Both the position numbers and the translations under genes were made by a program. From an uncultured Chloroflexia bacterium (GTDB lineage: Bacteria > Chloroflexota > Limnocylindria > Limnocylindrales > CSP1-4), in NCBI GenBank assembly GCA_963766675.1, contig CAVYBA010000002.1, positions 2,170,806 through 2,234,805 on the forward strand: a stretch of 64,000 nucleotides of DNA, in the 5' to 3' direction. The notes under the pieces are model-generated. The model ran no database searches. It saw only the letters and a list, made by a program, of their open reading frames with translations, and had not been told where the DNA came from. Shown in pieces: positions 1 through 64,000 of the stretch; the stretch's first letter is position 1; each line of letters opens with the position of its first letter.

Positions 1-2
1 TC

Positions 3-17
3 GCTATTGTCAATAGC
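3..17. promoter_or_regulatory. Perfect 15-bp palindrome GCTATTGTCAATAGC, candidate operator of the adjacent TetR-family repressor
   Basis: Read directly as GCTATTG-T-CAATAGC, 14 nt upstream of the ATG at 32. It is more AT-rich than its surroundings. TetR repressors commonly autoregulate through such dyads. Confidence 0.4.
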
Positions 18-31
18 CATGGAGCGAGACC

Positions 32-589
32 ATGCCGACACCGGCCCGAACCTCGATCGACGCGATCATCGCCGCTGCACGCGCCATCCTCGACGCCGAC
101 GGGCTCGACGGCTTGACGATGTCGCGCGTCGCCGCCGCCGTCGGCGTTCGTGCGCCGTCGCTCTACAAGCGCGTCAAGGACCGAGGCGCGCTCGTTCGCC
201 TCATCGCGAACGACGTCGCGAACGAGCTGACGATCGAGCTCGATGCCGCCGCGTTGAGCGGGGACCCGAGCCTGGACCTGCGCGCGATCGCCAGCGCCTT
301 CCGGACCTGGGCACTCGCCCATCCGGAGGCCTATCACCTGCTGTTCGATCGGCTGCCCGAGGGCGAGCGCGTGGACCCCGATGTCAATGCGCGATCGGCA
401 GCCGCGCTCCTGCGGACCGCGGCCGAGCTCGCCGGTGAAGCGCATGCCCTCGAGGCGGCCCGGACCGTGGTCGCCTGGGCCAACGGCTTCCTCAACATGG
501 AGCTGGCCGGCGCGTTCCGGCTGGGTGGCGACGTGGACGCCGCGTTCGATTACGGCGTGGAGCGCCTGACGCGCGCAATCCGGGCGTGA
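32..589 (+). CDS. TetR/AcrR family transcriptional regulator
   Basis: 185 aa. N-terminal HTH LTMSRVAAAVGVRAPSLYKRV is typical of TetR_N, followed by a helical C-terminal domain. Confidence 0.85.
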   Translation: MPTPARTSIDAIIAAARAILDADGLDGLTMSRVAAAVGVRAPSLYKRVKDRGALVRLIANDVANELTIELDAAALSGDPSLDLRAIASAFRTWALAHPEAYHLLFDRLPEGERVDPDVNARSAAALLRTAAELAGEAHALEAARTVVAWANGFLNMELAGAFRLGGDVDAAFDYGVERLTRAIRA

Positions 590-681
590 CGCGGCGGACC
601 GGCCGGTCGGCCGAAGAGCGCGGACACTCGGCTCTTGACCGGCACCGGAGCCTGGCGCAGGGTTGACGTAACACACGAGGC

Positions 682-900
682 ATGGCGATGGGCGAACACG
701 ACAGGCGACGACCCGAGCACAACGCCGGCGCGTTCCTGGGACCCGACCTCCTGGTCCCCGTCCCGATGCGGACGCTCAGCGACGACTACCACGACGAGCC
801 CGCCGAACCCGAGGACGCGGCGCGGGAACCCGAGCCCGAGCGGTCGGGGCGCCTGCGCCGTGCCCTCGATCGGTGGACCCGTCACGCCGAGCGTCGTTGA
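682..900 (+). CDS. hypothetical small acidic protein (72 aa)
   Basis: ATG-initiated ORF whose third codon positions are strongly G/C-biased, like real genes here. No recognisable motif. Convergent with cydC. Confidence 0.3.
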   Translation: MAMGEHDRRRPEHNAGAFLGPDLLVPVPMRTLSDDYHDEPAEPEDAAREPEPERSGRLRRALDRWTRHAERR

Positions 901-903
901 CCG

Positions 904-2574
904 TCAGCCGACCCTGACAAGCGCGCGGCCGAGATCGACCGTCGCCTGCGGCGAGACGGCGGCCATCAGTTCCGGGCGGTGGGTGATGAAGATGGCGGTC
1001 CGGCCGCGCGCAGCTTCGAGCAGGTCGGCCGTCAGGGCGGTCGCGGTCGCCTCGTCGAGGTGCTCGGTCGGCTCGTCGAAGATGAGGATCGGACGATCGG
1101 CCAGGATCGCGCGAGCCAGCTCGATCCGCTGGCGCTGACCGCCCGACAGTCGAGCACCGGCTTCTCCGACGAACGTACCCAGGCCGTCCAGCAGCGTGTC
1201 GATCCAGTCGAGCAGGCGCGCTCGGCCGAGCGCCGCGCGCACGTCGTCATCGGACGCCCCGGGTCGCGCCAACCGGACGTTCTCGGCGATCGTCGAGTCG
1301 AACAGGTGGGCGTCCTGCCCGCACAGGCCGACGACACGCCGGACGTCGTCGGCCGCGAGACGGCGGAGGTCGACAGATCCGGACGCGGCGACCAGCTCCA
1401 CCGTGCCGGCCGACGGATCGAGGAACCGCAGCAGGACGGCGGCGAGCGTGGTCTTGCCTGAACCGCTGGGACCGGTCACCAGGGCGCGCTCCCCTGCCCC
1501 GAGCTCGAGATGAAGGCCGTCGAGGACGTCCGGTGCCGTGGCCGCGTAACGCGCCGCAAGGCCCCGGATCCGGATCCCGTAGGGGCCTGCGGGCAGGGGC
1601 TCCGGGTCGGCGGGATCGGCGACGGGATCCGGCCGGGCGAGGATCCCCGCGAGGCGACCGGCTCCAGCCCGCAGCCGGGTCAGTTGCTGCGCGACCGGCG
1701 CCAAGGCGCCGACCAGCTCGTGCGCGGCGATCGGGAGCAGCACCACGACGGCCAGCGCGACGCCACCGACGGCACCGGCCCGGACGGCGACCATGCCTGC
1801 CACGAGCGCCAGCCAGACGGCGGCGCCGCCCGACAGCGACGCGACCAGGATCCCGACTCCGGCGCCCCCGGCCGATCGCGCCTCGGCCCGCTCGAGGTCG
1901 GCCGAGCGGGCGGCCAGCCGGGACAGCTCGGGACGGTCCACGCCGGCGGCGACCAGCTCGGGCGCCGCCTGGAGGAGCTCGAGCGCCGCGGCCGACAGGG
2001 CTCCGCGGGCGGGCGCGATGCGGGCCTCGGCCCGACGGGCGAGGGCCCAGCCGGCCAGTGGCGCACCGATCGCCGACACGACGAGGGTCACCGCCAGGAC
2101 CGCGCCTGCGAGCGGAACGAGGGCCGCGACCACGAGCACCGTCGCGGCACCGGCCACGACCGCGATCGCGCTCGGCATGACGATCCGCGGCCACAGGTCG
2201 ACCAGCCCGTCGACGTCGGCCACGAGACGCGACAGCAGGTCGCCCGAGCGCTGGTCGGCCAGCCCGGCCGGGGCCAGTCGTTCGAGCCGTCGATACGCGC
2301 GAGAGCGGACGGCGGCGAGGATCCGGAGCGAGGCGTCGTGCGCGGGCAGCCGCTCGGCGTACCGGAGGGCGCCGCGCGACACGCCAAAGGCGCGGACCGC
2401 CACGATCGCCACCATCAGGTCGAGGATCGGCGGCTGCTGGGCCGCCCGCGAGATCAGCCAGGCCGAGGTGCCGGTCAGCGCGATCGCGGAACCCGCCGCG
2501 CCGATCCCCGCGAGCAGCGACAGGGCGAGCCGGCCACGCACGGTCCAGCCGAGCCGGAGGACCTCGCGGATCAT
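904..2574 (-). CDS. cydC: thiol reductant ABC exporter subunit CydC
   Basis: ORF 904..2997 trimmed to the ATG at 2574 (MIREVLRLGW...), which overlaps the cydD stop as ATGA. TM domain plus Walker A GPSGSGKTT, signature LSGGQRQR and Walker B ILIFDEPT. Last gene of the cydABDC order. Confidence 0.85.
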   Translation of the reverse strand: MIREVLRLGWTVRGRLALSLLAGIGAAGSAIALTGTSAWLISRAAQQPPILDLMVAIVAVRAFGVSRGALRYAERLPAHDASLRILAAVRSRAYRRLERLAPAGLADQRSGDLLSRLVADVDGLVDLWPRIVMPSAIAVVAGAATVLVVAALVPLAGAVLAVTLVVSAIGAPLAGWALARRAEARIAPARGALSAAALELLQAAPELVAAGVDRPELSRLAARSADLERAEARSAGGAGVGILVASLSGGAAVWLALVAGMVAVRAGAVGGVALAVVVLLPIAAHELVGALAPVAQQLTRLRAGAGRLAGILARPDPVADPADPEPLPAGPYGIRIRGLAARYAATAPDVLDGLHLELGAGERALVTGPSGSGKTTLAAVLLRFLDPSAGTVELVAASGSVDLRRLAADDVRRVVGLCGQDAHLFDSTIAENVRLARPGASDDDVRAALGRARLLDWIDTLLDGLGTFVGEAGARLSGGQRQRIELARAILADRPILIFDEPTEHLDEATATALTADLLEAARGRTAIFITHRPELMAAVSPQATVDLGRALVRVG

Positions 2575-4253
2575 GCGGCGGCCGACCCGTCGTCGTTGTC
2601 CGTCGCTGCGCGCGATGTCACCTCGACGTTCCGATCGGCCACGGCGATGGCGGCCGGCCGGTGGGCGACCAGGACGACGATGGTCCTGGCCTCGCGCGCA
2701 CGATGAGCGATCGCCGCCAGGACCACCCGCTCGGTCTCTTCGTCGAGGCCGGCAGTGGGCTCGTCGATGAGCAGGACCGCCGGATCGCGCGCGAAGGCCC
2801 GGGCGACGGCGACGCGGCGCCTCTCCCCACTCGACAGCCCGAGGCCGCCCTCGCCGAGCGGGTACGACAGCTCGAATCCGCTCAACCCGACCGCGTCGAG
2901 CGACTCGCGAATGGTCGCGTCCGTCGCCTCCGGCGCGATCAGCCGGACGTTGTCGGCGACAGTGCCCGTCACCAGGAACGGAACCTGCGGGACCCATGCG
3001 ACGTGGCGCCGCCAGGCGATCGGGTCGAGCTCGGCGACCGAGGTCGTCTCGCCGCCTTCGCCAGTCAGGCAGATCGTGCCAGCGTCGGGCCGGACGAGCC
3101 CGAGGATGGCCAGTAGCAGCGTGCTCTTGCCGGCGCCGCTCGGCCCGGTCAGCGCCACGATCTCCCCCGGCCGGACCTCGAATGAGGCGGCGGCCGGCGC
3201 CAGCAGGTCGCGGCCCGGCTGGCGGACGGCGACACTTTCGATGCGCAGTGTCGCCGTCCGCAGGTCGGGGAGATCGGCCCGTGACCCGGTGTCCGGCAAC
3301 GGCGAATCGAGCAGCTCGAAGGCCGATCGCATGGCGGCCTTCCCCTCCTCGCTCGCGTGGAAGTGGACGCCCAGCTGGCGGAGGGGCAGGTACGCCTCCG
3401 GCGCGAGGATCAGGACGAACAGCCCGGTCCGCAGATCGAGGCTCCCTTCCACCAGGCGGATGCCGATCCCGACCGCGACCAGCGCCACCGACAGCGTCGC
3501 GAAGAACTCGAGCGCGAACGCCGACAGGAAGGCGGTCCGCAGCGACGTCATCGTCTCGACCCGGTAGGCATCGGTGACCCGCACGAGCGCCTCGGCCTGC
3601 GCCCTCGCGCGGCCGTACGCCTTGAGCGTGGGCAGACCCTGGACGACGTCGAGGAAATGATGGGCGAGCCGGGTGAGCGCCTGCCAGCGGCGCCGGCGCC
3701 GGCCCTCGACGGCCCGGCCGATGAGGACCATGAAGACCACGATGAGCGGCACCGTCAGCCCGACGGTCAGCGCGGCCACGAGGTCGGCGCCGGCGATCGC
3801 GAGCACGACGGCGACCGGCACGATCACCGCCAGGGGCAGCTGTGGCAGGTACCGGGCGTAGTAGGCGTCGAGCGAGTCGACGCCCCGGGTCGCCAAGGCG
3901 ACGATCTCCGCCGAGCCGTGCCCGCTCGCCCGCCCTGCGTTGAGCTGAACGCCACGTTCCAGGATGGCGGCACGGAGCCTGGCCTTGACGGACGCCGCTG
4001 CGCGATGGGCGCTGGCCTCGCCGGCCCAGGCGGCCACCGCGCGCGCAACCAGCACGGCGCCGAGGGCCAGCAGCGTGGTGGTTAACCCGTCGAGATCGGC
4101 GCCGGCCAGGAAGGTCGTGCTGATCGCGTCGGCCAGCAGCGCCGCCTGGGCGATCGCCAGCGCGGCCATGATCACCCCGAGCGCCACGAACACCCCGAGC
4201 CGGACGACCGCGGCGCGGCTCAGACCGAGCAGGCGGCGTTCGAGCGGCGTCAC
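2571..4253 (-). CDS. cydD: thiol reductant ABC exporter subunit CydD
   Basis: 560 aa. TM domain, Walker A GPSGAGKST, signature LSSGERRR, Walker B LLIDEPTAGLD. Lies directly downstream of cydB. Confidence 0.85.
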   Translation of the reverse strand: MTPLERRLLGLSRAAVVRLGVFVALGVIMAALAIAQAALLADAISTTFLAGADLDGLTTTLLALGAVLVARAVAAWAGEASAHRAAASVKARLRAAILERGVQLNAGRASGHGSAEIVALATRGVDSLDAYYARYLPQLPLAVIVPVAVVLAIAGADLVAALTVGLTVPLIVVFMVLIGRAVEGRRRRRWQALTRLAHHFLDVVQGLPTLKAYGRARAQAEALVRVTDAYRVETMTSLRTAFLSAFALEFFATLSVALVAVGIGIRLVEGSLDLRTGLFVLILAPEAYLPLRQLGVHFHASEEGKAAMRSAFELLDSPLPDTGSRADLPDLRTATLRIESVAVRQPGRDLLAPAAASFEVRPGEIVALTGPSGAGKSTLLLAILGLVRPDAGTICLTGEGGETTSVAELDPIAWRRHVAWVPQVPFLVTGTVADNVRLIAPEATDATIRESLDAVGLSGFELSYPLGEGGLGLSSGERRRVAVARAFARDPAVLLIDEPTAGLDEETERVVLAAIAHRAREARTIVVLVAHRPAAIAVADRNVEVTSRAATDNDDGSAAA

Positions 4254-4280
4254 GAGGGACGAATCGCTGGAGGACGCCGG

Positions 4281-5300
4281 TCAGGCGGCGCCTTCCGCCT
4301 CCTCGTCACGGGGCAGCTGGTCGAGGCCGACGCGGCGCCGGAAGACCCAGTAGGTCCAGCCCTGGTAGAGCAGGACGAACGGGGTGAAGATCAGCGCGAC
4401 CACGGTCATGATCCCGAGCGTGTACGGCGTCGACGAGGCGTTGCTGGTCGTCAGGCTGTAGGCCGCGTCCGTGCTGGACGGCATCACGTTCGGGAAGAGC
4501 GCCGCGAACAGGGCCACGGCCGCGAAGGCGATCGTCAGGGCCGTGCCGATGAACGCCCAGCCCTCGCGCCCGAGGCGGTTGGCGACCAGCGCCCCGACGA
4601 GCGCGAGGGCCGCCAGGACGGACATCACCAGCGACCCGGTGTCGCCCCGTTGCTCCTGGGTCCAGGCCAGGAAGACGACCGCCACGACGGCCGTGGCGAT
4701 GCCGGCGATCCCGGCCGTCCGGTTCGCCCGGGCGCGCAGCTCGCCGGTCGTCTTGAGCGCGAGGAAGACGGCGCCGTGGGTCACGAACAGGCCGAGCGTC
4801 GTCAGGCCGCCGAGCAGCCCGAACGGGTTGAGCAGCGTGAACAGGTCGCCCGTGAACTCATGCTTCGCATCGATCGGCACGCCGGCCACGATGTTCGCGA
4901 AGGCGACGCCCCACAGGATCGCCGGCAACAGCGAGCCGAGGAAGATGGCGGCGTCCCAGCGGAGCCGCCACGGGGCGTCGACGCGCTTGCCGCGGAACTC
5001 GAACGCGACGCCGCGGACGATCAGCCCGATCAGGATCAGGAAGAGCGGCAGGTAGAAGCCGCTGAACAGGGTCGCGTACCACTCGGGGAAGGCGGCGAAC
5101 GTGGCCCCGCCGGCGACCAGCACCCAGACTTCGTTGCCGTCCCAGACCGGGCCGATCGTGGCGATCACGGCCCGCCGCTCGCGCTCGTTCCGGCCGAGGA
5201 TCGGCAGCAGGATGCCGACCCCGAAGTCGAACCCCTCGAGCACGAGGTAGCCGACCCACAGGAACGCGATGAGGCCGAACCAGACCGTGGTGAGCTCCAT
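4281..5300 (-). CDS. cydB: cytochrome d ubiquinol oxidase subunit II
   Basis: ORF trimmed to the ATG at 5300 (MELTTVWFGLIAFLWVGYLVLEGFDFGVG...), the classic CydB N-terminus. Polytopic membrane protein. The Arg-rich upstream extension was rejected. Confidence 0.9.
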   Translation of the reverse strand: MELTTVWFGLIAFLWVGYLVLEGFDFGVGILLPILGRNERERRAVIATIGPVWDGNEVWVLVAGGATFAAFPEWYATLFSGFYLPLFLILIGLIVRGVAFEFRGKRVDAPWRLRWDAAIFLGSLLPAILWGVAFANIVAGVPIDAKHEFTGDLFTLLNPFGLLGGLTTLGLFVTHGAVFLALKTTGELRARANRTAGIAGIATAVVAVVFLAWTQEQRGDTGSLVMSVLAALALVGALVANRLGREGWAFIGTALTIAFAAVALFAALFPNVMPSSTDAAYSLTTSNASSTPYTLGIMTVVALIFTPFVLLYQGWTYWVFRRRVGLDQLPRDEEAEGAA

Positions 5301-5311
5301 CTCGACGCTCC

Positions 5312-6715
5312 TCAGTACGCGAAGACGGCCGGGCGCTCGGCGTCGTCGGCGTCGCCGCGGCCTGGCTCGCTGGGCAGGCCCGCCCGGATCCGACGGAGCA
5401 GCAGCCCGACCTCGACGACTGCGAGGCCGCCGTACAGCAGCGTGAACGTGACGAGCGTGATCGCGACCTCGAGGCTCGACGTGCCGGGCGACACGCCCGC
5501 GGAGGTGTCCATCAGCCCGAACACGATCCACGGCTGGCGACCGAGCTCGGTGAAGATCCAGCCGAGCGAGTTCGCCGCCAGCGGCAACAGTGGCAGGGCC
5601 ACGGTCGTGGCAACCACCCAGCGGTTCGGCCGGACCGCCCGGCCGCGCCGCATCAGCCAGAGCAGCCAGGCCGCGGCCAGGGCCGCGAGGCCGCCGGCGC
5701 CGATCATCAGCCGGAACGTCCAGTACGTGACCGGGATGATCGGCCGGTAGTCGCCCGGACCGTACAGATCCTGGTAGGCCGCCTGGAGGTCGTTGATCCC
5801 CTCGACCTTGCCGTTGAGGTCCCCGGTTGCAAGCAAGGACAGCACGTTCGGGATGCGGATGGAGAACAGCTCCTTGCTGCCGTCGAGGCTCCCGATCGTG
5901 AACACGGAGAACGAGGCGGGCTGCGACGTGTCGTAGAGGGCCTCGGCAGCCGCCATCTTCATCGGCTGGACGCTGGTCATGACCCGGGCCTGCTGGTCAC
6001 CCGTCACCAGGACGAGCAGACCCGCCACCAGCACGGTCGCCGCCCCGACCCGGGCGGCCGAGCGGAATGTCGAGTCGTCCGGCCCTGAACGGCGGGACAA
6101 GCGCCAGACGGCGATCGCCGCCACGAACGCCCCGGCGGTCAGCATCGACGCGGCGATCGTGTGCAGAAAGGTGATGACCGCCAGCGGGTTGGTCAGCACG
6201 GCGATGAAGTCGGTCAGCTCGGCCCGACCGACGGTCGCGTTGTACGAATACCCGACCGGGTTCTGCATCCAGGCGTTGGCGGCCAGGATGAAGTAGGCCG
6301 ACAGGATCGTCCCGATCGCGGCAATCCAGATCGTGGCCAGGTGAAGGCGTCGCGGCAGCCGATCCCAGCCGAAGATCCAGAGCCCGAGGAAGGTCGACTC
6401 GAGGAAGAACGCGAGGAGTCCCTCGATCGCCAGCGGCGCGCCGAAGATGTCGCCGACGAACCGGCTGTACGTGCTCCAGTTCATCCCGAACTGGAACTCC
6501 TGGACGATCCCGGTGACGATGCCGAGCGCGAAGTTGATGAGGAACAGCTCCCCGTAGAACCGGGTCAGCCGAAGCCAGGCCGGGTTGCCGGTCCGAACCC
6601 AGACGGTCTGGAACGCCGCGACCAGGAAGCTCAGGCCGATCGTCAGCGGGACGAACAGGAAGTGGTAGACGGTGGTGATGCCGAACTGCCAGCGGGCCAG
6701 GTCAAGGGCGTCCAC
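5312..6715 (-). CDS. cydA: cytochrome bd ubiquinol oxidase subunit I
   Basis: 467 aa. MDALDLARWQFGITTVYHFLFVPLTIGL... is a canonical CydA start. GAGGAGG RBS lies upstream. Confidence 0.92.
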   Translation of the reverse strand: MDALDLARWQFGITTVYHFLFVPLTIGLSFLVAAFQTVWVRTGNPAWLRLTRFYGELFLINFALGIVTGIVQEFQFGMNWSTYSRFVGDIFGAPLAIEGLLAFFLESTFLGLWIFGWDRLPRRLHLATIWIAAIGTILSAYFILAANAWMQNPVGYSYNATVGRAELTDFIAVLTNPLAVITFLHTIAASMLTAGAFVAAIAVWRLSRRSGPDDSTFRSAARVGAATVLVAGLLVLVTGDQQARVMTSVQPMKMAAAEALYDTSQPASFSVFTIGSLDGSKELFSIRIPNVLSLLATGDLNGKVEGINDLQAAYQDLYGPGDYRPIIPVTYWTFRLMIGAGGLAALAAAWLLWLMRRGRAVRPNRWVVATTVALPLLPLAANSLGWIFTELGRQPWIVFGLMDTSAGVSPGTSSLEVAITLVTFTLLYGGLAVVEVGLLLRRIRAGLPSEPGRGDADDAERPAVFAY

Positions 6716-6733
6716 CCAGAAGCCTCCTCTGTG

Positions 6734-6747
6734 CCGGGGATCCCCGG
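6734..6747. promoter_or_regulatory. 14-bp perfect palindrome CCGGGGATCCCCGG in the cydA 5' leader
   Basis: Read directly. It sits immediately upstream of the cydA RBS and could be an operator or an RNA hairpin. Confidence 0.25.
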
Positions 6748-6778
6748 TCAGGGTAGGTCATGGGCGCGCTCGGCGATT

Positions 6779-6860
6779 GGGCCGAATGGCAGGAAATCCC
6801 GGCCGCTTTCCCGAGGGTAGCTGCCATCTGCGCGTGGTCCCGGAATCTCGGGCCGAATGG
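6779..6860. promoter_or_regulatory. 11-bp direct repeat GGGCCGAATGG x2 in the cydA / PCuAC divergent intergenic region
   Basis: Identical 11-mers at 6779-6789 and 6850-6860. No protein-coding explanation. Confidence 0.2.
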
Positions 6861-6899
6861 ACCTATTCCGATCCAGGCGGGGTCAGTAGGGTCCTTCCG

Positions 6900-7337
6900 A
6901 TGCGTCCCCGCGTTCGCGTGCTCATCACCGTCCTCGCCACGATCGGGGCGATCGGCGCCTGCTCCGGTGCCGCCGCAAATCCCACCGTCGCTCAGTCGTG
7001 GGCGCGGCCCGCCCCGGCCGGGGGCGATACGGCCGCGTACCTGACGATCACCGGTGCACCAAACCAGGCCGACGCGCTGTTGTCGGCGTCGAGCCCGGCC
7101 GCGGACATGGTCCAGCTTCACGACGTATCCACCGACGCGTCGGGGATGACCGGCATGCACCCGATCGACCGGCTCGACATCCCGGCCGGCGCCACGGTGA
7201 CCCTCGAGCCGGGCGGGCATCACCTGATGGTCATGGGCGTGAAGCAGGAACTCGCGGTCGGCGGGACGATCGAGCTCGACCTGGTGTTCGAGCACGCCGG
7301 CACGATCGTCGTCCAGGCGGAGATCCGACAGGGCTGA
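6900..7337 (+). CDS. periplasmic copper chaperone PCu(A)C (DUF461)
   Basis: ORF trimmed to the ATG at 6900. Signal/lipobox-like LATIGAIGACSG. Cu(I) motif region PGGHHLMVMG. Confidence 0.8.
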   Translation: MRPRVRVLITVLATIGAIGACSGAAANPTVAQSWARPAPAGGDTAAYLTITGAPNQADALLSASSPAADMVQLHDVSTDASGMTGMHPIDRLDIPAGATVTLEPGGHHLMVMGVKQELAVGGTIELDLVFEHAGTIVVQAEIRQG

Positions 7338-7338
7338 C

Positions 7339-8991
7339 GTGTCCGATCGTCCCACCATCTCGCCACCGGAAGACACATCCGTCCGGGTCCTCGACGGCGG
7401 GTTCTGGCTGGTCGTGGCGATGGCCGGCGTGCTGCTGGTCCTGGTCGTGGCGATGGTGGCGCGCGGCGTTCTGTCGCCGGAAGGCGGCGGCGCCGGGCCG
7501 GGTTGGACCGCCGCGGCCGTCGCGGGAGCGACCGCCGGGAGCGCGGCGCCCGGGGCCGCGACGCCGGCCCCGGTCGATGTGGCCGGCTTCCTCCTTCCCA
7601 CCCAGCGTGAGGCTCCGGCCATCGAATTGACCGACCAGGATGCCCGTCCCTTCTCGCTCACCTCGTTGCGTGGCGAGCCCTCGCTCGTGTTCTTCGGCTA
7701 CACCCACTGCCCCGATGTCTGTCCCGCGACGATCGGCACGATGGGGCTCGCGATGACGGCTTACGGACCCGGAATCCACGCGGTCTTCGTGACCGTCGAC
7801 CCGCAGCGCGACACGACGACCTGGCTCAACGAGTACGTCCGCTACCTGCCGACCGGGTTCATGGCGGTCACCGGCTCGGAGGACCAGATCCGGTCGACCG
7901 CCGACGCGTGGGGCGTTCGCTACGCCCGCGTCGAGGGGACGACGCCCGCCAACTACTCGATGGCACACACGGCCGACGTGTTCGTGGTCGACGCGAACGG
8001 CATGCTCCGAGCCCGGTTCCCGTTCGGGACGGAGGCGCCGGCGATGACTGCGGTCGTCCGCGAGGTCGTGGCCACGACGCAGGTGGCCGTTTCTCCAGCG
8101 GGCGCCGCTGCCGCCTCGGCGGCCCCGGCGGCGCCATCGGCGCCATCGGCGACGCCCGCCGCCGATGTGCCAGAGCTCGACGTGACGGTCGTCTCGTCCG
8201 CCGTCTGGGCCGGTCCGTCAACACCGGTCATCCTCACCCTCAAGCACGCGGGCGCGCCCCTGAACGACCCCAATCTCCACCCGTCGGTCCAGCTCGAGAA
8301 CGCGTTCGGGGCGCCCGTCGGCATCCCGGTCGACGCCGTCGGGGTCCAGCCGCCGGGCGTGGAGACCGTGTCTTACGTCGCGGAACTATCGATCTCGGCG
8401 CCGGGCGCGTGGCGGATCGCGGTGGCCGGGACGATTGGCGGCGTGACGCTGGCCGGCTGGGCGCCGCTGACGGCGTCCGACCCGGGCGCGACCGCGCCGA
8501 TCGGCGGGCCGGCACCGACTGCCCACACGCCGACGCTCGCCGACGTCGGCGGCAACCCGCGGGCCGTGACCACCGACCCGGCGCCCGACCTCCGGCTGTC
8601 GCAGACGTCGACGACAGACGCGCTGTCGGCGGGCCAGCCGTTCGTGCTCGTGATCGACTCGACCAAGTTTCGGGTCTCGCCGGTGTGCGGTCGGGCGATC
8701 ATCATGGCCCGCAACCTGCTCGATCGGTGGCGCGATATCGCGTTCATCCACCTCGAGCCGTTCCGCTACGCCGTCGTGACCGACACGCCCGTCCTCGACG
8801 GCAGCCTCGACAACCCCAGCCTGACCGATCCGGCCGCCGCCTGGGGGATCGGCGGATCGCCATGGGGCGCAAGGTCGATGCCGTGGGTCTTCGTGGTCGA
8901 CGGCCACGGCGTCGTCCGCGCCAAGTACCAGGGCGTGAGCGGCAGCGCCGACGTCGACGTGATCGTGTCGCTGATCGAGCAGGGAGGATGA
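7339..8991 (+). CDS. SCO1/SenC-family copper chaperone fused to a large C-terminal extension
   Basis: GTG start 1 nt after the PCuAC stop. N-terminal TM helix. SCO1 motifs FFGYTHCPDVCP and MAHTADVFVVD. About 300 extra residues, including a second thioredoxin-like segment. Confidence 0.8.
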   Translation: MSDRPTISPPEDTSVRVLDGGFWLVVAMAGVLLVLVVAMVARGVLSPEGGGAGPGWTAAAVAGATAGSAAPGAATPAPVDVAGFLLPTQREAPAIELTDQDARPFSLTSLRGEPSLVFFGYTHCPDVCPATIGTMGLAMTAYGPGIHAVFVTVDPQRDTTTWLNEYVRYLPTGFMAVTGSEDQIRSTADAWGVRYARVEGTTPANYSMAHTADVFVVDANGMLRARFPFGTEAPAMTAVVREVVATTQVAVSPAGAAAASAAPAAPSAPSATPAADVPELDVTVVSSAVWAGPSTPVILTLKHAGAPLNDPNLHPSVQLENAFGAPVGIPVDAVGVQPPGVETVSYVAELSISAPGAWRIAVAGTIGGVTLAGWAPLTASDPGATAPIGGPAPTAHTPTLADVGGNPRAVTTDPAPDLRLSQTSTTDALSAGQPFVLVIDSTKFRVSPVCGRAIIMARNLLDRWRDIAFIHLEPFRYAVVTDTPVLDGSLDNPSLTDPAAAWGIGGSPWGARSMPWVFVVDGHGVVRAKYQGVSGSADVDVIVSLIEQGG

Positions 8992-10451
8992 GCATGACGC
9001 AGCCCACGGCAGGGCCCCGGACGCCGTTCGGCACTTCGAATTGGGGCCGAATGTCACCTCCGGTCGACGGCTCCGGCCGCCACGATCCGGAGATGGACAC
9101 GACTTCGCAGGACACCCTGCCAACCGCCGATCTCGATGACGTCGACCTCTCGCGCCGCCGGTTCCTGCGCAACGCTGCGCTGACCGGCGGCGGCCTGGTC
9201 GCCGCTGCAGGACTGGCCGCGTGCGCGCCGGCTGCCGGTCAGGCGTGGACCTTCGGGCCGGCGCTGGCCGCCGGAAGCGCCGCGCCGAGCGCCGCGCCGA
9301 GCTCGGCGGCCGCGACGGCGACGGCCGCAGCGAGCATGTCGATGGAGCCGGCACCGACAGCCTCCGCGTCGAGCTCGCCAGGCGCGTCGACCGACAACCT
9401 CCCGGCCGGCTGGACCGAGCACGACATCGCCGCACGGAACAAGATCCAGCGCTACCTCGGCAACCTGGTTCCGGCGCTCAAGGACGTCTATGGGCCGGCT
9501 GCGTTCGCGAAGTTCGCCGACATGCTGGCCGCCGCCGAGAACTATCCCGAACTCGGCCAGAAGCCGGCCTTCGCGCAGGTTCCGCAACTCGTCCTGAACG
9601 ATGCGGTCAAGCCGCTCACCCCGACGCTCGACGGGGCGGTCAAGGTCTTCAACCTGACCATCGACGAGATCGAGCAGCACATCGACGAACTGATGCCGCC
9701 GGTCGCCGGGCTCGGCTACAACGCACAGTGGCCCGGCCCGACCATCCGCGTGACCGAGGGCGACAAGGTCCGGGCGATCTTCAGGAACAACCTCAAGGAA
9801 ACGACGAGCGTCCACTTCCACGGTGTCGAGTTCGACGACTTCTTCCAGGACGGCGTCCCCTTCGTGAACCAGAAGCCATTCGCGCCGGGTGAGAGCTGGA
9901 CCTACGAGTTCACCGCCAGCCGGCCCGGCTCGCTGATGTACCACTCGCACCACAACGCCACCGACCAGGTCGGCCGCGGACTACTCGGCGCGTTCGTCGT
10001 CGATCCCAAGACCCCGACTTCGGACGACAAGATCGACCGCGACTACGTCTGGATCTCGAACGACGAACTTGGCGGGTTCACGATCAACGGCCACGGGTTC
10101 CCGGCCATCGTGCCGGTCCTCGGGGCGATCGGCGAGACCGTCCGGATCCGGTTCATGAACGAGGGAATCATGATGCACCCGTGGCACCTCCACGGGTACC
10201 GGATGAAGGTGGTGGCCCGCGACGGCTACCCGCTCGAGGGGGCGTCGTTCCATTGCGACACCCTGGGCGTCAACCCGGGCGAACGCTACGACGTCAACGT
10301 CGTCCTGGATCGCCCCGGCGTGTGGGCGTTCCACTGCCACATCCTGCCGCACGTCGAAGGCGCGGACGGGATGTTCGGCATGGTCAATACCCTCGTCGTC
10401 GTCCCCAAGAAGGAGCACGTCGACGCGATCGTGGCGGCCATCCTGGCCTAG
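8988..10451 (+). CDS. Tat-exported two-domain multicopper oxidase
   Basis: ATG overlaps the SCO1 stop (ATGA). Twin-arginine signal SRRRFLRNAAL. Cu ligand motifs HFHG, HSHHN, HPWHLHG and HCHILPHVEGADGMFGM. Only two cupredoxin-sized domains. Confidence 0.85.
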   Translation: MSMTQPTAGPRTPFGTSNWGRMSPPVDGSGRHDPEMDTTSQDTLPTADLDDVDLSRRRFLRNAALTGGGLVAAAGLAACAPAAGQAWTFGPALAAGSAAPSAAPSSAAATATAAASMSMEPAPTASASSSPGASTDNLPAGWTEHDIAARNKIQRYLGNLVPALKDVYGPAAFAKFADMLAAAENYPELGQKPAFAQVPQLVLNDAVKPLTPTLDGAVKVFNLTIDEIEQHIDELMPPVAGLGYNAQWPGPTIRVTEGDKVRAIFRNNLKETTSVHFHGVEFDDFFQDGVPFVNQKPFAPGESWTYEFTASRPGSLMYHSHHNATDQVGRGLLGAFVVDPKTPTSDDKIDRDYVWISNDELGGFTINGHGFPAIVPVLGAIGETVRIRFMNEGIMMHPWHLHGYRMKVVARDGYPLEGASFHCDTLGVNPGERYDVNVVLDRPGVWAFHCHILPHVEGADGMFGMVNTLVVVPKKEHVDAIVAAILA

Positions 10452-10903
10452 CTCACCTGGCGCCGGCTGAACCCGCCCGTTCCGCCCGACTCCGTCGCCA
10501 CTCCCCAATTCCGGGGCGCGGCGGCACCGCAGCCGGTGTCACCGCGAGGAGGAATGGTGGCGGCGGATGGTCGGGTTCGAGAGGATCCGCCGCTGGGCCG
10601 GGCCCCCCTCCCTGAGACCCGGGCGGGCCGACCAGATCCCCGCGCGCCACTGGAGCCACGGTTCTTGCGCGGAGCCAGCGATATCGTGTGACGCCCGCCG
10701 GGCGCGGCGGATCGCAGCCGTCGTCGTTCGCGTTACGGCGTGCTTGCATCGATGCGGTGGTGTCGGAACCTGATCCCGACCGCGGCGAGGAGCCACGGTC
10801 ATGCACCGATGGCACGTCGCGCGAGGCTACCGAAATCTCGACCTCGGCCCCACCCCGCCTCCACATGCGCTCCACAAGCGAACTCCAGCATTCGAGGCAG
10901 ATC

Positions 10904-10924
10904 GGATCCACCGATGGATCCACC
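10904..10924 (+). promoter_or_regulatory. Direct repeat GGATCCACC-GAT-GGATCCACC upstream of the membrane-protein/two-component operon
   Basis: Two identical 9-mers, 12 bp apart, 25 nt upstream of the ATG at 10949. OmpR-family regulators bind phased direct repeats. Confidence 0.25.
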
Positions 10925-10948
10925 AGGACTCTGAAGGAGCGCAATCTC

Positions 10949-11428
10949 ATGCGTCGCATCGTTCCCGCCATCCTGCTCGTCGCCATCCTGGCGATCGGAG
11001 GCGGACTCCTCGTGAACGCCGCCTACGACGCAGGCGTTCACAGCGCGGTCACCACCGCGGTGGCCAATGGCCAGACCGTCGCCCCCGTCGTCGTGCCGCC
11101 ATACGGCTTTGGCTACGGCTACGGCTGGCACCCGTTCGGCTGGGGCTTCTCGATCTTCGGCCTGCTGGCCGGGCTGTTCTTCCTGTTCATCATCTTCGGC
11201 CTGATCCGCGCCGTCTTCTGGGGCGGACGCCGGGGCTGGGGCCCGGGCGGCTGGGGTGGACCCGGCCACCACGGCCGCAGTTGGGACGCCCGATACGAGC
11301 GCAATCCGTGGATCGAGCGGTTCGGCCCGAGCTTCGAGGAGTGGCATCGGCAGGCCCACGGCAGTGGGACGAGCGCCGGATCATCCGCCGAGCCGCCGGC
11401 GTCGAATCAAGGTTCGACACCGGCCTGA
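10949..11428 (+). CDS. small membrane protein with Gly/Trp/Arg-rich cytoplasmic tail (hypothetical)
   Basis: ORF trimmed to the ATG at 10949, preceded by GAAGGAG. Two predicted TM helices (ILLVAILAIGGGLLV; FSIFGLLAGLFFLFIIFGLI). Tail is GWGPGGWGGPGHHGRSWDARYERNPW. Confidence 0.6.
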   Translation: MRRIVPAILLVAILAIGGGLLVNAAYDAGVHSAVTTAVANGQTVAPVVVPPYGFGYGYGWHPFGWGFSIFGLLAGLFFLFIIFGLIRAVFWGGRRGWGPGGWGGPGHHGRSWDARYERNPWIERFGPSFEEWHRQAHGSGTSAGSSAEPPASNQGSTPA

Positions 11429-11515
11429 ACGCCACCGTCAACCGCGCCCTCGGACGATCTCGTCCGGGGGCGCATCCGTTGTCCGGGCACTCCCCGGGCT
11501 GAAGGCCGCACTACG

Positions 11516-12220
11516 ATGCCCTCGATGAAGACCATCCTCGTCGTCGACGACGAACCGAAGATCGCGCAGCTCGCCCGCGACTACCTCGAGCACGCGGGGT
11601 TCGAGGTGCTCATCGCCGGCGACGGGCCGGCGGCGCTGACCGCGGTTCGCCAGCGTCATCCCGACCTGGTGGTGCTCGACCTCGGGCTGCCGGGTCTCGA
11701 CGGGCTCGACGTGACGCGCCAACTGCGACGGGACTCGACCATCCCGATCGTGATGCTCACCGCGCGCGACGACGAGCTGGACAAGCTGCTCGGCCTCGAG
11801 CTCGGGGCCGACGACTACCTGACCAAGCCGTTCAGCCCGCGCGAGCTGGTCGCCCGCGTGCGCGCGGTGCTGCGGCGAACGGAGACGGCTGCCGCGCCGA
11901 GCGACCTGATCCGCGCCGGCGACCTGGTGCTGGACGTGCCGCGGATGCGGGTCGAGGTGGCCGGCAGGGCCGTCGAGCTGACCGCGACGGAGTTCGGGCT
12001 GCTCAAGACCCTGGCGGCCAGCCCCGGCCGGATCTTCACCCGGTCGCAGCTCCTCGACGAGATCCGCGGCGTCGCCTTCGAGTCGTACGAGCGGGCGATC
12101 GATTCGCACATCAAGAACCTGCGGCGCAAGCTCGAACCCGATCCGGGCGAGCCACGCTACGTCCTGACCGTGTACGGCGTCGGCTATCGATTCGCCGACG
12201 ATCGATCGGCGCGGCCGTGA
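11516..12220 (+). CDS. OmpR/PhoB-family response regulator
   Basis: Receiver domain (ILVVDDEP...DLVVLDLGLPGLDG...KP) plus winged-helix output (YVLTVYGVGYRF). Confidence 0.9.
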   Translation: MPSMKTILVVDDEPKIAQLARDYLEHAGFEVLIAGDGPAALTAVRQRHPDLVVLDLGLPGLDGLDVTRQLRRDSTIPIVMLTARDDELDKLLGLELGADDYLTKPFSPRELVARVRAVLRRTETAAAPSDLIRAGDLVLDVPRMRVEVAGRAVELTATEFGLLKTLAASPGRIFTRSQLLDEIRGVAFESYERAIDSHIKNLRRKLEPDPGEPRYVLTVYGVGYRFADDRSARP

Positions 12221-13518
12221 GCGATCCGAGAGAACCGAACGGCCCGGCCAGCCCGGGCGGCCGCGGCGAGCTGCATGGACCGGGCGACAACGGCGACCGT
12301 CATTCCGCGCGTGAGCCGGCGTGGCGGCCGGGCCCGCCCTGGCGCGAACACGAGGATCAGCGGAACCCGTTCTGGAGTGGCGGCGGCGATCCTCGCGACC
12401 CGTCGTGGTCGTGGCGGGCCGACCGAGGACGCTACGGGCCGTGGGATCGGCGCGACCAGAGATATCGCGAGATGCGCCTCCGCGCCCGGCTGTATCGCCG
12501 CTCCCAGGCCCAGGGCGCGCCGTGGCATCGGCGCCAGGGGTTCGGCTGCATCTTCGCCATCCTGTTCCTGATCGTCGTCGGCTCGATCGTCACCGCAACG
12601 GCGACCGTCCTCTCGCAGCTCGGCCCGATCCCCGTGGTGATCGCCGTCCTGGCGGTCGTCGCCATCGCGGCCGCGCTGCTCCGGGGAGTGGCCGGTGCCG
12701 CACGCGATCTCGACGCGATGCTGACCGCTACCCGCCGGGTCCAGGATGGCGATTACAGCGTGCGACTCGGGTCCACCCGCTCCGATCTCGCCCCGATCCA
12801 GGAGCTGGCCCGCGGCTTCGACACCATGACCGCCCGGCTCGAGGCCGACGAGGAGCAGCGCCGAACGCTGCTCGCCGACGTCAGCCACGAGCTCCGGACG
12901 CCGCTCACGGTGATCACCGGCAACCTCGAGGCGATCGTCGACGGCGTCCATCCGCCGGACCGGGACCATCTCGGCTCGATCCTCGACGAGACCCGGGTCA
13001 TGGAGCGACTGATCGAGGACCTGCGGACCGTCAGCCTGTCGGAAGCGGGCACGCTCGCGCTCCACCCGGAGCCGACCGACCCGGATGTCCTGATCGGCGA
13101 GGTCCTGCATGCGTTCGGACCCGGCGCGACGTCGGCCGGCGTGACCCTCGCGTCCGGCTCGACGGAGGACCTGCCGATCCTCGACGTCGACCCGGTCCGG
13201 ATCCGAGAGGTGCTGTCGAACCTCGTCGCCAATGCCCTGCGGCACACACCCGCCGGCGGTCGGATCACCGTCGGGGGCGCGGTCACGCCGACGACGGTCG
13301 TCCTATCCGTCAGCGATACGGGACCGGGCATCGACCCGGAGCTGCTGCCGCACGTCTTCGACCGGTTTGTCAAGGGCGCCGGATCGCGCGGCTCGGGGCT
13401 CGGCCTGGCGATCGCCCGGGGGTTGGTCGAAGCCCACGGCGGAACGATCGCCGTGCAGTCGCCGGCCGGTGGCGGGACCACGTTCCGGTTCGAGCTGCCG
13501 CGGACCGGCGAGGGCTGA
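12217..13518 (+). CDS. sensor histidine kinase (intramembrane-sensing type) with long W/R/P-rich N-terminal region
   Basis: GTG overlaps the regulator stop (GTGA). Two adjacent TM helices with almost no loop between them. HAMP domain, H-box SHELRTPLT, N-box NLVANALRHT, G-boxes DTGPGI and GSGLGLAI. Confidence 0.88.
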   Translation: MSDPREPNGPASPGGRGELHGPGDNGDRHSAREPAWRPGPPWREHEDQRNPFWSGGGDPRDPSWSWRADRGRYGPWDRRDQRYREMRLRARLYRRSQAQGAPWHRRQGFGCIFAILFLIVVGSIVTATATVLSQLGPIPVVIAVLAVVAIAAALLRGVAGAARDLDAMLTATRRVQDGDYSVRLGSTRSDLAPIQELARGFDTMTARLEADEEQRRTLLADVSHELRTPLTVITGNLEAIVDGVHPPDRDHLGSILDETRVMERLIEDLRTVSLSEAGTLALHPEPTDPDVLIGEVLHAFGPGATSAGVTLASGSTEDLPILDVDPVRIREVLSNLVANALRHTPAGGRITVGGAVTPTTVVLSVSDTGPGIDPELLPHVFDRFVKGAGSRGSGLGLAIARGLVEAHGGTIAVQSPAGGGTTFRFELPRTGEG

Positions 13519-13541
13519 CACCGAGCGGCTATCCTCGTCGG

Positions 13542-14648
13542 GTGAGCACCATCCGGGCTGCGATCCTGCGCACGAGCGGGTCGCCCGCGGCGATCGAAGA
13601 CGTCGCGATCGCCGAGCCAGCCGCCGGGGAGGTCCGCGTCCGGGTGCAAGGATCCGGCGTCTGCCACTCGGATCTCCATGTTCGCGACGGCGAGTGGCCC
13701 CGGCCGCTCCCGATGGCGATGGGCCACGAAGGGGCGGGCGTCGTCGAGGCGGTCGGCCCGGGCACCTCGTTGCAGGTTGGCCAGCCGGTGGCCCTGTCCT
13801 GGCTCGTCCCGTGCGGTCGGTGCCGGTCGTGCCAGGCCGGTCGACCGTGGGCGTGCCCGGATTCGCCCTCGTTCGCGCATCGACTGCCGGGCGGCGCGGC
13901 GGCGCTTTCCGGGTCCGATGGGCGGCCGGTCATGTCGTATTGCGGGATCGGGACGATGGCCGAGGCGACGGTGGTCCCGGAGGCAGCCGCGATCCCGCTC
14001 CCGGATGGGGTGGACCCGGCCGTCGCCGCCCTGATCGGCTGCTGCGTGTCGACCGGCGTCGGTGCGGTGACCAAGACGGCTGCGGTGCCCGCGGGCTCGA
14101 GCGTCGCGATCATCGGATTGGGCGGTGTCGGCCTGTCGTGCGTGATGGGCGCGGTGCTTGCCGGCGCCGCCCGGATCGTGGCCATCGACCGCGTCCCCGC
14201 CAAGCTCGAGGTGGCTCGCGACCTCGGCGCCACGGACGGACTCGTCGCGACCGACGATCGCGCGGCGACGATCGCAGGGCTGCGCGAGCTGACCGACGGG
14301 GGCCCTGACTTCGTGTTCGAGGCGATTGGCCGAGTGTCCACCGTCGAGCTCGCGATCGAGAGCCTGCCGATCGGCGGTGCGGCCGTCCTGGTCGGCCTGA
14401 CCGCGTTCGAGGCTCGCTCCTCGTTCGGGGTGTATCCGCTGGTCGATGGCGCGCGGCGGATCCTCGGGTCCAACTACGGCTTCGCCGATCCGGCCGTCGA
14501 CTTCCCCCGCTATGCCGCGCTCCACCTCGCCGGCCGGCTCCCGATCGATCGGCTCATCGACCGCCGGATCGGCCTCGACGAACTCGAGCCCGCGTTCGAT
14601 CGGCTGCGGTCAGGCCAAGGCCTACGACAGGTCGTGGTCTTCCCGTAG
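13542..14648 (+). CDS. zinc-dependent alcohol dehydrogenase family oxidoreductase
   Basis: ORF trimmed to the GTG at 13542 (VSTIRAAILR...). Zn motif GVCHSDLH and GHEGAGVVE. Rossmann motif GLGGVG. Confidence 0.85.
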   Translation: MSTIRAAILRTSGSPAAIEDVAIAEPAAGEVRVRVQGSGVCHSDLHVRDGEWPRPLPMAMGHEGAGVVEAVGPGTSLQVGQPVALSWLVPCGRCRSCQAGRPWACPDSPSFAHRLPGGAAALSGSDGRPVMSYCGIGTMAEATVVPEAAAIPLPDGVDPAVAALIGCCVSTGVGAVTKTAAVPAGSSVAIIGLGGVGLSCVMGAVLAGAARIVAIDRVPAKLEVARDLGATDGLVATDDRAATIAGLRELTDGGPDFVFEAIGRVSTVELAIESLPIGGAAVLVGLTAFEARSSFGVYPLVDGARRILGSNYGFADPAVDFPRYAALHLAGRLPIDRLIDRRIGLDELEPAFDRLRSGQGLRQVVVFP

Positions 14649-14656
14649 GGGCGAGC

Positions 14657-14678
14657 GCCGGCCGGGCCCACGGCCGGC
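14657..14678 (+). terminator. GC-rich hairpin just after the ADH stop
   Basis: GCCGGCCG-GGCCCA-CGGCCGGC (8-bp stem) followed by TT. No long U-tract. Confidence 0.35.
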
Positions 14679-14705
14679 TTGATGTCCCGCGGCGACATGA
14701 CCTGA

Positions 14706-14731
14706 GATCGTTCGAACCAAGCTGAACGATC
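14706..14731. terminator. hairpin in the convergent ADH / NDH-2 intergenic region
   Basis: GATCGTTC-N10-GAACGATC, 8-bp stem, locally lower GC. Possibly a bidirectional terminator. Confidence 0.3.
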
Positions 14732-14862
14732 CGCTCGATCGGCACAGTCCAGGCACGCCCGAGCGAGTGCCGAGAGACAGCCGGAGGGCCCAAACGCGCT
14801 CACGCATCGGGTTGGACACGTCCGTCGTCGCGATCCAGGAGATCGGTTCGGTTTGCGCCGAA

Positions 14863-16341
14863 CTATCGGGGGGCGGCGCCGGAGGAGGGCCGCGACCCCG
14901 AGCTCTCGCCCGACCCCGAGCCCCCGCCCGACCCCGAGCTCTCGCCCGGCCCGTCGTCTGCCGGCGTTGACGACCCGGGCAGGTCCCCGGGCTCGATCGG
15001 CGCGAGGACCGGTGGTTCCGGCTCCTCGATCGGTGGAAGGAGCGCCTTCCCGGTGATCAGTCGAGTCCCGCGGCCATGGGTCAGGAAGCTCCACGCCCAG
15101 CGGATGAGCACGACCAGGCGGTTGGAGAACCCGATCAGGTACAGGATGTGGATCCCCAGCCAGAGGGCCCAGGCCGGGAAGCCGCTCTGCCGCCCGAATG
15201 GCCCCAGCCAGCCGATGTTGGTGACGCCGGCCAGCCGGCCGATCACCGCGACATCGCCGCGGTCGCTGTAGCGGAACGGCTTGACCGGCCGGCGCAGGAT
15301 CCGTCGCCGGATGACGCCGGCCGCGTACTTGCCACCCTGGATGGCGCCTTGTGCCACGCCGGGCGTCGGCCGGCCCGGTTTCCAGGGCTCAACGGCCGCG
15401 TCGCCGACCACGAAGATCTCCGGGTGGCCGGGGATCGTCAGGTCCGGCTCGACGATCACCCGGCCGGCGCGGTCCGTCGCCGCGCCGATCGCCGAAGCCA
15501 CCGTCTTCGCAAACGACGAGGCGGTCACGCCGGCCGCCCAGAGAACGGTCCTGGACGGGATCTCCGAGGCGGTGCCGTCGGCCCCGACGACCGTCACGAA
15601 CCGCTCGGTGACGTCGACGACCTTGGTCTTCGTCCGGACCTCGACCCCGAGACGCTCGAGCTGGCGCTGTGCGGATCGAGACCGGTCCGGCGGATAGGGC
15701 GGCAGGATCCGGTCCAGTGCCTCGACCAGGACGATCTTCGCCTCGCCCGAGCGGATCGCCCGGAAGTCCCGCTTGAGCGTGTCGTGGGCGATCTCCCCAA
15801 GGGCACCAGCGAGCTCGACCCCGGTCGGGCCGCCGCCGACCACGAGGAACGTCATCCACTCTCGCCGTCGTTCCGCATCGGCTTCCCGCTCCGCCGCTTC
15901 GAACGCGATGAGGATCCGACGCCGGATCTCGGTCGCATCCTCGATGGTCTTGAGGCCGGGGGCCAGGGCCGCCCACTCCGGGTGGTCGAAATACGAGTGA
16001 TGAGCCCCGGTGGCCACGATCAGGCTGTCGTAGGCGATCGGTCCGCCGTCGGCAAGGAGGACCTCGCGACGCTCGGGATCGAGCCCGACGGCCTCGCCGA
16101 GGATCACCGTCGTATTCCGTTGGCGACGCAGCACCGAGCGGAGAGGCTGGGCGATCTCGCCGGGTGACAACGCCCCGGTCGCGACCTGGTACAGCAGCGG
16201 CTGGAACAGGTGGAAGTTGCGCCGATCGACCAGGGTCAGCCGGACCTCGGGATCGATCCCGAGGCTGCGGGCCGCATACAGCCCGCCAAACCCGCCCCCC
16301 ACGATGGCGACGCGATGCGGGAGGCGCGGGACGTCGCTCAT
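14863..16341 (-). CDS. ndh: type II NADH:quinone oxidoreductase (NDH-2) with Gly/Ser-rich C-terminal tail
   Basis: 492 aa. Dinucleotide folds VAIVGGGFGG and VVGGGPTGVELAG. C-terminal amphipathic/membrane segment followed by a GESSGS-type repeat tail. Confidence 0.88.
   Translation of the reverse strand: MSDVPRLPHRVAIVGGGFGGLYAARSLGIDPEVRLTLVDRRNFHLFQPLLYQVATGALSPGEIAQPLRSVLRRQRNTTVILGEAVGLDPERREVLLADGGPIAYDSLIVATGAHHSYFDHPEWAALAPGLKTIEDATEIRRRILIAFEAAEREADAERRREWMTFLVVGGGPTGVELAGALGEIAHDTLKRDFRAIRSGEAKIVLVEALDRILPPYPPDRSRSAQRQLERLGVEVRTKTKVVDVTERFVTVVGADGTASEIPSRTVLWAAGVTASSFAKTVASAIGAATDRAGRVIVEPDLTIPGHPEIFVVGDAAVEPWKPGRPTPGVAQGAIQGGKYAAGVIRRRILRRPVKPFRYSDRGDVAVIGRLAGVTNIGWLGPFGRQSGFPAWALWLGIHILYLIGFSNRLVVLIRWAWSFLTHGRGTRLITGKALLPPIEEPEPPVLAPIEPGDLPGSSTPADDGPGESSGSGGGSGSGESSGSRPSSGAAPR
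14893..14946. repeat. 18-bp tandem repeat x3 inside the NDH-2 3' end
   Basis: CGACCCCGAGCTCTCGCC / CGACCCCGAGCCCCCGCC / CGACCCCGAGCTCTCGCC, read directly. It encodes hexapeptide repeats GESSGS/GGGSGS. Confidence 0.9.
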
Positions 16342-16350
16342 GTCCGAATC

Positions 16351-17604
16351 CTAGCCGGTCGCCGGGCTCGCGTGGCGAATCGAGTAGGCGGCGAGACCCG
16401 GGAACCAGCGGACGACGGCGATCACGCCGATCAGGCAGAGCACGCCGCCGGATACCACCGCCGCCTGCGGCCCGACCAGCGCCGCCACGCCGGCCGCCTC
16501 CATGTCGCCGAGCCGCGGACCGCTGGTCACGACCAGGCCGTGGATCGACATGATCCGACCGCGCAGGCCGTCAGGCGTCTCGAGCTGGACGAGGGTCGAG
16601 CGGAAGACCGCCGAGAAGACATCCGCCGCACCGGCCGCGGCCAGGCAGACGAGGGCCAGCGGGAACGAGAAGGTGACCAGCCCGAACGCCGTGATCGCCA
16701 GCCCCCAGCCGACCACGGCGACCACGACGGCTCGCCCGATCCCGGTGACCGCGGACACCCAGCCGGACAGCAGGGCGCCGAAGAAGGCGCCCACCGCCGG
16801 CGCGGCCGCGAGCAGCCCAAACCCCGCCGGTCCGGTCTTGAACACGTCGAGCGCGAGGACCGGGAACAGCGAGGTCGGCATCCCGAAGACCATCGCGTCG
16901 AGGTCGATCACGAAGCTGCCCAGGATCGCCCGCCGCTCGCGCGCGAAGCGGAGGCCCTCGGCGATGGCCGCCAGCCCGGGCCGGGCCGCATCCTGCAGCG
17001 GCCGGATCGGCCCGATCGCGAGCAAGGCGGTGAGCGACGCGATGAACGACACCACGTCGACCGCATACGCACCGGCGATGCCGACCGTAGCGATCAACAC
17101 TCCGCCGGCTGCCGGACCGACGATCGATGCGGTCTGGAAGTTGAGCTGGTTGAGCGCGATCGCGGCGGGCAACCGCTCCTTGGGGACGAGCCGCGGGATG
17201 GCCGAGGCGCGCGTCGGCTGGTCGACGGCTCCCAGGCCGGCCGCCACGAACGCGACCGCGAAGAGCGCGGGCAGGGCCGGCTGGCTGCCCAGGGCGAGGA
17301 TCGTCAAGGCGATGCTGCAGCCCGCCAGACCGGTCTGCGTGACCATCAGCAGCCGGCGCCGATCGACGGCATCGGCCAGCGATCCGGCACCGAGCGCGAA
17401 CAGCAGGATCGGGACGAGCTGGAACAGCGTCAGCGCGCCGATCGCCAGGGTCGACCCGGTCAGGACGTACACCTGGAACGGGAGGACCACCCGAGTGATC
17501 TGGTTGCCCATCCCCGAGATCACCTGACCCGACCACAGCCAGCGGAAGTCGCGGTCACGACGAATCGGCGCGACATCGAGGAAGAAGCGACGGACGCCCG
17601 TCAC
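16351..17604 (-). CDS. MFS transporter (EntS/MFS_3-like)
   Basis: 417 aa, about 12 TM helices. The N-terminal RDFRWLWSGQVISGMGNQ motif is typical of this MFS subgroup. GTG start. Confidence 0.8.
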   Translation of the reverse strand: MTGVRRFFLDVAPIRRDRDFRWLWSGQVISGMGNQITRVVLPFQVYVLTGSTLAIGALTLFQLVPILLFALGAGSLADAVDRRRLLMVTQTGLAGCSIALTILALGSQPALPALFAVAFVAAGLGAVDQPTRASAIPRLVPKERLPAAIALNQLNFQTASIVGPAAGGVLIATVGIAGAYAVDVVSFIASLTALLAIGPIRPLQDAARPGLAAIAEGLRFARERRAILGSFVIDLDAMVFGMPTSLFPVLALDVFKTGPAGFGLLAAAPAVGAFFGALLSGWVSAVTGIGRAVVVAVVGWGLAITAFGLVTFSFPLALVCLAAAGAADVFSAVFRSTLVQLETPDGLRGRIMSIHGLVVTSGPRLGDMEAAGVAALVGPQAAVVSGGVLCLIGVIAVVRWFPGLAAYSIRHASPATG

Positions 17605-17629
17605 CCGGCGGGCCAGGGTTGTCTCGCGC

Positions 17630-18116
17630 CTATCGGCGGGCCTCGACGGCGTCGTCGGGCTTCGCTTCGGGCGGCGCCGTGATCAGCTCCGGCGTTCGAC
17701 CGGGACCGACCGCCACGGGCTGCGCCGATTTGCGCTCGGCCATCACCGGGACGCCCGGAGCGGGCTGCCCGGCACCGGCGACGGCGGCGAAGGGTGAGCC
17801 GGCTGGGACCTCCGACGGTGCCCGTCGAATGGCCGGCTGGTCGACGACGATCTCGATCTCCTCGGCTCGATCTCGCTCGAAACCGCAGCGGTAGCAGCGC
17901 GATGCACGGAGCTTGTTGACCGACCGGCAGTCGTGGCAGAACCCAGAACGGGGCGGCCTCCTCCACCGGGGCGGTCTGGGTCCTGCGGGCGACCCCGACC
18001 ATGCGATAGCCGATCAGCGCGGCCGTCGGTCCGGCGAGCAGGACGAGCGCGATCGCGACCGGCGGGATCGCGGCGAGCCCGCGCTGCAGCGAATCGACGA
18101 ACGCGCTCAGGTCCAT
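17630..18116 (-). pseudogene. membrane-anchored zinc-ribbon protein, reading frame broken by an apparent 1-nt indel
   Basis: The ATG frame gives a TM helix (IPPVAIALVLLAGPTAALIGY) and then Arg-rich nonsense. The +1 frame from about 17945 gives FCHDCRSVNKLRASRCYRCG (CxxC...CxxC) and an ordinary tail ending at the TAG at 17630. That frame has no start codon of its own. Confidence 0.5.
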
Positions 18117-18217
18117 CGCTCAGTCACCTTGGCGGAGGGTCCGCGTGGTTCTTCTCTCCGGCTGCATGGTACGACAGGTTTTCTCCTGTCCGGCGAGCGG
18201 CCCCCGGCCAGGCCCGT

Positions 18218-20997
18218 CTACTTGTCTCCCTCGGACGACGACAACACGGCCTGCGCCGCAGCCAACCGGGCGACCGGGACGCGGAACGGCGAGCAGGACA
18301 CGTAGTCGAGCCCGATTCGTTCGCACTTGTGGATCGAGGCCGGGTCGCCGCCGTGCTCGCCGCAGATCCCGAGCTCGATGTCCGGCCGGGTCGAGCGACC
18401 CTTGTCGACGGCCGTCTTCATCAGCCCGGCCACCGCGTCGTCGAGGGTCTGGAACGGGTTGACCGGCAGGATGCCGTCTTCGACGTACTTGAGCAGGAAC
18501 CCGCCCTCGGCGTCGTCGCGGCTGTAGCCGAACGTCATCTGGGTCAGGTCGTTGGTGCCGAAGCTGAAGAACGCGGCGTGCCCGGCGATCTCGTCGGCGG
18601 TCAGGGCGCCACGCGGCACCTCGATCATCGTGCCGAAGACGTACTCGACGTTGACGCCGGCCTTCGCCTCGACGGCCTTGGCCTCGGCCTCGAGCAGGGC
18701 CTTGGTAGCCGACAGCTCGTTCACGTGCCCGACGAGCGGGATCATGATCTTGGCCTTTGGATGGCCGCCCGACTTCTTGACCGCGATCTGGGCGTTCAGG
18801 ATCGCCCGGGTCTGGACCTTGACGAAGTCCGGGATCATCAGGCCCAGGCGGCAGCCGCGAAGGCCGAGCATCGGGTTCTGCTCGTGCATCGACTTGATGG
18901 TCGCGAGCAGCTCCTTGTCCTCGTCGGAGGCACCGCCGGCGTCCTCGGCCCGGGTCACCTTGACGAGCTGGTCCTCGAGGTTCGGCAGGAACTCGTGGAG
19001 CGGCGGGTCGATCAGGCGGACGACGACCGGCAGGCCGTCCATCGCCTTGAAGATCCCTTCGAAGTCGCCCTGCTGGAGGACCTCGAGCTTGGCCATCGCG
19101 GAATCGAACGTGGCGACCGCGTCGGCCTCATCGGGGGTCAGCGTCCCGCCGGCCGCGGCCTTCGCCTTGGCCCGGGTGGCCACCACGGCGACGAGAATGG
19201 CCCCGCGGACGATCTCGAGCCGCTCGCCCTCGCGGAACATGTGCTCGGTGCGGCACAGGCCGATCCCCCGCGCGCCGTAGCGACGGGCCTGGGCGGCCTC
19301 CTCGGGCTTGTCGGCATTGGTCCAGACCTGCATCCGGCTGATCTCGTCGGCCCAGCCGAGGATCCGCTGGAGCGCCGGCTGGTCCTCGAACCGGGCGTCG
19401 ACGGTCGGCAGGGCGCCGACGTAGAGGGCGCCGCTGGAACCGTCGAGGCTGACCCAGTCGCCTTCCTTGAACTCGGTCCCGGTCACGTTGCAGTGGGCCT
19501 GGGCGTTGGCGTAGTCGACGATCAGGTCGGCCGAGCCCGCGACGCACGGCTTGCCGATCTGGCGAGCGACGACGGCCGCATGGGAGGTCGCGCCGCCGCG
19601 GGCGGTGATGATCCCCTGGGCGACGGCCATGCCGTGGAAATCGTCAGGCGAGGTCTCGATCCGGACCAGGATCACGCGCTCGCCGCGGGCCGCCCACTCG
19701 ACGGCGGTGTCGGCGTCGAACACCGCACGACCGACCGCGGCGCCGGGCGACGCGTTCAGGCCATTGACGATCTTGGTCGCCTTGGCGAGCGCCTTCGGGT
19801 CGAACGTCGCCCGGAGGAGCTGGTCGACGTGACCGGGCTCGATCCGCCGACCGCCTCCTTCGGGGTGAGGATGCCCTCGTCGACCATGTCGACGGCGATC
19901 TTCACCGCGGCCGCGGCGGTCCGCTTGGCCGAGCGGGTCTGGAGCATGTACAGCTTGCCGCGCTCGATCGTGAACTCGAGGTCCTGGACGTCGCGGTAGT
20001 GCTTCTCGAGCTGCTGGCCGATCTTCTGGAACTCGGCGTAGACCGCCGGCATGTCGGTCTGCATCTGGCTGATCTTGGGCGCGGTCCGGATCCCGGCGAC
20101 GACATCCTCGCCCTGGGCGTTGGTCAGGTACTCGCCGAAGAGGACCTTCTCACCGGTGTTCGGGTCGCGGGTGAACGCCACGCCGGTCCCGGAGTCGTCG
20201 CCCATGTTGCCGTAGACCATGGTCACGACGTTCACGGCCGTGCCCAGGTCGTGGGCGATCTTCTGGTTGTTGCGATAGTCGACGGCCCGCTTGCCGAACC
20301 AGCTGGCGAACACGGCCTTGATGGCGAGGTCGAGCTGCTCGTACGGGTCGCTCGGGAAGTCGCGGCCCGTGTCCTCGCGGACGATTCGCTTCGACTCCTC
20401 GACGACCTCGCGCAGCGCGGCGGCATCGAGGTCGGTGTCCTGCTTCGCGCCGTGGCGCTCCTTGGCTGCGTCGAGGGCGTGGTCGAATCGCTCGGCCTTC
20501 ACGTCCATGACGATCCGCCCGAACATCTGGATGAACCGGCGGTAGGCGTCCCAGCCGAACCGCTCGTTGCCGGTCAAGGCGATCAGCCCGTGGAGCGTCT
20601 CCTCATTGAGGCCGAGGTTGAGGACGGTGTCCATCATCCCGGGCATGGAGAACTTGGCACCCGAGCGGACCGAGACGAGGAGCGGGTCGGCGGCACTGCC
20701 GAAGCCCTTGCCCGTCAACGCCTCGACCTCCCTGACCGCCACGAGGACGTCCTGCCAGAGCCCGTCGGGGAGCTTCTCGCCCGCCGTGAAGTAGTCGTTG
20801 CAGGCTTCGGTCGTGATCGTGAAGCCGGGCGGGACCGGGAGCCCGGCGTTGGTCATCTCGGCCAGGCCGGCGCCCTTGCCGCCGAGCAGGTCGCGCATCG
20901 TCGCGTCGCCTTCGGCCGCCCCGCCGCCCCAGGCGTAGATGTAGCGCTTGGCGGCCTGGTGCGGGCGGTCCGCGGCAGGGACAGCGGTCTGGGTCAT
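18218..20997 (-). pseudogene. ppdK: pyruvate, phosphate dikinase, split by an apparent single-nucleotide deletion near 19850
   Basis: N-terminal ORF 19756..20997 carries the PPDK ATP-grasp part (LLGGKGAGLAEMT). The C-terminal frame down to 18218 carries the phospho-His motif GGATSHAAVVAR and the catalytic-Cys region GICGEHGGDP. The two frames join as ...LTPKEAV/RRIEPGHVDQLL... if one C is restored. Confidence 0.85.
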
Positions 20998-21063
20998 GGG
21001 AACGGGTCCTCCGGGTGGCGCGGCGGGAGCGAGACCGCGTGTGGTCCTGTGGGTAACGGTTGG

Positions 21064-21107
21064 ATTGTACCGTCGGACTCGGTTGGGCCTCGGTTGCGCG
21101 TCGGTTG
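21064..21107 (-). promoter_or_regulatory. candidate ppdK promoter: -10-like TACAAT plus three 11-bp-phased direct repeats
   Basis: Minus-strand TACAAT at 21064-21069. Plus-strand TCGGTTG occurs at 21079, 21090 and 21101, exactly 11 bp apart, 70-110 nt upstream of the ppdK start. Confidence 0.3.
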
Positions 21108-21179
21108 CGGAGGGGCCTGCGCAGACCCGATGGGAGCGCGACCAGGCGGGGCCCAGATGGGCCGACCGGCGCCGGCTCG

Positions 21180-21857
21180 TCAGGCTGGCAGTGCGGCCAG
21201 CAGTCGCAGCAGCGGCAGGCCGAGCTCGAGCGTCTCGGACAACCGGTCCGGCAGGTCCGGCGCGGCAGCATCGGCATCGGACAGCCGACGCATGAACACA
21301 ACCCCCTTGAGCTTGAGCAGGTCTGCGTCCGGATGGTCCGATCGATGGCCCTTGGGCACGCGCGTCAGTCGCTCACCCGAGACCTGGCCGAACAGCGCGA
21401 GGAACGCCGGGTCGTCGATCACGGCATGGACGCGCGCCGGGTCGGAATCGACCAGCCGCCGGAAGGCGTTCAGCCGAGCCGGCTCCGGGTGCCACATGCC
21501 GCCGCCGACGAACACCTCGCCGGGCGCCAGGTGGAAGTAGCCGCCGGCTCCCTCGCCGTCGCCCGCCCACGGAAAGCTGGCACCCACGTTCGACTTGTAC
21601 GGCGACTTGTCGTTGGAGAACCGGACGTCGCGGTAGATCCGGAACGGCGACCGGGCCGGGTCGGCGCGCAGCGGGATGCCGCGGGCCGCAAATCGGTCCG
21701 CCAGGGCGACGCACAGCGCTTCCAGCGGTTGCTTGAGGAGTCGCTCGTAGTCGGCCTTGCGTGGCTGGAACCAGGCGCGGTCGTTGTTGGCTGCCAGATC
21801 CGCGAGGAACTGGATCGCCTCAGGCCGGAAGCCCATGAAGGACGTGGTGGCCGCCAT
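21180..21857 (-). CDS. DUF2461 (TIGR02453) family protein
   Basis: ORF trimmed to the ATG at 21857. FLADLAANNDRAWFQPRKADYE and RIYRDVRFSNDKSPYK motifs are typical of this family. Confidence 0.75.
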   Translation of the reverse strand: MAATTSFMGFRPEAIQFLADLAANNDRAWFQPRKADYERLLKQPLEALCVALADRFAARGIPLRADPARSPFRIYRDVRFSNDKSPYKSNVGASFPWAGDGEGAGGYFHLAPGEVFVGGGMWHPEPARLNAFRRLVDSDPARVHAVIDDPAFLALFGQVSGERLTRVPKGHRSDHPDADLLKLKGVVFMRRLSDADAAAPDLPDRLSETLELGLPLLRLLAALPA

Positions 21858-22032
21858 GGTCGGACCCTCGGTTAGCGGGTTGGTCCCGCCGGAGACCGGG
21901 ATTCTACGTCGGGCATAGGGCGTCCTCTCCGCGGTTCCTCCGTCGTTCGACCGATGACCGACGTCGGTCGGCCACCGAGTCTGGGCGCACGCCCCGAAGG
22001 TCGGGGCACCGACCAACGGTGAGGAGGGCGAG

Positions 22033-22281
22033 ATGGCCAAGTTCATGGATGTCCATTCGGGCTTCTTCGGTGTCAGCGCCGAACAGCTGGCGGCCGCCCA
22101 CCAGGCGGACCTGGACATCGAGGCCCAGGAGGGCGTGCATTTCGAACGTGCCTGGCTCGATCCCGAGGCCGGCAAGGTGTTCTGCCTGGCGACCGGACCG
22201 TCGCGCGAATCGGTGATGCGAATCCATGAACGAGCCGGCCACCCGACGGCCGAGGTCTACGAACTCCCCATCGAGGTCTAG
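22033..22281 (+). CDS. DUF4242 (SCO4226-like) small protein
   Basis: 82 aa. MAKFMDVHSG...AAHQADLDIEAQEGVHFERAWLDPEAGKVFCL pattern. GGAGG RBS. Confidence 0.7.
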   Translation: MAKFMDVHSGFFGVSAEQLAAAHQADLDIEAQEGVHFERAWLDPEAGKVFCLATGPSRESVMRIHERAGHPTAEVYELPIEV

Positions 22282-22312
22282 CGGGTCGCAACGAAGGGAA
22301 GGGACCGTACCG

Positions 22313-22903
22313 ATGAATGACACCACCACCACTCGACGGCCGGTCCGGCGCTGGCCGGTGGTCGCGGGCCTGGCCGTCCTGGCCCTTACCGTGTTCGCCA
22401 TTCCCGTGGCCGCACGGTCCGACGGACAGTCGGACCTGGCCGGCGCGAGGAACGCGACGGCGCGTTTCCACGACCTCGCGGCGGCGAACGCGGCCGGTTA
22501 CAGCGTGGAGGTCGCCGATCTCCAGCAGCTCACCTGCATCGCCGATCCGGGCGGCGCCGGAGCGATGGGCATCCACTACCTCAACCCGGGCCTCGTCCCC
22601 GAGCTGTTCGATCCGACGGCGCCGGCTGCGGTGGACGCCTCCACCCCGGAGCTGCTCGTCTACGCGCCGGACCGCGACGGCGGCCCGAAGCGCCTCGTCG
22701 CACTCGAATACCTGACCATCAAGGCCAGCTGGGACGCGCAGCACAACGGTGTGCCGCCGTCGCTGTTCGGCCAGCCTTTCAACGAGACGCCGGCCGGCAA
22801 TCGCTTCGGCCTGCCGGCGTACTACAGCCTGCACGCCTGGATCTGGGATCCGAACCCCACGGACATGTTCGCACCATGGAACCCACGGGTGAGCTGCCCG
22901 TAA
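22313..22903 (+). CDS. secreted hypothetical protein
   Basis: ORF trimmed to the ATG at 22313. Signal peptide WPVVAGLAVLALTVFAIPVAA. Conserved-looking blocks GAMGIHYLNP and LHAWIWDPNP. Two Cys residues. Confidence 0.6.
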   Translation: MNDTTTTRRPVRRWPVVAGLAVLALTVFAIPVAARSDGQSDLAGARNATARFHDLAAANAAGYSVEVADLQQLTCIADPGGAGAMGIHYLNPGLVPELFDPTAPAAVDASTPELLVYAPDRDGGPKRLVALEYLTIKASWDAQHNGVPPSLFGQPFNETPAGNRFGLPAYYSLHAWIWDPNPTDMFAPWNPRVSCP

Positions 22904-22930
22904 CCGCCAGGCCTCGCCGCGCTTCCGCAC

Positions 22931-22961
22931 CGAACGCGGGGTCCTCCCGGCCCCGCGTTCG
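22931..22961 (+). terminator. strong hairpin after the secreted-protein gene
   Basis: CGAACGCGGGG-N9-CCCCGCGTTCG (11-bp perfect stem), 28 nt after the TAA stop. Confidence 0.5.
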
Positions 22962-23104
22962 CGTTGTCCTCCGGGGCGCATTCGGATCGCGTGCTTCGAC
23001 GCGCGACAGCGTCGCCTTCAAGGGTGGCGGTCGGGCGCCGCCCCGGGCCGGACGGGTACCATCCGCGGGACAGGACACCACGGACCGGACGGAGGCCGAT
23101 CGGC

Positions 23105-23911
23105 ATGATCCTTCCCGACGACCAGCGCGTCATCGATCCCGCCGCCGAGCAGTACAACGCGACGCTCGTGCGCCGCGTCGACATCACCGACGAGCTCGCC
23201 TATTTCTGGGTCAAATACGACGCCGAGCCCGTCCCGTTCGAGTCCGGCCAGTACATGACGACCGGCGTCTACGCCGACGGCAGGCTCTGGCAGCGGCCGT
23301 ATTCGGTGGCCTCGGCGCCGCGCGTGGCGGGGACCGAGGGCTACGAGTTCTACGTGCGGGTCGTTCCAATCATCCGGTTCACGACGCTCCTATGGCGTCT
23401 TCCGGTCGGACACCGGATGCGGATGATCGGGCCAAAGGGCCGCTTCCTGCTGGAGCCGAACGACCGGCGAACGCACCTGTTCATCTCGACGGGGACCGGC
23501 ATCGCCCCGTTCATGTCGATGGTCCGCGAGACGATGGCCGCCGGCCGGCCGCGCAAGACGGTCATGCTCCACGGCTGCTCGTACGTGGACGAGCTGGGCT
23601 ATCGCGAGGAGCTCGAGGATCTCGAACGCGACCGGGCCTACCCGTTGACCTACGTCCCCACGATCAGCCGGCCGAGGGACCCGCGCAATTCGGGCTGGAC
23701 GGGCCGCACGGGACGCGCCGAGCACGTCGTCCGCGAGGTCTGCCGCGACCTCCACCTGCGGCCGGACCAGACGGTCGTCTACATCTGCGGCAACCCGGAC
23801 ATGATCCTCAACGCGGAGTCGGTCCTCATGGAGAACGGGTTCCCGGAGTTCCACGTCAAGAAAGAGCTCTACTGGCCTAAGGGCAAGGAAGCGCCGATCG
23901 CCGCGGGCTGA
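23105..23911 (+). CDS. ferredoxin--NADP(+) reductase family flavoprotein
   Basis: ORF trimmed to the ATG at 23105. FAD motif RPYSVAS. NAD(P) motif STGTGIAPF. Confidence 0.8.
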   Translation: MILPDDQRVIDPAAEQYNATLVRRVDITDELAYFWVKYDAEPVPFESGQYMTTGVYADGRLWQRPYSVASAPRVAGTEGYEFYVRVVPIIRFTTLLWRLPVGHRMRMIGPKGRFLLEPNDRRTHLFISTGTGIAPFMSMVRETMAAGRPRKTVMLHGCSYVDELGYREELEDLERDRAYPLTYVPTISRPRDPRNSGWTGRTGRAEHVVREVCRDLHLRPDQTVVYICGNPDMILNAESVLMENGFPEFHVKKELYWPKGKEAPIAAG

Positions 23912-24014
23912 CCGCCGAGCGCGGAGGTCCCGGCCGCACGTGACATTCGGCCTGCGGCGAACGGGCCGAGCGACGCATAGGTGCATCGGAACCGCCAACT
24001 AGCATTGACTTACG

Positions 24015-24899
24015 ATGCATTCGATCCTCTCGTCCGACCAACTCTCCCCCAACGTCACCCGCCTCGTCATTGAGGCGCCCCGGATCGCGCAGATCCGCCA
24101 GCCCGGGCAGTTCGTCATCGTCCGGCTCGGACCGGGCGCCGAGCGGATTCCGCTGACGATCGCCGACGCCGACGCGGCCGCCGGCACGATCACCCTGATC
24201 ATCCAGTCGGTCGGCAAGAGCACGGCCGACCTCGTCGACCTCCGGCCGGGCGACGCGATCACCGACGTCGCGGGGCCACTCGGCCGGGCGACCGACCTGA
24301 TCGAGCGGGGCCACGCCGTCTGCGTGGGCGGCGGCGTGGGCACCGCGGTCATCCTGCCGATCGCTCAGGAGCTCAGCCGCCGCGGCGTACGCGTGACGAG
24401 CGTGATCGGCGGGCGGTCGCGCGAATGGGTGATCCTCGAACGGGAGCTGGCGGCGGCGGGCGAGGTCGTGACCTGCACCGACGACGGCAGCTACGGGCGC
24501 CCCGGCTTCGTGACCCAGGCGCTTGAGGACGTGCTCAAGGCCGGCGGCGTCGACGCCGTCTACGCGGTCGGCCCCGTGCCGATGATGCGAGCCGTCAGCG
24601 AGCTGACCCGCCCGTTCGAAGTCCCGACCCTGGTCTCGCTCAACGCGATCATGGTCGACGGGACCGGGATGTGCGGCGGATGCCGCGTCACGATCGACGG
24701 CAAGACGCGCTATGCCTGCGTCGACGGCCCCGAGTTCGACGGCCACGCGGTCGATTTCCGTGAGTTGTCGGACCGGCTGACGACGTACCGGATGTTCGAA
24801 CAGGCGGCGCTCGAACGGCGCGACGCCTGCCGGGTTCCAGGGCTGGCCGCGGCGCTCGTCCGCGCCGATGCGGCGGTCACCGAGGAGGCGGTCCGATGA
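24015..24899 (+). CDS. NfnA/SudB-like FAD- and 2Fe-2S-containing oxidoreductase subunit
   Basis: PyrK-like fold. C-terminal cluster motif GTGMCGGCRVTIDGKTRYACVDGPEF. Stop overlaps the next ATG (ATGA). Confidence 0.8.
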   Translation: MHSILSSDQLSPNVTRLVIEAPRIAQIRQPGQFVIVRLGPGAERIPLTIADADAAAGTITLIIQSVGKSTADLVDLRPGDAITDVAGPLGRATDLIERGHAVCVGGGVGTAVILPIAQELSRRGVRVTSVIGGRSREWVILERELAAAGEVVTCTDDGSYGRPGFVTQALEDVLKAGGVDAVYAVGPVPMMRAVSELTRPFEVPTLVSLNAIMVDGTGMCGGCRVTIDGKTRYACVDGPEFDGHAVDFRELSDRLTTYRMFEQAALERRDACRVPGLAAALVRADAAVTEEAVR

Positions 24900-26416
24900 C
24901 CGACGAAACCGGCCCGATGGGCGCATCCACCCTCAGCAAGAAGGAGCGGATGGCGATCCTGCGCCACGGCATGCCCGAGCAGGACGCGGTCGCCCGCTCG
25001 CAGAACTTCGGCGAGGTCAACCTCGGTTACGTCCTCGACATCGCGCGCCAGGAGGCCGAGCGCTGCCTGCAGTGCCCCAAGGAGTACTGCATCGACGGCT
25101 GCCCGGTCGCGGTCAACATCCCGCGCTTCATCTCGTTCCTGCGCGACGGCGACGTGCAGTCGGCGGCGGAGTCGCTCCTTGGCGACAACGCGCTACCGTG
25201 TGTCACGGGCCGCGTCTGCCCGCAGGAGACGCAGTGCGAGCAGGTCTGCCTGCGGGCCAAGACCGGCAAACCGGTGGCCATCGGCTACCTCGAGCGGTTC
25301 GTCGCCGACTGGGCGCAGCACCACACCGACCAGCTCGGCCATGCCCGGCCGACACAGACCGGCAAGCGCGTCGCGATCGTCGGCTCCGGCCCGGCCGGGT
25401 TGACCGCGGCCGGCGAGCTGGCCCGCGCTGGGCACGACGTGACCGTCTACGAAGCCTTCCATGCCGCGGGTGGTGTCCTGATCTACGGCATCCCCGAGTT
25501 CCGCCTGCCCAAGGCAATCGTCCAGGCCGAGGTGGACCGGCTGATCGCGGACGGGGTCAAGATCGAACCGAACGCGATCATCGGCAAGACCTATACGCTC
25601 GCTGAGCTGCGCGAGCAGTTCGATGCGATCTTCATCGCCGTCGGGGCCGGCCTGCCGGTGTTCATGAGCGTTCCCGGCGAGAACCTCAAGGGCGTCCTGA
25701 GCGCGAACGAATACCTGACCCGGGTCAACCTGATGGGCGCCTGGAACCCCGACTCGGACACCCCCGTCCTCCATGGCCAGCGCGTCGTCGTGGTCGGCGG
25801 CGGCAACGTCGCGATGGACTCGGTCCGGACGGCCCGCCGGATGGGTGCGGCCGAGGCCCGGATCGTCTACCGCCGATCGCACGACGAGCTCCCGGCGCGG
25901 GCCGAGGAGGTCCACCACGCCGAGCAGGAGGGCGTCCTGTTCGACTTCCTGGTCGCGCCGCTCGAGGTCCTCGGCAACGAGCAGGGCTGGGTCCGCGGGC
26001 TGCGCTGCCAGCGGATGGAGCTCGGCGAGCCGGACGACTCTGGCCGGCGGCGCCCGGTGCCGATCGAAGGCTCCGAGTTCGTCGTCGACTGTGACATGGT
26101 CGTCGTCGCCATCGGCACTCGGTCCAATCCGGTGCTCACCGCGTCCGCCCCTGACCTCAGGGTCAACCAGTGGGGCTACATCGAAACCGACGAACAGGGC
26201 ATGACCAGCATCCCCGGCGTGTTCGCGGGCGGCGACATCGTCCGCGGAGCCGCCACGGTCATCCTCGCTATGGGCGACGGCAAGCGCGCCGCCGGATCGA
26301 TCCAGCGTTGGCTGAACGGCGAGCCCCCGGCCGAACCCGCGGCCGAGGGCGCCGCGCAGGCGAGCGATAGCGCCGCGCACGCAACAGAACTCGAGGCGGC
26401 CGCCACCACGCTGTAG
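24896..26416 (+). CDS. NfnB / homotetrameric-type NADPH-dependent glutamate synthase small-chain-like subunit
   Basis: N-terminal Fe-S Cys clusters (CLQCPKEYCIDGCP, CPQETQCEQVC). Two GxGxxG folds (IVGSGPAGL, VVGGGNVAMD). Ala/Glu-rich C-terminal tail. Confidence 0.85.
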   Translation: MTDETGPMGASTLSKKERMAILRHGMPEQDAVARSQNFGEVNLGYVLDIARQEAERCLQCPKEYCIDGCPVAVNIPRFISFLRDGDVQSAAESLLGDNALPCVTGRVCPQETQCEQVCLRAKTGKPVAIGYLERFVADWAQHHTDQLGHARPTQTGKRVAIVGSGPAGLTAAGELARAGHDVTVYEAFHAAGGVLIYGIPEFRLPKAIVQAEVDRLIADGVKIEPNAIIGKTYTLAELREQFDAIFIAVGAGLPVFMSVPGENLKGVLSANEYLTRVNLMGAWNPDSDTPVLHGQRVVVVGGGNVAMDSVRTARRMGAAEARIVYRRSHDELPARAEEVHHAEQEGVLFDFLVAPLEVLGNEQGWVRGLRCQRMELGEPDDSGRRRPVPIEGSEFVVDCDMVVVAIGTRSNPVLTASAPDLRVNQWGYIETDEQGMTSIPGVFAGGDIVRGAATVILAMGDGKRAAGSIQRWLNGEPPAEPAAEGAAQASDSAAHATELEAAATTL

Positions 26417-26462
26417 GACCCGCCACCGGGCACGGCCCGGGCGCAGCGGCCAGGGGCCGCGC

Positions 26463-26603
26463 TCAGCTGAACAGGACCTGCTGGCCGAACCCCGGTGCGC
26501 CTTCCAGATCGAGCATCCTCCGCTTCGTGTCGAGGCCGCCCGGCGCCGAGAACCCGGCACCCACGACCGAGCTCGAGACGGCCGCCGCCACGTTGTGGCG
26601 GGC
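26463..26603 (-). pseudogene. orphan 3' fragment of an ogt-like gene
   Basis: Translates to ARHNVAAAVSSSVVGAGFSAPGGLDTKRRMLDLEGAPGFGQQVLFS*, which matches the C-terminus of the intact Ogt at 27575. The active-site block is degenerate and there is no N-terminal part. Confidence 0.65.
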
Positions 26604-26758
26604 CAACCTCCGACGCTCCTGGCCAGGCGCCCGGCCCTGGCGCTGCCCGCCCTCTCGGACCCTGATTCTGGGCATCCACCAAGGGGAGTTGTAGTTCGTC
26701 ACACAACGCCGCCGGATCTCGACGGCGTCAGGCGGATTCAGGGCCGATCGGCGGCGGT

Positions 26759-27502
26759 CTACGCTCGCGGAAGGACGCCACCGGCCAGGGCACGCCTTCG
26801 AAGCCGATTGACGGACCCTGTCCGACCGCCCCCGTTGGTGGATGCGATCAGCCAGATCCCAGACAGGTTCGATTCCGGCTGGACGAGCCAGTCGCGAACC
26901 CGTCGTCCCCGTGCCGGCAGCACAACGTCCAGGACCGCGGCGCTGGCGCGGATCCGTCGTCGCGTCGTCTCCGTTGCCGGAAGCACCAGCAGCCGCCCAA
27001 TGAGGGTCGGCGTGAACCCGAAGCGGTCACGACAGATCATCCGGCGTACCAGTCGATCCTTTTCGTCCATCTTGCGGAGCGTGGCCTCGATGGACGCCAG
27101 TTCGGACTTGACTTCGATGGAGACGACCACGCCGACCGACGCTCTCGCGGCCAGGACGTCGACCGAGCCGCGTTCTCCGAACGACGCGTAGGTCACCTCG
27201 ACCATCGCCTCCCAACCCCACCGCCCCAGGGCATGCGCAGCCGCGCCGACCAGCCGACTATGGTCCTCGTCCAGCAGGCGATCGAGCGCGCCGCCCCGCC
27301 ACGAGACGACCGGCTCCCAACGCGCGTCCAGGGACGCGAAGACCTCGCGCAGCGTGCGGCTCGCCAGCGAGGATCCGTGGCCGCGTTCGATCAGCGAGAT
27401 CGCCTGCTGGGACAACCCGACACGCGCCGCGAGGCGTGCCTGGGTCCAGCGGCGATGGCGCCTGAGCGCCCGGAGGATCCGACCAATCCGGATGTCGTCC
27501 AC
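26759..27502 (-). CDS. XRE-type HTH protein fused to a PD-(D/E)XK (NucS-like) nuclease-fold domain
   Basis: GTG start. HTH WTQARLAARVGLSQQAISLIERG. Nuclease-core-like block ERGSVDVLAARASVGVVVSIEVKSE (D...E-x-K spacing). Confidence 0.65.
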   Translation of the reverse strand: MDDIRIGRILRALRRHRRWTQARLAARVGLSQQAISLIERGHGSSLASRTLREVFASLDARWEPVVSWRGGALDRLLDEDHSRLVGAAAHALGRWGWEAMVEVTYASFGERGSVDVLAARASVGVVVSIEVKSELASIEATLRKMDEKDRLVRRMICRDRFGFTPTLIGRLLVLPATETTRRRIRASAAVLDVVLPARGRRVRDWLVQPESNLSGIWLIASTNGGGRTGSVNRLRRRALAGGVLPRA

Positions 27503-27574
27503 CTCGGGATCATCGCGCTCGAGGCTTCACCGGCGATCATCCGCTCGCCGGGCCCCCGCCCCGGCCCGCGACGA

Positions 27575-28108
27575 TCAGCCGAACAGGACCTGCTGGCCGA
27601 ACCCGGGTGCTCCCTCGAGCTCGAGAATCCGCCGTTTTGTCTCGAGGCCACCCGGCGCCGAGAAGCCGGTGAGCTTGCCGTTGGCGCCCAGCACGCGGTG
27701 GCACGGGACGACGATCGGAAACGGGTTTCGGGCGAGCGCGGCACCCACGTCGCGCGCCGCGTCCGGTCGGCCGATGGCTCGGGCGAGCTCGCCGTATGTC
27801 GCAGTCGCTCCGGGCGGGATGGTCCGCGTGGCCGCATAGACGGCTCGACGGAGCGGATCGATGCCCCGTTCGTCGAGGGTCACGAAGCCGAGGTCCACGG
27901 TGCCCCCACCGAGCACGGCGACGATCCCCGAGATCGCGGCACGGATCGGCTCCGGCACGTCCACACGGTCGTCGATGCGCGGCAGACCGGCGGTCCGCTC
28001 GCTCGGCAGCCGGACGCTCGCAATCCCGACATCGGTCCAGCGCACGGCGCAGGTCCCCAGCGGTGTGGCAAAGGCGACGATCGACGGCTCCATCCTGGTC
28101 ATCATCAA
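27575..28108 (-). CDS. ogt: methylated-DNA--protein-cysteine methyltransferase
   Basis: 177 aa. Active site PCHRV, DNA-binding helix TYGELARAIG. The start may be one of several Met codons near the N-terminus. Confidence 0.88.
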   Translation of the reverse strand: MMMTRMEPSIVAFATPLGTCAVRWTDVGIASVRLPSERTAGLPRIDDRVDVPEPIRAAISGIVAVLGGGTVDLGFVTLDERGIDPLRRAVYAATRTIPPGATATYGELARAIGRPDAARDVGAALARNPFPIVVPCHRVLGANGKLTGFSAPGGLETKRRILELEGAPGFGQQVLFG

Positions 28109-28168
28109 TCGGAACCGCGCGCAGTGCCGAACCGTTGCACTTGCACCCCTCGCCCGCCTCGGGGCCGT

Positions 28169-29164
28169 TCAGCCTGGACGTGGCGCGTGCGCGGCGCGGT
28201 AGTGGGCCGCCAGGAGATCCTCGCCCCAGTCGTTGATCGGATCGCGCCAGACCGTATGGATATGGTTCGCGCCGTTCTGGGTGTTGTCGTATTCGATCAA
28301 CAGGGTGGGCCCATGGACGGCGTAGTAGTGGGCGTGACCGGGCTCGCCGGGTCCGGCCCACGCGAAGGTGATCTGATCCAGACCCGCGTCACGGATCCGC
28401 GACCATTCGGCGTCGGCGACGTCTGGCCGGCTTCGCTCGACGTAGTGCCGGATCAGGGCCTCGAGCGCCGCCTGCTGGCCGGTTTCGAGCGCGTCGTGGC
28501 GGATCCCTGCCGGCACCTCCCGCAGCTCGGCGCGCCGGCCCGTGCCGCTCAGGATGTCGGCCGGCGCGACCGGATCGACGATCGCCACGCGACGCTGCGG
28601 CGCGCTGAGCGACGAAAGGAGCGCTCGCGCCAGCCGCTCCTCGCCGTCGAGCGTCCGAAGGCCGGCCGATGGTCCATCCGGTACCGTCGCCGGGTTGGCG
28701 CCAAGGAACGACGGGGTTGCGCCGACCACGCGCCCCTTCGCAACCGTGATGTGGATGGCGACATGGTGTCCGCCGATCCGCCAGCTCCACGGCTCGTCCG
28801 TCCCGGGCGACCCGAACACGGCGTGCCAGTACAGACCTGGATCGCGCCGAAGCCAGTTGCCACGTCCGGCGCGCCGCTCGAACGCGCCGAGGATCGGCTC
28901 GAGGTCGATGACGCCGCGAACCTCCCGGGCGCCGCGTTCGCTCAAGGCCGCATCGACGATCGCGCCCGCCGCTGCGCGTTGCGTGGCCGTCATCTCGCCC
29001 TCGGCGAGCCCGAGCCGCGTGCCGGGCACATAGGCCCACGCAAACCGCTCATCGTCGTCGAAGCGGAACGTGGCCCGCGACCGCCCCGCGTCGTCGAGCG
29101 TGTCGAGCCAGCCGCGGACCGCCGCCGAAAGTCGCTCGGCCGCCGGTTCGCGCGTCGCGGTCAC
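28169..29164 (-). CDS. DUF3500 family protein
   Basis: ORF trimmed to the GTG at 29164, which overlaps the glyQS stop (GTGA). WSWRIGGHHVAIHITV block is typical of DUF3500. Confidence 0.7.
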   Translation of the reverse strand: MTATREPAAERLSAAVRGWLDTLDDAGRSRATFRFDDDERFAWAYVPGTRLGLAEGEMTATQRAAAGAIVDAALSERGAREVRGVIDLEPILGAFERRAGRGNWLRRDPGLYWHAVFGSPGTDEPWSWRIGGHHVAIHITVAKGRVVGATPSFLGANPATVPDGPSAGLRTLDGEERLARALLSSLSAPQRRVAIVDPVAPADILSGTGRRAELREVPAGIRHDALETGQQAALEALIRHYVERSRPDVADAEWSRIRDAGLDQITFAWAGPGEPGHAHYYAVHGPTLLIEYDNTQNGANHIHTVWRDPINDWGEDLLAAHYRAAHAPRPG

Positions 29165-30582
29165 GCGGCTTCGGTACGCGCCGCGTCCAGCCGATCCAGG
29201 ATCAGCCGGGTCACGCCTTCGACAGGGATCCGCTCCTGCGCCATCGAGTCGCGATCGCGCACGGTGACCGCGCCGTCCTCGAGCGAGTCGACGTCGACGG
29301 TCACGCACCACGGCGTGCCGATCTCGTCCTGGCGCCGATACAGCTTGCCGATCGCGGCCGTGTCGTCATAGACGGCCATCGTGTGGCGCTGCAGGTCGGC
29401 CTTGATGCGATGGCACAGCTCGACGATCTCGGGGCGCTTCTTGAGCAGCGGCAGGACCGCCACCTTGTACGGCGCGAGGTCTGGGTGGAGGGCAAGCGAG
29501 ACCCGCGTCTCGCCGCGAACCTCTTCCTCCCGGTACGCGTCGATCAGGAACGTGAACGCCGCGCGGTCGGCGCCGGCGGCGGTCTCCACGATCCACGGGA
29601 TGACGTGCTCGTTGGTCGCCTGGTCGAAGTACTCGAGCGTCTCGCCGCTCGCCTCGGAATGCCGCGACAGGTCGAAGTCGCCCCGGTTGTGGACGCCCTC
29701 GAGCTCCTTCCAGCCGAACGGGAAGCGGTATTCGACGTCGATCGCCTTCTTGGCGTAGTGGGCCAGCTCGTCGGGCGCGTGCTCACGGAGACGGAGCCGC
29801 GACGGCGTGACGCCAAAGCGCTCGTACCAGGCTCGGCGGCGGGGCAGCCAGTCCTCGAAGGCCGTGGCCGCCTCGGCTCCGGGGCGGACGAAGTACTGCA
29901 TCTCCATCTGCTCAAACTCGCGCATCCGGAAGACGAAGTTCCCGGGGCTGATCTCGTTTCGGAATGACTTGCCGATCTGGGCGATCCCGAACGGCAGCTT
30001 CTTGCGCGCCGACTGCTGGACGTTCTTGAAGTTGACGTACGAGCCCTGCGCAGTCTCGGGGCGCAGATAGATGACCGAGGCGTCCTCCTCGACCGGCCCC
30101 ATGAACGTCTTGAACATCAGGTTGAACCGGCGCGGAGCGGACAGCGGCCCGCCGTCGTCGGGGCATGTGAGCCCGAGCCGCTCGACGATCGTGGGATCGC
30201 GCAGCTCGGTCGCGGTCAGGTGTTCCGCGCCAGGCAGCTCGTCGAGCCGGAACCGCTTGTGGTCGGTCGCGCATTCGACCAGCGGGTCGCTGAAGCTGCC
30301 GACGTGGCCCGACGTCACCCAGACCTGCGGGTGCATGAGGATCCCGGCGTCGAGCCCGACGATGTCGTCGCGCTCCTGGACCATCGCCCGCCACCAGGCA
30401 CGCTTGACGTTGTTCTTCAGCTCGACACCGAGCGGCCCGTAGTCCCAGACCGCGTTGATCCCGCCGTAGATCTCCGACGACGGGAAGATGAACCCGCGCC
30501 GCTTGGACAGCGACACGATCGTGTCGAGCTCGGCAACGGCCGGCGCGACGTCGTTCGGATCTGATGCGGGGGCGTTGGTCAC
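29161..30582 (-). CDS. glyQS: glycine--tRNA ligase (dimeric class II type)
   Basis: 473 aa. SKRRGFIFPSSEIYGG, class II motifs and a C-terminal anticodon-binding domain. Confidence 0.92.
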   Translation of the reverse strand: MTNAPASDPNDVAPAVAELDTIVSLSKRRGFIFPSSEIYGGINAVWDYGPLGVELKNNVKRAWWRAMVQERDDIVGLDAGILMHPQVWVTSGHVGSFSDPLVECATDHKRFRLDELPGAEHLTATELRDPTIVERLGLTCPDDGGPLSAPRRFNLMFKTFMGPVEEDASVIYLRPETAQGSYVNFKNVQQSARKKLPFGIAQIGKSFRNEISPGNFVFRMREFEQMEMQYFVRPGAEAATAFEDWLPRRRAWYERFGVTPSRLRLREHAPDELAHYAKKAIDVEYRFPFGWKELEGVHNRGDFDLSRHSEASGETLEYFDQATNEHVIPWIVETAAGADRAAFTFLIDAYREEEVRGETRVSLALHPDLAPYKVAVLPLLKKRPEIVELCHRIKADLQRHTMAVYDDTAAIGKLYRRQDEIGTPWCVTVDVDSLEDGAVTVRDRDSMAQERIPVEGVTRLILDRLDAARTEAA

Positions 30583-30634
30583 GGGTTCTCCGGGTGGTCG
30601 AGACGGGTCGCCCGATGCTACCAGAGCGAGCCGG

Positions 30635-31057
30635 TCAGCCCAGCCGCCAGCGCGTCGGGGTGATCACGATCGGGACCGGGTAGTGCGCAGCGTGCCATTC
30701 CGGTGTCCAGCCGTAGCCCTCGATCCGGGCGCGGTAGCGCGCCTGGAAATCGGGGTCTTCCGTGCACGGCGGAAGGGCCAGGTCGATCCTCGCCAGGCCC
30801 TCCATGGTCACGACGTTGTCTCCCCCGTCGTCCGTGTTGAGGTTGAACGAAACGTGCGGGTTGGCCTCGATGTTCGCGTTCCGGGGTGCCCGGACGTGCG
30901 AGTAGACGACGATCGTCCCGTCCCGCCACAGGAACCAGATCGCCGAGCTCTGTGGCTGGCCGTCCGGGTTGACCGTCGTCAGCCAGCCGATCTCCTCCCT
31001 GGCGAGGCGGTCGAGCGCCTCCGCGCCGGCCTCGGTTGCCGGATCGAGCGTCTGCAT
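30635..31057 (-). CDS. pyridoxamine 5'-phosphate oxidase family protein (F420-dependent PPOX class-like)
   Basis: ORF trimmed to the ATG at 31057 with a GGAGGG RBS. GWLTTVNPDGQPQSSAIWFLWRDGTIVVYS. Confidence 0.7.
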   Translation of the reverse strand: MQTLDPATEAGAEALDRLAREEIGWLTTVNPDGQPQSSAIWFLWRDGTIVVYSHVRAPRNANIEANPHVSFNLNTDDGGDNVVTMEGLARIDLALPPCTEDPDFQARYRARIEGYGWTPEWHAAHYPVPIVITPTRWRLG

Positions 31058-31074
31058 CGGTTGCCCTCCTTCGC

Positions 31075-31839
31075 TCAGTCGGCCGCCCGGACCTCGTCGA
31101 GGAACGCGAGCGAGCGCGCCTCGCGCTCGAGCGCCCCGCGGACGAACTCGCGCAGGGCGGCCTCGGTCTCGCCTTCGACCGCCGGCGCGAGGCGGAGCGT
31201 CGCGATCGCCTCGATGTCGAGCCGCTGGTAGGCCTTGAGCAGCTTGAGCGCGTCCAGCGACAGCGAGCTGCGCTCGTAGGCCGGGCCCGGGCAGTGCTCG
31301 CACAGGACGCCGCCCAACGGCGGGACCCAGCGGAAGCGCTCGCCGGCCTCGAGCAGCCGGTCGCACTCGACGCAGCGGTCGACCTCCGGGCGCTGGCCGA
31401 GCTCGTCGAGGAGATGCATCTCGAACCAGCGCGCCACCCGGCCCGGTTGCATCTCGGCGTCGAGCAACTCGTAGGCTCGGCGCAGGAGCGCGTAGACCGG
31501 TTCGGCGGCGTGACGCTCCTCGAGCGAACGATCGGCGAGCTCTGCGAGGTACCAGGCGGTCGCGGTCGACTCGAGCGAATCGCGCAGGTGCAGCCAGGCG
31601 TGCCCGACGCTGACCTGGGTGACCACGTCGAATGTGCGCCCGCGGGCCATCGACAGGGTCAGCTCCGCGAACGGCTCGAGGCTGCCGCCCAGTCGCGACG
31701 TTGGCCGGCGGATCCCCTTGGCGATCGCCTTGAGCTTGCCCCCGGTCGGGGTGATGAGGGTCATGACCCGATCCGCCTCACCCAGGTCGAAGCGCGTCAG
31801 GACGATCGCCTCGGTCGTGTAGCGGCGCGGGATGGGCAT
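31075..31839 (-). CDS. recO: DNA repair protein RecO
   Basis: ORF trimmed to the ATG at 31839. OB-fold N-terminus EAIVLTRFDLGEADRVMTLITP. Zn-finger-like CVECD...CEHC. Confidence 0.85.
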   Translation of the reverse strand: MPIPRRYTTEAIVLTRFDLGEADRVMTLITPTGGKLKAIAKGIRRPTSRLGGSLEPFAELTLSMARGRTFDVVTQVSVGHAWLHLRDSLESTATAWYLAELADRSLEERHAAEPVYALLRRAYELLDAEMQPGRVARWFEMHLLDELGQRPEVDRCVECDRLLEAGERFRWVPPLGGVLCEHCPGPAYERSSLSLDALKLLKAYQRLDIEAIATLRLAPAVEGETEAALREFVRGALEREARSLAFLDEVRAAD

Positions 31840-31943
31840 CGACACGGACGGTAGCACCGGGGTCGCCGGGCCGCTGGCGCCGGTGGCAGCACCCGCTCCG
31901 GTGATCACCCTTGGCAGACGGCATTCAACAGGCTACCTGCGCG

Positions 31944-31960
31944 GTACACGTTTCGTGTAC
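31944..31960. promoter_or_regulatory. 17-bp dyad GTACACG-TTT-CGTGTAC between recO and the polyprenyl synthase gene
   Basis: Perfect 7-bp arms read directly. 10 nt upstream of the ATG at 31971, in a divergent promoter region. Confidence 0.3.
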
Positions 31961-31970
31961 ACTCGACCGC

Positions 31971-32996
31971 ATGGCGACCGCCTCGCAGGAGATCGACCTC
32001 GCCGTCCTCATCGCCGACACCGAAGCCGAGATCGTCCGGCTGGTGGGCGACCGGGACGCGTCCACCCATGGGCTGTACGAGATGGTCCGCTACCACCTCG
32101 CGCTCGATGGCTCGGGGGCATCGGGGGGCAAGCGGATCCGCCCGCTCCTCGGACTCCTCGCCTATGCCAGCATCGCCGGCGATCACCGGCGGGCCCTGCC
32201 CGGTGCGGCGGCGGTCGAGCTCGGTCACAACTTCTCGCTGGTCCACGACGACATCGAAGACGGCGACGTCGAACGCCGCCATCGCCCGACGCTGTGGTCG
32301 ATCCACGGCGTGCCGCAGGCGATCAACGCGGGCGACGCCCTGTTCAGCCTGTCCCGGATCGCGCTCCACCGGCTGACCGACCTCGGCTTCCCGGACGCCA
32401 AGGTGCTCCGCCTCATGCGCCTGTTCGACGAGACCTGCCTGGCGCTGTGCGAGGGCCAGTATCTCGACATCGCGATGAGCGATTCCGACGAGTTGATGAC
32501 GGTCGAGCTCTATTTCGACATGATCGGGCGCAAGACGGCGGCCCTCATCGCCGCCTCGATCGAGGCGGGCGCCCTGCTGGCGACCGACGACGACGCCGTC
32601 ATCGCCCGCTACCGGGCGTTCGGCTGGGCACTCGGCCTGGCATTCCAGCTCAACGACGACCTGCTCGGGATCTGGGGCGCGGAACGTTCGACCGGCAAGG
32701 CCGCGTCCGACGTGGCCCACAAGAAGAAGACGTTGCCCGTGATCTACGCCTATGAGCACGCGGGTGCCGAGGACCGTCGTCGCCTCGGGGAGCTGTACTC
32801 GGTGCCGGAACCCACCCCGGCCGAGATCGCCGAGATCGTCACGATCCTCGAGCGCAGCGGCGCCCGGACCTATACCCGCGACCAGGCCCGCCGGTATCGC
32901 GACGAGGCGCTGTCCGAGCTCGACGCGACCGGCGTCCTCGAGCCGGCGGCCCGAGACCATCTCGAGGGGATCATCGTCTCGGTCATCAACGCCTAG
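31971..32996 (+). CDS. polyprenyl diphosphate synthase (trans-isoprenyl diphosphate synthase family)
   Basis: First aspartate-rich motif LVHDDIEDGD and second motif NDDLLG. Confidence 0.85.
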   Translation: MATASQEIDLAVLIADTEAEIVRLVGDRDASTHGLYEMVRYHLALDGSGASGGKRIRPLLGLLAYASIAGDHRRALPGAAAVELGHNFSLVHDDIEDGDVERRHRPTLWSIHGVPQAINAGDALFSLSRIALHRLTDLGFPDAKVLRLMRLFDETCLALCEGQYLDIAMSDSDELMTVELYFDMIGRKTAALIAASIEAGALLATDDDAVIARYRAFGWALGLAFQLNDDLLGIWGAERSTGKAASDVAHKKKTLPVIYAYEHAGAEDRRRLGELYSVPEPTPAEIAEIVTILERSGARTYTRDQARRYRDEALSELDATGVLEPAARDHLEGIIVSVINA

Positions 32997-33023
32997 CGTC
33001 GCCGCCCGGCTGGGGTCGTCGAC

Positions 33024-34364
33024 CTAGCGGTCGGCCTCGTCGTCCGCGGGTCCCTCGGACCCGCGGTCGCGCACGACCAGGACCTTGCCGACCCGGCGCC
33101 CGTCGGTCGTCTCGACGGTCAGGGTCAGGCCATCGACGAGCACCTGGTCGCCCGGCTTCGGGACACCACCGATCCGGTGGTAGATCAGCCCGCCGACCGT
33201 GTCGTACTCGTCCTCATCCTCGAGCCCGAGCTCGATGTCGAACAGCTCGGTCAGATCGTCGATCGCCGCCCGACCGTCGATCCTGGCCTCGTCGTCGGAA
33301 AGCCGCACGACGAGCGGCTCCTCCGCGTCGTATTCGTCCTGGATCTCGCCGACGATCTCCTCGAGCAGATCCTCGATGGTGACCAGCCCGGCCGTGCCGC
33401 CGTACTCGTCGAGCACGATGGCAAGGTGGACCTTGCGTCGCTGGAACTCGTGGAGCAGGTCGTCGACGCTCATCGACTCGGGCACGAACACCGGCGGGCG
33501 GAGCAGCGACCGGAGCGCGGGGCGCTCGGCCGTCGGTCGCTTGAGGATCGGCAGCAGGTCCTTGGCGTACAGGATGCCGATGATCTCGTCGATCGTCTCC
33601 TCGTAGACCGGGATCCGGCTGTGGCCCTCGTCGATGACCCGGTCGATCGCCTCGTCCATCGAGGCGCTGGCGGCCAGGCTGATCATCGCGATGCGCGGGA
33701 CCATGACCTCGTGGATCCGCTGGTCGCCGAGCTCGATGACCGCCTGGATCATCTGCTCCTCCTCGGCCTCCAGGATCCCCTGCTCCCCACCGCGCTCGAC
33801 CAGGAGGCTGAGCTCCTCGGTGCTCATCACGCCTTGCGACTCGCCGCCGGCACCAAGGGCGCGGGAGACGCTGTTCGTGACAGCCGCCAGGGCGGTCACG
33901 ATCGGCCCAAGGATGCGGAGCAGGAACTCGACGAAACCGCTCAGCGCCAGCGCGAACCGTTCCGTGTGGGCGAGGGCGAGGCTCTTGGGCACGAGCTCGC
34001 CGAACACGATCGTGAACAGCGCCAGCAGCAGGGTGACGATGACGATCGCGAGCCCTTCGGCAGATGAGACGAGGAGGGAAATCCCGATTCCCTTGAACGC
34101 GTCGGCCAGGGCGGTCGTGAGGTTGACCGCCGCATACGCGGACGCCAGGAACCCGATGAAGGTGAGCCCGATCTGGGTGACGGCCAGGAACCGACCGGGT
34201 TGGGCGATCAGGCGCTTGACGCGCGCGGCCCGCTGGTTGCCCTCGTCGGCCAGCTGATCGATCCGGGTCCGGCGCATCGTGACGAGCGCGATCTCGGCGG
34301 CCACGAACAGGCCCTCGAAGAGGGTCAGGACCACGATCACGAGCAACTGGAGGAAGGTGTCCAT
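33024..34364 (-). CDS. CNNM/TlyC-family membrane protein (DUF21-CBS pair-CorC_HlyC)
   Basis: 446 aa. Four N-terminal TM helices, tandem CBS domains and a CorC/HlyC C-terminal domain (GDQVLVDGLTLTVE). Confidence 0.85.
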   Translation of the reverse strand: MDTFLQLLVIVVLTLFEGLFVAAEIALVTMRRTRIDQLADEGNQRAARVKRLIAQPGRFLAVTQIGLTFIGFLASAYAAVNLTTALADAFKGIGISLLVSSAEGLAIVIVTLLLALFTIVFGELVPKSLALAHTERFALALSGFVEFLLRILGPIVTALAAVTNSVSRALGAGGESQGVMSTEELSLLVERGGEQGILEAEEEQMIQAVIELGDQRIHEVMVPRIAMISLAASASMDEAIDRVIDEGHSRIPVYEETIDEIIGILYAKDLLPILKRPTAERPALRSLLRPPVFVPESMSVDDLLHEFQRRKVHLAIVLDEYGGTAGLVTIEDLLEEIVGEIQDEYDAEEPLVVRLSDDEARIDGRAAIDDLTELFDIELGLEDEDEYDTVGGLIYHRIGGVPKPGDQVLVDGLTLTVETTDGRRVGKVLVVRDRGSEGPADDEADR

Positions 34365-35774
34365 CTAGCCGGCGGCGTCCTCGGCTGGTTTCTGGCGGGG
34401 CTCCCGGATGCGTGCCGGCACGCCGACGGCGAGCTTGCCGGCGGGAACGTCACGAGTGACCACCGCGCCGGCGCCGGTCCGCGCCCCTTCGCCGACCTCG
34501 ACCGGTGCCACCAGCATGGTGTCGACGCCGATGAACGCCCCGTCGCCGATCGTCGTCCGATGCTTGTGCACGCCGTCGTAATTGGCGGTGACGGCTCCCG
34601 CGCCGATGTTGGCGTGGGTGCCGATCTCGGCGTCGCCGAGATAGCTCATGTGGTGCTGCTTCGAGCCGGCTCCGAGATGCGCATTCTTGAGCTCGGCATA
34701 GTTGCCCACCTCGGCCCCGGCGCCGACCACGCTGCCCGGTCGAAGGTGGCTGAACGGGCCGACGGTCGCGTCATCCTCGACGATCGAGGATTCGACGACG
34801 CTTGCCCACACCCTGGCTCCGCGCCCGATCGTCGCGTCGAAGAGCTGGCTGCCCGCCCCGATCACGCTCCCCTCGCCGACCGACGTCGCGCCGCGAAGGA
34901 TGACGTTGGGTTCGAGGGTGACGTCGGCACCCAGCTCGACCGCCCAGTCGAGGTAGACCGTCGACGGATCGCGCATCGTCACGCCGTTGGCCATGTGCGC
35001 CTCGTTGAGGCGGACGCGCAGGCTCCACTCCGCAGCCGCCAGCTGCGAGCGATCGTTGATCCCTTCGAACCGGCCATCGTCCTCGAACTCGACGGCCACG
35101 ACGATCCGCCCGTCCTCGCGGGCGAGGCGGACGAGGTCGGTCAGGTAGACCTCGCCGGTCACGGGCGACGGTGTCAGGCCGGCGATCCGACGGCGCAGCC
35201 ACGCGGCGTCGAACGCGTACAGCCCGGCGTTCGTCTCGTTTCCGGCAAGCTCCTCGGCTGTCGCGTCCTTCGCCTCGGTGATCCGCTCTACGGTCCCGAA
35301 CTCGCCACGGACGACTCGCCCGAGGGTCGACGGCTCCGCGGCGACGACGCTCGCGAGCGCGACCGCCGCGTCGTCAGCCCGACGCGCTTCGAGCATGGCG
35401 TCGAGGTCGGCACCCGTCACCAGCGGCACGTCGCCCGACAGGACAAGGATCTCGGTGGCGTCTTCGGGAACGGCGGCCAACCCGGCGCGGACCGCGTCGC
35501 CGGTGCCGCGCGGCTCGTCCTGGACCGCGAACGACGCCCGTCCGTCGAACGCCTCCACGATGGCCGCGACCGGCGGCGAGTAGACGACGACGGGCGGCGG
35601 CGAGGCGGCAGCGTCGGCGCTGCTCGCCCAGGCGTCGAGGACATACGCCAGCATCGGGCGCCCGCACAGCTGGTGGAGCACCTTCGGGGTTGCCGATCGC
35701 ATCCGGGTTCCGAGACCGGCGGCCATGACCAGGGCGGCCGGGCCTGACGTCGACCCGGGACTTGGGGGGTTCAC
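34365..35774 (-). CDS. glmU: bifunctional UDP-N-acetylglucosamine pyrophosphorylase / glucosamine-1-phosphate N-acetyltransferase
   Basis: LVMAAGLGTRMRS nucleotidyltransferase motif plus C-terminal left-handed beta-helix hexapeptide repeats. Confidence 0.92.
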   Translation of the reverse strand: MNPPSPGSTSGPAALVMAAGLGTRMRSATPKVLHQLCGRPMLAYVLDAWASSADAAASPPPVVVYSPPVAAIVEAFDGRASFAVQDEPRGTGDAVRAGLAAVPEDATEILVLSGDVPLVTGADLDAMLEARRADDAAVALASVVAAEPSTLGRVVRGEFGTVERITEAKDATAEELAGNETNAGLYAFDAAWLRRRIAGLTPSPVTGEVYLTDLVRLAREDGRIVVAVEFEDDGRFEGINDRSQLAAAEWSLRVRLNEAHMANGVTMRDPSTVYLDWAVELGADVTLEPNVILRGATSVGEGSVIGAGSQLFDATIGRGARVWASVVESSIVEDDATVGPFSHLRPGSVVGAGAEVGNYAELKNAHLGAGSKQHHMSYLGDAEIGTHANIGAGAVTANYDGVHKHRTTIGDGAFIGVDTMLVAPVEVGEGARTGAGAVVTRDVPAGKLAVGVPARIREPRQKPAEDAAG

Positions 35775-35913
35775 GCGAAACGGCTGCCGCGGCGCGCTCG
35801 GGCCAGTGGCGCGATCGCGGCCGATGCCCGCCCTGGCGAGATGGGGTCAGCAGTCATGAGTGGGTCGGCGCATCGTAGGTGGGCCTCGCAGAGGGTGTCA
35901 ACCAACTCCGCGC

Positions 35914-36300
35914 TCAATCGCGGAGCCGGGCGACGGCCTCGATCTCGACCCGAGCCCCCTTCGGGAGCGAGGCGACGCCGACGGTCGAACGCGCCGGCGG
36001 CGGATCGGACATGTACCGACCGTAGATCGCGTTGACCGACGCGAAGTCGCCCATGTCGACCAGGAAGATGGTCGTCTTGATCACGTCCCCCCAGGCGCAG
36101 CCGGCCGCGTCGAGGACCGAGGTCAGGTTCGCCATGACCCGTTCGGTCTCGGCTTCGATGCCGCCCTCGACGAGCTGGGCGGTGGCCGGATCGAGCGCGG
36201 CCTGGCCGGCGGTGAACAGGAGCCGGTCGGTGACGATCGCCTGACTGTACGGCCCGATGGCCGCCGGCGCTCCGGTGGTCGAGATGGCTCGGCGGGTCAT
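35914..36300 (-). CDS. ridA: RidA/YjgF family reactive-intermediate deaminase
   Basis: 128 aa. APAAIGPYSQAI ... ARSTVGVASLPKGARVEIE. ATG overlaps the ispE stop (ATGA). Confidence 0.88.
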   Translation of the reverse strand: MTRRAISTTGAPAAIGPYSQAIVTDRLLFTAGQAALDPATAQLVEGGIEAETERVMANLTSVLDAAGCAWGDVIKTTIFLVDMGDFASVNAIYGRYMSDPPPARSTVGVASLPKGARVEIEAVARLRD

Positions 36301-37307
36301 GGCTCCCTCTCCTGCTGTCTGCCGGTCACGATCGTGGTCGCGGACACGAACGGCGCGCCGGAGCCGGGCGCCGACAGGCGCCCGTCACGGACCGCGACCC
36401 GGACGGCGTCGGCGGCCACGGCGGCCTCCGCCTCGGAAGGATAGAGCGCCCACAGGGTCGGGCCAGAGCCGGACAGCCCGATCGGGCGACCCAGCAGGCG
36501 GCCGAGCCCTCGCCGGAAGGGGACGAGCTCGGGGATCAGCACGGTGGCGGCCTGGAAGAGGTCGTTGGCGACGGTCAGGACGCCCGCTCGGGCAACGAGG
36601 TCCGGCCCGCTCAGCCCGGACCGGAGCTCCTCGGCGAGGTGCGCGGACGACATCCGCGTGGAGCCGCTTCCCCGACCACCCAAGCCGTCGAACACGGCGA
36701 AGACCTCGGGCGTGGAGACCGGGACGGCGGGTGTCACGAGGAGGACGCCCGGACCTGCCTGGAGCCCGAGGAGCGGAGCGACGGTCTCGCCGCGTCCTTC
36801 GACGAGGGCCGGACATCCGGCCAGAAAGAACGGGACATCCGACCCGAGCCGCAGCGCGATCGCGTGCCGGGTGTCCGGGTCGAGTTCCGTGCCCCACGCC
36901 TCGAGCGAGCCGTCCAACGCCGCGGCGGCGTCCGACGACCCGCCGGCCAACCCGGCCGCCACCGGGATCCGCTTGTCGAGCCGCGCCGCCAGCGACGGAG
37001 CCTGCCCCGAGCCGCCCGGCCAGCCGCCACCGACCGCGAAGCGCGTCGCGCCGATCGCGCGGAGCACGAGGTTGTCCTCGATCCGGCCCGTCTCGAAGCC
37101 GGCGACCTGCAGCGTGTCCGGGCCGGCGGCGGCGGGGCTCAGGCTCAGCCGATCGGCGAGGGCCAACGGCACGAACACGGAGTGGAGGATGTGGAAGCCG
37201 TCCGGGCGACGGCCGATGACGGCCAGGGTGAGGTTGAGCTTGGCCGGCGCGACCCGAACGACGGGCGCCAGCCTGGGGATCGGATCCGGGGCGGCTGACC
37301 GGTTCAC
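36297..37307 (-). CDS. ispE: 4-(cytidine 5'-diphospho)-2-C-methyl-D-erythritol kinase
   Basis: ORF trimmed to the GTG at 37307, which overlaps the rsmA stop. APAKLNLTLAVIGRRPDGFH and GHMP motif PVAAGLAGGSSDAAA. Confidence 0.85.
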   Translation of the reverse strand: MNRSAAPDPIPRLAPVVRVAPAKLNLTLAVIGRRPDGFHILHSVFVPLALADRLSLSPAAAGPDTLQVAGFETGRIEDNLVLRAIGATRFAVGGGWPGGSGQAPSLAARLDKRIPVAAGLAGGSSDAAAALDGSLEAWGTELDPDTRHAIALRLGSDVPFFLAGCPALVEGRGETVAPLLGLQAGPGVLLVTPAVPVSTPEVFAVFDGLGGRGSGSTRMSSAHLAEELRSGLSGPDLVARAGVLTVANDLFQAATVLIPELVPFRRGLGRLLGRPIGLSGSGPTLWALYPSEAEAAVAADAVRVAVRDGRLSAPGSGAPFVSATTIVTGRQQEREP

Positions 37308-38203
37308 GGCTCGGGCTCCCCTCGCGCGCCCCGCCGATCCGGCCCGACTGGAACGAGCGCCTCGCGCAGCGCCAGCCATTCGCCGACGGCCAGGGTCTGG
37401 GGACGTCGATCGGGCTCGATCCGGGCGGCGGCCAGGGCCGCGGCGATGCGGTCGGCAGCGATGGGCAGCTGCCGCGACAGGACGTTGTGGATCATCTTGC
37501 GTCGCTCTCGGAAGCCCGCCTGGACCAACCGCCAGAGTTCGTCCTCGGATTCGGGATCGAGACGGTCGTCGGCGTCGTACGGCTCGACCACGATCACCGC
37601 CGATTCGACCGCGGGCTCGGGCTCGAACGCGGTCGGCGGCACGCGGAAGGCGATCCGGACCCAGGCGTGATACTGCACAAAGACCGACAGGTAGCTCATC
37701 TTGCCGACCGGAGCCGCCACCCGTTCGGCGACCTCGTGCTGGACCATGAGGACCAGCCGGTCGGGTCTCGGTGCGCGACCCAGGAGCGCGTGCAGGATCG
37801 GGCTGGTGATGTGGTACGGCAGGTTCGCGACGACGTCGAACGGCGGCTCGACGAGGTGCACGAGGTCCTGGTCGAGCGCGTCGCCCTCGATCAGCCGCAA
37901 CTCGCCGGCGGCGATCCTGGCCTCGAAGCGTTCGCCGAGGAAGGCCGCCAGGCCACGGTCGAGCTCGACGGCGGTAACCACCGCACCGGACGACAGGAGC
38001 CCGTCGGTCAGGAGCCCAAGGCCCGGTCCGATCTCGAGGATCCGGCGGCCGGGCCGCGGTTCCGCCTGGGCCAGGATCGCCTCGAGGACGTCCGGATCGG
38101 CCAGGAAGTTCTGCGAGAAGCGATGCTGCGCCCGCAGGCCCGCCGCTCGCAGGGTGGCACGGACCACGGCCGGGTCGACCCGTGTTGCGGCCGCCGCGCT
38201 CAC
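37304..38203 (-). CDS. rsmA: 16S rRNA (adenine1518-N6/adenine1519-N6)-dimethyltransferase
   Basis: ORF trimmed to the GTG at 38203, which overlaps the tsaD stop. HRFSQNFL, SAM motif ILEIGPGLGLLT, NLPYHITSP. Confidence 0.88.
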   Translation of the reverse strand: MSAAAATRVDPAVVRATLRAAGLRAQHRFSQNFLADPDVLEAILAQAEPRPGRRILEIGPGLGLLTDGLLSSGAVVTAVELDRGLAAFLGERFEARIAAGELRLIEGDALDQDLVHLVEPPFDVVANLPYHITSPILHALLGRAPRPDRLVLMVQHEVAERVAAPVGKMSYLSVFVQYHAWVRIAFRVPPTAFEPEPAVESAVIVVEPYDADDRLDPESEDELWRLVQAGFRERRKMIHNVLSRQLPIAADRIAAALAAARIEPDRRPQTLAVGEWLALREALVPVGPDRRGARGEPEP

Positions 38204-39276
38204 CGGGCGGCCAGGGGAAGCGACGGCCGGGCATCCAGCTCGAGCCCGGACCGCTGCCCGGCGGCATGCCGCCGCGCGCCGGCCGCGCCGATCATCGCCC
38301 CGTTGTCGGTGCACAGGGCCGGACGCGGAACCACCAGCGGGATGCCCATGGCCTCGGCCTCGCCGGCCAACCGAGCCCGGAGCGCGCCGTTCGCCGCCAC
38401 GCCTCCGCCGAGGACGATGGATCGTGCACCGGCTGCCCTGGCCGCGCGGATCGTCTTGGTTGCCAGGACGTCCACCACGGCATCCTGGAAGCCCCAGGCC
38501 AGCTCGGCGACCGTCGAGCCGGCCAGCGGCACCTCCGTATCGGCAGGCAGACCCTCGTCGGCGCGAGCCTCGGTTACGATCCTGCGTGCGGCGGTCTTGA
38601 GCCCGGAGAAGCTGAAGTCGAACGTGTCACCGAGCCAGGCCCGCGGGAAGGTGCGGTCGCGGCCGGTCGCGGCCTCGGCGGCACGGCCGATCGCCGGACC
38701 GCCCGGGTAGCCGAGCCCCAGCAGCCGCCCGACCTTGTCGAACGCCTCGCCGGCCGCATCGTCGACGGTCGAGCCGAGCAGGCGGTACGTCAGGTGATCG
38801 CGCATCTCGACGAGGAAGGTATGCCCGCCGGACACCACCAGCGCCACGAGCGGGAAGATCGGATCCTCACGGTCGTCGTCGGCCGCGTCGTGGAGCCAGG
38901 CCGCGTAGACGTGGCCCTCGAGATGGTTGACGCCGATGAGCGGCAGGTCGTGGACCCAGGCGATCGCCTTGGCGAAGTTGATCCCGACCAGCAGTGACCC
39001 GGCGAGGCCCGGTCCGTAGGTCACCGCCACGGCACCGATGTCCGGCCAGGTGACGCCGGCGTCGGCCCAGGCCTCGTCGAGGACGGGCACGATCCAGCGC
39101 AGATGGGCGCGCGCGGCAACCTCGGGCACGATCCCGCCCGACGGCGCATGGAGCGCGACCTGCGAGGCGACGACGTTGGATCGGATGAGCCGGCCGTCCT
39201 CGATGACTGCGATCCCGGTCTCGTCGCACGACGACTCGATCGACAGGACGAGCGGCTTCGGCGCGGCGCCGGTCAC
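38200..39276 (-). CDS. tsaD: tRNA N6-adenosine threonylcarbamoyltransferase
   Basis: ORF trimmed to the GTG at 39276. LSIESSCDETGIAV and HLEGH motifs. Confidence 0.92.
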   Translation of the reverse strand: MTGAAPKPLVLSIESSCDETGIAVIEDGRLIRSNVVASQVALHAPSGGIVPEVAARAHLRWIVPVLDEAWADAGVTWPDIGAVAVTYGPGLAGSLLVGINFAKAIAWVHDLPLIGVNHLEGHVYAAWLHDAADDDREDPIFPLVALVVSGGHTFLVEMRDHLTYRLLGSTVDDAAGEAFDKVGRLLGLGYPGGPAIGRAAEAATGRDRTFPRAWLGDTFDFSFSGLKTAARRIVTEARADEGLPADTEVPLAGSTVAELAWGFQDAVVDVLATKTIRAARAAGARSIVLGGGVAANGALRARLAGEAEAMGIPLVVPRPALCTDNGAMIGAAGARRHAAGQRSGLELDARPSLPLAAR

Positions 39277-39286
39277 TGCGGCGCCC

Positions 39287-39841
39287 TCACGTCGCGTCCA
39301 CTCGCGGATCGACGGGCGCCGGCGACGCGTCCACGGCACCGCGCAGTCGGGCGATCCGTTCGCGCATCGCCGGATCCCGCAGCTGGTCCGTGGTCATGAT
39401 CAGGGCGTCCTCGCCATTGTCGCTGTAGTAGTGTGGCCGGAGCCCGACCGGCCGGAAGCCGAACTTCTCGTACAGCCGGCGGGCGGCGAGGTTCGACAGT
39501 CGGACCTCGAGTGTCGCCTCGTGCGCGCCCGCGTCGAGCGCGAGGTCGAGCAACGCCAGCAGCAGCCGCTCGCCGATCCGCTGGCGGCGCCAGATCGGGT
39601 GCACGGCGAACGTGATGATGTGCGCCTCGTCGACCATCAGCCACATCCCGGCGTAGGCCACGATCGCATCCGCGGCATGGACCACCAGGTACTGCGCGAG
39701 CCGGTTGGTCTCGAGCTCCGATCGATAGGCATCGGCCGGCCAGGGCGAATCGAAGCTCGCCCGTTCGATATCGTGGACCGCGGGCAGGTCGTCGACCCGC
39801 ATCGGGGCGATGCGCAGCTTCAGCGGCGGTCGTGCGACCAT
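39287..39841 (-). CDS. rimI: ribosomal-protein-alanine N-acetyltransferase (GNAT)
   Basis: ORF trimmed to the ATG at 39841. GNAT motif A RRQRIGERLL. Located between tsaB and tsaD. Confidence 0.85.
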   Translation of the reverse strand: MVARPPLKLRIAPMRVDDLPAVHDIERASFDSPWPADAYRSELETNRLAQYLVVHAADAIVAYAGMWLMVDEAHIITFAVHPIWRRQRIGERLLLALLDLALDAGAHEATLEVRLSNLAARRLYEKFGFRPVGLRPHYYSDNGEDALIMTTDQLRDPAMRERIARLRGAVDASPAPVDPRVDAT

Positions 39842-40530
39842 GCCACCTCCCCACGCTGGTCGGCCACGCCGCGCGGCAGCGTGACGTACTCCGGCACGAG
39901 ACCCGCCAGGTCGTCGCCGGTCTCGCCACGCAACCGATCCGCACCCATCCGGATCAGTGCCGGTCCGAGCTCGCGGCGGGCGGCATCGCCGCGAGCGACC
40001 GCGTCGGCCGGGGCCCGGCCCTCGAGATCGACCGCGATCAGCCACTCCCCGGGCGCCAGCTCCGGATCCGTGGCACCCGGCAGCAGCCGTGACCCCTGCC
40101 CGTGCCGCGTCATGACCCGATCGTAGGGACCGGCCGGGAGGAGGAGGACCGGCTGCCCCCCCGGTGGGCGATCTGCCCCGCCCGCGGCGCGTGCGACCGC
40201 CGCTCCGAGGAGTGCCTCGGCCGTCGACACACCCGCGATCGGCAGCCCGAGCCCGTGGGCGAGACCCTTGGCGGTCGCGATCCCCACCCGCAGGCCAGTG
40301 AAGGCCCCGGGGCCCGTCCCGACCACGATCCCGACCAGCCGCGACCGGCGCAGGTTCTGCTCGCCGAGGAACCGGGCGATCGACGGCAGCAGCGTCTCGC
40401 CGTGACGGTAGCCGGCGGCCCACGTGCTGAGCCCGTCGATCTCGCCGTCGATCGAGCCGCTGGCGATGACCACCTGGGTCGTCGCGGTGTCGATGGCGAG
40501 GATCGCCCGGCGGCGGCCGTCGTGGCTCAC
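39820..40530 (-). CDS. tsaB: tRNA threonylcarbamoyladenosine biosynthesis protein TsaB
   Basis: ORF trimmed to the GTG at 40530, which overlaps the tsaE stop. ILAIDTATTQVVIA, GPGAFTGLRVGIATAKG. Confidence 0.85.
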   Translation of the reverse strand: MSHDGRRRAILAIDTATTQVVIASGSIDGEIDGLSTWAAGYRHGETLLPSIARFLGEQNLRRSRLVGIVVGTGPGAFTGLRVGIATAKGLAHGLGLPIAGVSTAEALLGAAVARAAGGADRPPGGQPVLLLPAGPYDRVMTRHGQGSRLLPGATDPELAPGEWLIAVDLEGRAPADAVARGDAARRELGPALIRMGADRLRGETGDDLAGLVPEYVTLPRGVADQRGEVAWSHDRR

Positions 40531-41000
40531 GCGATCGCCGCCAGGTAGCGGTTGAGCGCCGGGGAACCGGCGCGCACGGTGATCGACCGAGGCTCGTCGC
40601 CGGCGCCGTCGATGGCCACGTCGAGCCGTTCCAGCGGGAGGGCGTCGGCGAGGCGGTCGGGCCACTCCACGAGCGTGACGCCGAGCGTCTGCCGGTCGTC
40701 GATCAGCCCACCGCCCAGCGCGTCCGCGGCGTTCGACAGCCGGAAGAGGTCGAGGTGGAAGAGCGGCAGCCGTCCGGCGTACTCGGCCATCAGGACGAAG
40801 CTCGGCGAGACGATCGTGTCGGTCACGCCGAGGCCGGCGCCGAACGCCTTGGCCAAGTGGGTCTTGCCCGCGCCGAGCTCGCCCCACAGGCACACGAGAT
40901 CACCGGGCCGTGCGGCCGTCGCCAGCCGGCGGCCGAACGCCGATGTCGCGTCGGGGTCCGGGCAGACGAGGTGCCGTTCGAGCGGGGTCAGGGCGGCCAT
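40527..41000 (-). CDS. tsaE: tRNA threonylcarbamoyladenosine biosynthesis ATPase TsaE
   Basis: 157 aa. P-loop GELGAGKTHLAK, SPSFVLMAEY. Confidence 0.88.
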   Translation of the reverse strand: MAALTPLERHLVCPDPDATSAFGRRLATAARPGDLVCLWGELGAGKTHLAKAFGAGLGVTDTIVSPSFVLMAEYAGRLPLFHLDLFRLSNAADALGGGLIDDRQTLGVTLVEWPDRLADALPLERLDVAIDGAGDEPRSITVRAGSPALNRYLAAIA

Positions 41001-41107
41001 GTCTCCCGAGCGTAGCCGAAGGAGAGCCGGTTCGTCGGTCCGGCATCGTTTCGCGGTCGCTGCCCGAGAGCCGGCCGTGCCGGCGGCGCGCGGCGACCTT
41101 CCGGGAT

Positions 41108-42100
41108 TCAGACGAACCGTTCCAGGTCGCCGAGCGGGACGGCCGCCACGGATCCGTCCGCGAACCGCACCAGTCCCGCCTCCAGCTGCACGCCACCGGC
41201 GAACCGGCGCTGCCCGATCGCTTCGACAAAGCGGCCCTCCCGGCCGGCCAGTGACCCGCCGCGGACGCGGACGAGGTCGGCCGGCGGCGCCGGGACCTGG
41301 AGGTTCGGCACGTCGAAGACGAGCATCGGCGGGTCCGCCACGATCGCCACCTCATGCCCGACGAGGCTGGTCAGGACCGTCAGGATGCCGCCGGCCAGCG
41401 GACGGCGGACCGCGCCTTCGAGGACCAGCACGGCGAACGGCGGCAGGCGATGCAGCGCGGACCGCTGACGGGCCTCCGAGGCGAGGTAGTCGCGGCGCTC
41501 CTTGCTCGACAGGCCGGTCACGATCACGCCGCGGACGCCCATCGCCCGGGCGCGGGTCAGGGTCTCGGCATCGACCCGCGAGCCGACGACGAGGATCGAC
41601 CCGGCGCTGCCGATATCGAGCGACCCCGCCCGGAGTTCGCCGTCCGGGGTGGCCTGGAGACGTCCGCGGGTGGGTCCGCCCAGGACCACGATGCCTCGGA
41701 TGCCGCGACCGGCAGCGCGGACCGTGATCGCGGTGCCGGGCCGGACGTCGCGGACGATCCCCGCGAACGGCACCTCCAGCGAGTCGGCCAGCTCGCCGGT
41801 GGCGACCCGCCATCGCCCACGCCAGCCGAAGACGTACTCACCTCCGGCGGCCTGGCCGTCACGAGCACCCGAGGCCCCGGTCCAGCGACGCCCGGGTCGC
41901 GGCGTGGCGGTCGCCGGCACGGTCAGTTCGTCGAGCCTCGGATCGCGCAGTCGCTGGGCGATCGGCGCCCCGACGACGACCGAATCGCCCGTCGCGACCA
42001 CCGGTCGATCGCCGGGCGCCAGCCGGAACACGACGTCGACGGGTGCGCTGACCAACGCCCGCGCCGGAACCAGGCGCAGGTCGAGGCCCGGGCCGCTCAT
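41108..42100 (-). CDS. hypothetical protein (330 aa)
   Basis: ATG at 42100 overlaps the upstream stop (ATGA). Normal amino-acid composition, no diagnostic motif. N-terminal GLDLRLVP...ATGDSVVVGAPIAQ is vaguely barrel-sandwich/NqrA-N-like. Confidence 0.5.
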   Translation of the reverse strand: MSGPGLDLRLVPARALVSAPVDVVFRLAPGDRPVVATGDSVVVGAPIAQRLRDPRLDELTVPATATPRPGRRWTGASGARDGQAAGGEYVFGWRGRWRVATGELADSLEVPFAGIVRDVRPGTAITVRAAGRGIRGIVVLGGPTRGRLQATPDGELRAGSLDIGSAGSILVVGSRVDAETLTRARAMGVRGVIVTGLSSKERRDYLASEARQRSALHRLPPFAVLVLEGAVRRPLAGGILTVLTSLVGHEVAIVADPPMLVFDVPNLQVPAPPADLVRVRGGSLAGREGRFVEAIGQRRFAGGVQLEAGLVRFADGSVAAVPLGDLERFV

Positions 42101-43701
42101 GGCTCGCCTGACGACCACACGGCGGCCTGCCAGCCCTCGAGGAGCTCGCCTCGCAGGTCCGCACGGTCCGGCAACTGGAGCGGGACATCGCGCAGGTCGA
42201 CCAGCAGGCCGCCGAGACCCCCGGTCACCTCGACTGCGAAGCGCCGTCCCCGACCGCCGAGGCGGACGGTGTCATGGAACTGGAGCTCGGCGGTCGCCGA
42301 TGCCCCGGCCGGCAGGTCCAGCATGGACAGGCTGCCCGGTCGCAGGTCGAGGTCGCGCGTGCCAAGCTGACCGTGCAGGTGGAGCGCCCCGACGCTCCGT
42401 CCGCCTCGCAGCCCGGCCGGAGTCACCACGGTCCCCAACGGGGCGAGCAGGTCGTCGACGAGGTCGGTGATGACCGCCCGGCGCTCGGTGGCATCGGCGA
42501 TCGAGCCGATCGGCGCGAGGATTCGGGCGTGATCGAGCGCATATTGGCTCGCTCCCGACCGGCGGAGCACGTCGGCGAGCGCCAGGACCACCGACGGCCC
42601 CGAGGCGATCGACCACACGCCGCCGCTGGCGACGACAAGGTCGGCCGCCGGCCGGGCGTACCAGTCCGGCGTGGCCTCGGCAAGGCAGCCGAGCGCCGAC
42701 CGGGCGGCCGCCAGCCGCAGGTCGACGCCGTCGCCCGCGACGTCGCCCCACGGGGCGATGCGCAGCTCGCGGAGTCGGTCGCGGAGGCGGTGTCGATCGC
42801 CCGCGCCGCTCGACCAGGTCGCGACCCGATCGACCACGCCGTCGTCGGGGTCGGACGGCGCCAGCCCGGCGGCCGGGACGACCGCCAGGTCGGCGGCAGC
42901 CAGGCCGTTCCCGACGGCCGGCCAGGCGGCCACCCGGGTGCCGCCGTCGAACCCGACCTCGACGACGTCGATCCGGCGATCGAGGACCTCGGCGAGGGTC
43001 AGTGCCGCGGATCCGAGGGCACGACGCGAATCGTCCGTCGCCAGGGCCAGGTCGAGCAGGAGCTCGCGCAGCTCGGCGCCGGGCTGGCCGGTCGCGGCGG
43101 CTGCGGCGGTCACCACCGGCCCGGGACGGGCCGCGACGTCACCGAAGGCCGCCAGCTGGTCCGCCATGCCGCCGGCGAGGACCACGGTCAGCTCGGGTCG
43201 CCGTTCGGCCGCTGCGCCGAGCAGCGCACCCAGTTCCCCGAGCGCGCGGCGCTCGTCGGCGCCCGGGGGATCGCCGGCCCCGGCGAGGATCCCGTCGACC
43301 GAGGCATCGAGCAGCATCGTCGACATGGCCAGCGGATCGGTCGTCTCGGGGCTCGCCGAGACCGTTCGCCAGCCGCTCCTCGACGCCGCCGCGACGAGCG
43401 GTCCGAGGGCGCGTTCCGAGCCTGCCACGACCGCCAGGCGGCGGGCCGGCTGGCTGGCGACGTCGACGCGGGGCAGGTCCGCCGGCACCGCACCCGCCAG
43501 GCCGAGCGCCGCGGCCAGCTCCGGATCCGCCGATCGAACGCGTTCGATCAGGATTGCGGCGACCGCATCGGGATCGGCTCCGATCGGCAGCGCCAGCGAG
43601 CCGATCAACCGCCAGCGGCCAGCCACTCGACCGACGAGCCCGGCGGCAATCGTCGCCGCCCCCGCGTCCTGGGTCAGAAACGCCCGCGGTTCAGTGGTCA
43701 C
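42097..43701 (-). CDS. hypothetical protein (534 aa), possible degenerate ASKHA/GlmL-MutL-like ATPase fold
   Basis: Blocks spaced like ASKHA phosphate-1/phosphate-2/adenosine motifs: LTQDAGAATIA, VVEVGFDGGTRV and LVVASGGVWS. This is weak, motif-level evidence only. Confidence 0.5.
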   Translation of the reverse strand: MTTEPRAFLTQDAGAATIAAGLVGRVAGRWRLIGSLALPIGADPDAVAAILIERVRSADPELAAALGLAGAVPADLPRVDVASQPARRLAVVAGSERALGPLVAAASRSGWRTVSASPETTDPLAMSTMLLDASVDGILAGAGDPPGADERRALGELGALLGAAAERRPELTVVLAGGMADQLAAFGDVAARPGPVVTAAAAATGQPGAELRELLLDLALATDDSRRALGSAALTLAEVLDRRIDVVEVGFDGGTRVAAWPAVGNGLAAADLAVVPAAGLAPSDPDDGVVDRVATWSSGAGDRHRLRDRLRELRIAPWGDVAGDGVDLRLAAARSALGCLAEATPDWYARPAADLVVASGGVWSIASGPSVVLALADVLRRSGASQYALDHARILAPIGSIADATERRAVITDLVDDLLAPLGTVVTPAGLRGGRSVGALHLHGQLGTRDLDLRPGSLSMLDLPAGASATAELQFHDTVRLGGRGRRFAVEVTGGLGGLLVDLRDVPLQLPDRADLRGELLEGWQAAVWSSGEP

Positions 43702-43759
43702 GTGGCCATGCTACGCGTCACCGGCCCCGCTCACCCGAGAGGGAAATCGCGGCGAGCGC

Positions 43760-44053
43760 CTATGCGTCCCAGGTGGGTTCGTCCTCGTCGGATTCCTCGA
43801 GCCGGGCGATCAACAGCTCGATCCCGGTGTCGTCGGCGAGGATCTCGCTCGCGGACGCGAGCTCGCCACCGAACACGCCGCGGAGCACCGGATCGAAGAA
43901 CAGCATGGCGTTCGCGCCGAGGGCCCGATACGGGCGGCTGGCCTCGAGGAAGTGGACCGCCGGACCGGCCATGCCGAGGAGCTCGATCTCGCGCGCTACC
44001 TGCTCTACCAGCTCGTCGCGCTGCTCCTCCGACGGGCCGACCGCGCCGTTCAC
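43760..44053 (-). CDS. hypothetical small acidic protein (97 aa)
   Basis: GTG at 44053 overlaps the macro-domain gene stop (GTGA). High G/C at third codon positions. No known motif. Confidence 0.45.
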   Translation of the reverse strand: MNGAVGPSEEQRDELVEQVAREIELLGMAGPAVHFLEASRPYRALGANAMLFFDPVLRGVFGGELASASEILADDTGIELLIARLEESDEDEPTWDA

Positions 44054-44586
44054 GTCGCAGTCCTGCCGTGCACGGCGATCGCCGGGACGTCGGCAAGCGC
44101 CTCGGCGAAGGCGGCGTACGCGGCTGCGCCCCGCAGGGCGAAGACCACGTGGACGATCGAAGGGCTCGCGGGCAGCTCGTCACGGACGGTCGCCACGGTC
44201 ACCCGGGCGCCTTCCTCGAGCGGGAACCCGCCGACCCCCGAGCCGAGTGCCGGAAAGGCGATGCTCGTCACGTTCATTTCACGGGCCCGCGCCATGGCGC
44301 TCCGAACCGCCGATTCGATCGTCGCGGCGCTCGTCCGCCGGTCGCGGTCGAGCGAGACCGCGTGGATCACCATCCGGGCGGCGAGCGTACCGGCCGGGGT
44401 CACGACCGCACCGCCCAGCGGCGCCGGTCCCTGGCGGACGGCCGCGAACTCGATCGCATCGCCGCCGGCGCGCTTCAATGCGCCGCCGACGCCGGTCGCC
44501 ATCCACAGGGTGGTATTGGCGGCGTTGACGATCGCGTCGACTTCGAGGTCGCAGATATCGCCGTTCCAGAGTTCGATTTGCGCCAC
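44050..44586 (-). CDS. macro domain protein (ADP-ribose / O-acetyl-ADP-ribose binding or hydrolysing)
   Basis: 178 aa. GDICDLEVDAIVNAANTTL and ATGVGGALKRAGG motifs. GTG start shares 1 nt with the alr TAG stop. Confidence 0.85.
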   Translation of the reverse strand: MAQIELWNGDICDLEVDAIVNAANTTLWMATGVGGALKRAGGDAIEFAAVRQGPAPLGGAVVTPAGTLAARMVIHAVSLDRDRRTSAATIESAVRSAMARAREMNVTSIAFPALGSGVGGFPLEEGARVTVATVRDELPASPSIVHVVFALRGAAAYAAFAEALADVPAIAVHGRTAT

Positions 44587-45812
44587 TAGCCACTCCGCTC
44601 CGTGAGCGTCCGCAGACCGACCGGTCCGGCCGAGGCATGGTACACCCGAGGTACCCGCCGAGCCATGCCGCTGACGACCTCCCAGCTGTTGGTGTTGCGC
44701 TCCTGCGCCAGCTCGGCGACGGTGATCCGCTCATCGCCGCTGCCGCCGACCAGCACGAATTCGTCGGCCACGCCGACCGGCGGCCCGGGCACGTCGGTCA
44801 CGTCGGCCATGACCGCATCCATCGCGACGTTGCCGACCAGCGGGACCCGGCGGCCGCGGACGATGGCCGACGCCCGGTTCGACAGCTGCCGCGACCAGCC
44901 GTCGCCATAACCGAGGGGCAGGGTCGCGATCCGGCTCGGGCGGCTCGTCCGGAAGGTCGGGCCGTAGCTGATTCCCCAGCCCGCCGGCAGATCCGCGACA
45001 CGGACCGGGCGCGCGACGAGCGACATGACCGGCCGGAGGCTGCCCGGGATCACGCTCGAGATCCCGGCTTCGCGCAGCTCGTCCGGCTCGAGCCCATAGA
45101 GGGCGAGCCCGGGCCGGACACCGCCATACGCCGCGACGCCGTCGACGAGCAGCGCAGCGCTGGCGGCGACGTGTCGGGGTGGCAGCTCGATGCCGGCGGC
45201 GACGATCGCGTCGACGACGGCCTCGAACCGATCGACCTGGAGCCCCGTCCCAGCCGAGTCCTCGACCGCCTGGAGGTGGGTCCACAGCCCGCCCAGCCGG
45301 CAGCCGGGCGCCATGGCGATCCGGCCCGCGGCCTCGACCGCGGCGGCACCCGCGAAGCCGCCGCGACCCAGCCCGGTCTCCACCTCGAGCTCGAGCTGGA
45401 GCGTCCGGCCTTGGGCGAGGGTCGCCGCGGTGGACAGCAGCTCGTCGAGCAGGACCGGATCGCCGGCCGTGACCGAGATCCGACGCTGCGCTGCATCGGG
45501 GACAAAGACCGCCGGGATCGGGTAGAGCACGAGGATGGGCGCCTCCACGCCTCCCGCCCGAAGCTCCAGCGCCTCATCCATCGTGGCGACGCAGAATCCG
45601 TCTGCCCCCGCCGATTCGAGCGCTCGAGCCACGGGCCCGGCGCCATGGCCGTAGGCATCGGCCTTGACCACGGGACGGACCGGGACGCCCGGACCGGCCA
45701 GCCGTCCGAGCAGCCGGAGATTGGCGACGAGCGCGTCGAGGTCGATCTCGAGCCAAGCCGTTCGCGGCAGCGGCGGCAACCCGGCGGCGGCGAGCCGGGC
45801 CTCGATCGACAC
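44586..45812 (-). CDS. alr: alanine racemase
   Basis: 408 aa. PLP-lysine motif VKADAYGHG. C-terminal beta domain. Confidence 0.9.
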   Translation of the reverse strand: MSIEARLAAAGLPPLPRTAWLEIDLDALVANLRLLGRLAGPGVPVRPVVKADAYGHGAGPVARALESAGADGFCVATMDEALELRAGGVEAPILVLYPIPAVFVPDAAQRRISVTAGDPVLLDELLSTAATLAQGRTLQLELEVETGLGRGGFAGAAAVEAAGRIAMAPGCRLGGLWTHLQAVEDSAGTGLQVDRFEAVVDAIVAAGIELPPRHVAASAALLVDGVAAYGGVRPGLALYGLEPDELREAGISSVIPGSLRPVMSLVARPVRVADLPAGWGISYGPTFRTSRPSRIATLPLGYGDGWSRQLSNRASAIVRGRRVPLVGNVAMDAVMADVTDVPGPPVGVADEFVLVGGSGDERITVAELAQERNTNSWEVVSGMARRVPRVYHASAGPVGLRTLTERSG

Positions 45813-45850
45813 CCTCGCCGCGCCAGGGACCGCCGGCGTCAGCTCGGAGT

Positions 45851-46966
45851 TCAGCGTCGGTCGTCCGCGGGACGATCCGCTCCGGCCGTCGGCCGGACCA
45901 GGTCCGGCGGATCCTCCCGGGCGGCAAACCCGAGCCGCTTTCCGCTGGACTTGCGCTCGGCCAGGGCGGCCAGCCGCTTGCGCGCGATCGCCAGACCGTC
46001 GGGCAGGTCCGAGGCGAGCAAGCCGGCGTCGCCGAGGCGTTCGCGAACGGATTCCCCCGACACGCCATGCAGGTAGACGCCGAGCCGGGCGGCGGCAAAG
46101 GGCGTGAGGCCCTGCGCGAGCAGCGACCCGATCGTGCCGGCCAGGACGTCGCCCGTCCCACCCGAGGCAAGTGCCGGGTTCTCGAACGGAGCGATGGCCA
46201 CCGTGCCGTCAACGTCCGCGATGACCGTCCGGGCGCCCTTGAGGACGACCACCGACCGCCACGCCGCCGCCGCATCGCGCGCTGCCGCCACCCGCGCCGC
46301 GTCATTCGCCGAGATGTCGCCGTCGTCGGCCTGGTCGCGACCGCTGCCGGCCCGGAGCCGCGCGAACTCTCCCGGATGGGGTGTCAGGACCGCCGGGCGC
46401 CGATCGCCTTCCCACCAGCCGTCCATGGTCGCCAGCGAGCGGAGTGCCTCGGCGTCGAGCACGATCGGGGCGGCATCGGCATCGCCCGGTGCGGCGATCA
46501 GCAGCCGCACCAGCTCGGCGGTGGCGAGACCGGGCTGCAGCCCGGGCCCGACCACGATGGCGTCGTGCTCGTGGTCGAGGACCCGGGCCAGCGCCGGTTC
46601 CGGGTCGACCTCCTCGACGTCGTCCTCCGGCAAGCCCATCGTGGTGGCCTCGACGACCTTGGCGGCGAACAGGGGCTGGAGCGATTCGGGAACCGCCAGC
46701 GTCACCAGGCCCGCGCCGGCACGGCCCGCAGCCCGGCAGACGAGGAGCGCGGCACCGGCATAGTCGAGTGACCCGGCGATCACCAGTACCTTGCCGAACG
46801 TGCCCTTGTGGCCGCGCTTGGGCCGCTCGGGAAGGAGCGCGGCCACCCCGTCGTCGTCGAGCCTGACGGCGTCGTCGGGAAACGGGTCCTCGCCCGGGGC
46901 GACCGAACCGCCCGAGGCTTCGTCGCGACGGCCGAACCCGAGCCCGACCGTCCGCCGATCAGTCAT
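45851..46966 (-). CDS. nnrD: ADP-dependent NAD(P)H-hydrate dehydratase (YjeF C-terminal type only)
   Basis: ORF trimmed to the ATG at 46966. HKGTFGKVLVIAGSLDYAGAALL and GTGDVLAG motifs. No YjeF_N epimerase domain. Confidence 0.85.
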   Translation of the reverse strand: MTDRRTVGLGFGRRDEASGGSVAPGEDPFPDDAVRLDDDGVAALLPERPKRGHKGTFGKVLVIAGSLDYAGAALLVCRAAGRAGAGLVTLAVPESLQPLFAAKVVEATTMGLPEDDVEEVDPEPALARVLDHEHDAIVVGPGLQPGLATAELVRLLIAAPGDADAAPIVLDAEALRSLATMDGWWEGDRRPAVLTPHPGEFARLRAGSGRDQADDGDISANDAARVAAARDAAAAWRSVVVLKGARTVIADVDGTVAIAPFENPALASGGTGDVLAGTIGSLLAQGLTPFAAARLGVYLHGVSGESVRERLGDAGLLASDLPDGLAIARKRLAALAERKSSGKRLGFAAREDPPDLVRPTAGADRPADDRR

Positions 46967-47516
46967 CGGAGCCTCCACGCTGCCGGGTCGCACCATCGGC
47001 CGATCTCAGGCGCTCCAGCCGGGCCAGGATCCGCTGCTCGCGTTCGTCGAGCCGGGCCTCGATGTCGAGCGGGAAGACGTACCGGCCGCCCGTGGTGCGG
47101 ACGCCGAAGGCGATGGCCACCGCGTAATCCAATTCGTGCGTGATCGAGACGGCGATCCGACCCATCCCCAGCTGGTCGGCGCGCGAGGCGGCACGCCCGT
47201 GCAGCCGGATCGCCGGCTGGCCGGTTGGCAACCGCTCGACCTCGATCTCCCGCCAGCCGATGCCGCGCACCCCGAGGCCGAGGACTTTCGACACGGCCTC
47301 CTTGGCCGCCCAGCGACCGGCCATCGTCTCCGGCCGGTCGCGGACGTAGCGGCGCTCCGCGTCGGTCAGGACTCGCCGCGAGAACCGCGGGCCGAACCGC
47401 TCCAGGGCGGCCCGGATCCGGGCGACCTTGATGATGTCGATCCCGAGCTCGGTCGTCCCCTCGGGAACGAACCCAGGCGGGATCGCGATGGAGTCAACCG
47501 GATCTGCGGTGGGCAT
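46959..47516 (-). CDS. acpS: holo-[acyl-carrier-protein] synthase with C-terminal extension
   Basis: ORF trimmed to the ATG at 47516. GIDIIKVARI and WAAKEAVSKVLG motifs. About 45 extra C-terminal residues. Confidence 0.85.
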   Translation of the reverse strand: MPTADPVDSIAIPPGFVPEGTTELGIDIIKVARIRAALERFGPRFSRRVLTDAERRYVRDRPETMAGRWAAKEAVSKVLGLGVRGIGWREIEVERLPTGQPAIRLHGRAASRADQLGMGRIAVSITHELDYAVAIAFGVRTTGGRYVFPLDIEARLDEREQRILARLERLRSADGATRQRGGSDD

Positions 47517-47521
47517 CGGGC

Positions 47522-49351
47522 CTACTCCACCGTGACCGACTTGGCGAGGTTGCGCGGCTGGTCGACGTCCGTGCCGCGGGCCACGGCGACGTGATAGGCG
47601 AACAGCTGGAGCGGGATGATGGACAGGACCGGGCTGAGGGCCTCGTGGGTGTCGGGGACCCAGCAGACGTCGTCGGCGTAGCGCTCGATCGAATCGTCGC
47701 CTTCGGTCGCCACCGCGATGACGCGCGCGTCGCGCGCTCGACCCTCCATGACGTTGCTGATCAGCTTGTCGTAGACCGCCGACCGGGTCGCCACGGCGAC
47801 CAGCGGGCACTCGGCGTCGAGCAGCGAGATCGGGCCGTGCTTGAGCTCGCCGGCCGCATAGCCCTCGGCGTGGACGTAGCTGACTTCCTTGAGCTTGAGG
47901 GCGCCCTCGAGGGCGGTCGGGAACGAGTAGCCCCGGCCCACGAACATGAAGCCGCGCGAGTTGACGTAGCGCCGGGCGAGGTCGCCGATCCCGGATGCGT
48001 TCGCGAGGGTGCGGCTGGCGGCCGCGGGCAGCGCGTGGAGCGCCGCGCCCAGCTCCTGCTCGTGCTCGGCACCCAGCGCCCCGCGAGCCTTGGCGATCGC
48101 CGCGGCCAGGATCACCAGGGTGGTCACCTGGGCGACGAAGGTCTTGGACGCCGCCACCGCGATCTCCGGACCGGCCTGCAGGAAGAGGACCCGGTCCGCC
48201 TCGCGGGTGATGGCGCTGCCGACGGTGTTGGTGACGGCGATCACGGGCGCCCCGCGCTGGCGCGCGAGTCGGGTCGGCGCGATGGTGTCGGCGGTCTCGC
48301 CGGACTGGGTCACGGCGATCACCAGCGTCCGCGCATCGAGCGGAGGTGGGCTGTAGCGGAACTCCGACCCGACATTCGCCCGGGCCGGGATCCCGACCCA
48401 GTCCTGGATCGCGGCGGCCCCCACGAGCGAGGCATAGTAGGCAGTGCCGCACGCGATCAGCTCGACCCGGTCGATCGTGCGCAGCGTCTCGTCGAAGCCT
48501 TCGAACTCCTCGAGCCAGATCCGATTGGCGCTGGTCACCCGTCCGGCGATGGCCTGGCGGAGCAATTCCGGCTGCTCATGGATCTCCTTGAGCATGAAGT
48601 GCTCGTAGCCGCCCTTCTCGGCGGCCTCGGGTGTCCAGGTGATGGTCGTCTCGGCCCGTTCGCGTCGGTTGCCGAACTTGTCCGTCACCTCGACTCCGGT
48701 GGGCACGACGTCGGCGACGTCACCTTCCTCGAGGAAGATGACCCGGTTGGTGTGGGCGAGGATGGCGGCCACGTCGCTGGCCAGGAAGCTCTCGTCACCG
48801 TTGCGACCGACGATGAGCGGGACGTCCTGCCGGGCCCCGACCAGGCGGCTGATCTCCGCCTTGTGCATGACGACCAGGGCGTAGGCGCCCTCGAGCTGGC
48901 GGAGGGTGGCCCGAACGGCATCGGCCAGGTCTCCGTCGTAGGCCTCCTCCACCAGGTGGGCGATCGCCTCGGTATCGGTCTCGGACGTCAGGCTGTGGCC
49001 GCGTGCCTCGAGGCCGTCGCGAAGCTCCCGGAAGTTCTCGATGATCCCGTTGTGGATGACCGTGATGTCGCCGGTGCAGTCCTGGTGGGGATGCGCGTTC
49101 AGGTCGTTCGGCCGGCCATGGGTCGCCCAGCGGGTGTGCGCCAGGCCGATCGCGGCGCGCGGGGTCCGGTCGGCGATCGCGGTGGTCAGGTTCGCCAACT
49201 TGCCTGCGCGCTTCTCGACGAACAGGACGCCGTCCTCGTCGACCAGCGCAATCCCGGCCGAATCATAGCCGCGGTACTCGAGCCGCCTGAGGCCTTCGAT
49301 TAGGATCGGGCCCGCTTCCCGCGGACCGGTATAGCCGACGATGCCGCACAT
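47522..49351 (-). CDS. glmS: glutamine--fructose-6-phosphate aminotransferase
   Basis: 609 aa. MCGIVGY N-terminal nucleophile, two SIS domains, C-terminal ...AKSVTVE. Confidence 0.95.
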   Translation of the reverse strand: MCGIVGYTGPREAGPILIEGLRRLEYRGYDSAGIALVDEDGVLFVEKRAGKLANLTTAIADRTPRAAIGLAHTRWATHGRPNDLNAHPHQDCTGDITVIHNGIIENFRELRDGLEARGHSLTSETDTEAIAHLVEEAYDGDLADAVRATLRQLEGAYALVVMHKAEISRLVGARQDVPLIVGRNGDESFLASDVAAILAHTNRVIFLEEGDVADVVPTGVEVTDKFGNRRERAETTITWTPEAAEKGGYEHFMLKEIHEQPELLRQAIAGRVTSANRIWLEEFEGFDETLRTIDRVELIACGTAYYASLVGAAAIQDWVGIPARANVGSEFRYSPPPLDARTLVIAVTQSGETADTIAPTRLARQRGAPVIAVTNTVGSAITREADRVLFLQAGPEIAVAASKTFVAQVTTLVILAAAIAKARGALGAEHEQELGAALHALPAAASRTLANASGIGDLARRYVNSRGFMFVGRGYSFPTALEGALKLKEVSYVHAEGYAAGELKHGPISLLDAECPLVAVATRSAVYDKLISNVMEGRARDARVIAVATEGDDSIERYADDVCWVPDTHEALSPVLSIIPLQLFAYHVAVARGTDVDQPRNLAKSVTVE

Positions 49352-49427
49352 CCGGGTCAGGCCCTCCGCTCATGCCCGCCGGACGCGCGCGGCGAAGCGT
49401 GATGACGCCACTGGATGGGCACCGTGG

Positions 49428-50762
49428 TCAGTTTAGACGCTCTCCGGCCAGGGCAGCCAGGCGGTCGGCGAGCTCGGTGACCAAGCCCTCGTCCGGCCCC
49501 TCCACCATCACCCGCAGCGCGGGCTCCGTGCCGGACGGCCGCACCAGCACCCGACCGCCCGCACCGAGCCGATCGGCCGCGTCGGCGATCGCCCGCTGGA
49601 GCGTCGGGTCGCCCTCCCATTGGTCCTTGTGACGAGCCTTCACGGCCCGCTGTTGCTGCGGCAGCATCGGGATGGCGGCGGCCAGCTCGGCGAGACCCGC
49701 TCCCCGGCGGCGCATGACCCGGAGGACCTCCAGGGCGGTCACGATCCCGTCGCCCGACGTGGTGTGCTCGAGCACAATCACGTGGCCGCTCTTCTCACCG
49801 CCGAGGCCGGCGCCGCTGACCTGCATCCCCTCGAGGATGTACTTGTCGCCGACCGGGGTCCGCACGATCTGGCCGCCGGCGGCCTCGACCGCGGCCTGGA
49901 GCCCGCCGTTGGACAGGACCGACACGACGAGCGCGCCGCCCGGCAGCCTTCCCCGCTCCAGCCGGTCGAGGGCGAGGATGCCGAGCACCTGGTCGCCGTC
50001 CACGACCTGCCCCGCGGCGTCCACCGCGATGAGCCGGTCGGCGTCGCCGTCGAGCGCGAACCCGACGTCGGCGCCGGCCGCGATGACCGCTTCCGCCAGC
50101 GATGACGGCGCCGTCGCCCCGGCCCGAACGTTGATGTTGACGCCGTCAGGCTCGGCGTGGATGACGCTGACCGTCGCCCCGGTCGCGGCCAGGATCTGCG
50201 GTCCAACGAAACAGCCGGAGCCGTTCGCCCCGTCGAGGATGAGCCGGGTGCCCGCCGCGTCGATGCCCGATGCCAGCCCGATCCGGTGGCGGAGGTAGTC
50301 GTCGAGGCGCGGCCGGGCGTCGATGGTCCGGCCGATGTCGGCATTGGCCGGACCGATCAGCTCCTCGGTTCGCCAGATCAGCTGCTCGAGCTCGTCCTCG
50401 ATCGCGTCGTCGAGCTTGAGGCCCTGTCGGTCGAGGACTTTCAGGCCGTTGTCGTCGGCCGGGTTGTGCGAGGCCGAGACCATGATCCCCGCGGCGAAGT
50501 CGCCCGCGCCGGTGAGGTAGGCCAGCGCCGGCGTGGGAACGACACCCACGACGTGGACGTCGGCTCCGAGGCTCGTCGCCCCGGCGACGATCGCCGAGAC
50601 GAACATGTCGCCGGATCGGCGCGTGTCCTGGCCGACGACGATCGAGCCGTCACGACCCACGAGGCGGTGGGCCACCGCCCGCCCCAGGGCGTACGCCATC
50701 GTGGGCTTGAGGTCGACGTTCGCGACACCACGGATCCCATCCGTGCCGAACAGGCGGACCAC
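49428..50762 (-). CDS. glmM: phosphoglucosamine mutase
   Basis: 444 aa. LFGTDGIRG and active-site SASHNPADDNG. Confidence 0.93.
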   Translation of the reverse strand: MVRLFGTDGIRGVANVDLKPTMAYALGRAVAHRLVGRDGSIVVGQDTRRSGDMFVSAIVAGATSLGADVHVVGVVPTPALAYLTGAGDFAAGIMVSASHNPADDNGLKVLDRQGLKLDDAIEDELEQLIWRTEELIGPANADIGRTIDARPRLDDYLRHRIGLASGIDAAGTRLILDGANGSGCFVGPQILAATGATVSVIHAEPDGVNINVRAGATAPSSLAEAVIAAGADVGFALDGDADRLIAVDAAGQVVDGDQVLGILALDRLERGRLPGGALVVSVLSNGGLQAAVEAAGGQIVRTPVGDKYILEGMQVSGAGLGGEKSGHVIVLEHTTSGDGIVTALEVLRVMRRRGAGLAELAAAIPMLPQQQRAVKARHKDQWEGDPTLQRAIADAADRLGAGGRVLVRPSGTEPALRVMVEGPDEGLVTELADRLAALAGERLN

Positions 50763-50768
50763 GGCGGC

Positions 50769-52016
50769 TCAGCTCCCCGACGGCGACGGTGACGGACCGG
50801 TCGACGGCGGCGGCGAGCTGGTCGCCGTGATCGTGACGCTCACCGTCGCCGGACTGGCCGAGACCAGGGTGGGGCCGGTCGGCAGGTCGATGCTGACCGG
50901 CACGTCCACGATGCCGGGGCCCAACCCGGTCACGTCGAGGTCCACGACCAGGGCCGACCCGGTCAGGCGGTCGAGGTCGGCCGTGGACCCGCCGATCGTC
51001 ACGATGACCCGGTCGGTCGTGAAGTCGTAGGACAGATCGCGTCGCGTGCCAACCAGCCGGAGCCCGGCGCTGTAGCTGCGCGTCTCGGTGACCTGGCGGA
51101 CCTTGATCGAGACCTTGATCGGTTGGGTCCCGACGGTCTCGATCCCGGTCGGCAGTGCCAGCGATGTCTCGACGGTCGTGTTCGAGGACACGCCGGTCAT
51201 CGGGATCGGGCTGGTGTCGATGCTGACGAGGTGCGCCAGCTGGTCGGCGTCGCCTTCCACCAGCACGACCTCGGGATCGACCGTGACGCCGGCGATCTCG
51301 AAGCCGGCCGCGGGCACGCCGCTGAGGACCGGATTGATCGGCAGGGACCGCGTCTGCCGGTCGGAGAAGACCGGGATGGTGATTCTCGCCGTCGACGGCG
51401 TGACGTCGACCGTTCGCACGGCGTTGCCGACCCCGTCGATCGGCACCAGTTGGACGTCCTCGTCGACGTCGATCCCGGATGGCTGGATCTGCACGTCGGC
51501 GCGGACCGCGACGACCTGGCGCACCACGGACTGTGGGCCCGATACGGTCACGGTCGGCGGCGTCACGGTGGTGTCGCCCAGGTCGAGACCCGGTGGCACG
51601 ACGCCCCGCTCGACCTGCACCGGAACCGTCTGCTGGCGGATCGGGTCGAGCTGCACGCTCATGAACTGCGGCTCGTAGCCGAGGACGTGGATCCGTGAAT
51701 CCGGCGAGCTCAACTCGATCCGCACGCTGACCGTGCCGGCCTGGGGGTCGACCGAGGAGAGGTCGACCGTGGCGGTGAAGGAGCTGCTGGTGACCGGCAC
51801 GCCGGCCGGCGCAAAGTAGCGGACCACCGTCACCGGCGGCGGGATCGTAAGCAGGAAGGTGTCGGCGGGCTGGCCGACCGTGTCCACCCGGATGTCGGTG
51901 TTGAGCGTCTGGGTGCTCTCGGACAGCACCAGGCCGCCATACATCAGCGTGGCCAACCCGATCGCCGCCAGCTTGAGTGGCCAGTTATGCACGATCCGCG
52001 CGAGGAGTCGCCTCAC
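50769..52016 (-). CDS. cdaR: YbbR-domain protein, CdaR-like regulator of diadenylate cyclase
   Basis: N-terminal TM helix (NWPLKLAAIGLATLMYGGL), repeated YbbR-like beta modules and a Pro/Ser-rich tail. Start overlaps the cdaA stop. Confidence 0.8.
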   Translation of the reverse strand: MRRLLARIVHNWPLKLAAIGLATLMYGGLVLSESTQTLNTDIRVDTVGQPADTFLLTIPPPVTVVRYFAPAGVPVTSSSFTATVDLSSVDPQAGTVSVRIELSSPDSRIHVLGYEPQFMSVQLDPIRQQTVPVQVERGVVPPGLDLGDTTVTPPTVTVSGPQSVVRQVVAVRADVQIQPSGIDVDEDVQLVPIDGVGNAVRTVDVTPSTARITIPVFSDRQTRSLPINPVLSGVPAAGFEIAGVTVDPEVVLVEGDADQLAHLVSIDTSPIPMTGVSSNTTVETSLALPTGIETVGTQPIKVSIKVRQVTETRSYSAGLRLVGTRRDLSYDFTTDRVIVTIGGSTADLDRLTGSALVVDLDVTGLGPGIVDVPVSIDLPTGPTLVSASPATVSVTITATSSPPPSTGPSPSPSGS

Positions 52017-53059
52017 CGCGCCACCCGGGCGCTCGCGGACCGCGCCTGGTCCTCGTCATCGCCGGAACCGGGGGCCGGGGGCGCGCCACCGGCAGCGCCG
52101 CCTGTCGAAACGGGCGCGGGCGGCGCTCCGGGACCGCCGCGCGTGCCCTGACGGCGCTTGATCGCCCCCGCCAGGCGCCCGCGACCCATCATCCGACCCA
52201 CGTCGGCCAACCGGCGGGTCCCGATCCCCGCGGCGCGGCCTTCGCTGGCCACTCGCAGGCCGAGCGCGCCGCGCCTGGCAGCGGCCGGGTCGAGCAGGCC
52301 CTGGATCGCCCGGCTCAGCCCGACCTCGGTCAGGTTGCGCACGATGCGCGCCCGTTCCACGAGGCTGACCTGGCCGTTCTCCTCGGAGACGACGATCACC
52401 ACCGCATCGGTCTGCTCGGTGATGCCCAGGGCCGCCCGATGACGCGTCCCGAACCGCTCCGAGTAGATCGACGTCTCGGCAAGCGGCAGCAGCGCGCCCG
52501 CGGCGACGATGCGGTCCTCGCGGATGATCACCGCACCGTCATGCAGTGCCGACCGGGGCATGAAGATCGTGCTCAGCAGGTCGGCCGAGACGTCGGCATG
52601 GATCATCACGCCCGTCTCGGCGACCTCCTCGAGCCCGGTCTCGCGCTCGAGCACGATGAGTGCGCCATGCCCCTCGGCCGACAGTTCGGCCGCGGCACGA
52701 GCCACCTCGGTGCCCACGAGCTCGGCTGTGCGGGACTGGGCGGGCAAGAGCAGCCAGCCGAGCGAGCCCACTCGCCCGATCCGCTCGAGCGCCCGCCGGA
52801 GCTCGGGTTGGAAGATCACGACCAGGGCGAACAGACCGACGACGGCGCCGTCCTGGAGGATCTGGGTGAGCAACCGAAGCTCGAACGCGACGGCCAGGCC
52901 GTAGACCACGAAGAGGACGCTCACGCCGATGACCAGCCTGACGGCACGGGTCCCGCGGATCAGGCTGAACAGCCAGTAGATCAGGAGAGCCGTGATGCCG
53001 ATATCGACGATCGACGAGAGGCTGACCCCTTCGAGGATCGATCCAAGGAGCTGCGGCAT
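52013..53059 (-). CDS. cdaA: diadenylate cyclase CdaA (membrane-anchored DAC domain) with Gly/Ala/Arg-rich tail
   Basis: Three N-terminal TM helices. DAC motifs GALIVLE and TRHRAALGITEQTDAVVIVVSEENGQVS. Confidence 0.88.
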   Translation of the reverse strand: MPQLLGSILEGVSLSSIVDIGITALLIYWLFSLIRGTRAVRLVIGVSVLFVVYGLAVAFELRLLTQILQDGAVVGLFALVVIFQPELRRALERIGRVGSLGWLLLPAQSRTAELVGTEVARAAAELSAEGHGALIVLERETGLEEVAETGVMIHADVSADLLSTIFMPRSALHDGAVIIREDRIVAAGALLPLAETSIYSERFGTRHRAALGITEQTDAVVIVVSEENGQVSLVERARIVRNLTEVGLSRAIQGLLDPAAARRGALGLRVASEGRAAGIGTRRLADVGRMMGRGRLAGAIKRRQGTRGGPGAPPAPVSTGGAAGGAPPAPGSGDDEDQARSASARVAR

Positions 53060-53117
53060 CGTCGATCGAGTGTAGCATCGCCCTCCGCCCGATCGGGCCG
53101 GCGGCGGCGCACACAGC

Positions 53118-54062
53118 TCAGGCGCAGATCGCGGTCAGTCTCGGCTCGTCGACGAAGCGCGCGGCCACCAGCGCGCACAGGCGGGCCCGGGCGTCCGCGT
53201 TGCCGGTCAGCTCGACGAGGCGACCAAGCAGGACCAGCTTGTCGGCCGAGAGCGTTCGCCAGCCCCGGTCCAGGTACAGCTCGGCCAGCGCGAGGTGGAT
53301 CTCCGGATCCGCGGGAGCGATCGACAGGGCCTCGTAGCAGGCATCGATCGCCGCATGGAGCTGGCCAAGCGACCGGTGCCCACGGACCGCCAGGACCACG
53401 GTCCGCCGGGTTTCGTCGAGATCGCCGACGTCGATGGCAGCCTCGACCGCAAAGGTCAGCGCACCCGGATCCGATGGCGGCGGGGATGGCTCCCCGGGCG
53501 CGGTCGCCGCGGGTTCGCTGCCCGCCTCGGAGTCCGGTGCGGTCGGTGCCGGCCGTACAGTCGGATCGATGTCGAGGACGCCCAGGGCCCGCGCCAGCGC
53601 CTCGGCCGCGGCCGGGTCGCCGCTTGTCTGGCGGAGCCGCGCGACGAGCCCGGCGAACCCCTTGCGCCGGCCGCGTGATTCGGCCAGCTCGAGCGCGTAC
53701 CGGGCGGCGTCGCACGCGTCGGCCAGGCGCCCGTCGCCCTCCAACACGGCGGCGAGGCGATCGAGCGTCGCGGCGGCTTCGGCCCGACGGCCCATCCCGG
53801 CCAGGACGTCGGCCCGGCCGCGAAGGGCGGCCTCGTCGCCAGGGGCACGGGCAAGTGCGGCGGCATACGCCGCCAAGGACTCGTCCGGCCGTCCGAGACG
53901 CGCCAGGACGCCGCCCAGCCCGACGTAGGGCAGGGCTCGATCGGGCGCCATTCGGGAGGCTTCCCGGTACGCCGACAGGGCAGGCTCGAGCCGGCCGCGC
54001 AGGGCCGCGAGATGGCCGCGTCGGAGCGCGTCCTTGTAGCCCTCGTAGAGCGATCCACTCAT
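53118..54062 (-). CDS. TPR-repeat protein
   Basis: ORF trimmed to the ATG at 54062, which overlaps the argF stop (ATGA). Ala/Leu/Arg-rich TPR-like helical pairs flank a Pro/Ala/Ser linker. Confidence 0.6.
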   Translation of the reverse strand: MSGSLYEGYKDALRRGHLAALRGRLEPALSAYREASRMAPDRALPYVGLGGVLARLGRPDESLAAYAAALARAPGDEAALRGRADVLAGMGRRAEAAATLDRLAAVLEGDGRLADACDAARYALELAESRGRRKGFAGLVARLRQTSGDPAAAEALARALGVLDIDPTVRPAPTAPDSEAGSEPAATAPGEPSPPPSDPGALTFAVEAAIDVGDLDETRRTVVLAVRGHRSLGQLHAAIDACYEALSIAPADPEIHLALAELYLDRGWRTLSADKLVLLGRLVELTGNADARARLCALVAARFVDEPRLTAICA

Positions 54063-55021
54063 GCCGCCTGGTCCCCTCCGAGGACCTCCACGAGCAGGCC
54101 CTTCTGCACGTGGAGGCGGTTCTCCGACTGTTCCCAGATGAGGCTCCGCGGACCATCCATGACCGCCGACGTGATCTCCTCGCCGCGGTGGGCCGGCAGG
54201 CAATGCATCGCAACCACCTCTTGACCGGCGGCGTCGAGCAGCGCGTCATCGACCTGATAGCCGGCGAACGCGTCCCGTCGCTCCTCGGTCTCGGCCTCCT
54301 GCCCCATCGACGTCCAGGCATCGGTATAGACGACGGACGCGCCCCGCACGGCCTCGTACGGATCCTGCCCGAACGACAGGCGGCCACCGGATGCCGCGGC
54401 CAGCTCGCGGGCGCGGGACACGATCCGTTTGTTCGGTGCGTAGCCCTGCGGATGCGCCAGCCGAACCTCCATCCCGAAGGCCGCGCCGAGCAGGGCCAGC
54501 GAGTGATAGACGTTGTTCCCGTCGCCGACGAAGGCGAGGACGAGCCCGGCCAGCCGTCCGAACCGCTCCTGCACGGTGAACAGGTCGGCCAGGGCCTGGC
54601 AGGGGTGCTCGCGCAGCGTCAGTCCGTTGATCACCGGGACGTTGGCCTGGGCGGCCAGCTCGAGCGCCACCTCATGGGGTCCCGTCCGGACCATGATCGC
54701 GTCCACGACCCGCTCGAGGTTGCGGGCAACGTCGCGGACGCTCTCACGGGCGCCCAGCACGGCGTCGTTTGTCAGGTAGACCGCGTGGCCCCCCAGCTGC
54801 GCCATGCCAGCCTCGAAGGTGACCCGCGTCCTGAGGCTCGGCTTCTGGAACAGCATCGCCAGCGTCCGGCCGGGCAGCGGCAGCGGCGCGTGGCGGCGCG
54901 TGGCCCGGAACTCGGCCTTGAGCCTCGATGCGGTCGCGTACACCCGGCGCACCTCGTCCGCCGAGAAATCGGCAACGCTCAGGAGGTCCCGACCGATCAG
55001 CGAGGAGGACGGCGTGCTCAT
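54059..55021 (-). CDS. argF: ornithine carbamoyltransferase
   Basis: 320 aa. FQKPSLRTRVTFE and HCLPAHRGEE motifs. Confidence 0.9.
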   Translation of the reverse strand: MSTPSSSLIGRDLLSVADFSADEVRRVYATASRLKAEFRATRRHAPLPLPGRTLAMLFQKPSLRTRVTFEAGMAQLGGHAVYLTNDAVLGARESVRDVARNLERVVDAIMVRTGPHEVALELAAQANVPVINGLTLREHPCQALADLFTVQERFGRLAGLVLAFVGDGNNVYHSLALLGAAFGMEVRLAHPQGYAPNKRIVSRARELAAASGGRLSFGQDPYEAVRGASVVYTDAWTSMGQEAETEERRDAFAGYQVDDALLDAAGQEVVAMHCLPAHRGEEITSAVMDGPRSLIWEQSENRLHVQKGLLVEVLGGDQAA

Positions 55022-55081
55022 GCCGCCACTCTACAGTCGCGCGACCCCGGAAGGCGAACCTCGGTATCGCAAGTCACCGAT

Positions 55082-55149
55082 GAGCGAGCGCACTGGAAGT
55101 GCGTGAGCGAACGAGCGGAGCCGGCAACGCCGGCCTGGGCCGTCCCGGC
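55082..55149. repeat. intergenic structured repeat, copy 1 (68 bp, identical to copy 2)
   Basis: GAGCGAGCGCACTGGAAGTGCGTGAGCGAACGAGCGGAGCCGGCAACGCCGGCCTGGGCCGTCCCGGC. Contains hairpins CGCAC-TGGAA-GTGCG and GCCGGC-AAC-GCCGGC. Confidence 0.9.
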
Positions 55150-55203
55150 CGAACTGCCTCGCGGCCGCCCGGACGGTTCAGGCCAAGGCGCCGGCGAGCA
55201 CGC

Positions 55204-55271
55204 GAGCGAGCGCACTGGAAGTGCGTGAGCGAACGAGCGGAGCCGGCAACGCCGGCCTGGGCCGTCCCGGC
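55204..55271. repeat. intergenic structured repeat, copy 2 (68 bp, identical to copy 1)
   Basis: Base-for-base identical to 55082-55149. Lies between the rpsI stop and the argF start. Confidence 0.9.
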
Positions 55272-55281
55272 GGCCGCCCCC

Positions 55282-55680
55282 TTATCGCTTGGTGTACTGC
55301 GGCGCCTTCCGAGCCCGCTTGAGCCCGTACTTCTTGCGCTCCTTCATCCGCGGGTCGCGGGTCAGGAGCCCGGCCTGACGAAGCGGCAGGCGGTGTCCCT
55401 CGGGGTCGATCTCGAGCAGCGCCCGGGCGATGCCGTGGCGGATCGCGCCGGCCTGGCCGGTCACCCCACCACCTTCGACCTTGATCATGACGTTGAACCG
55501 ACCCTCGGTGCCGGTCACCCGGAATGGCAGGCGGACTTCACCCTCATTGATGGCGTTGCCGAAGTGCTCCTCGAGCGATCGACCGTTGACCACGATCTCG
55601 CCTTCACCGGGCAGCAGCCGGACTCGGGCGATGGCGGTCTTGCGGCGGCCGGTCCCGGAGTAGAACGCAGGAATCGTCAT
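55282..55680 (-). CDS. rpsI: 30S ribosomal protein S9
   Basis: 132 aa, ending ...[17 protein letters not shown]. Confidence 0.95.
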
Positions 55681-55697
55681 GCTTGGTGAACTCCTCG

Positions 55698-56129
55698 TCA
55701 GGCGAGCGGCTCAGGCCGCTGGGCCTGATGCGGATGGTCAGAGCCGGCGTAGATCTTGAGCTTGCGCAGCTGCTGGGTTCCGAGCCGGTTGTGCGGCAGC
55801 ATGCCCTTCACGGCACGACGAATGACTTCCTCGGGCCGTCGCGCCAGCAGATGACCGAGCGTCTCCTGCTTGAAGCCCTGCGGGAACCCGCTGTGGCGGC
55901 TGTAGAGCTTGCTTTCGAGCTTGTCGCTGGTGACCGCGATCTTCGCGGCGTTGAGCACGACCACGTGGTCGCCCGAGTCCAGGTTGGGCTGGTAGGTGGG
56001 CTTGTGCTTGCCCTCGAGGACGCGCGCGATTCGCGACGCGAGGCGGCCGAGCGTCTCGTCCGTCGCGTCAACGACGTACCAGCGTCGCTCGATCTCGCTC
56101 TCCCGGACCGAATAGGTCTTCGCGTTCAT
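55698..56129 (-). CDS. rplM: 50S ribosomal protein L13
   Basis: 143 aa. [18 protein letters not shown]. Confidence 0.95.
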
Positions 56130-56920
56130 CGTTCCTCGTGTTCTCCGTTCCCTTCGCCCGGCGGCCGCCCGAGGACGACGCGCCTGAGGCAGAGCCCCTT
56201 GGCCGGCGCGGCTGCCCCGGCGAGGGCCGGACCCGAACCGGCGAGTGCCGCCCGGACCGCTGTCTCATCCAACTTCCCGACCCCAACTTCCAGGAGGACG
56301 GCCACCATCCGGCGGACCATGCCCCGCAGGAACGAGTCGGCTCCAACGTCGATCGTGACCAGCCGGCCCGCCCGCCGCACCCGAACCATTCGCACGGTCC
56401 GGACCGGCGACCGGTCCGTCGCCCCGAAGGCGCTGAAGTCGTGCCGGCCGATGAAGACCGACCCGGCTCGCCCCATCGCGGCGATGTCGAGCGGGGCCCG
56501 CACCCCGAGCGCGACGCGCTCGTGGAGTGGGCTGCGCGGCCCGTTCCAGACGGTATAGCGGTACTCCCGGTACTGCGCCGCATAGCGGGGATTGAACCTG
56601 GCCGACGCCCGTCGCACGTTCCGCACCGAGAGGTCCGGCGGGAGGAGCGCATCGAGCGCCCGACCCAGGCCCGCCTCGGTGAGTCGCCCGTCGTAGGTGA
56701 AGCCAATCACCTGCGACCTGGCATGCACGCCGGCGTCGGTCCGGCCAGCCCCGTCGACCCGCTGCTCCACCCCGTCGCCGAGGCGGGCCAGCGCGGCCTC
56801 CAGGACCCCCTGGACTGTCCGTTTCCCAGGATTGACCTGGAATCCGTCGAAGTCCGTTCCGTCGTATTCGACCGTGGCGCGAAATCGCCTCGGTGCGGCC
56901 TCTCGACCGCGATTCGTCAA
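56126..56920 (-). CDS. truA: tRNA pseudouridine(38-40) synthase TruA
   Basis: [12 protein letters not shown] and GRTDAGVHA motifs. Apparent TTG start. Stop overlaps the rplM ATG. Confidence 0.88.
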
Positions 56921-56962
56921 GTCTGCGAGTCGCCGCTCAGGCGAGCTCTATGCAAGGCGCCA

Positions 56963-57045
56963 TCGAGCACCTGAGCGTGCGCACTTGTGGTGCGTGAGCG
57001 AAGGAGCGGAGATGACAACGCGGCAGAGAGCCGCATCAGCGGCGA
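56963..57045. repeat. intergenic structured repeat, copy 3 (diverged)
   Basis: GAGCACCTGAGCGTGCGCAC-TTGTG-GTGCGTGAGCGAAGGAGCGGAG...AACGC. Same core as copies 1 and 2 with a different hairpin loop. Lies between rplQ and truA. Confidence 0.7.
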
Positions 57046-57048
57046 CCA

Positions 57049-57402
57049 TCAAACAAGTTCCAACTGAACGATCTCGGCCGCGTCACCGCGACGTTGACCG
57101 AGGCGGACGATCCGGGTGAACCCGGACGTCCGGTCTGCATACTTTGGCGCGATCTCGTCGAACAGCTTGGCCACGACCAGCGGCTCGTTGGGGAATTGCG
57201 CGACGACCGAGCGGCGAGCCGACACGTCGCCGCGCTTGGCGAGGCTGATGACCTTCTCGACGCGGCCGCTGATCTCCTTGGCCTTGGCCTCGGTCGTCTT
57301 GACCCGCTCGTAGCGGATCACCGACACGGTCAGGTTCTTGAACAGGCTGAGGCGCGGTCCCTGTTTGCGACTGAGCTTGCGGCCGCCGATTCGATGGGCC
57401 AT
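57049..57402 (-). CDS. rplQ: 50S ribosomal protein L17
   Basis: 117 aa. MAHRIGGRKLSRKQGPR. Confidence 0.95.
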   Translation of the reverse strand: MAHRIGGRKLSRKQGPRLSLFKNLTVSVIRYERVKTTEAKAKEISGRVEKVISLAKRGDVSARRSVVAQFPNEPLVVAKLFDEIAPKYADRTSGFTRIVRLGQRRGDAAEIVQLELV

Positions 57403-57406
57403 CGGA

Positions 57407-58399
57407 TCAGCTCTCCGCCTCGTCGTCGTCGAAGCCGCCGTCGACGTCGCCGTCGTCGAGGCCGTCGCCCTCGGTCTCCGGGATGATGAAGCCGCGCATG
57501 CGCAGCCGTTCCTTCATCTCGTCGAGCGACTTCTTGCCGAAGTTGCGCATTCGGAGCAGGTCGTCGTCCTTGAGCTGGAGGAGCTGCCCGACCTTCACGA
57601 TGTTGTTGCGCTTGAGCGAGTTGTAGGCCCGCATCGGGAGGTCGAGCTCCTCGATCGGCATGTCGAGCATGTTCGATGGCAGTGCCGCCGTGCCGGTCGC
57701 CGGAACGGACGGAACCGCGGCCATCCCGACCGTGACGAACGGCCGGAACTGGTTGACGAGGATCTCGGCGGAGCGGCTGAGCGCCTCCTCGGGCGAGATC
57801 GTGCCGTCGGTCTCGATCTCGATCGTCAGCTTGTCGTGGTTGGTCTCCTGCCCCACTCGCATGCTCTCGACCGAGTAGTTGATCTTGCGGACGGGCGTGA
57901 AGATCGCGTCGACCGCGATCACGCCGATCGGCAGGGCCTCGGCGCGCTCGGCACCGAGGTAGCCGACGCCGCGCTCGACGGTGAGGTCCATCTCGATGGT
58001 CACGTCGTCGGTGTCGAGGGTCATCAGCACGAGATCGGGGTTGATGATCTCGACGTCGGCCGATTCGGCGATGTCGGCCGCGGTGACCGAACCGGCCCCG
58101 CTCTTGATCAGCCGGAGCTGGACGGGGTGAGCCGCGTAGCTCTTGAGCCGAAGCTTCTTGACGTTCAGGACGATCTGGGTGACGTCCTCCTTGACGCCCG
58201 GAATCGTCGAGAACTCCTGGTAGACGTCACGGATCTGGATGCTGGTGACCGCGGCGCCCTCGAGCGACGACAGGAGGACGCGCCGGAGCGCGTTTCCGAG
58301 GGTGACGCCGTAGCCGGCCTGGAGGGGTCCGGCCTCGTACTTGGCGTACGTGCCAGCCTCCTCGACGGGCTCGATCTGCGGAGTCTCGAGTTCGATCAT
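57407..58399 (-). CDS. rpoA: DNA-directed RNA polymerase subunit alpha
   Basis: 330 aa. N-terminal assembly domain, alpha-CTD (LDLPMRAYNSLKRNNI) and an acidic tail. Confidence 0.95.
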   Translation of the reverse strand: MIELETPQIEPVEEAGTYAKYEAGPLQAGYGVTLGNALRRVLLSSLEGAAVTSIQIRDVYQEFSTIPGVKEDVTQIVLNVKKLRLKSYAAHPVQLRLIKSGAGSVTAADIAESADVEIINPDLVLMTLDTDDVTIEMDLTVERGVGYLGAERAEALPIGVIAVDAIFTPVRKINYSVESMRVGQETNHDKLTIEIETDGTISPEEALSRSAEILVNQFRPFVTVGMAAVPSVPATGTAALPSNMLDMPIEELDLPMRAYNSLKRNNIVKVGQLLQLKDDDLLRMRNFGKKSLDEMKERLRMRGFIIPETEGDGLDDGDVDGGFDDDEAES

Positions 58400-58408
58400 G
58401 TGGGCGGG

Positions 58409-59035
58409 TTACCTCGAGTAGTACTCGACCACGAGCTGCTCGTTGAGGTCGAGCGGCATCTGGTCGCGGGTTGGCGGTGCGACGATGGCGCCGGCAAGGT
58501 TGGCGGCGTCGACCGACAGCCACTCCGGCGCCTGGTGGGAGCGGAGCATCTCCTTGGCGATCTTGAACGGCTCACGCGCCCGGTGCGTCTCGCGGACCTC
58601 GACGCGGTCGCCGGGCTTGAGCTGGTAGGACGACACGTTGGTCGGCCGGCCGTTGACGCTGAGGTGGCCGTGGGCGACAAAGTGGCGGGCCTGGGCGCGC
58701 GACGTGGCGATGCCCATCCGGTAGACCACGTTATCGAGTCGCAGCTCCAGCGAACGGAGCAGGTTCTCGCCGGTCACGCCGGGGCGGCTCGACGCGTCCA
58801 CGAAGTAGTTGTGGAACTGGCGCTCGAGCACGCCGTAGGTGCGACGGACCTTCTGCTTCTCACGCAGCTGGAGCCCGAAGTCACCGACCTTGCGGCGGCG
58901 GACGCCGTGCTGGCCGGGCGGAGTGGGACGTCGCTCGAAGGCGCACTTCTTCGTGTAGCAGCGCGTGCCCTTGAGGAAGAGCTTGGCTCCTTCCCGGCGG
59001 CAGAGACGGCAGACGGATTCGGTGTAACGGGCCAT
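58409..59035 (-). CDS. rpsD: 30S ribosomal protein S4
   Basis: 208 aa. MARYTESVCRLCRREGAKLFLKG. Confidence 0.95.
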   Translation of the reverse strand: MARYTESVCRLCRREGAKLFLKGTRCYTKKCAFERRPTPPGQHGVRRRKVGDFGLQLREKQKVRRTYGVLERQFHNYFVDASSRPGVTGENLLRSLELRLDNVVYRMGIATSRAQARHFVAHGHLSVNGRPTNVSSYQLKPGDRVEVRETHRAREPFKIAKEMLRSHQAPEWLSVDAANLAGAIVAPPTRDQMPLDLNEQLVVEYYSR

Positions 59036-59049
59036 GGGTCCTCGCGGCT

Positions 59050-59445
59050 CTAGACGCGACGCCGCTTTGGCGGGCGGCAGCCGTTATGCGGGATTGGGGT
59101 GACGTCGGTGATGGCGGAGACCTCGAGACCGGCGGCCTGGAGCGACCGCACGGCCTGCTCGCGACCAGCACCCGGGCCCTTGACGTAGACCTCGACCTGG
59201 CGCATGCCATGCTCCATCGCGCGCTTGGCGGCCCCTTCGGCGGACAGTGCCGCGGCGTACGGCGTGCTCTTGCGCGAACCCTTGAAGCCGGCCACGCCGG
59301 CGGAGCCCCAGCTGATCACCGCGCCGTTGAGATCGGTGATCGTGATAATCGTGTTGTTGAACGTCGCCTGGATGTGAACGTGACCCTGGGGCACGTTCTT
59401 CTTCTCCCGACGACGAACCTTGACCGCGCGCTTGCGTTCCGCCAT
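59050..59445 (-). CDS. rpsK: 30S ribosomal protein S11
   Basis: 131 aa. [15 protein letters not shown]. Confidence 0.95.
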
Positions 59446-59462
59446 GCCTGGTCAGTCCCTCG

Positions 59463-59834
59463 TTACTTCTTGCGCCTGACGCCGACCGTCTTCTTCGGTC
59501 CGCGTCGCTGGCGAGCATTGGTCTTGGTTCGCTGACCCCGGACCGGCAGGTTGCGTCGATGGCGCAGGCCGCGGTACGAGCCGATCTCGATGAGACGCTT
59601 GACGTTGAGCGCAACCTCGCGGCGCAGGTCGCCTTCGACCTTGTAGCGCCGGTCGATCAGCTCGCGGAGCCGGTTGACCTGCTCCTCGGTGAGGTCGCGC
59701 ACCCGGGTGTCGGGGTTGATGTTCGTCTGGGCCAGGATCTTCTGGCTGGTCGGCAGACCGATCCCGAAGACATAGGTGAGACTGACCTCGACTCGCTTCT
59801 CGCGAGGAATGTCGACGCCGGCGATACGGGCCAT
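59463..59834 (-). CDS. rpsM: 30S ribosomal protein S13
   Basis: 123 aa. [26 protein letters not shown]. Confidence 0.95.
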
Positions 59835-59837
59835 CGG

Positions 59838-59951
59838 TTATCCCTGCCGCTGCTTGTGCTTCGGGTTGGTGCAGATGACCATCACGGTGCCGTGGCGACG
59901 AATCACCTTGCAGTTGTCGCAGCGGGCCTTGACGGAAGCTCTGACTTTCAA
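59838..59951 (-). CDS. rpmJ: 50S ribosomal protein L36
   Basis: Not in the supplied ORF track because it is under 60 aa. Manual translation from a TTG start gives (M)[36 protein letters not shown]. Confidence 0.9.
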
Positions 59952-59963
59952 CGGATCCTCGAG

Positions 59964-60182
59964 TTACTTGAGTCGATAGGTGATCCGGCCGCGGGTCAAG
60001 TCATACGGAGACAACTCGACGCGGACCCGGTCACCGGGCAGGATGCGGATGAAATTCATCCGGAGCTTGCCGCTGATATGGGCGAGCACCCGGTGGCCAT
60101 TCTCCAACTCGACCGCGAACATGGTATTGGGCAAGGGTTCGACGACCGTTCCCTCTACCTCGATCGCGTCGCGCTTGGCCAC
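59964..60182 (-). CDS. infA: translation initiation factor IF-1
   Basis: 72 aa. [41 protein letters not shown] start with a GAAAGGGAAG RBS. Confidence 0.95.
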
Positions 60183-60212
60183 AGGTCTTCGTGCTTCCCT
60201 TTCTCACGCGCA

Positions 60213-60236
60213 GTGTCGGCCCGAGCGGGCCGACAC
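60213..60236. promoter_or_regulatory. 10-bp-stem hairpin between map and infA
   Basis: GTGTCGGCCC-GAGC-GGGCCGACAC read directly. Intercistronic, about 30 nt upstream of the infA start. Possibly an attenuator or RNA stability/processing element. Confidence 0.35.
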
Positions 60237-60283
60237 ACGAACGCGTAGCGTATCAAACCTGCCCGATCCAGGCAACCGGCGAG

Positions 60284-61048
60284 TCATGCCACAGTCAGGA
60301 TCTGCGGGCCGTCCTCGGTGACGGCGATCGAATGCTCGAAGTGTGCCGCCAGTGAGCCATCGGCCGTCACCACCGTCCAGTCATCGGGCAGGATCCGGGT
60401 GTCGTACCCACCCAGCGTGAACATCGGCTCGATGGCGATGCAGATCCCCGGCTCGAGCTTGCGCCCGGCGCGGCCGGTCCGGTAATTGGGGACCTGTGGG
60501 TCCTCGTGCATCGCCGTCCCGATGCCGTGGCCGACGAACTGCCGGATGACCCCAAAGCCGGCCCTGGCCGCGACATCCTGGACCGCCCCCGAGACATCCT
60601 CGACGTGATTGCCAGGCACGGCGGCTGCGATGCCGGCGAGCATCGCCTCGCGGGTCAGGTCGATCAACTGGCGGATCCTCGGTGGCGCCTCGCCGATGAA
60701 GAAGGTCCGGGCGCCGTCACCGTGCCAGCCATCGACGATCGCACCGGCGTCCACCGAGACGATCTGCCCCTCCCGAAGCCTCCGGTCGCCGGGGATCCCG
60801 TGGACGATCTCATCGTCGATCGAGATGCACACGCTGGCCGGAAAGGGGTGGCTCGGATTGATCCCCGGGTAGCCCTTGAAGGACGGGATCGCGCCGACGG
60901 ACCGGATGTGGGCCTCGGCCAGGGCATCGAGCGCAGCCGTGGAGACCCCGGGGCGCAGTTCGGCCTCGATCAGGTCGAGGACCTCGGCCACCACCCGACC
61001 GGCCCGGCGCATGCGCTCGATCTCAGCGCGCGACTTGCGGGTGACCAT
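60284..61048 (-). CDS. map: type I methionine aminopeptidase
   Basis: 254 aa. Metal-ligand context VSVDAGAIVDGWHGD, HGIG, EPM. ATG shares 1 nt with the adk stop. Confidence 0.92.
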   Translation of the reverse strand: MVTRKSRAEIERMRRAGRVVAEVLDLIEAELRPGVSTAALDALAEAHIRSVGAIPSFKGYPGINPSHPFPASVCISIDDEIVHGIPGDRRLREGQIVSVDAGAIVDGWHGDGARTFFIGEAPPRIRQLIDLTREAMLAGIAAAVPGNHVEDVSGAVQDVAARAGFGVIRQFVGHGIGTAMHEDPQVPNYRTGRAGRKLEPGICIAIEPMFTLGGYDTRILPDDWTVVTADGSLAAHFEHSIAVTEDGPQILTVA

Positions 61049-61713
61049 CAGGCGGCACCGACCTCACCATGGGCGAGCTCCGCCAGCAGCCGGGCGGTCA
61101 CCTCCTGGATCGGTCGGAGGCCATCGATCGAGCGCAGGACGCCGGTCGCCCGATAGTGGGCGACGACGTCCAGCAGAGGCGGGATCTGCTGGGACATCCG
61201 CGCCCGGACGGTCTCTTCGCGATCGTCCTCGCGCTGGACGAGCGGTGAGCCATCGAGGTCGCAGACACCCGGCCTGACCGGTGGATTCGAGGCGAGATTG
61301 TAGACGTGGCCGTTGGCCGAGCAGATCCGGCGGCTCGCCATTCGGAGCACGAGATCCTCGGTCGGCACGTCGATATAGAGCGCGAGATCGACCCGGCCGC
61401 CGCGCGGCGCGAGTGCCCGGTCGAGCGCCTGCGCCTGGCCGCGCGTCCGCGGGAAGCCGTCGAGGACGGCGCCGCCGCCCGCATCGGACGCCGCCAGGCG
61501 CTCGAGGAAGATGTCGACGATGGTGTCATCGGGCACCAGCTGGCCGCGACTCATGTAGCGATCGGCGGCCCGGCCGAGCGGAGTGCCCGCGGTGACGGCC
61601 GCGCGGAGCAGGTCCCCGGACGCGAGGACCGGGACGCCCAGCCGCCGGGCGATGATCGGCGCCTGCGTGCCCTTCCCGGCGCCCGGCGCCCCAAGCAGCA
61701 CCACGACGCTCAT
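61048..61713 (-). CDS. adk: adenylate kinase
   Basis: ORF trimmed to the ATG at 61713. P-loop GAPGAGKGTQ. LID region present. Confidence 0.92.
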   Translation of the reverse strand: MSVVVLLGAPGAGKGTQAPIIARRLGVPVLASGDLLRAAVTAGTPLGRAADRYMSRGQLVPDDTIVDIFLERLAASDAGGGAVLDGFPRTRGQAQALDRALAPRGGRVDLALYIDVPTEDLVLRMASRRICSANGHVYNLASNPPVRPGVCDLDGSPLVQREDDREETVRARMSQQIPPLLDVVAHYRATGVLRSIDGLRPIQEVTARLLAELAHGEVGAA

Positions 61714-61802
61714 GGCAACGCCGACGCGCCGCCCGGGACGAGGCTGCCTGGAGGCTGGGACCGAGAATCGGCGTGGATGGGGCACCGAGGCGAAGGCGCC
61801 CT

Positions 61803-61885
61803 CGAGCACCCGAGCTCACGTACCTGTCGGGGCGTGAGCGAGGGAGCGCAGACGGCAACGCGCGCATCGGTCGCCAGGCGCGCTG
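61803..61885. repeat. intergenic structured repeat, copy 4 (diverged)
   Basis: GAGCACCCGAGCTCACG-N12-CGTGAGCGAGGGAGCGCAG...AACGC. Shares the CGTGAGCGA(A/G)(C/G)GAGCG(G/C)AG core. Lies between secY and adk. Confidence 0.6.
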
Positions 61886-61891
61886 CCGTGG

Positions 61892-63172
61892 TCATCGGAT
61901 GAACCCCTCGTAGTTGCGCATCATCAACTGCGCCTCGATCTGCTTCATCGTCTCGACCACGACCGAGACGACGATCAGCAGGCTCGTGCCGCCGAGGCCG
62001 AGCGTGCCGAGATCGGGGATCGCGAGGCCGATGACCGACGGCGCCACGGCGACGACGCCCAGGAACAGGGCACCGGCGAAGGTGATCCGGGTGACCACCC
62101 GCGAGAGGTAATCCTGCGTCGGCCGCCCAGGGCGAATCCCCGGGATGAAGCCGCCGTTCTTGCGGAGCTGCTCAGCGGTCTCGTCCGGCTTGAACGTGAA
62201 CGCGGTGTAGAAGTACGTGAACCCGACGGTCAACGCGAAGTACAGCGTGATGTAGACGAGTGTCCGGGGAGCGAAGAAGTTGACGATTCCTCGGGCGATG
62301 TCGGCCACGAAGCCGACCTGCGAAGTGGTGAAGTACGAGGCGATCTGCTGCGGGAACAGCAGGATGCTGACCGCGAAGATGATCGGGATCACGCCGGCCT
62401 GGTTGACCCGCAGCGGCAGGAACGTCTGGCCGCCCGAGTACATCCGGCGACCCCGGACGCGACTGGCGTACTGGATCGGGATCCGGCGTTGGCCTTCCTG
62501 GATGTAGATGATCACGGCCACGGCGGCGACCGCCATCAGCGCGAATCCCACGAGGATCGTGAAGTTCGGATTGACCATGAAGCCGCTGATCGCGCCCGGC
62601 GCCCGGCTGACGATGCCGGCGAAGATGATGAAGCTGATGCCGTTGCCGATTCCTCGTTCAGTGATCAGCTCGCCGATCCACATCAGCGCGATGGCGCCGG
62701 CGGTCAGCGTCGCGATCTGGGTCAGCGTCGTGAAGCTCGCCAGGTCGAACGTGCCGGTCAGGACGTGCTGCGAGTTGAGCAGGGCCAGGAAGCCGTACGC
62801 CTGGAGCATGGCCATCGGTACGGTCAGGTAGCGGGTGTACTGGTTGAGCTTGTTGCGCCCGTACTCGCCCTCGCGGCTGAGGGCTTGGAGCGACGGGACC
62901 ACGCCGCCCATCAGCTGCATGATGATCGAGGCGTTGATGTACGGGTTCATGCCGATCGCCACGACGGAGAAGTGAGACAGCCCGCCGCCCGAGAAGAGGT
63001 CGAGCAGGCCGACCAGGGCGTTGCCCTTGACGAAGTTGTCGAGCTGGGTCTTGTCGATCCCGGGCACCGGCACGGCGGCCAGGAACCGGAACACGATGAG
63101 CAGCGCCAGCACGTACAGGACGCGGCGCCTGATGTCCTGCGCCCGGAACGCGTTGAGGACCGAGTCGAACAC
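61892..63172 (-). CDS. secY: preprotein translocase subunit SecY
   Basis: 426 aa, 10 TM helices. GIGNGISFIIFAGI motif. GTG start. Confidence 0.95.
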   Translation of the reverse strand: MFDSVLNAFRAQDIRRRVLYVLALLIVFRFLAAVPVPGIDKTQLDNFVKGNALVGLLDLFSGGGLSHFSVVAIGMNPYINASIIMQLMGGVVPSLQALSREGEYGRNKLNQYTRYLTVPMAMLQAYGFLALLNSQHVLTGTFDLASFTTLTQIATLTAGAIALMWIGELITERGIGNGISFIIFAGIVSRAPGAISGFMVNPNFTILVGFALMAVAAVAVIIYIQEGQRRIPIQYASRVRGRRMYSGGQTFLPLRVNQAGVIPIIFAVSILLFPQQIASYFTTSQVGFVADIARGIVNFFAPRTLVYITLYFALTVGFTYFYTAFTFKPDETAEQLRKNGGFIPGIRPGRPTQDYLSRVVTRITFAGALFLGVVAVAPSVIGLAIPDLGTLGLGGTSLLIVVSVVVETMKQIEAQLMMRNYEGFIR

Positions 63173-63174
63173 GG

Positions 63175-64000
63175 TCAGGCGTCCGCGCCGGGTGGGTCGG
63201 ATTCGGCCGGTGCAACGGGCGCGTCGGATTCGCCGAGCGTTTCGGGCGCGTCCGTCGACGCGTCGGGCGCCGCGATCTCCGCGACGTCTTCGTCGGTCGC
63301 CCCGTCAGCCGCCAATGCTTCCGCGGCGGGTGGGGCAGCCTGAGCCTTGGGCTTGGCCGCCCTGGCGACCTTGGTCGCCTTGGCAGGCGCGGCCGCGGCC
63401 GCCGCGACGACTTCGGCGGCATCGGCTGCCCTGGCATCGCGGGCATCGGCCCGCTGGCCGGCCGCCGCCCGGCCGGCGGCGGTTCGAGGCTCCCTCGGCG
63501 TCCGCGCGATCTCGGCGACGCCGATCGCCGGCTGGCTGTCGCTCGGGATCTCGAGCACGTTGACGCTGCCGCCGGCCGCCTCGATCTTGGCTCGCGCCGA
63601 GGCGGTGAACGCATCGGCCACCACGAACAGCGGCATCGACACGTCACCGGCGCCCAGGATCTTGAGCGGCCTGTTCAGCGTCCGGACGAGCCCGACCGCT
63701 CGCAGGATGTCCTGGTTGATGGTGATCGGCGACGGCTTGGCGTCCTTCCCGGCGCTCCCGTCGGCGTCGAACGCCCCCCGCTCGGCGAGGCTGCCGATGG
63801 CGCCGACATTGACGATCTCGTACTCGATCCTGAACGGGTTCTTGAAGCCGCGAAGCTTGGGAAGCCGCTGGTGGAGTGGCGTCTGGCCGCCCTCAAACCA
63901 GGGCGGGATGGAGCCGCCGGCCCGGGCCTTCTGGCCCTTGGTGCCGCGGCCGGCGGTCTTGCCCTTGCCCCCGGCGATCCCCCGACCGACGCGGGTGCGC
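63175..64000 (-). CDS. rplO: 50S ribosomal protein L15 (5' end beyond the window) with a long Ala/Pro/acidic C-terminal extension
   Basis: Manual translation in the same frame as ORF 63175..63642, continued to the window edge, gives [29 protein letters not shown]...[38 protein letters not shown], followed by about 120 extra residues. Confidence 0.9.

Follow-up and report, generated by a model that had tools for sequence, protein, structure and literature searches.

The question raised by this locus is why the 3' end of the ogt gene occurs twice, as a direct repeat that brackets a single gene, beside an intact nfnB in the genome of an uncultured Chloroflexia bacterium. Some integrative elements target the 3' end of a gene, which they restore on insertion, and att repeats are found at the ends of tRNA and protein genes. 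An initial annotation of this DNA had proposed that an element had inserted at the 3' end of ogt and left att-like repeats, the remnant of a tandem duplication being offered as an alternative. The analysis presented here concerns a locus within a 64-kb stretch of DNA, which we call the window and whose numbering is used throughout. It indicates that the duplication of the ogt tail is most likely an ordinary scar, of a kind already known, left by recombination and not by a mobile gene cassette. The features of the locus are collected in Table 1.

Table 1. Features of the region between nfnB and glyS, in window coordinates.
Feature	Position	Strand	Basis
nfnB/gltA-like gene, intact, 506 aa, NADPH-dependent glutamate synthase small-subunit family	24896..26416	+	TIGR01316 (1e-173), Fer4_20, Pyr_redox_2
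3' tail of the present nfnB	26373-26416	+	nfnB collinear with nfnB of L087
46-nt spacer from nfnB stop to orphan ogt stop, equivalent to the type I (HTH-less) intergenic region	26417..26462	.	inside the continuous L087 alignment
Orphan ogt 3' end (left repeat copy), 31 codons and TGA stop	26463..26557	-	82/95 to 27575-27669
Junction of ogt position -95 with nfnB position -44	26545..26558	.	ends of the L087 and L005 alignments
Orphan nfnB 3' end (as assigned here), about 14 codons	26554..26597	+	~85% to 26373-26415; collinearity with L005
Ancestral nfnB-HTH intergenic region of type II, 161 nt	26598..26758	.	collinear with L005; 131-185 nt in relatives
XRE-type HTH protein gene, 247 aa	26759..27502	-	HTH_3 (4.8e-8)
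ogt (methylated-DNA--protein-cysteine methyltransferase), intact, 177 aa	27575..28108	-	PF01035 (8.8e-32), TIGR00589 (1.3e-26), PCHRV motif
Right repeat copy, last 95 nt of the intact ogt	27575-27669	-	
DUF3500 gene and glycyl-tRNA synthetase gene (glyS), right flank, syntenic in relatives	28169..30582	-	PF12006 (5.3e-82); tblastn synteny

A repeat search of the window returns a direct repeat of 98 nt (26460-26557 against 27572-27669), ungapped and 86% identical. Within its 95-nt core (26463-26557 against 27575-27669) 82 positions are identical, the differences are spread along the length, and no identical stretch exceeds 24 nt. BLAST of the 64-kb window against itself reveals two repeat families in all; this repeat is one of them, with E=1e-25, and no second copy of the repeat-bounded unit is present within the window. 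When gaps are allowed the homology runs past the ogt stop for about another 26 nt (26437-26462 against 27548-27574), these being the rightmost 26 nt of the 46-nt spacer, which align with the sequence downstream of the genuine ogt stop. The 79-codon open reading frame that contains the left copy has no Pfam match, and exactly one real gene, the minus-strand HTH gene, lies between the copies. In its description of the repeat the initial annotation was accurate throughout: the coordinates and the count of 82 in 95, the intact right copy with its PCHRV motif, the orphan left copy, the nature of the 13 differences and the presence of a single intervening gene all agree with our recount.

Those 13 differences comprise nine synonymous changes and four replacements (E/D, I/M, E/D, G/S), and fall on codon positions 1, 2 and 3 in the numbers 2, 0 and 11. 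Under frame-blind mutation a third-position bias of 11 in 13 has P=2e-4, and a synonymous share of nine in 13, where 27% is expected, has P=0.002. It follows that the changes arose while both tails were coding, in separate lineages. The pattern supports the proposal, already made in the initial annotation, that the orphan would be the tail of another, once-functional ogt allele rather than the product of random decay. The orphan matches the window's own ogt at 82 of 95 positions, and the ogt genes of five other species at 82-86 of 95. Its closest match anywhere is the ogt tail of a locus that lacks the HTH gene (L087, described below), with 91.9% identity over 86 nt only. No near-identical donor was found, and a protein search with the 79-aa orphan reading frame gave 27 Ogt proteins, most of them truncated.

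The arrangement of the same genes in relatives takes two forms. In the first, which we call type II and which occurs in related Limnocylindria (Chloroflexota), nfnB is convergent with the HTH gene, beyond which lies ogt in the same orientation as the HTH gene. In the second, type I, nfnB directly faces ogt across a short spacer and the HTH gene is missing. The loci L002, L003 and L006 (79-86% protein identity) and L010 have the order glyS-DUF3500-ogt-HTH with nfnB convergent, the L006 sequence ending after the HTH gene, and the short contig L005 (91%) has an ogt tail followed by the HTH gene, again with nfnB convergent. More distant loci read glyS-HTH-nfnB (L004, 68%), glyS-DUF3500-DAO-HTH-nfnB (L171, 57%) and glyS-DAO-HTH (L169, 65%), and HTH homologues at just 57-69% identity keep the same neighbourhood. 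A second ogt tail is found in none of the relatives that have the HTH gene, L002, L003, L005, L006 and L010 included. Given that these five type II relatives are without the orphan, the scar is derived and lineage-specific. The interval between the HTH gene and nfnB measures 131-185 nt in relatives against 342 nt in the window, the excess being an extra unit of about 181 nt.

Type I loci were found by a metagenome scan with the Ogt protein. In L087 the order is glyS-DUF3500-ogt followed by nfnB-nfnA, with a spacer of 71 nt between ogt and nfnB; in L095 it is glyS-ogt followed by nfnB-nfnA, with a spacer of 16 nt. Both genes are intact in both loci. It is worth adding that the nfnB-glyS interval is a small hotspot of gene content in Limnocylindria, where ogt, DUF3500, DAO-family and HTH genes occur in varying combinations.

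The orphan ogt tail itself is present only in the window and in L001, a contig of the same strain from an independent Logan assembly (ERR11718635). One further candidate was considered and rejected. The same junction seemed to recur at GFSAPGG in P0138 (L167), where a DinB-like reading frame is apparently fused to a 30-aa ogt tail; in the DNA of L167 the homology to ogt continues upstream for about 50 nt more, interrupted by indels, and represents a separately decayed ogt.

A second orphan, absent from the initial annotation, lies immediately to the right of the first. Read on the plus strand, 26554-26597 is similar to the final stretch of nfnB, some 14 codons long. Aligned with 26373-26415 it shows about 85% identity and a score of 40, compared with 21.7 ± 3.5 for shuffled sequences, one of 300 shuffles equalling it, and the old stop codon TAG now reads TGG (26595-26597). 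The segment falls exactly on the genuine nfnB 3' end of L005, within one continuous alignment. We regard it as an old nfnB 3' end of 44 nt, an identification that draws mainly on the collinearity with L005.

This collinearity continues on both sides of the junction, with different partners. From 27748 down to 26545 the window, comprising the ogt tail, the HTH gene, the intergenic region and the orphan nfnB tail, forms one block with positions 1-1266 of L005. From 26555 down to 24015, comprising the orphan ogt tail, the spacer, nfnB and nfnA, it forms one block with positions 3012-5616 of L087, and likewise with positions 1070-3609 of L095. The type I and type II paths have only 26545-26555 in common. 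At this point the four nucleotides CCGG (26554-26557) are common to the ogt context (A-CCGG-C/T) and to the nfnB context of L005 (G-CCGG-A), and sit within an imperfect longer match, GCCGAGA..CCGG.

Given that the window resembles a metagenome-assembled genome, and that both allele types occur in nature, such a junction might be produced by an assembly chimera of co-occurring type I and type II strains. However, the 4-11 nt shared at the junction are too few for an assembler to join. Moreover, the L001 contig is 99.93% identical to the window over 26270-27704, with one mismatch in 1435 nt, and carries both repeat copies and the junction, that is, the complete structure. An assembly artefact is therefore unlikely, and a chimera of the kind just described very unlikely.

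We turn to the gene between the repeats, and with it to the proposal of an inserted element. The HTH protein has an N-terminal helix-turn-helix of the XRE type, and its 648 homologues come mostly from 'Candidatus Limnocylindrales' and Chloroflexota metagenomes. In the C-terminal domain, for which neither Pfam nor PADLOC has a family, 40 homologues share D115, E130 and K132 without exception. Modelled with AlphaFold2, residues 59-222 reach a pLDDT of 83 and a pTM of 0.81. Foldseek searches with the full-length protein are dominated by the HTH domain. With the C-terminal domain they give weak matches (E about 3e-3 to 0.08, TM 0.3-0.4), which are consistently restriction-endonuclease-like, namely R2 retrotransposon proteins, presumably matched through their endonuclease domain, Cap4, EndoMS and AF1548. 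The domain may possibly adopt a PD-(D/E)XK nuclease fold, a reasonable but unproven assignment.

A protein that combines an HTH with a possible nuclease domain, encoded by the only gene between direct repeats that share a 24-nt identical stretch, is what one might expect of a miniature or decayed integrative element, or of a cassette mobilised in trans, with att repeats at the 3' end of ogt. Nevertheless, the remaining evidence speaks against it. The gene occupies the same position in relatives without repeats (L002, L003, L005, L006 and L010), in a neighbourhood that is kept down to 57-69% identity. The duplication also includes the nfnB tail, unlike the footprint of a site-specific integration. 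Neither an integrase nor a transposase gene occurs within some 15 kb, a tRNA gene is likewise absent, and the unit has no second copy in the window. Indeed, the initial annotation had noted the lack of a recombinase, and a Pfam scan of the genes from about 5.3 to 42 kb bears this out: it shows no integrase or transposase, and only housekeeping-type genes, including PPDK, DUF2461, FNR-like, nfnAB, glyS, recO, polyprenyl synthase, CorC, GlmU, RidA and TsaE. Scans of the region for tRNAs, Rfam families, terminators and promoters found nothing. Judged from these sequence comparisons, the HTH gene is to all appearances a conserved, vertically inherited neighbour and not cargo, and such a neighbour, looked for in the relatives and found there, is what the initial annotation had named as evidence against an element. 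As to empty sites, which it had suggested looking for, the relatives without repeats still carry the HTH gene between ogt and nfnB, and L087 and L095 have ogt directly facing nfnB. We consider insertion of an element or cassette to be extremely unlikely.

The alternative that comes nearest to the geometry is tandem duplication. The duplicated unit consists of nfnB tail, spacer and ogt tail, present twice and head to tail, the left spacer being 46 nt and the right one 977 nt with the HTH gene inside it. A type II genome could have duplicated a 1112-bp unit by slippage at CCGG, then lost the left copy of the HTH gene by an internal deletion that left 46 nt, with divergence of the copies to follow. 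The succession of nfnB tail, ogt tail, nfnB tail and ogt tail is that of a tandem duplication, the microhomology at the junction fits, and homology continues for 26 nt past each of the ogt stops. Among the readings offered in the initial annotation, the tandem-duplication remnant is the nearest in geometry. It would, however, predict neutral decay of the orphan, which the excess of third-position and synonymous differences contradicts. Further, the orphan is no nearer to its own ogt than to that of other species, its nearest relative belonging to a type I locus, and the left unit is collinear through the spacer with real type I loci. Two events and a later allele replacement would be required. 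Tandem duplication is accordingly an unlikely origin for the locus.

We consider that the locus is probably a recombination scar. Two structural alleles of the nfnB-glyS region, whose lineages had diverged by about 14%, would have been joined through homology-facilitated illegitimate recombination (HFIR). In HFIR one end of the incoming DNA recombines by homology and the other is joined illegitimately at a microhomology of 3-10 bp; it has been reported in Acinetobacter baylyi, Streptococcus pneumoniae and Pseudomonas stutzeri, and in E. coli conjugation (PMC3240628). The junction has the corresponding features: each of its sides is collinear with a different existing arrangement, the microhomology is within the 3-10 bp range, and different lineages are joined. 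In outline, incoming DNA of one type would pair with the resident DNA of the other type along a long homologous stretch on one side, and its other end would be joined illegitimately at CCGG, so that ogt position -95 from the type I partner would come to lie next to nfnB position -44 from the type II partner. This would yield one intact copy of each gene, together with back-to-back orphan tails, of ogt and then of nfnB, between nfnB and the HTH gene. We infer a single event, the mechanism and enzymology of HFIR, and a scar that is neutral.

Such an event could have run in either of two directions. In the first, a type II genome would take up a type I fragment anchored in nfnB, and so acquire about 181 nt of junk. 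In the second, a type I genome would take up type II DNA whose anchor lies in ogt or farther out, and so acquire 1112 nt including the HTH gene. A specific form of the latter, in which a type I lineage that had lost the HTH gene re-acquired the 1112-bp block from an L005-like donor by one-sided homologous and illegitimate recombination, is possible, though we hold it only tentatively. If true, it would constitute a natural, datable record of the gain of a whole gene by HFIR in uncultured soil Chloroflexota, and would suggest selection to keep a conserved HTH gene beside nfnAB. Any gain of the 1.1-kb block by a lineage without the HTH gene would have been through general recombination and not as a cassette.

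The same structure could in principle be reached through a circle. A 1.1-kb fragment with the HTH gene, circularised at CCGG, would be integrated into a type I chromosome in the manner of Campbell, by one homologous crossover in the 95-nt tail of ogt that duplicates this tail. This yields the observed structure exactly, the copies share a 24-nt identical run, and the E. coli HFIR assay most often gave single crossovers of circular molecules, with duplications of 109-950 bp (PMC3240628). Against this, it requires an illegitimate circularisation as well as recombination over just 95 nt at 86% identity, and a linear, one-sided route requires fewer rare steps. We therefore regard a circular intermediate as distinctly improbable.

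At the HTH gene the window and L005 are sisters, with 93% identity compared with 82-84% to the others, while at nfnB the identity of the window to L005 is 90.6%, the same as to the others. The two sides of the junction therefore have different histories. No relative is more than about 90-93% identical to the window, and there is no near-identical parent of either type. Sliding-window identity (at least eight relatives), per-gene distances and pairwise profiles are all mosaic, and located no recombination tract or breakpoint.

The significance of the finding beyond the locus is small. It offers a clean instance from nature of orphan gene tails left back to back when homeologous recombination has one illegitimate end, and a caution for annotation, in that a direct repeat of a gene 3' end around a single gene is insufficient to call a mobile cassette.

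Several known systems bear comparison with the locus. The closest is HFIR as studied experimentally, with which it shares one homology-anchored side, an illegitimate join on the other side at a brief, GC-rich microhomology (here CCGG; 3-10 bp as reported), and the insertion beside the anchor of sequence that is heterologous at that position. There are also differences. Experimental HFIR typically deletes recipient DNA (PMC3240628), whereas none is deleted here, and the event is read from a natural relic and not from an experiment. In addition, the partners are homeologues about 14% diverged and the 'foreign' end is homologous to the end of a nearby gene, which accounts for the direct repeats.

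HFIR has also been put forward to explain how gene 3' ends came to be displaced at Rhs loci and in T6SS arrays of Vibrio (PMC5361080). In the effector-immunity arrays of Rhs, CDI and T6SS systems, recombination with a variant allele leaves a truncated 3' end that is displaced and kept beside the intact, replaced copy (PMC5361080), much as for the ogt tail. Those arrays are, however, recurrent, selected and polymorphic toxin systems, whereas the present locus is a single and apparently neutral scar among genes of housekeeping type (ogt and nfnB). With integrative elements the locus shares a 3'-end direct repeat that brackets DNA while the target gene stays intact. It differs from them in having no integrase, in that relatives have the intervening gene at sites that are unoccupied, and in a repeat unit that includes the tail of the neighbouring gene, its copies being 14% different with only short identical runs. 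Finally, microhomology-mediated tandem duplication likewise produces a head-to-tail unit with a short microhomology at the new junction, but here the differences between the copies are of the kind selected in coding sequence, and each of the two spacers (46 and 977 nt) corresponds to a natural allele of its own.

The segment of the HTH gene at 26825-27502 and that of nfnB at 24930-26320 were compared between the window and L005, a relative with the order ogt tail, HTH gene, nfnB. In the HTH gene the two share 93% nucleotide identity, as against 82-85% to four other relatives, whereas in nfnB their identity is 90.6%, and other relatives are equally near. The window and L005 are thus clear sisters at the HTH gene but not at nfnB, which is phylogenetic incongruence across the junction at 26545-26558 and indicates that homeologous recombination is frequent in these lineages.

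The glyS-nfnB interval (window 26417-29160) is a small hotspot of gene content across Limnocylindria (loci L002-L171). It can be empty, with glyS directly against nfnB, or hold a single gene (DUF3500, HTH or ogt), a pair (HTH with a DAO-family gene, or DUF3500 and ogt, in both orders), or DUF3500, DAO and HTH together. In L168, nfnAB is absent and ogt adjoins the FNR-like gene.

In the locus L167 (ENA ERZ28573135 scaffold_94612, region 219-578), a DinB_2-like ORF (P0138) continues into a decayed ogt 3' end, its last 30 aa being the C-terminal 30 aa of Ogt. This looks like a further truncated ogt, in a context different from that of the window, though on this 838-nt contig the fusion might instead be a chimera.

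The window has three copies of an intergenic repeat some 68 nt long. The first two copies have the same sequence at a spacing of 122 nt, and the third is 83-84% identical to them. Short, perfect hairpins lie within the repeat (GCCGGC-GTT-GCCGGC and CGCACT-GGA-AGTGCG). The fold z-score of the repeat is only -2.3, and it has no matches in Rfam.

Copies of the intergenic repeat in the window
Copy	Position	Location
1	55082-55149	between rpsI and argF-like gene
2	55204-55271	between rpsI and argF-like gene
3	56953-57021	between rplQ and truA

The product of the HTH gene (26759-27502, reverse strand) belongs to a conserved XRE-HTH protein family, with members so far mostly from Limnocylindria. Its C-terminal domain (about 165 aa) is without any Pfam family; D115, E130 and K132 are invariant there, and the domain may have a restriction-endonuclease-like fold.

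Follow-up and report, generated by a model that had tools for sequence, protein, structure and literature searches.

Two adjacent genes on the minus strand of the window, the whole 64-kb stretch of Limnocylindria (Chloroflexota) DNA that was analyzed, encode proteins of 534 and 330 amino acids. ORF534 (43701..42097) begins with a GTG codon and ORF330 (42100..41108) with an ATG codon; their products are referred to below as A534 and B330, and the corresponding proteins of related genomes as A and B. The two ORFs have four nucleotides in common, the stop/start overlap ATGA (42097..42100, minus strand), which is also found in 44 of 73 related loci. An alternative reading of ORF330 from a GTG at 42118 gives 336 amino acids; the homologues have 328-330. 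The GC content at codon positions 1, 2, and 3 is.83/.58/.87 in ORF534 and.81/.56/.88 in ORF330, the same pattern as in alr and tsaD. The pattern is absent from the plus-strand ORFs overlapping the two genes, which the original prediction had judged to be Arg/Pro-rich junk. Its claim that the overlap marks a real coupled pair is likewise borne out by the GC3 periodicity, the low dN/dS values, and the recurrence of the overlap.

The pair is flanked by alr (45812..44586) and a macro gene (44586..44050) on one side and by tsaE (41000..40527), followed by tsaB, rimI, and tsaD, on the other. These flanks are as described before, although the actinobacterial frame of reference used in that description was wrong for a Limnocylindria genome, and a conserved 97-aa gene between the macro gene and ORF534 was missed. 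The gene, s97 (43760..44053, minus strand), shows coding-frame GC3, encodes an acidic, non-membrane protein with 72-96% identity over 73 loci, and overlaps the macro gene by 4 nt, indicating coupling. All of the approximately 80 species loci examined share the order alr-macro-s97-A-B-tsaE, and every locus long enough to include both A and B has A immediately before B (80 species genomes, another 9 contigs, and 12 metagenome loci). At E ≤ 1e-3, the two proteins match over 1200 and over 1500 database clusters, far beyond chance. Scans of A534, B330, and s97 against Pfam, NCBIfam, PADLOC, and PHROGs yielded nothing usable, and a search of public sequencing runs for the stretch found none. Apparent A-B-TsaE fusions in the representative library (P0365, P0371, P0287, P0332, and P0309) were rejected as frameshifted, Arg/Pro-rich read-throughs from long-read MAGs, and homology between A and B themselves was also rejected (hhalign probability 0.2).

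Selection on the Three Genes

The dN/dS values are 0.14-0.21 for A, 0.05-0.20 for B, and 0.03-0.10 for s97, those of A and B being equal to or below that of alr. A and B have kept intact frames in some 300 species. B330 shows 62-95% identity over 80 species loci, and B is 94% identical between species in which alr is 84% identical. Collectively, we can conclude that s97, A, and B of the window's lineage are under strong purifying selection.

Reduced and Full Types of the Locus

Seven genes occupy this slot between alr and tsaE in a deep sister lineage, and they encode a small acidic protein, a DUF6754 membrane protein, three more membrane proteins, and homologues of A and B, designated A′ and B′. 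This full-type layout is found in three loci (L081, L085, and L087) and in 66 metagenome loci. The window's lineage, the one rich in species, has none of the four membrane-protein genes at the locus but keeps s97, A, and B (reduced type). Homologues of DUF6754 and of the other three membrane proteins, m205, m276, and m214, are found neither in the 64-kb window nor in any reduced-type locus. None of the 66 metagenome loci that have a DUF6754 of the Limnocylindria type carries it outside the alr-tsaE slot, as judged from exact peptide patterns, which diverged copies would escape.

The two layouts are connected by all three of the genes that remain. The 81-85-aa gene preceding DUF6754 in full-type loci is a homologue of s97 (46% identity, E 3e-13), which identifies s97 as the first gene of the ancestral seven-gene module, and hhalign joins A534 to A′ of 549-565 aa (probability 99.8, E 2e-28, 502 columns) and B330 to B′ (probability 99.9, E 1e-31). 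The pair, together with s97, is probably a remnant of the seven-gene module, which the original prediction had overlooked. A and B show no clear sign of faster evolution since the proposed deletion, identity between the window and the full type being 30-37% for A and B and 33-61% for neighboring housekeeping genes. A literature search on DUF6754 and PF13941 returned no papers, and no study of a module made of a GlmL-like ATPase, a partner, and DUF6754 was found; the module is undescribed in the literature.

Fold and Motifs of A534

A534 (42097..43701, minus strand) can be described as a diverged GlmL/MutL-family protein with a predicted ASKHA fold. Its AF2 model has a pLDDT of 64, with values near 90 for residues 90-200 and the C-terminal third unmodelled, and contains strands at residues 7-39 and 244-275 with the helices expected of ASKHA lobes. 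A Foldseek search with this model gave 129 PDB matches at E ≤ 1e-3, and the top ones are all ASKHA proteins, including FtsA, Hsp70, Ppx/GppA, acetate kinase, and acetone carboxylase (E 3e-6 to 1e-4, probability about 1.0). The TM-scores are low (0.2-0.4), owing to the inserts and the unmodelled C-terminus. The model thus supports the ASKHA fold that had been proposed for the larger protein.

The motifs follow the ASKHA order, D12-x-G14, E248-x-G250, and G360-G361, and are conserved across 68 species. In the alignment, the phosphate-1 hairpin (43642..43680, minus strand) comprises residues 8-20, FLTQDAGAATIAA, in which D12 and G14 are invariant or nearly so and from which the Ser, Trp, and Lys present in the family motif DxGSxWTK have disappeared. 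The window reads DAGAATIA here, other reduced-type proteins read DRGTATNA or DEGAASTS, and full-type proteins read DHGSTWTK or DxGSAWTK, so that the erosion follows the split between the two types. The block had been called degenerate from the window alone, and the comparison agrees; A534 also departs from the phosphate-1 motif of GlmL/MutL (PF13941), DxGSTxTK. The phosphate-2 hairpin (42931..42972, minus strand; residues 244-257, IDVVEVGFDGGTRV) has E248 in place of the family Asp and an invariant G250, and the adenosine motif (42613..42642, minus strand; residues 354-363, DLVVASGGVW) has a glycine, G360, that is invariant in reduced and full types. Past the classical GlmL length, residues ~420-534 form a β-rich C-terminal extension (42100..42444, minus strand) of low AF2 confidence, which carries an invariant GG.GL.VD.R..P..LP.R block and is the best-kept part of A between the reduced and full types (37% identity over residues 327-548). 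The loss of the motif Lys and Ser is no proof of lost ATPase activity, since a Lys at the corresponding position is also absent in Hsp70.

The family assignment comes from the full-type proteins. A′ matches the Pfam MutL/GlmL model PF13941 at E 2e-24 to 3e-26 (86.5 bits against a cut-off of 27). Three of three full-type A proteins and none of six reduced-type ones match this model; A534 and the five other reduced-type proteins give no match even at E ≤ 10. As A′ passes PF13941 and aligns to A534, the latter is a diverged homologue and not a model-level member, and its positional orthologue places A in the GlmL/MutL branch, which the original prediction had named among the ASKHA proteins. A′ matches TIGR01319 and NF040745 weakly, far below the equivalog cut-offs (38.7 bits against 475 in one case and 41.5 against 204 in the other), and A534 matches neither. 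In a plasmid collection, A′ matched an E. coli 'glutamate mutase L' (E 2e-7); this collection held no other match for A′ and none for B′. Sequence-profile searches of the PDB with the alignments A1, A2, and A4 gave nothing significant, the matches to PsaD and ACC deaminase being compositional noise.

Domains of B330

The partner protein B330 (41108..42100, minus strand) is always encoded directly downstream of A. Its AF2 model, built from 35 close homologues, has a pLDDT of 48 and is too poor to define the N-terminal and central folds. The N-terminal region (residues ~20-135; 41696..42043, minus strand) gives marginal matches to barrel-sandwich hybrid domains: the B family profile finds the hybrid-motif domain of RNAP β′ in the PDB (2auj_D, E 0.006) and also NusG domain II and biotinyl carriers, and single divergent B members match RnfC_N (6e-5) and NQRA_N (7e-4), as well as Biotin_lipoyl and RPOC_hybrid, in Pfam, where the window's B330 itself has no match. 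The central α/β region (residues ~160-262; 41315..41623, minus strand) is the most conserved part and contains the invariant motif E179-x3-R-A-R-A-x-G; searched alone against the PDB and Pfam, it gave no match. The C-terminal region (residues ~272-330; 41111..41287, minus strand) marginally resembles KOW/SH3-like barrels, with Foldseek matches to eS4, Spt5, RfaH KOW, and Tudor barrels at E 0.03-0.1 (target TM ≤ 0.74 over ~55 residues, local pLDDT 62-84). Pfam KOW is matched at 0.003 by 3 of 27 B members, and the KOW domain of uL24/L26 compares with B at E 0.4-1.3. These weak but consistent signals hint at a barrel-sandwich N-terminus and a KOW C-terminus, so that both the RnfC/NqrA-like start and the SH3/KOW-like end suggested earlier for this protein hold as tentative assignments.

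A Candidate Promoter of the Pair

A −10-like hexamer, TAGCAT (43708..43713, minus strand), lies 6 nt upstream of the GTG of A534. The pattern TA[GC][CG]AT occurs in 66 of 70 reduced-type loci, with a spacer of exactly 6 nt in 60, and the rest of the region before A varies from 28 to 175 nt in these loci. No Shine-Dalgarno sequence precedes the GTG, and no TAGCAT-type motif precedes the module genes in 12 full-type loci. A scan of 40900-44200 with σ70 and terminator consensus sequences found nothing, the TAGCAT box included. The conserved position of the box suggests a leaderless A534-B330 transcript, of which it would be the putative promoter. TAGCAT-N6-GTG is a clean candidate leaderless promoter in a class without cultured members.

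Comparison with Known Systems

The nearest relatives are GlmL/MutL, 'component L' of glutamate mutase operons (PF13941, TIGR01319, and NF040745), and the Or-4 relative of ornithine degradation (NF040744), which resemble A534 in the ASKHA fold, in an α/β insert after the first lobe, and in how the phosphate-1, phosphate-2, and adenosine motifs are ordered and spaced. Unlike them, A534 no longer matches the model, has lost the phosphate-1 Ser and Lys, and bears a C-terminal β domain of about 120 extra amino acids; A is also tied to an obligate partner of 330 aa and, in the ancestral layout, to four membrane proteins, and there are no mutase genes nearby. In the B12 reactivase family, an ASKHA large subunit works with a separate smaller partner, and DdrA-DdrB/GdrAB and EutA are similar to the pair in having a large ASKHA subunit and a separately encoded smaller one. 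They differ in that B330 appears to be three-domain (barrel-sandwich, α/β, and KOW-like) and has no B12 enzyme context, and they are not among the top 50 Foldseek matches of A534.

The best Foldseek match of A534 is FtsA (1e4g, E 3e-6), and FtsA/PilM are ASKHA proteins with membrane partners, as the ancestral module also suggests for A. However, the TM-scores reach only 0.2-0.3, A534 differs in its insert domain and has neither an amphipathic tail nor a PilN-type partner, and there is no evidence for polymerization. For B330, the marginal profile and fold matches at its ends are to the RnfC/NqrA barrel-sandwich and to the KOW of NusG/Spt5/uL24, but it lacks Fe-S or flavin modules and an NGN domain, and its central E-x3-RARA-x-G domain matches nothing.

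Possible Functions of the A-B Pair

The pair is probably best explained as the two soluble core subunits of the seven-gene module, which lost its membrane genes and left A534 and B330 as a membrane-free switch or chaperone-like complex. The four membrane genes would have been deleted, not moved, in the window's lineage. A and B may form a stoichiometric cytoplasmic complex, their contact being suggested by genetics only, in which A would act as a nucleotide-gated two-lobe switch, with two carboxylates (D12 and E248) and the glycines of its loops (G14, G250, and G360/G361) retained. With the phosphate-1 Ser and Lys lost, ATP turnover is probably altered or weakened. Movement of the lobes could be passed through the conserved C-terminal β domain to B as a three-domain adaptor, and the pair would have gained its own promoter, the TAGCAT box, after the deletion, giving a leaderless mRNA. 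The most likely role of A-B is that of a nucleotide-switch complex in the cytoplasm, no longer coupled to the membrane partner of the ancestral module.

An intact machine, in which the four membrane-protein genes are merely relocated and A-B still docks on their products, would account for the extreme conservation of B and s97, as expected if all contacts persist. It is nevertheless unlikely, because exact peptide patterns find DUF6754 outside its slot in 0 of the 66 metagenome loci, though reduced-type genomes are far commoner in databases than full-type ones, because the window holds no membrane-gene homologue, and because the motif changes of A and the new promoter coincide with the rearrangement. 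Decay lies at the other extreme: eroded ATP motifs and the lost PF13941 match might mark both genes as functionless leftovers of the deleted module, an idea with almost no probability left and effectively refuted by the selection data (dN/dS 0.05-0.21, intact frames, and B better conserved than alr).

Service to the neighbors, either in the t6A pathway, where TsaB and TsaD have the ASKHA fold themselves and to which the frequent KOW domains of translation factors would fit, or in the supply of D-alanine and cell-wall precursors, could be read from the KOW-like C-terminus of B and from the slot between alr and tsaE-tsaB-rimI-tsaD, which is invariant in reduced and full types. Yet the whole housekeeping block of ~20 genes, running from glmS to glmU, keeps its synteny throughout the class Limnocylindria, so that adjacency carries little specific information, and Kae1/TsaD is not among the top Foldseek matches of A534; we regard such service as improbable. 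The same synteny makes it unsafe to deduce an envelope role from cell-wall neighbors, as was done originally; the missed seven-gene module with its four membrane proteins is a different and better basis for an envelope or membrane link. Membership of A′ in PF13941 could also point to a coenzyme-B12 enzyme that the pair reactivates or chaperones, the role proposed for GlmL/MutL, EutA, and DdrAB, although the canonical function of GlmL is itself poorly established. This would be surprising, given that A′ falls far below the GlmL equivalog cut-offs, that no mutase, lyase, or cobalamin gene occurs in the operon at about 100 loci, that the ancestral partners are membrane proteins, and that B matches no reactivase small subunit. 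Databases label GlmL/MutL-type ASKHA proteins as vitamin-B12 enzyme helpers, and in both Limnocylindria lineages they are without a link to such enzymes.

A bolder form of the soluble-core reading, conceivable but doubtful at present, is that nature has here pared an undescribed, ASKHA-driven membrane machine down to a minimal version, with four membrane subunits cleanly deleted, s97-A-B long kept and re-promoted as a leaderless unit, and the nucleotide site changed. If so, the A-B core has an autonomous, probably housekeeping function, and the membrane complex would be an optional output module and not the purpose of the system; the core might, for instance, be a nucleotide-gated switch whose cytoplasmic client is reached via the KOW and barrel-sandwich adaptor.

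Limnocylindria are among the most abundant uncultured classes of soil and freshwater Chloroflexota, and their two layouts amount to a natural deletion experiment in which the soluble pair survives without adjacent membrane genes under housekeeping-level constraint. Comparison of the reduced and full layouts can separate the role of the A-B core from that of the membrane complex, and the two types provide matched sets for biochemistry, the full type with canonical ATP motifs and the reduced type with eroded ones.

Organization and Conservation of the Coupled Gene Pair

Two minus-strand genes, ORF534 (43701..42097, GTG start) and ORF330 (42100..41108, ATG start), share an ATGA in which the stop codon of the former overlaps the start codon of the latter. 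Their GC fractions at codon positions 1/2/3 (.83/.58/.87 and.81/.56/.88, respectively) follow a pattern shared by alr and tsaD but missing from the long ORFs on the plus strand of this region. The pair is preceded on its 5′ side by nnrD, alr, a macro-domain gene, and a 97-aa gene (s97), and is followed on its 3′ side by tsaE, tsaB, rimI, and tsaD. The coordinates and GC pattern confirm the original prediction of a coupled pair between alr/macro and tsaE-tsaB-rimI-tsaD, in whose gene list s97 was absent. The latter gene (44053..43760, minus strand), its start overlapped by the stop of the macro gene, encodes an acidic protein without family assignment or TM segment. Conservation within the block is highest for this gene (72–96% identity), whose product has an RPYR...F..PVLR..GG core that is likewise conserved. 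The spacer between ORF330 and tsaE (41001-41107) is 107 nt long, compared to a few to ~200 nt in related loci, and a terminator scan found no hairpin resembling a terminator in it.

The products, A534 and B330 (hereafter A and B), have more than 1000 database relatives each, all labelled hypothetical and none carrying a Pfam domain, and those with a named source are from Candidatus Limnocylindria or Limnocylindrales MAGs. When a single genome was scanned for each species, B330 relatives were present in 300 genomes, the best 80 of which are all Limnocylindria-type Chloroflexota; therefore, the actinobacterial frame of reference in which the pair had been read is wrong. The order nnrD-alr-macro-s97-A-B-tsaE-tsaB-rimI-tsaD is kept in all of these best 80 loci, as far as the contigs reach, and the 4-nt A/B overlap in 44 of 73. 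The dN/dS values against the closest species are 0.14–0.21 for A, 0.05–0.20 for B, 0.03–0.10 for s97, and 0.15–0.25 for alr. As judged from these ratios, A, B, and s97 are functional genes under constraint at the housekeeping level.

Fold and Family of A534

Direct searches of Pfam, NCBIfam, and PDB sequences with A534 gave no match. Its AF2 model (pLDDT 64), usable for residues 1–360 and near 90 at residues 90–200, consists of two beta-beta-beta-alpha lobes and an alpha/beta insert. The top Foldseek matches are exclusively ASKHA proteins, with FtsA first at 3e-6, followed by Hsp70/DnaK, Ppx/GppA, acetate kinase, acetone carboxylase, and benzoyl-CoA reductase. Because TM-scores are low, the subfamily could not be named from the fold alone.

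A B330 profile searched against 1.8 billion representatives retrieved diverged full-length B relatives, of which the most diverged subfamily (B′) is likewise of Limnocylindria origin. Directly 5′ of B′ on these contigs lies a gene for a 549–565-aa protein, A′, which matches Pfam MutL (PF13941; E 2e-24 to 3e-26, 86.5 bits, cut-off 27) and aligns over its full length with A534 (30% identity, E 5e-21). The A and A′ family profiles align with an hhalign probability of 99.8 (E 2e-28), and the A′ search also retrieves E. coli 'glutamate mutase L'. Because of this match and these alignments, A534 is, at the level of sequence and profiles, a diverged homologue of the GlmL/MutL branch below model-level membership, and the original guess is thus borne out by way of A′. 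It is certainly not a GlmL equivalog, A′ scoring weakly on TIGR01319/NF040745 and far under their cut-offs.

The Full-Type Module and Changes Accompanying Its Probable Deletion of Membrane Genes

In the sister lineage (full type), the slot reads alr, macro, a small protein of 81–85 aa, DUF6754, proteins of ~205, ~270, and ~214 aa, A′, B′, and tsaE, with overlaps at most gene junctions. The small protein, whose gene is the first of the seven in this module, is a homologue of s97 (46% identity, E 3e-13), and B′ matches B330 (hhalign E 1e-31). The four membrane genes, located at 2427-5319 in locus L081 and 3388-6310 in L087, have overlapping or near-abutting stop and start codons. DUF6754, the only family assignable among them, has two TM segments, the ~205-aa protein about six, and the ~214-aa protein about five, while the ~270-aa protein has TM segments at both termini and a soluble middle. 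The seven-gene module is established here within Limnocylindria.

The lineage of the window (reduced type) has s97, a spacer of 28–175 nt, and then A; neither the window nor any reduced-type locus contains homologues of the four membrane proteins. The soluble genes, ancestrally linked to these proteins, are retained without them at this locus, for which the most economical reading is that the clade's ancestor lost all four genes by a single deletion. The homologue search covered the window and related loci, and relocation of the membrane genes elsewhere in the genome is a less likely but serious alternative. A metagenome scan with the DUF6754 proteins yielded 66 loci, all of those with visible flanks in the full-type arrangement and none with a relative in another context.

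Both phosphate motifs of A differ between the two types. At phosphate-1, full-type DxGS[TA]WTKA is replaced by DAGAATIAA, DRGTATNAV, or DEGAASTSA, the Asp and Gly being kept and the Ser, Trp, and Lys lost; at phosphate-2, G[VI]D[LVI]GARY becomes VE[VI]G...R, with Asp changed to Glu. PF13941 is matched by three of three full-type and none of six reduced-type A proteins. Between the types, conservation of A is highest in its C-terminal beta domain.

A -10-like hexamer, TAGCAT (43713..43708, minus strand), lies exactly 6 nt 5′ of the GTG of ORF534, a start without a Shine-Dalgarno sequence. It belongs to a conserved element, CCGGGTAGCATG-N4-G-GTG (43702-43713, minus strand). Of 70 reduced-type loci, 66 contain the form TA[GC][CG]AT, 60 of them at the 6-nt spacing, and the spacer around it is otherwise variable; 12 full-type loci lack any such element ahead of their module genes. 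A generic sigma-70 scan did not call the box. We infer an internal promoter, particular to the reduced-type clade, that would give rise to a leaderless A-B mRNA.

Domains of B330

The B330 protein of the window has no family match, and its AF2 model (pLDDT 48) is too weak for further fold assignment. At the N-terminus, the resemblance to barrel-sandwich hybrids is marginal: the profile of a diverse B-family alignment picks up the RNAP beta′ hybrid domain (E 0.006) as well as NusG domain II and biotinyl carriers, and single members match RnfC_N (6e-5) and NQRA_N (7e-4). A similarity to KOW/Tudor barrels is seen in the C-terminal ~55 residues (Foldseek E 0.03–0.1; Pfam KOW 0.003 in three members). 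These matches lend weak support to the barrel-sandwich N-terminus and KOW/SH3 C-terminus proposed originally. The central ~100 residues, the most conserved part with an invariant E179-x3-RARA-x-G, have no match.

Possible Mechanism and Comparison with Known Systems

A and B are a fixed, coupled, and co-conserved pair, in which A combines an ASKHA fold with GlmL-branch ancestry. The two proteins probably form a complex in which A would be a nucleotide-gated two-lobe switch of modified chemistry, its conserved C-terminal beta domain passing movement on to B. In the lineage of the window, this complex would be cytoplasmic and would work independently of the membrane complex of its ancestor.

The closest known family is GlmL/MutL, to which a chaperone role in reactivating glutamate mutase is ascribed (PMC4682846). 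A534 departs widely from this family: its locus has no mutase, and the protein has an additional C-terminal domain, an obligate partner, eroded motifs, and an ancestor with membrane partners. A B12 reactivase function of A-B is very improbable. A function linked to TsaBDE or Alr, encoded on either side of the pair, deserves somewhat more credence but is still improbable, and decay, set beside the dN/dS values, is scarcely credible. A literature search turned up nothing on either DUF6754 or PF13941, and the main interest of the A-B pair lies in a natural 'membrane-less' version of an unstudied system together with the candidate leaderless promoter.

Variant Loci and Database Entries

L028, L055, L056, and L059 gave no macro-domain match in the interval from alr to s97, their remaining order being unaltered, and L081 likewise has no gene called macro at that position; because of these absences, the macro gene looks dispensable and outside the module. 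L054 (DASPHN010000302.1) and L070 (DATNFQ010000020.1) bear Saccharimonadales/Patescibacteria labels, yet carry a complete Limnocylindria-type operon (57–86% protein identity, ~70% GC), and probably represent MAG contigs that were mis-binned or mislabelled. Several further contigs are labelled Thermomicrobiales or Anaerolineaceae. Apparent A-B-TsaE-TsaB fusions of 750–1160 aa in the representative library (P0287, P0309, P0332, P0365, and P0371) are Arg/Pro-rich read-throughs caused by frameshifts in MAGs assembled from long reads; they swell hit lists and could pass for domain fusions.
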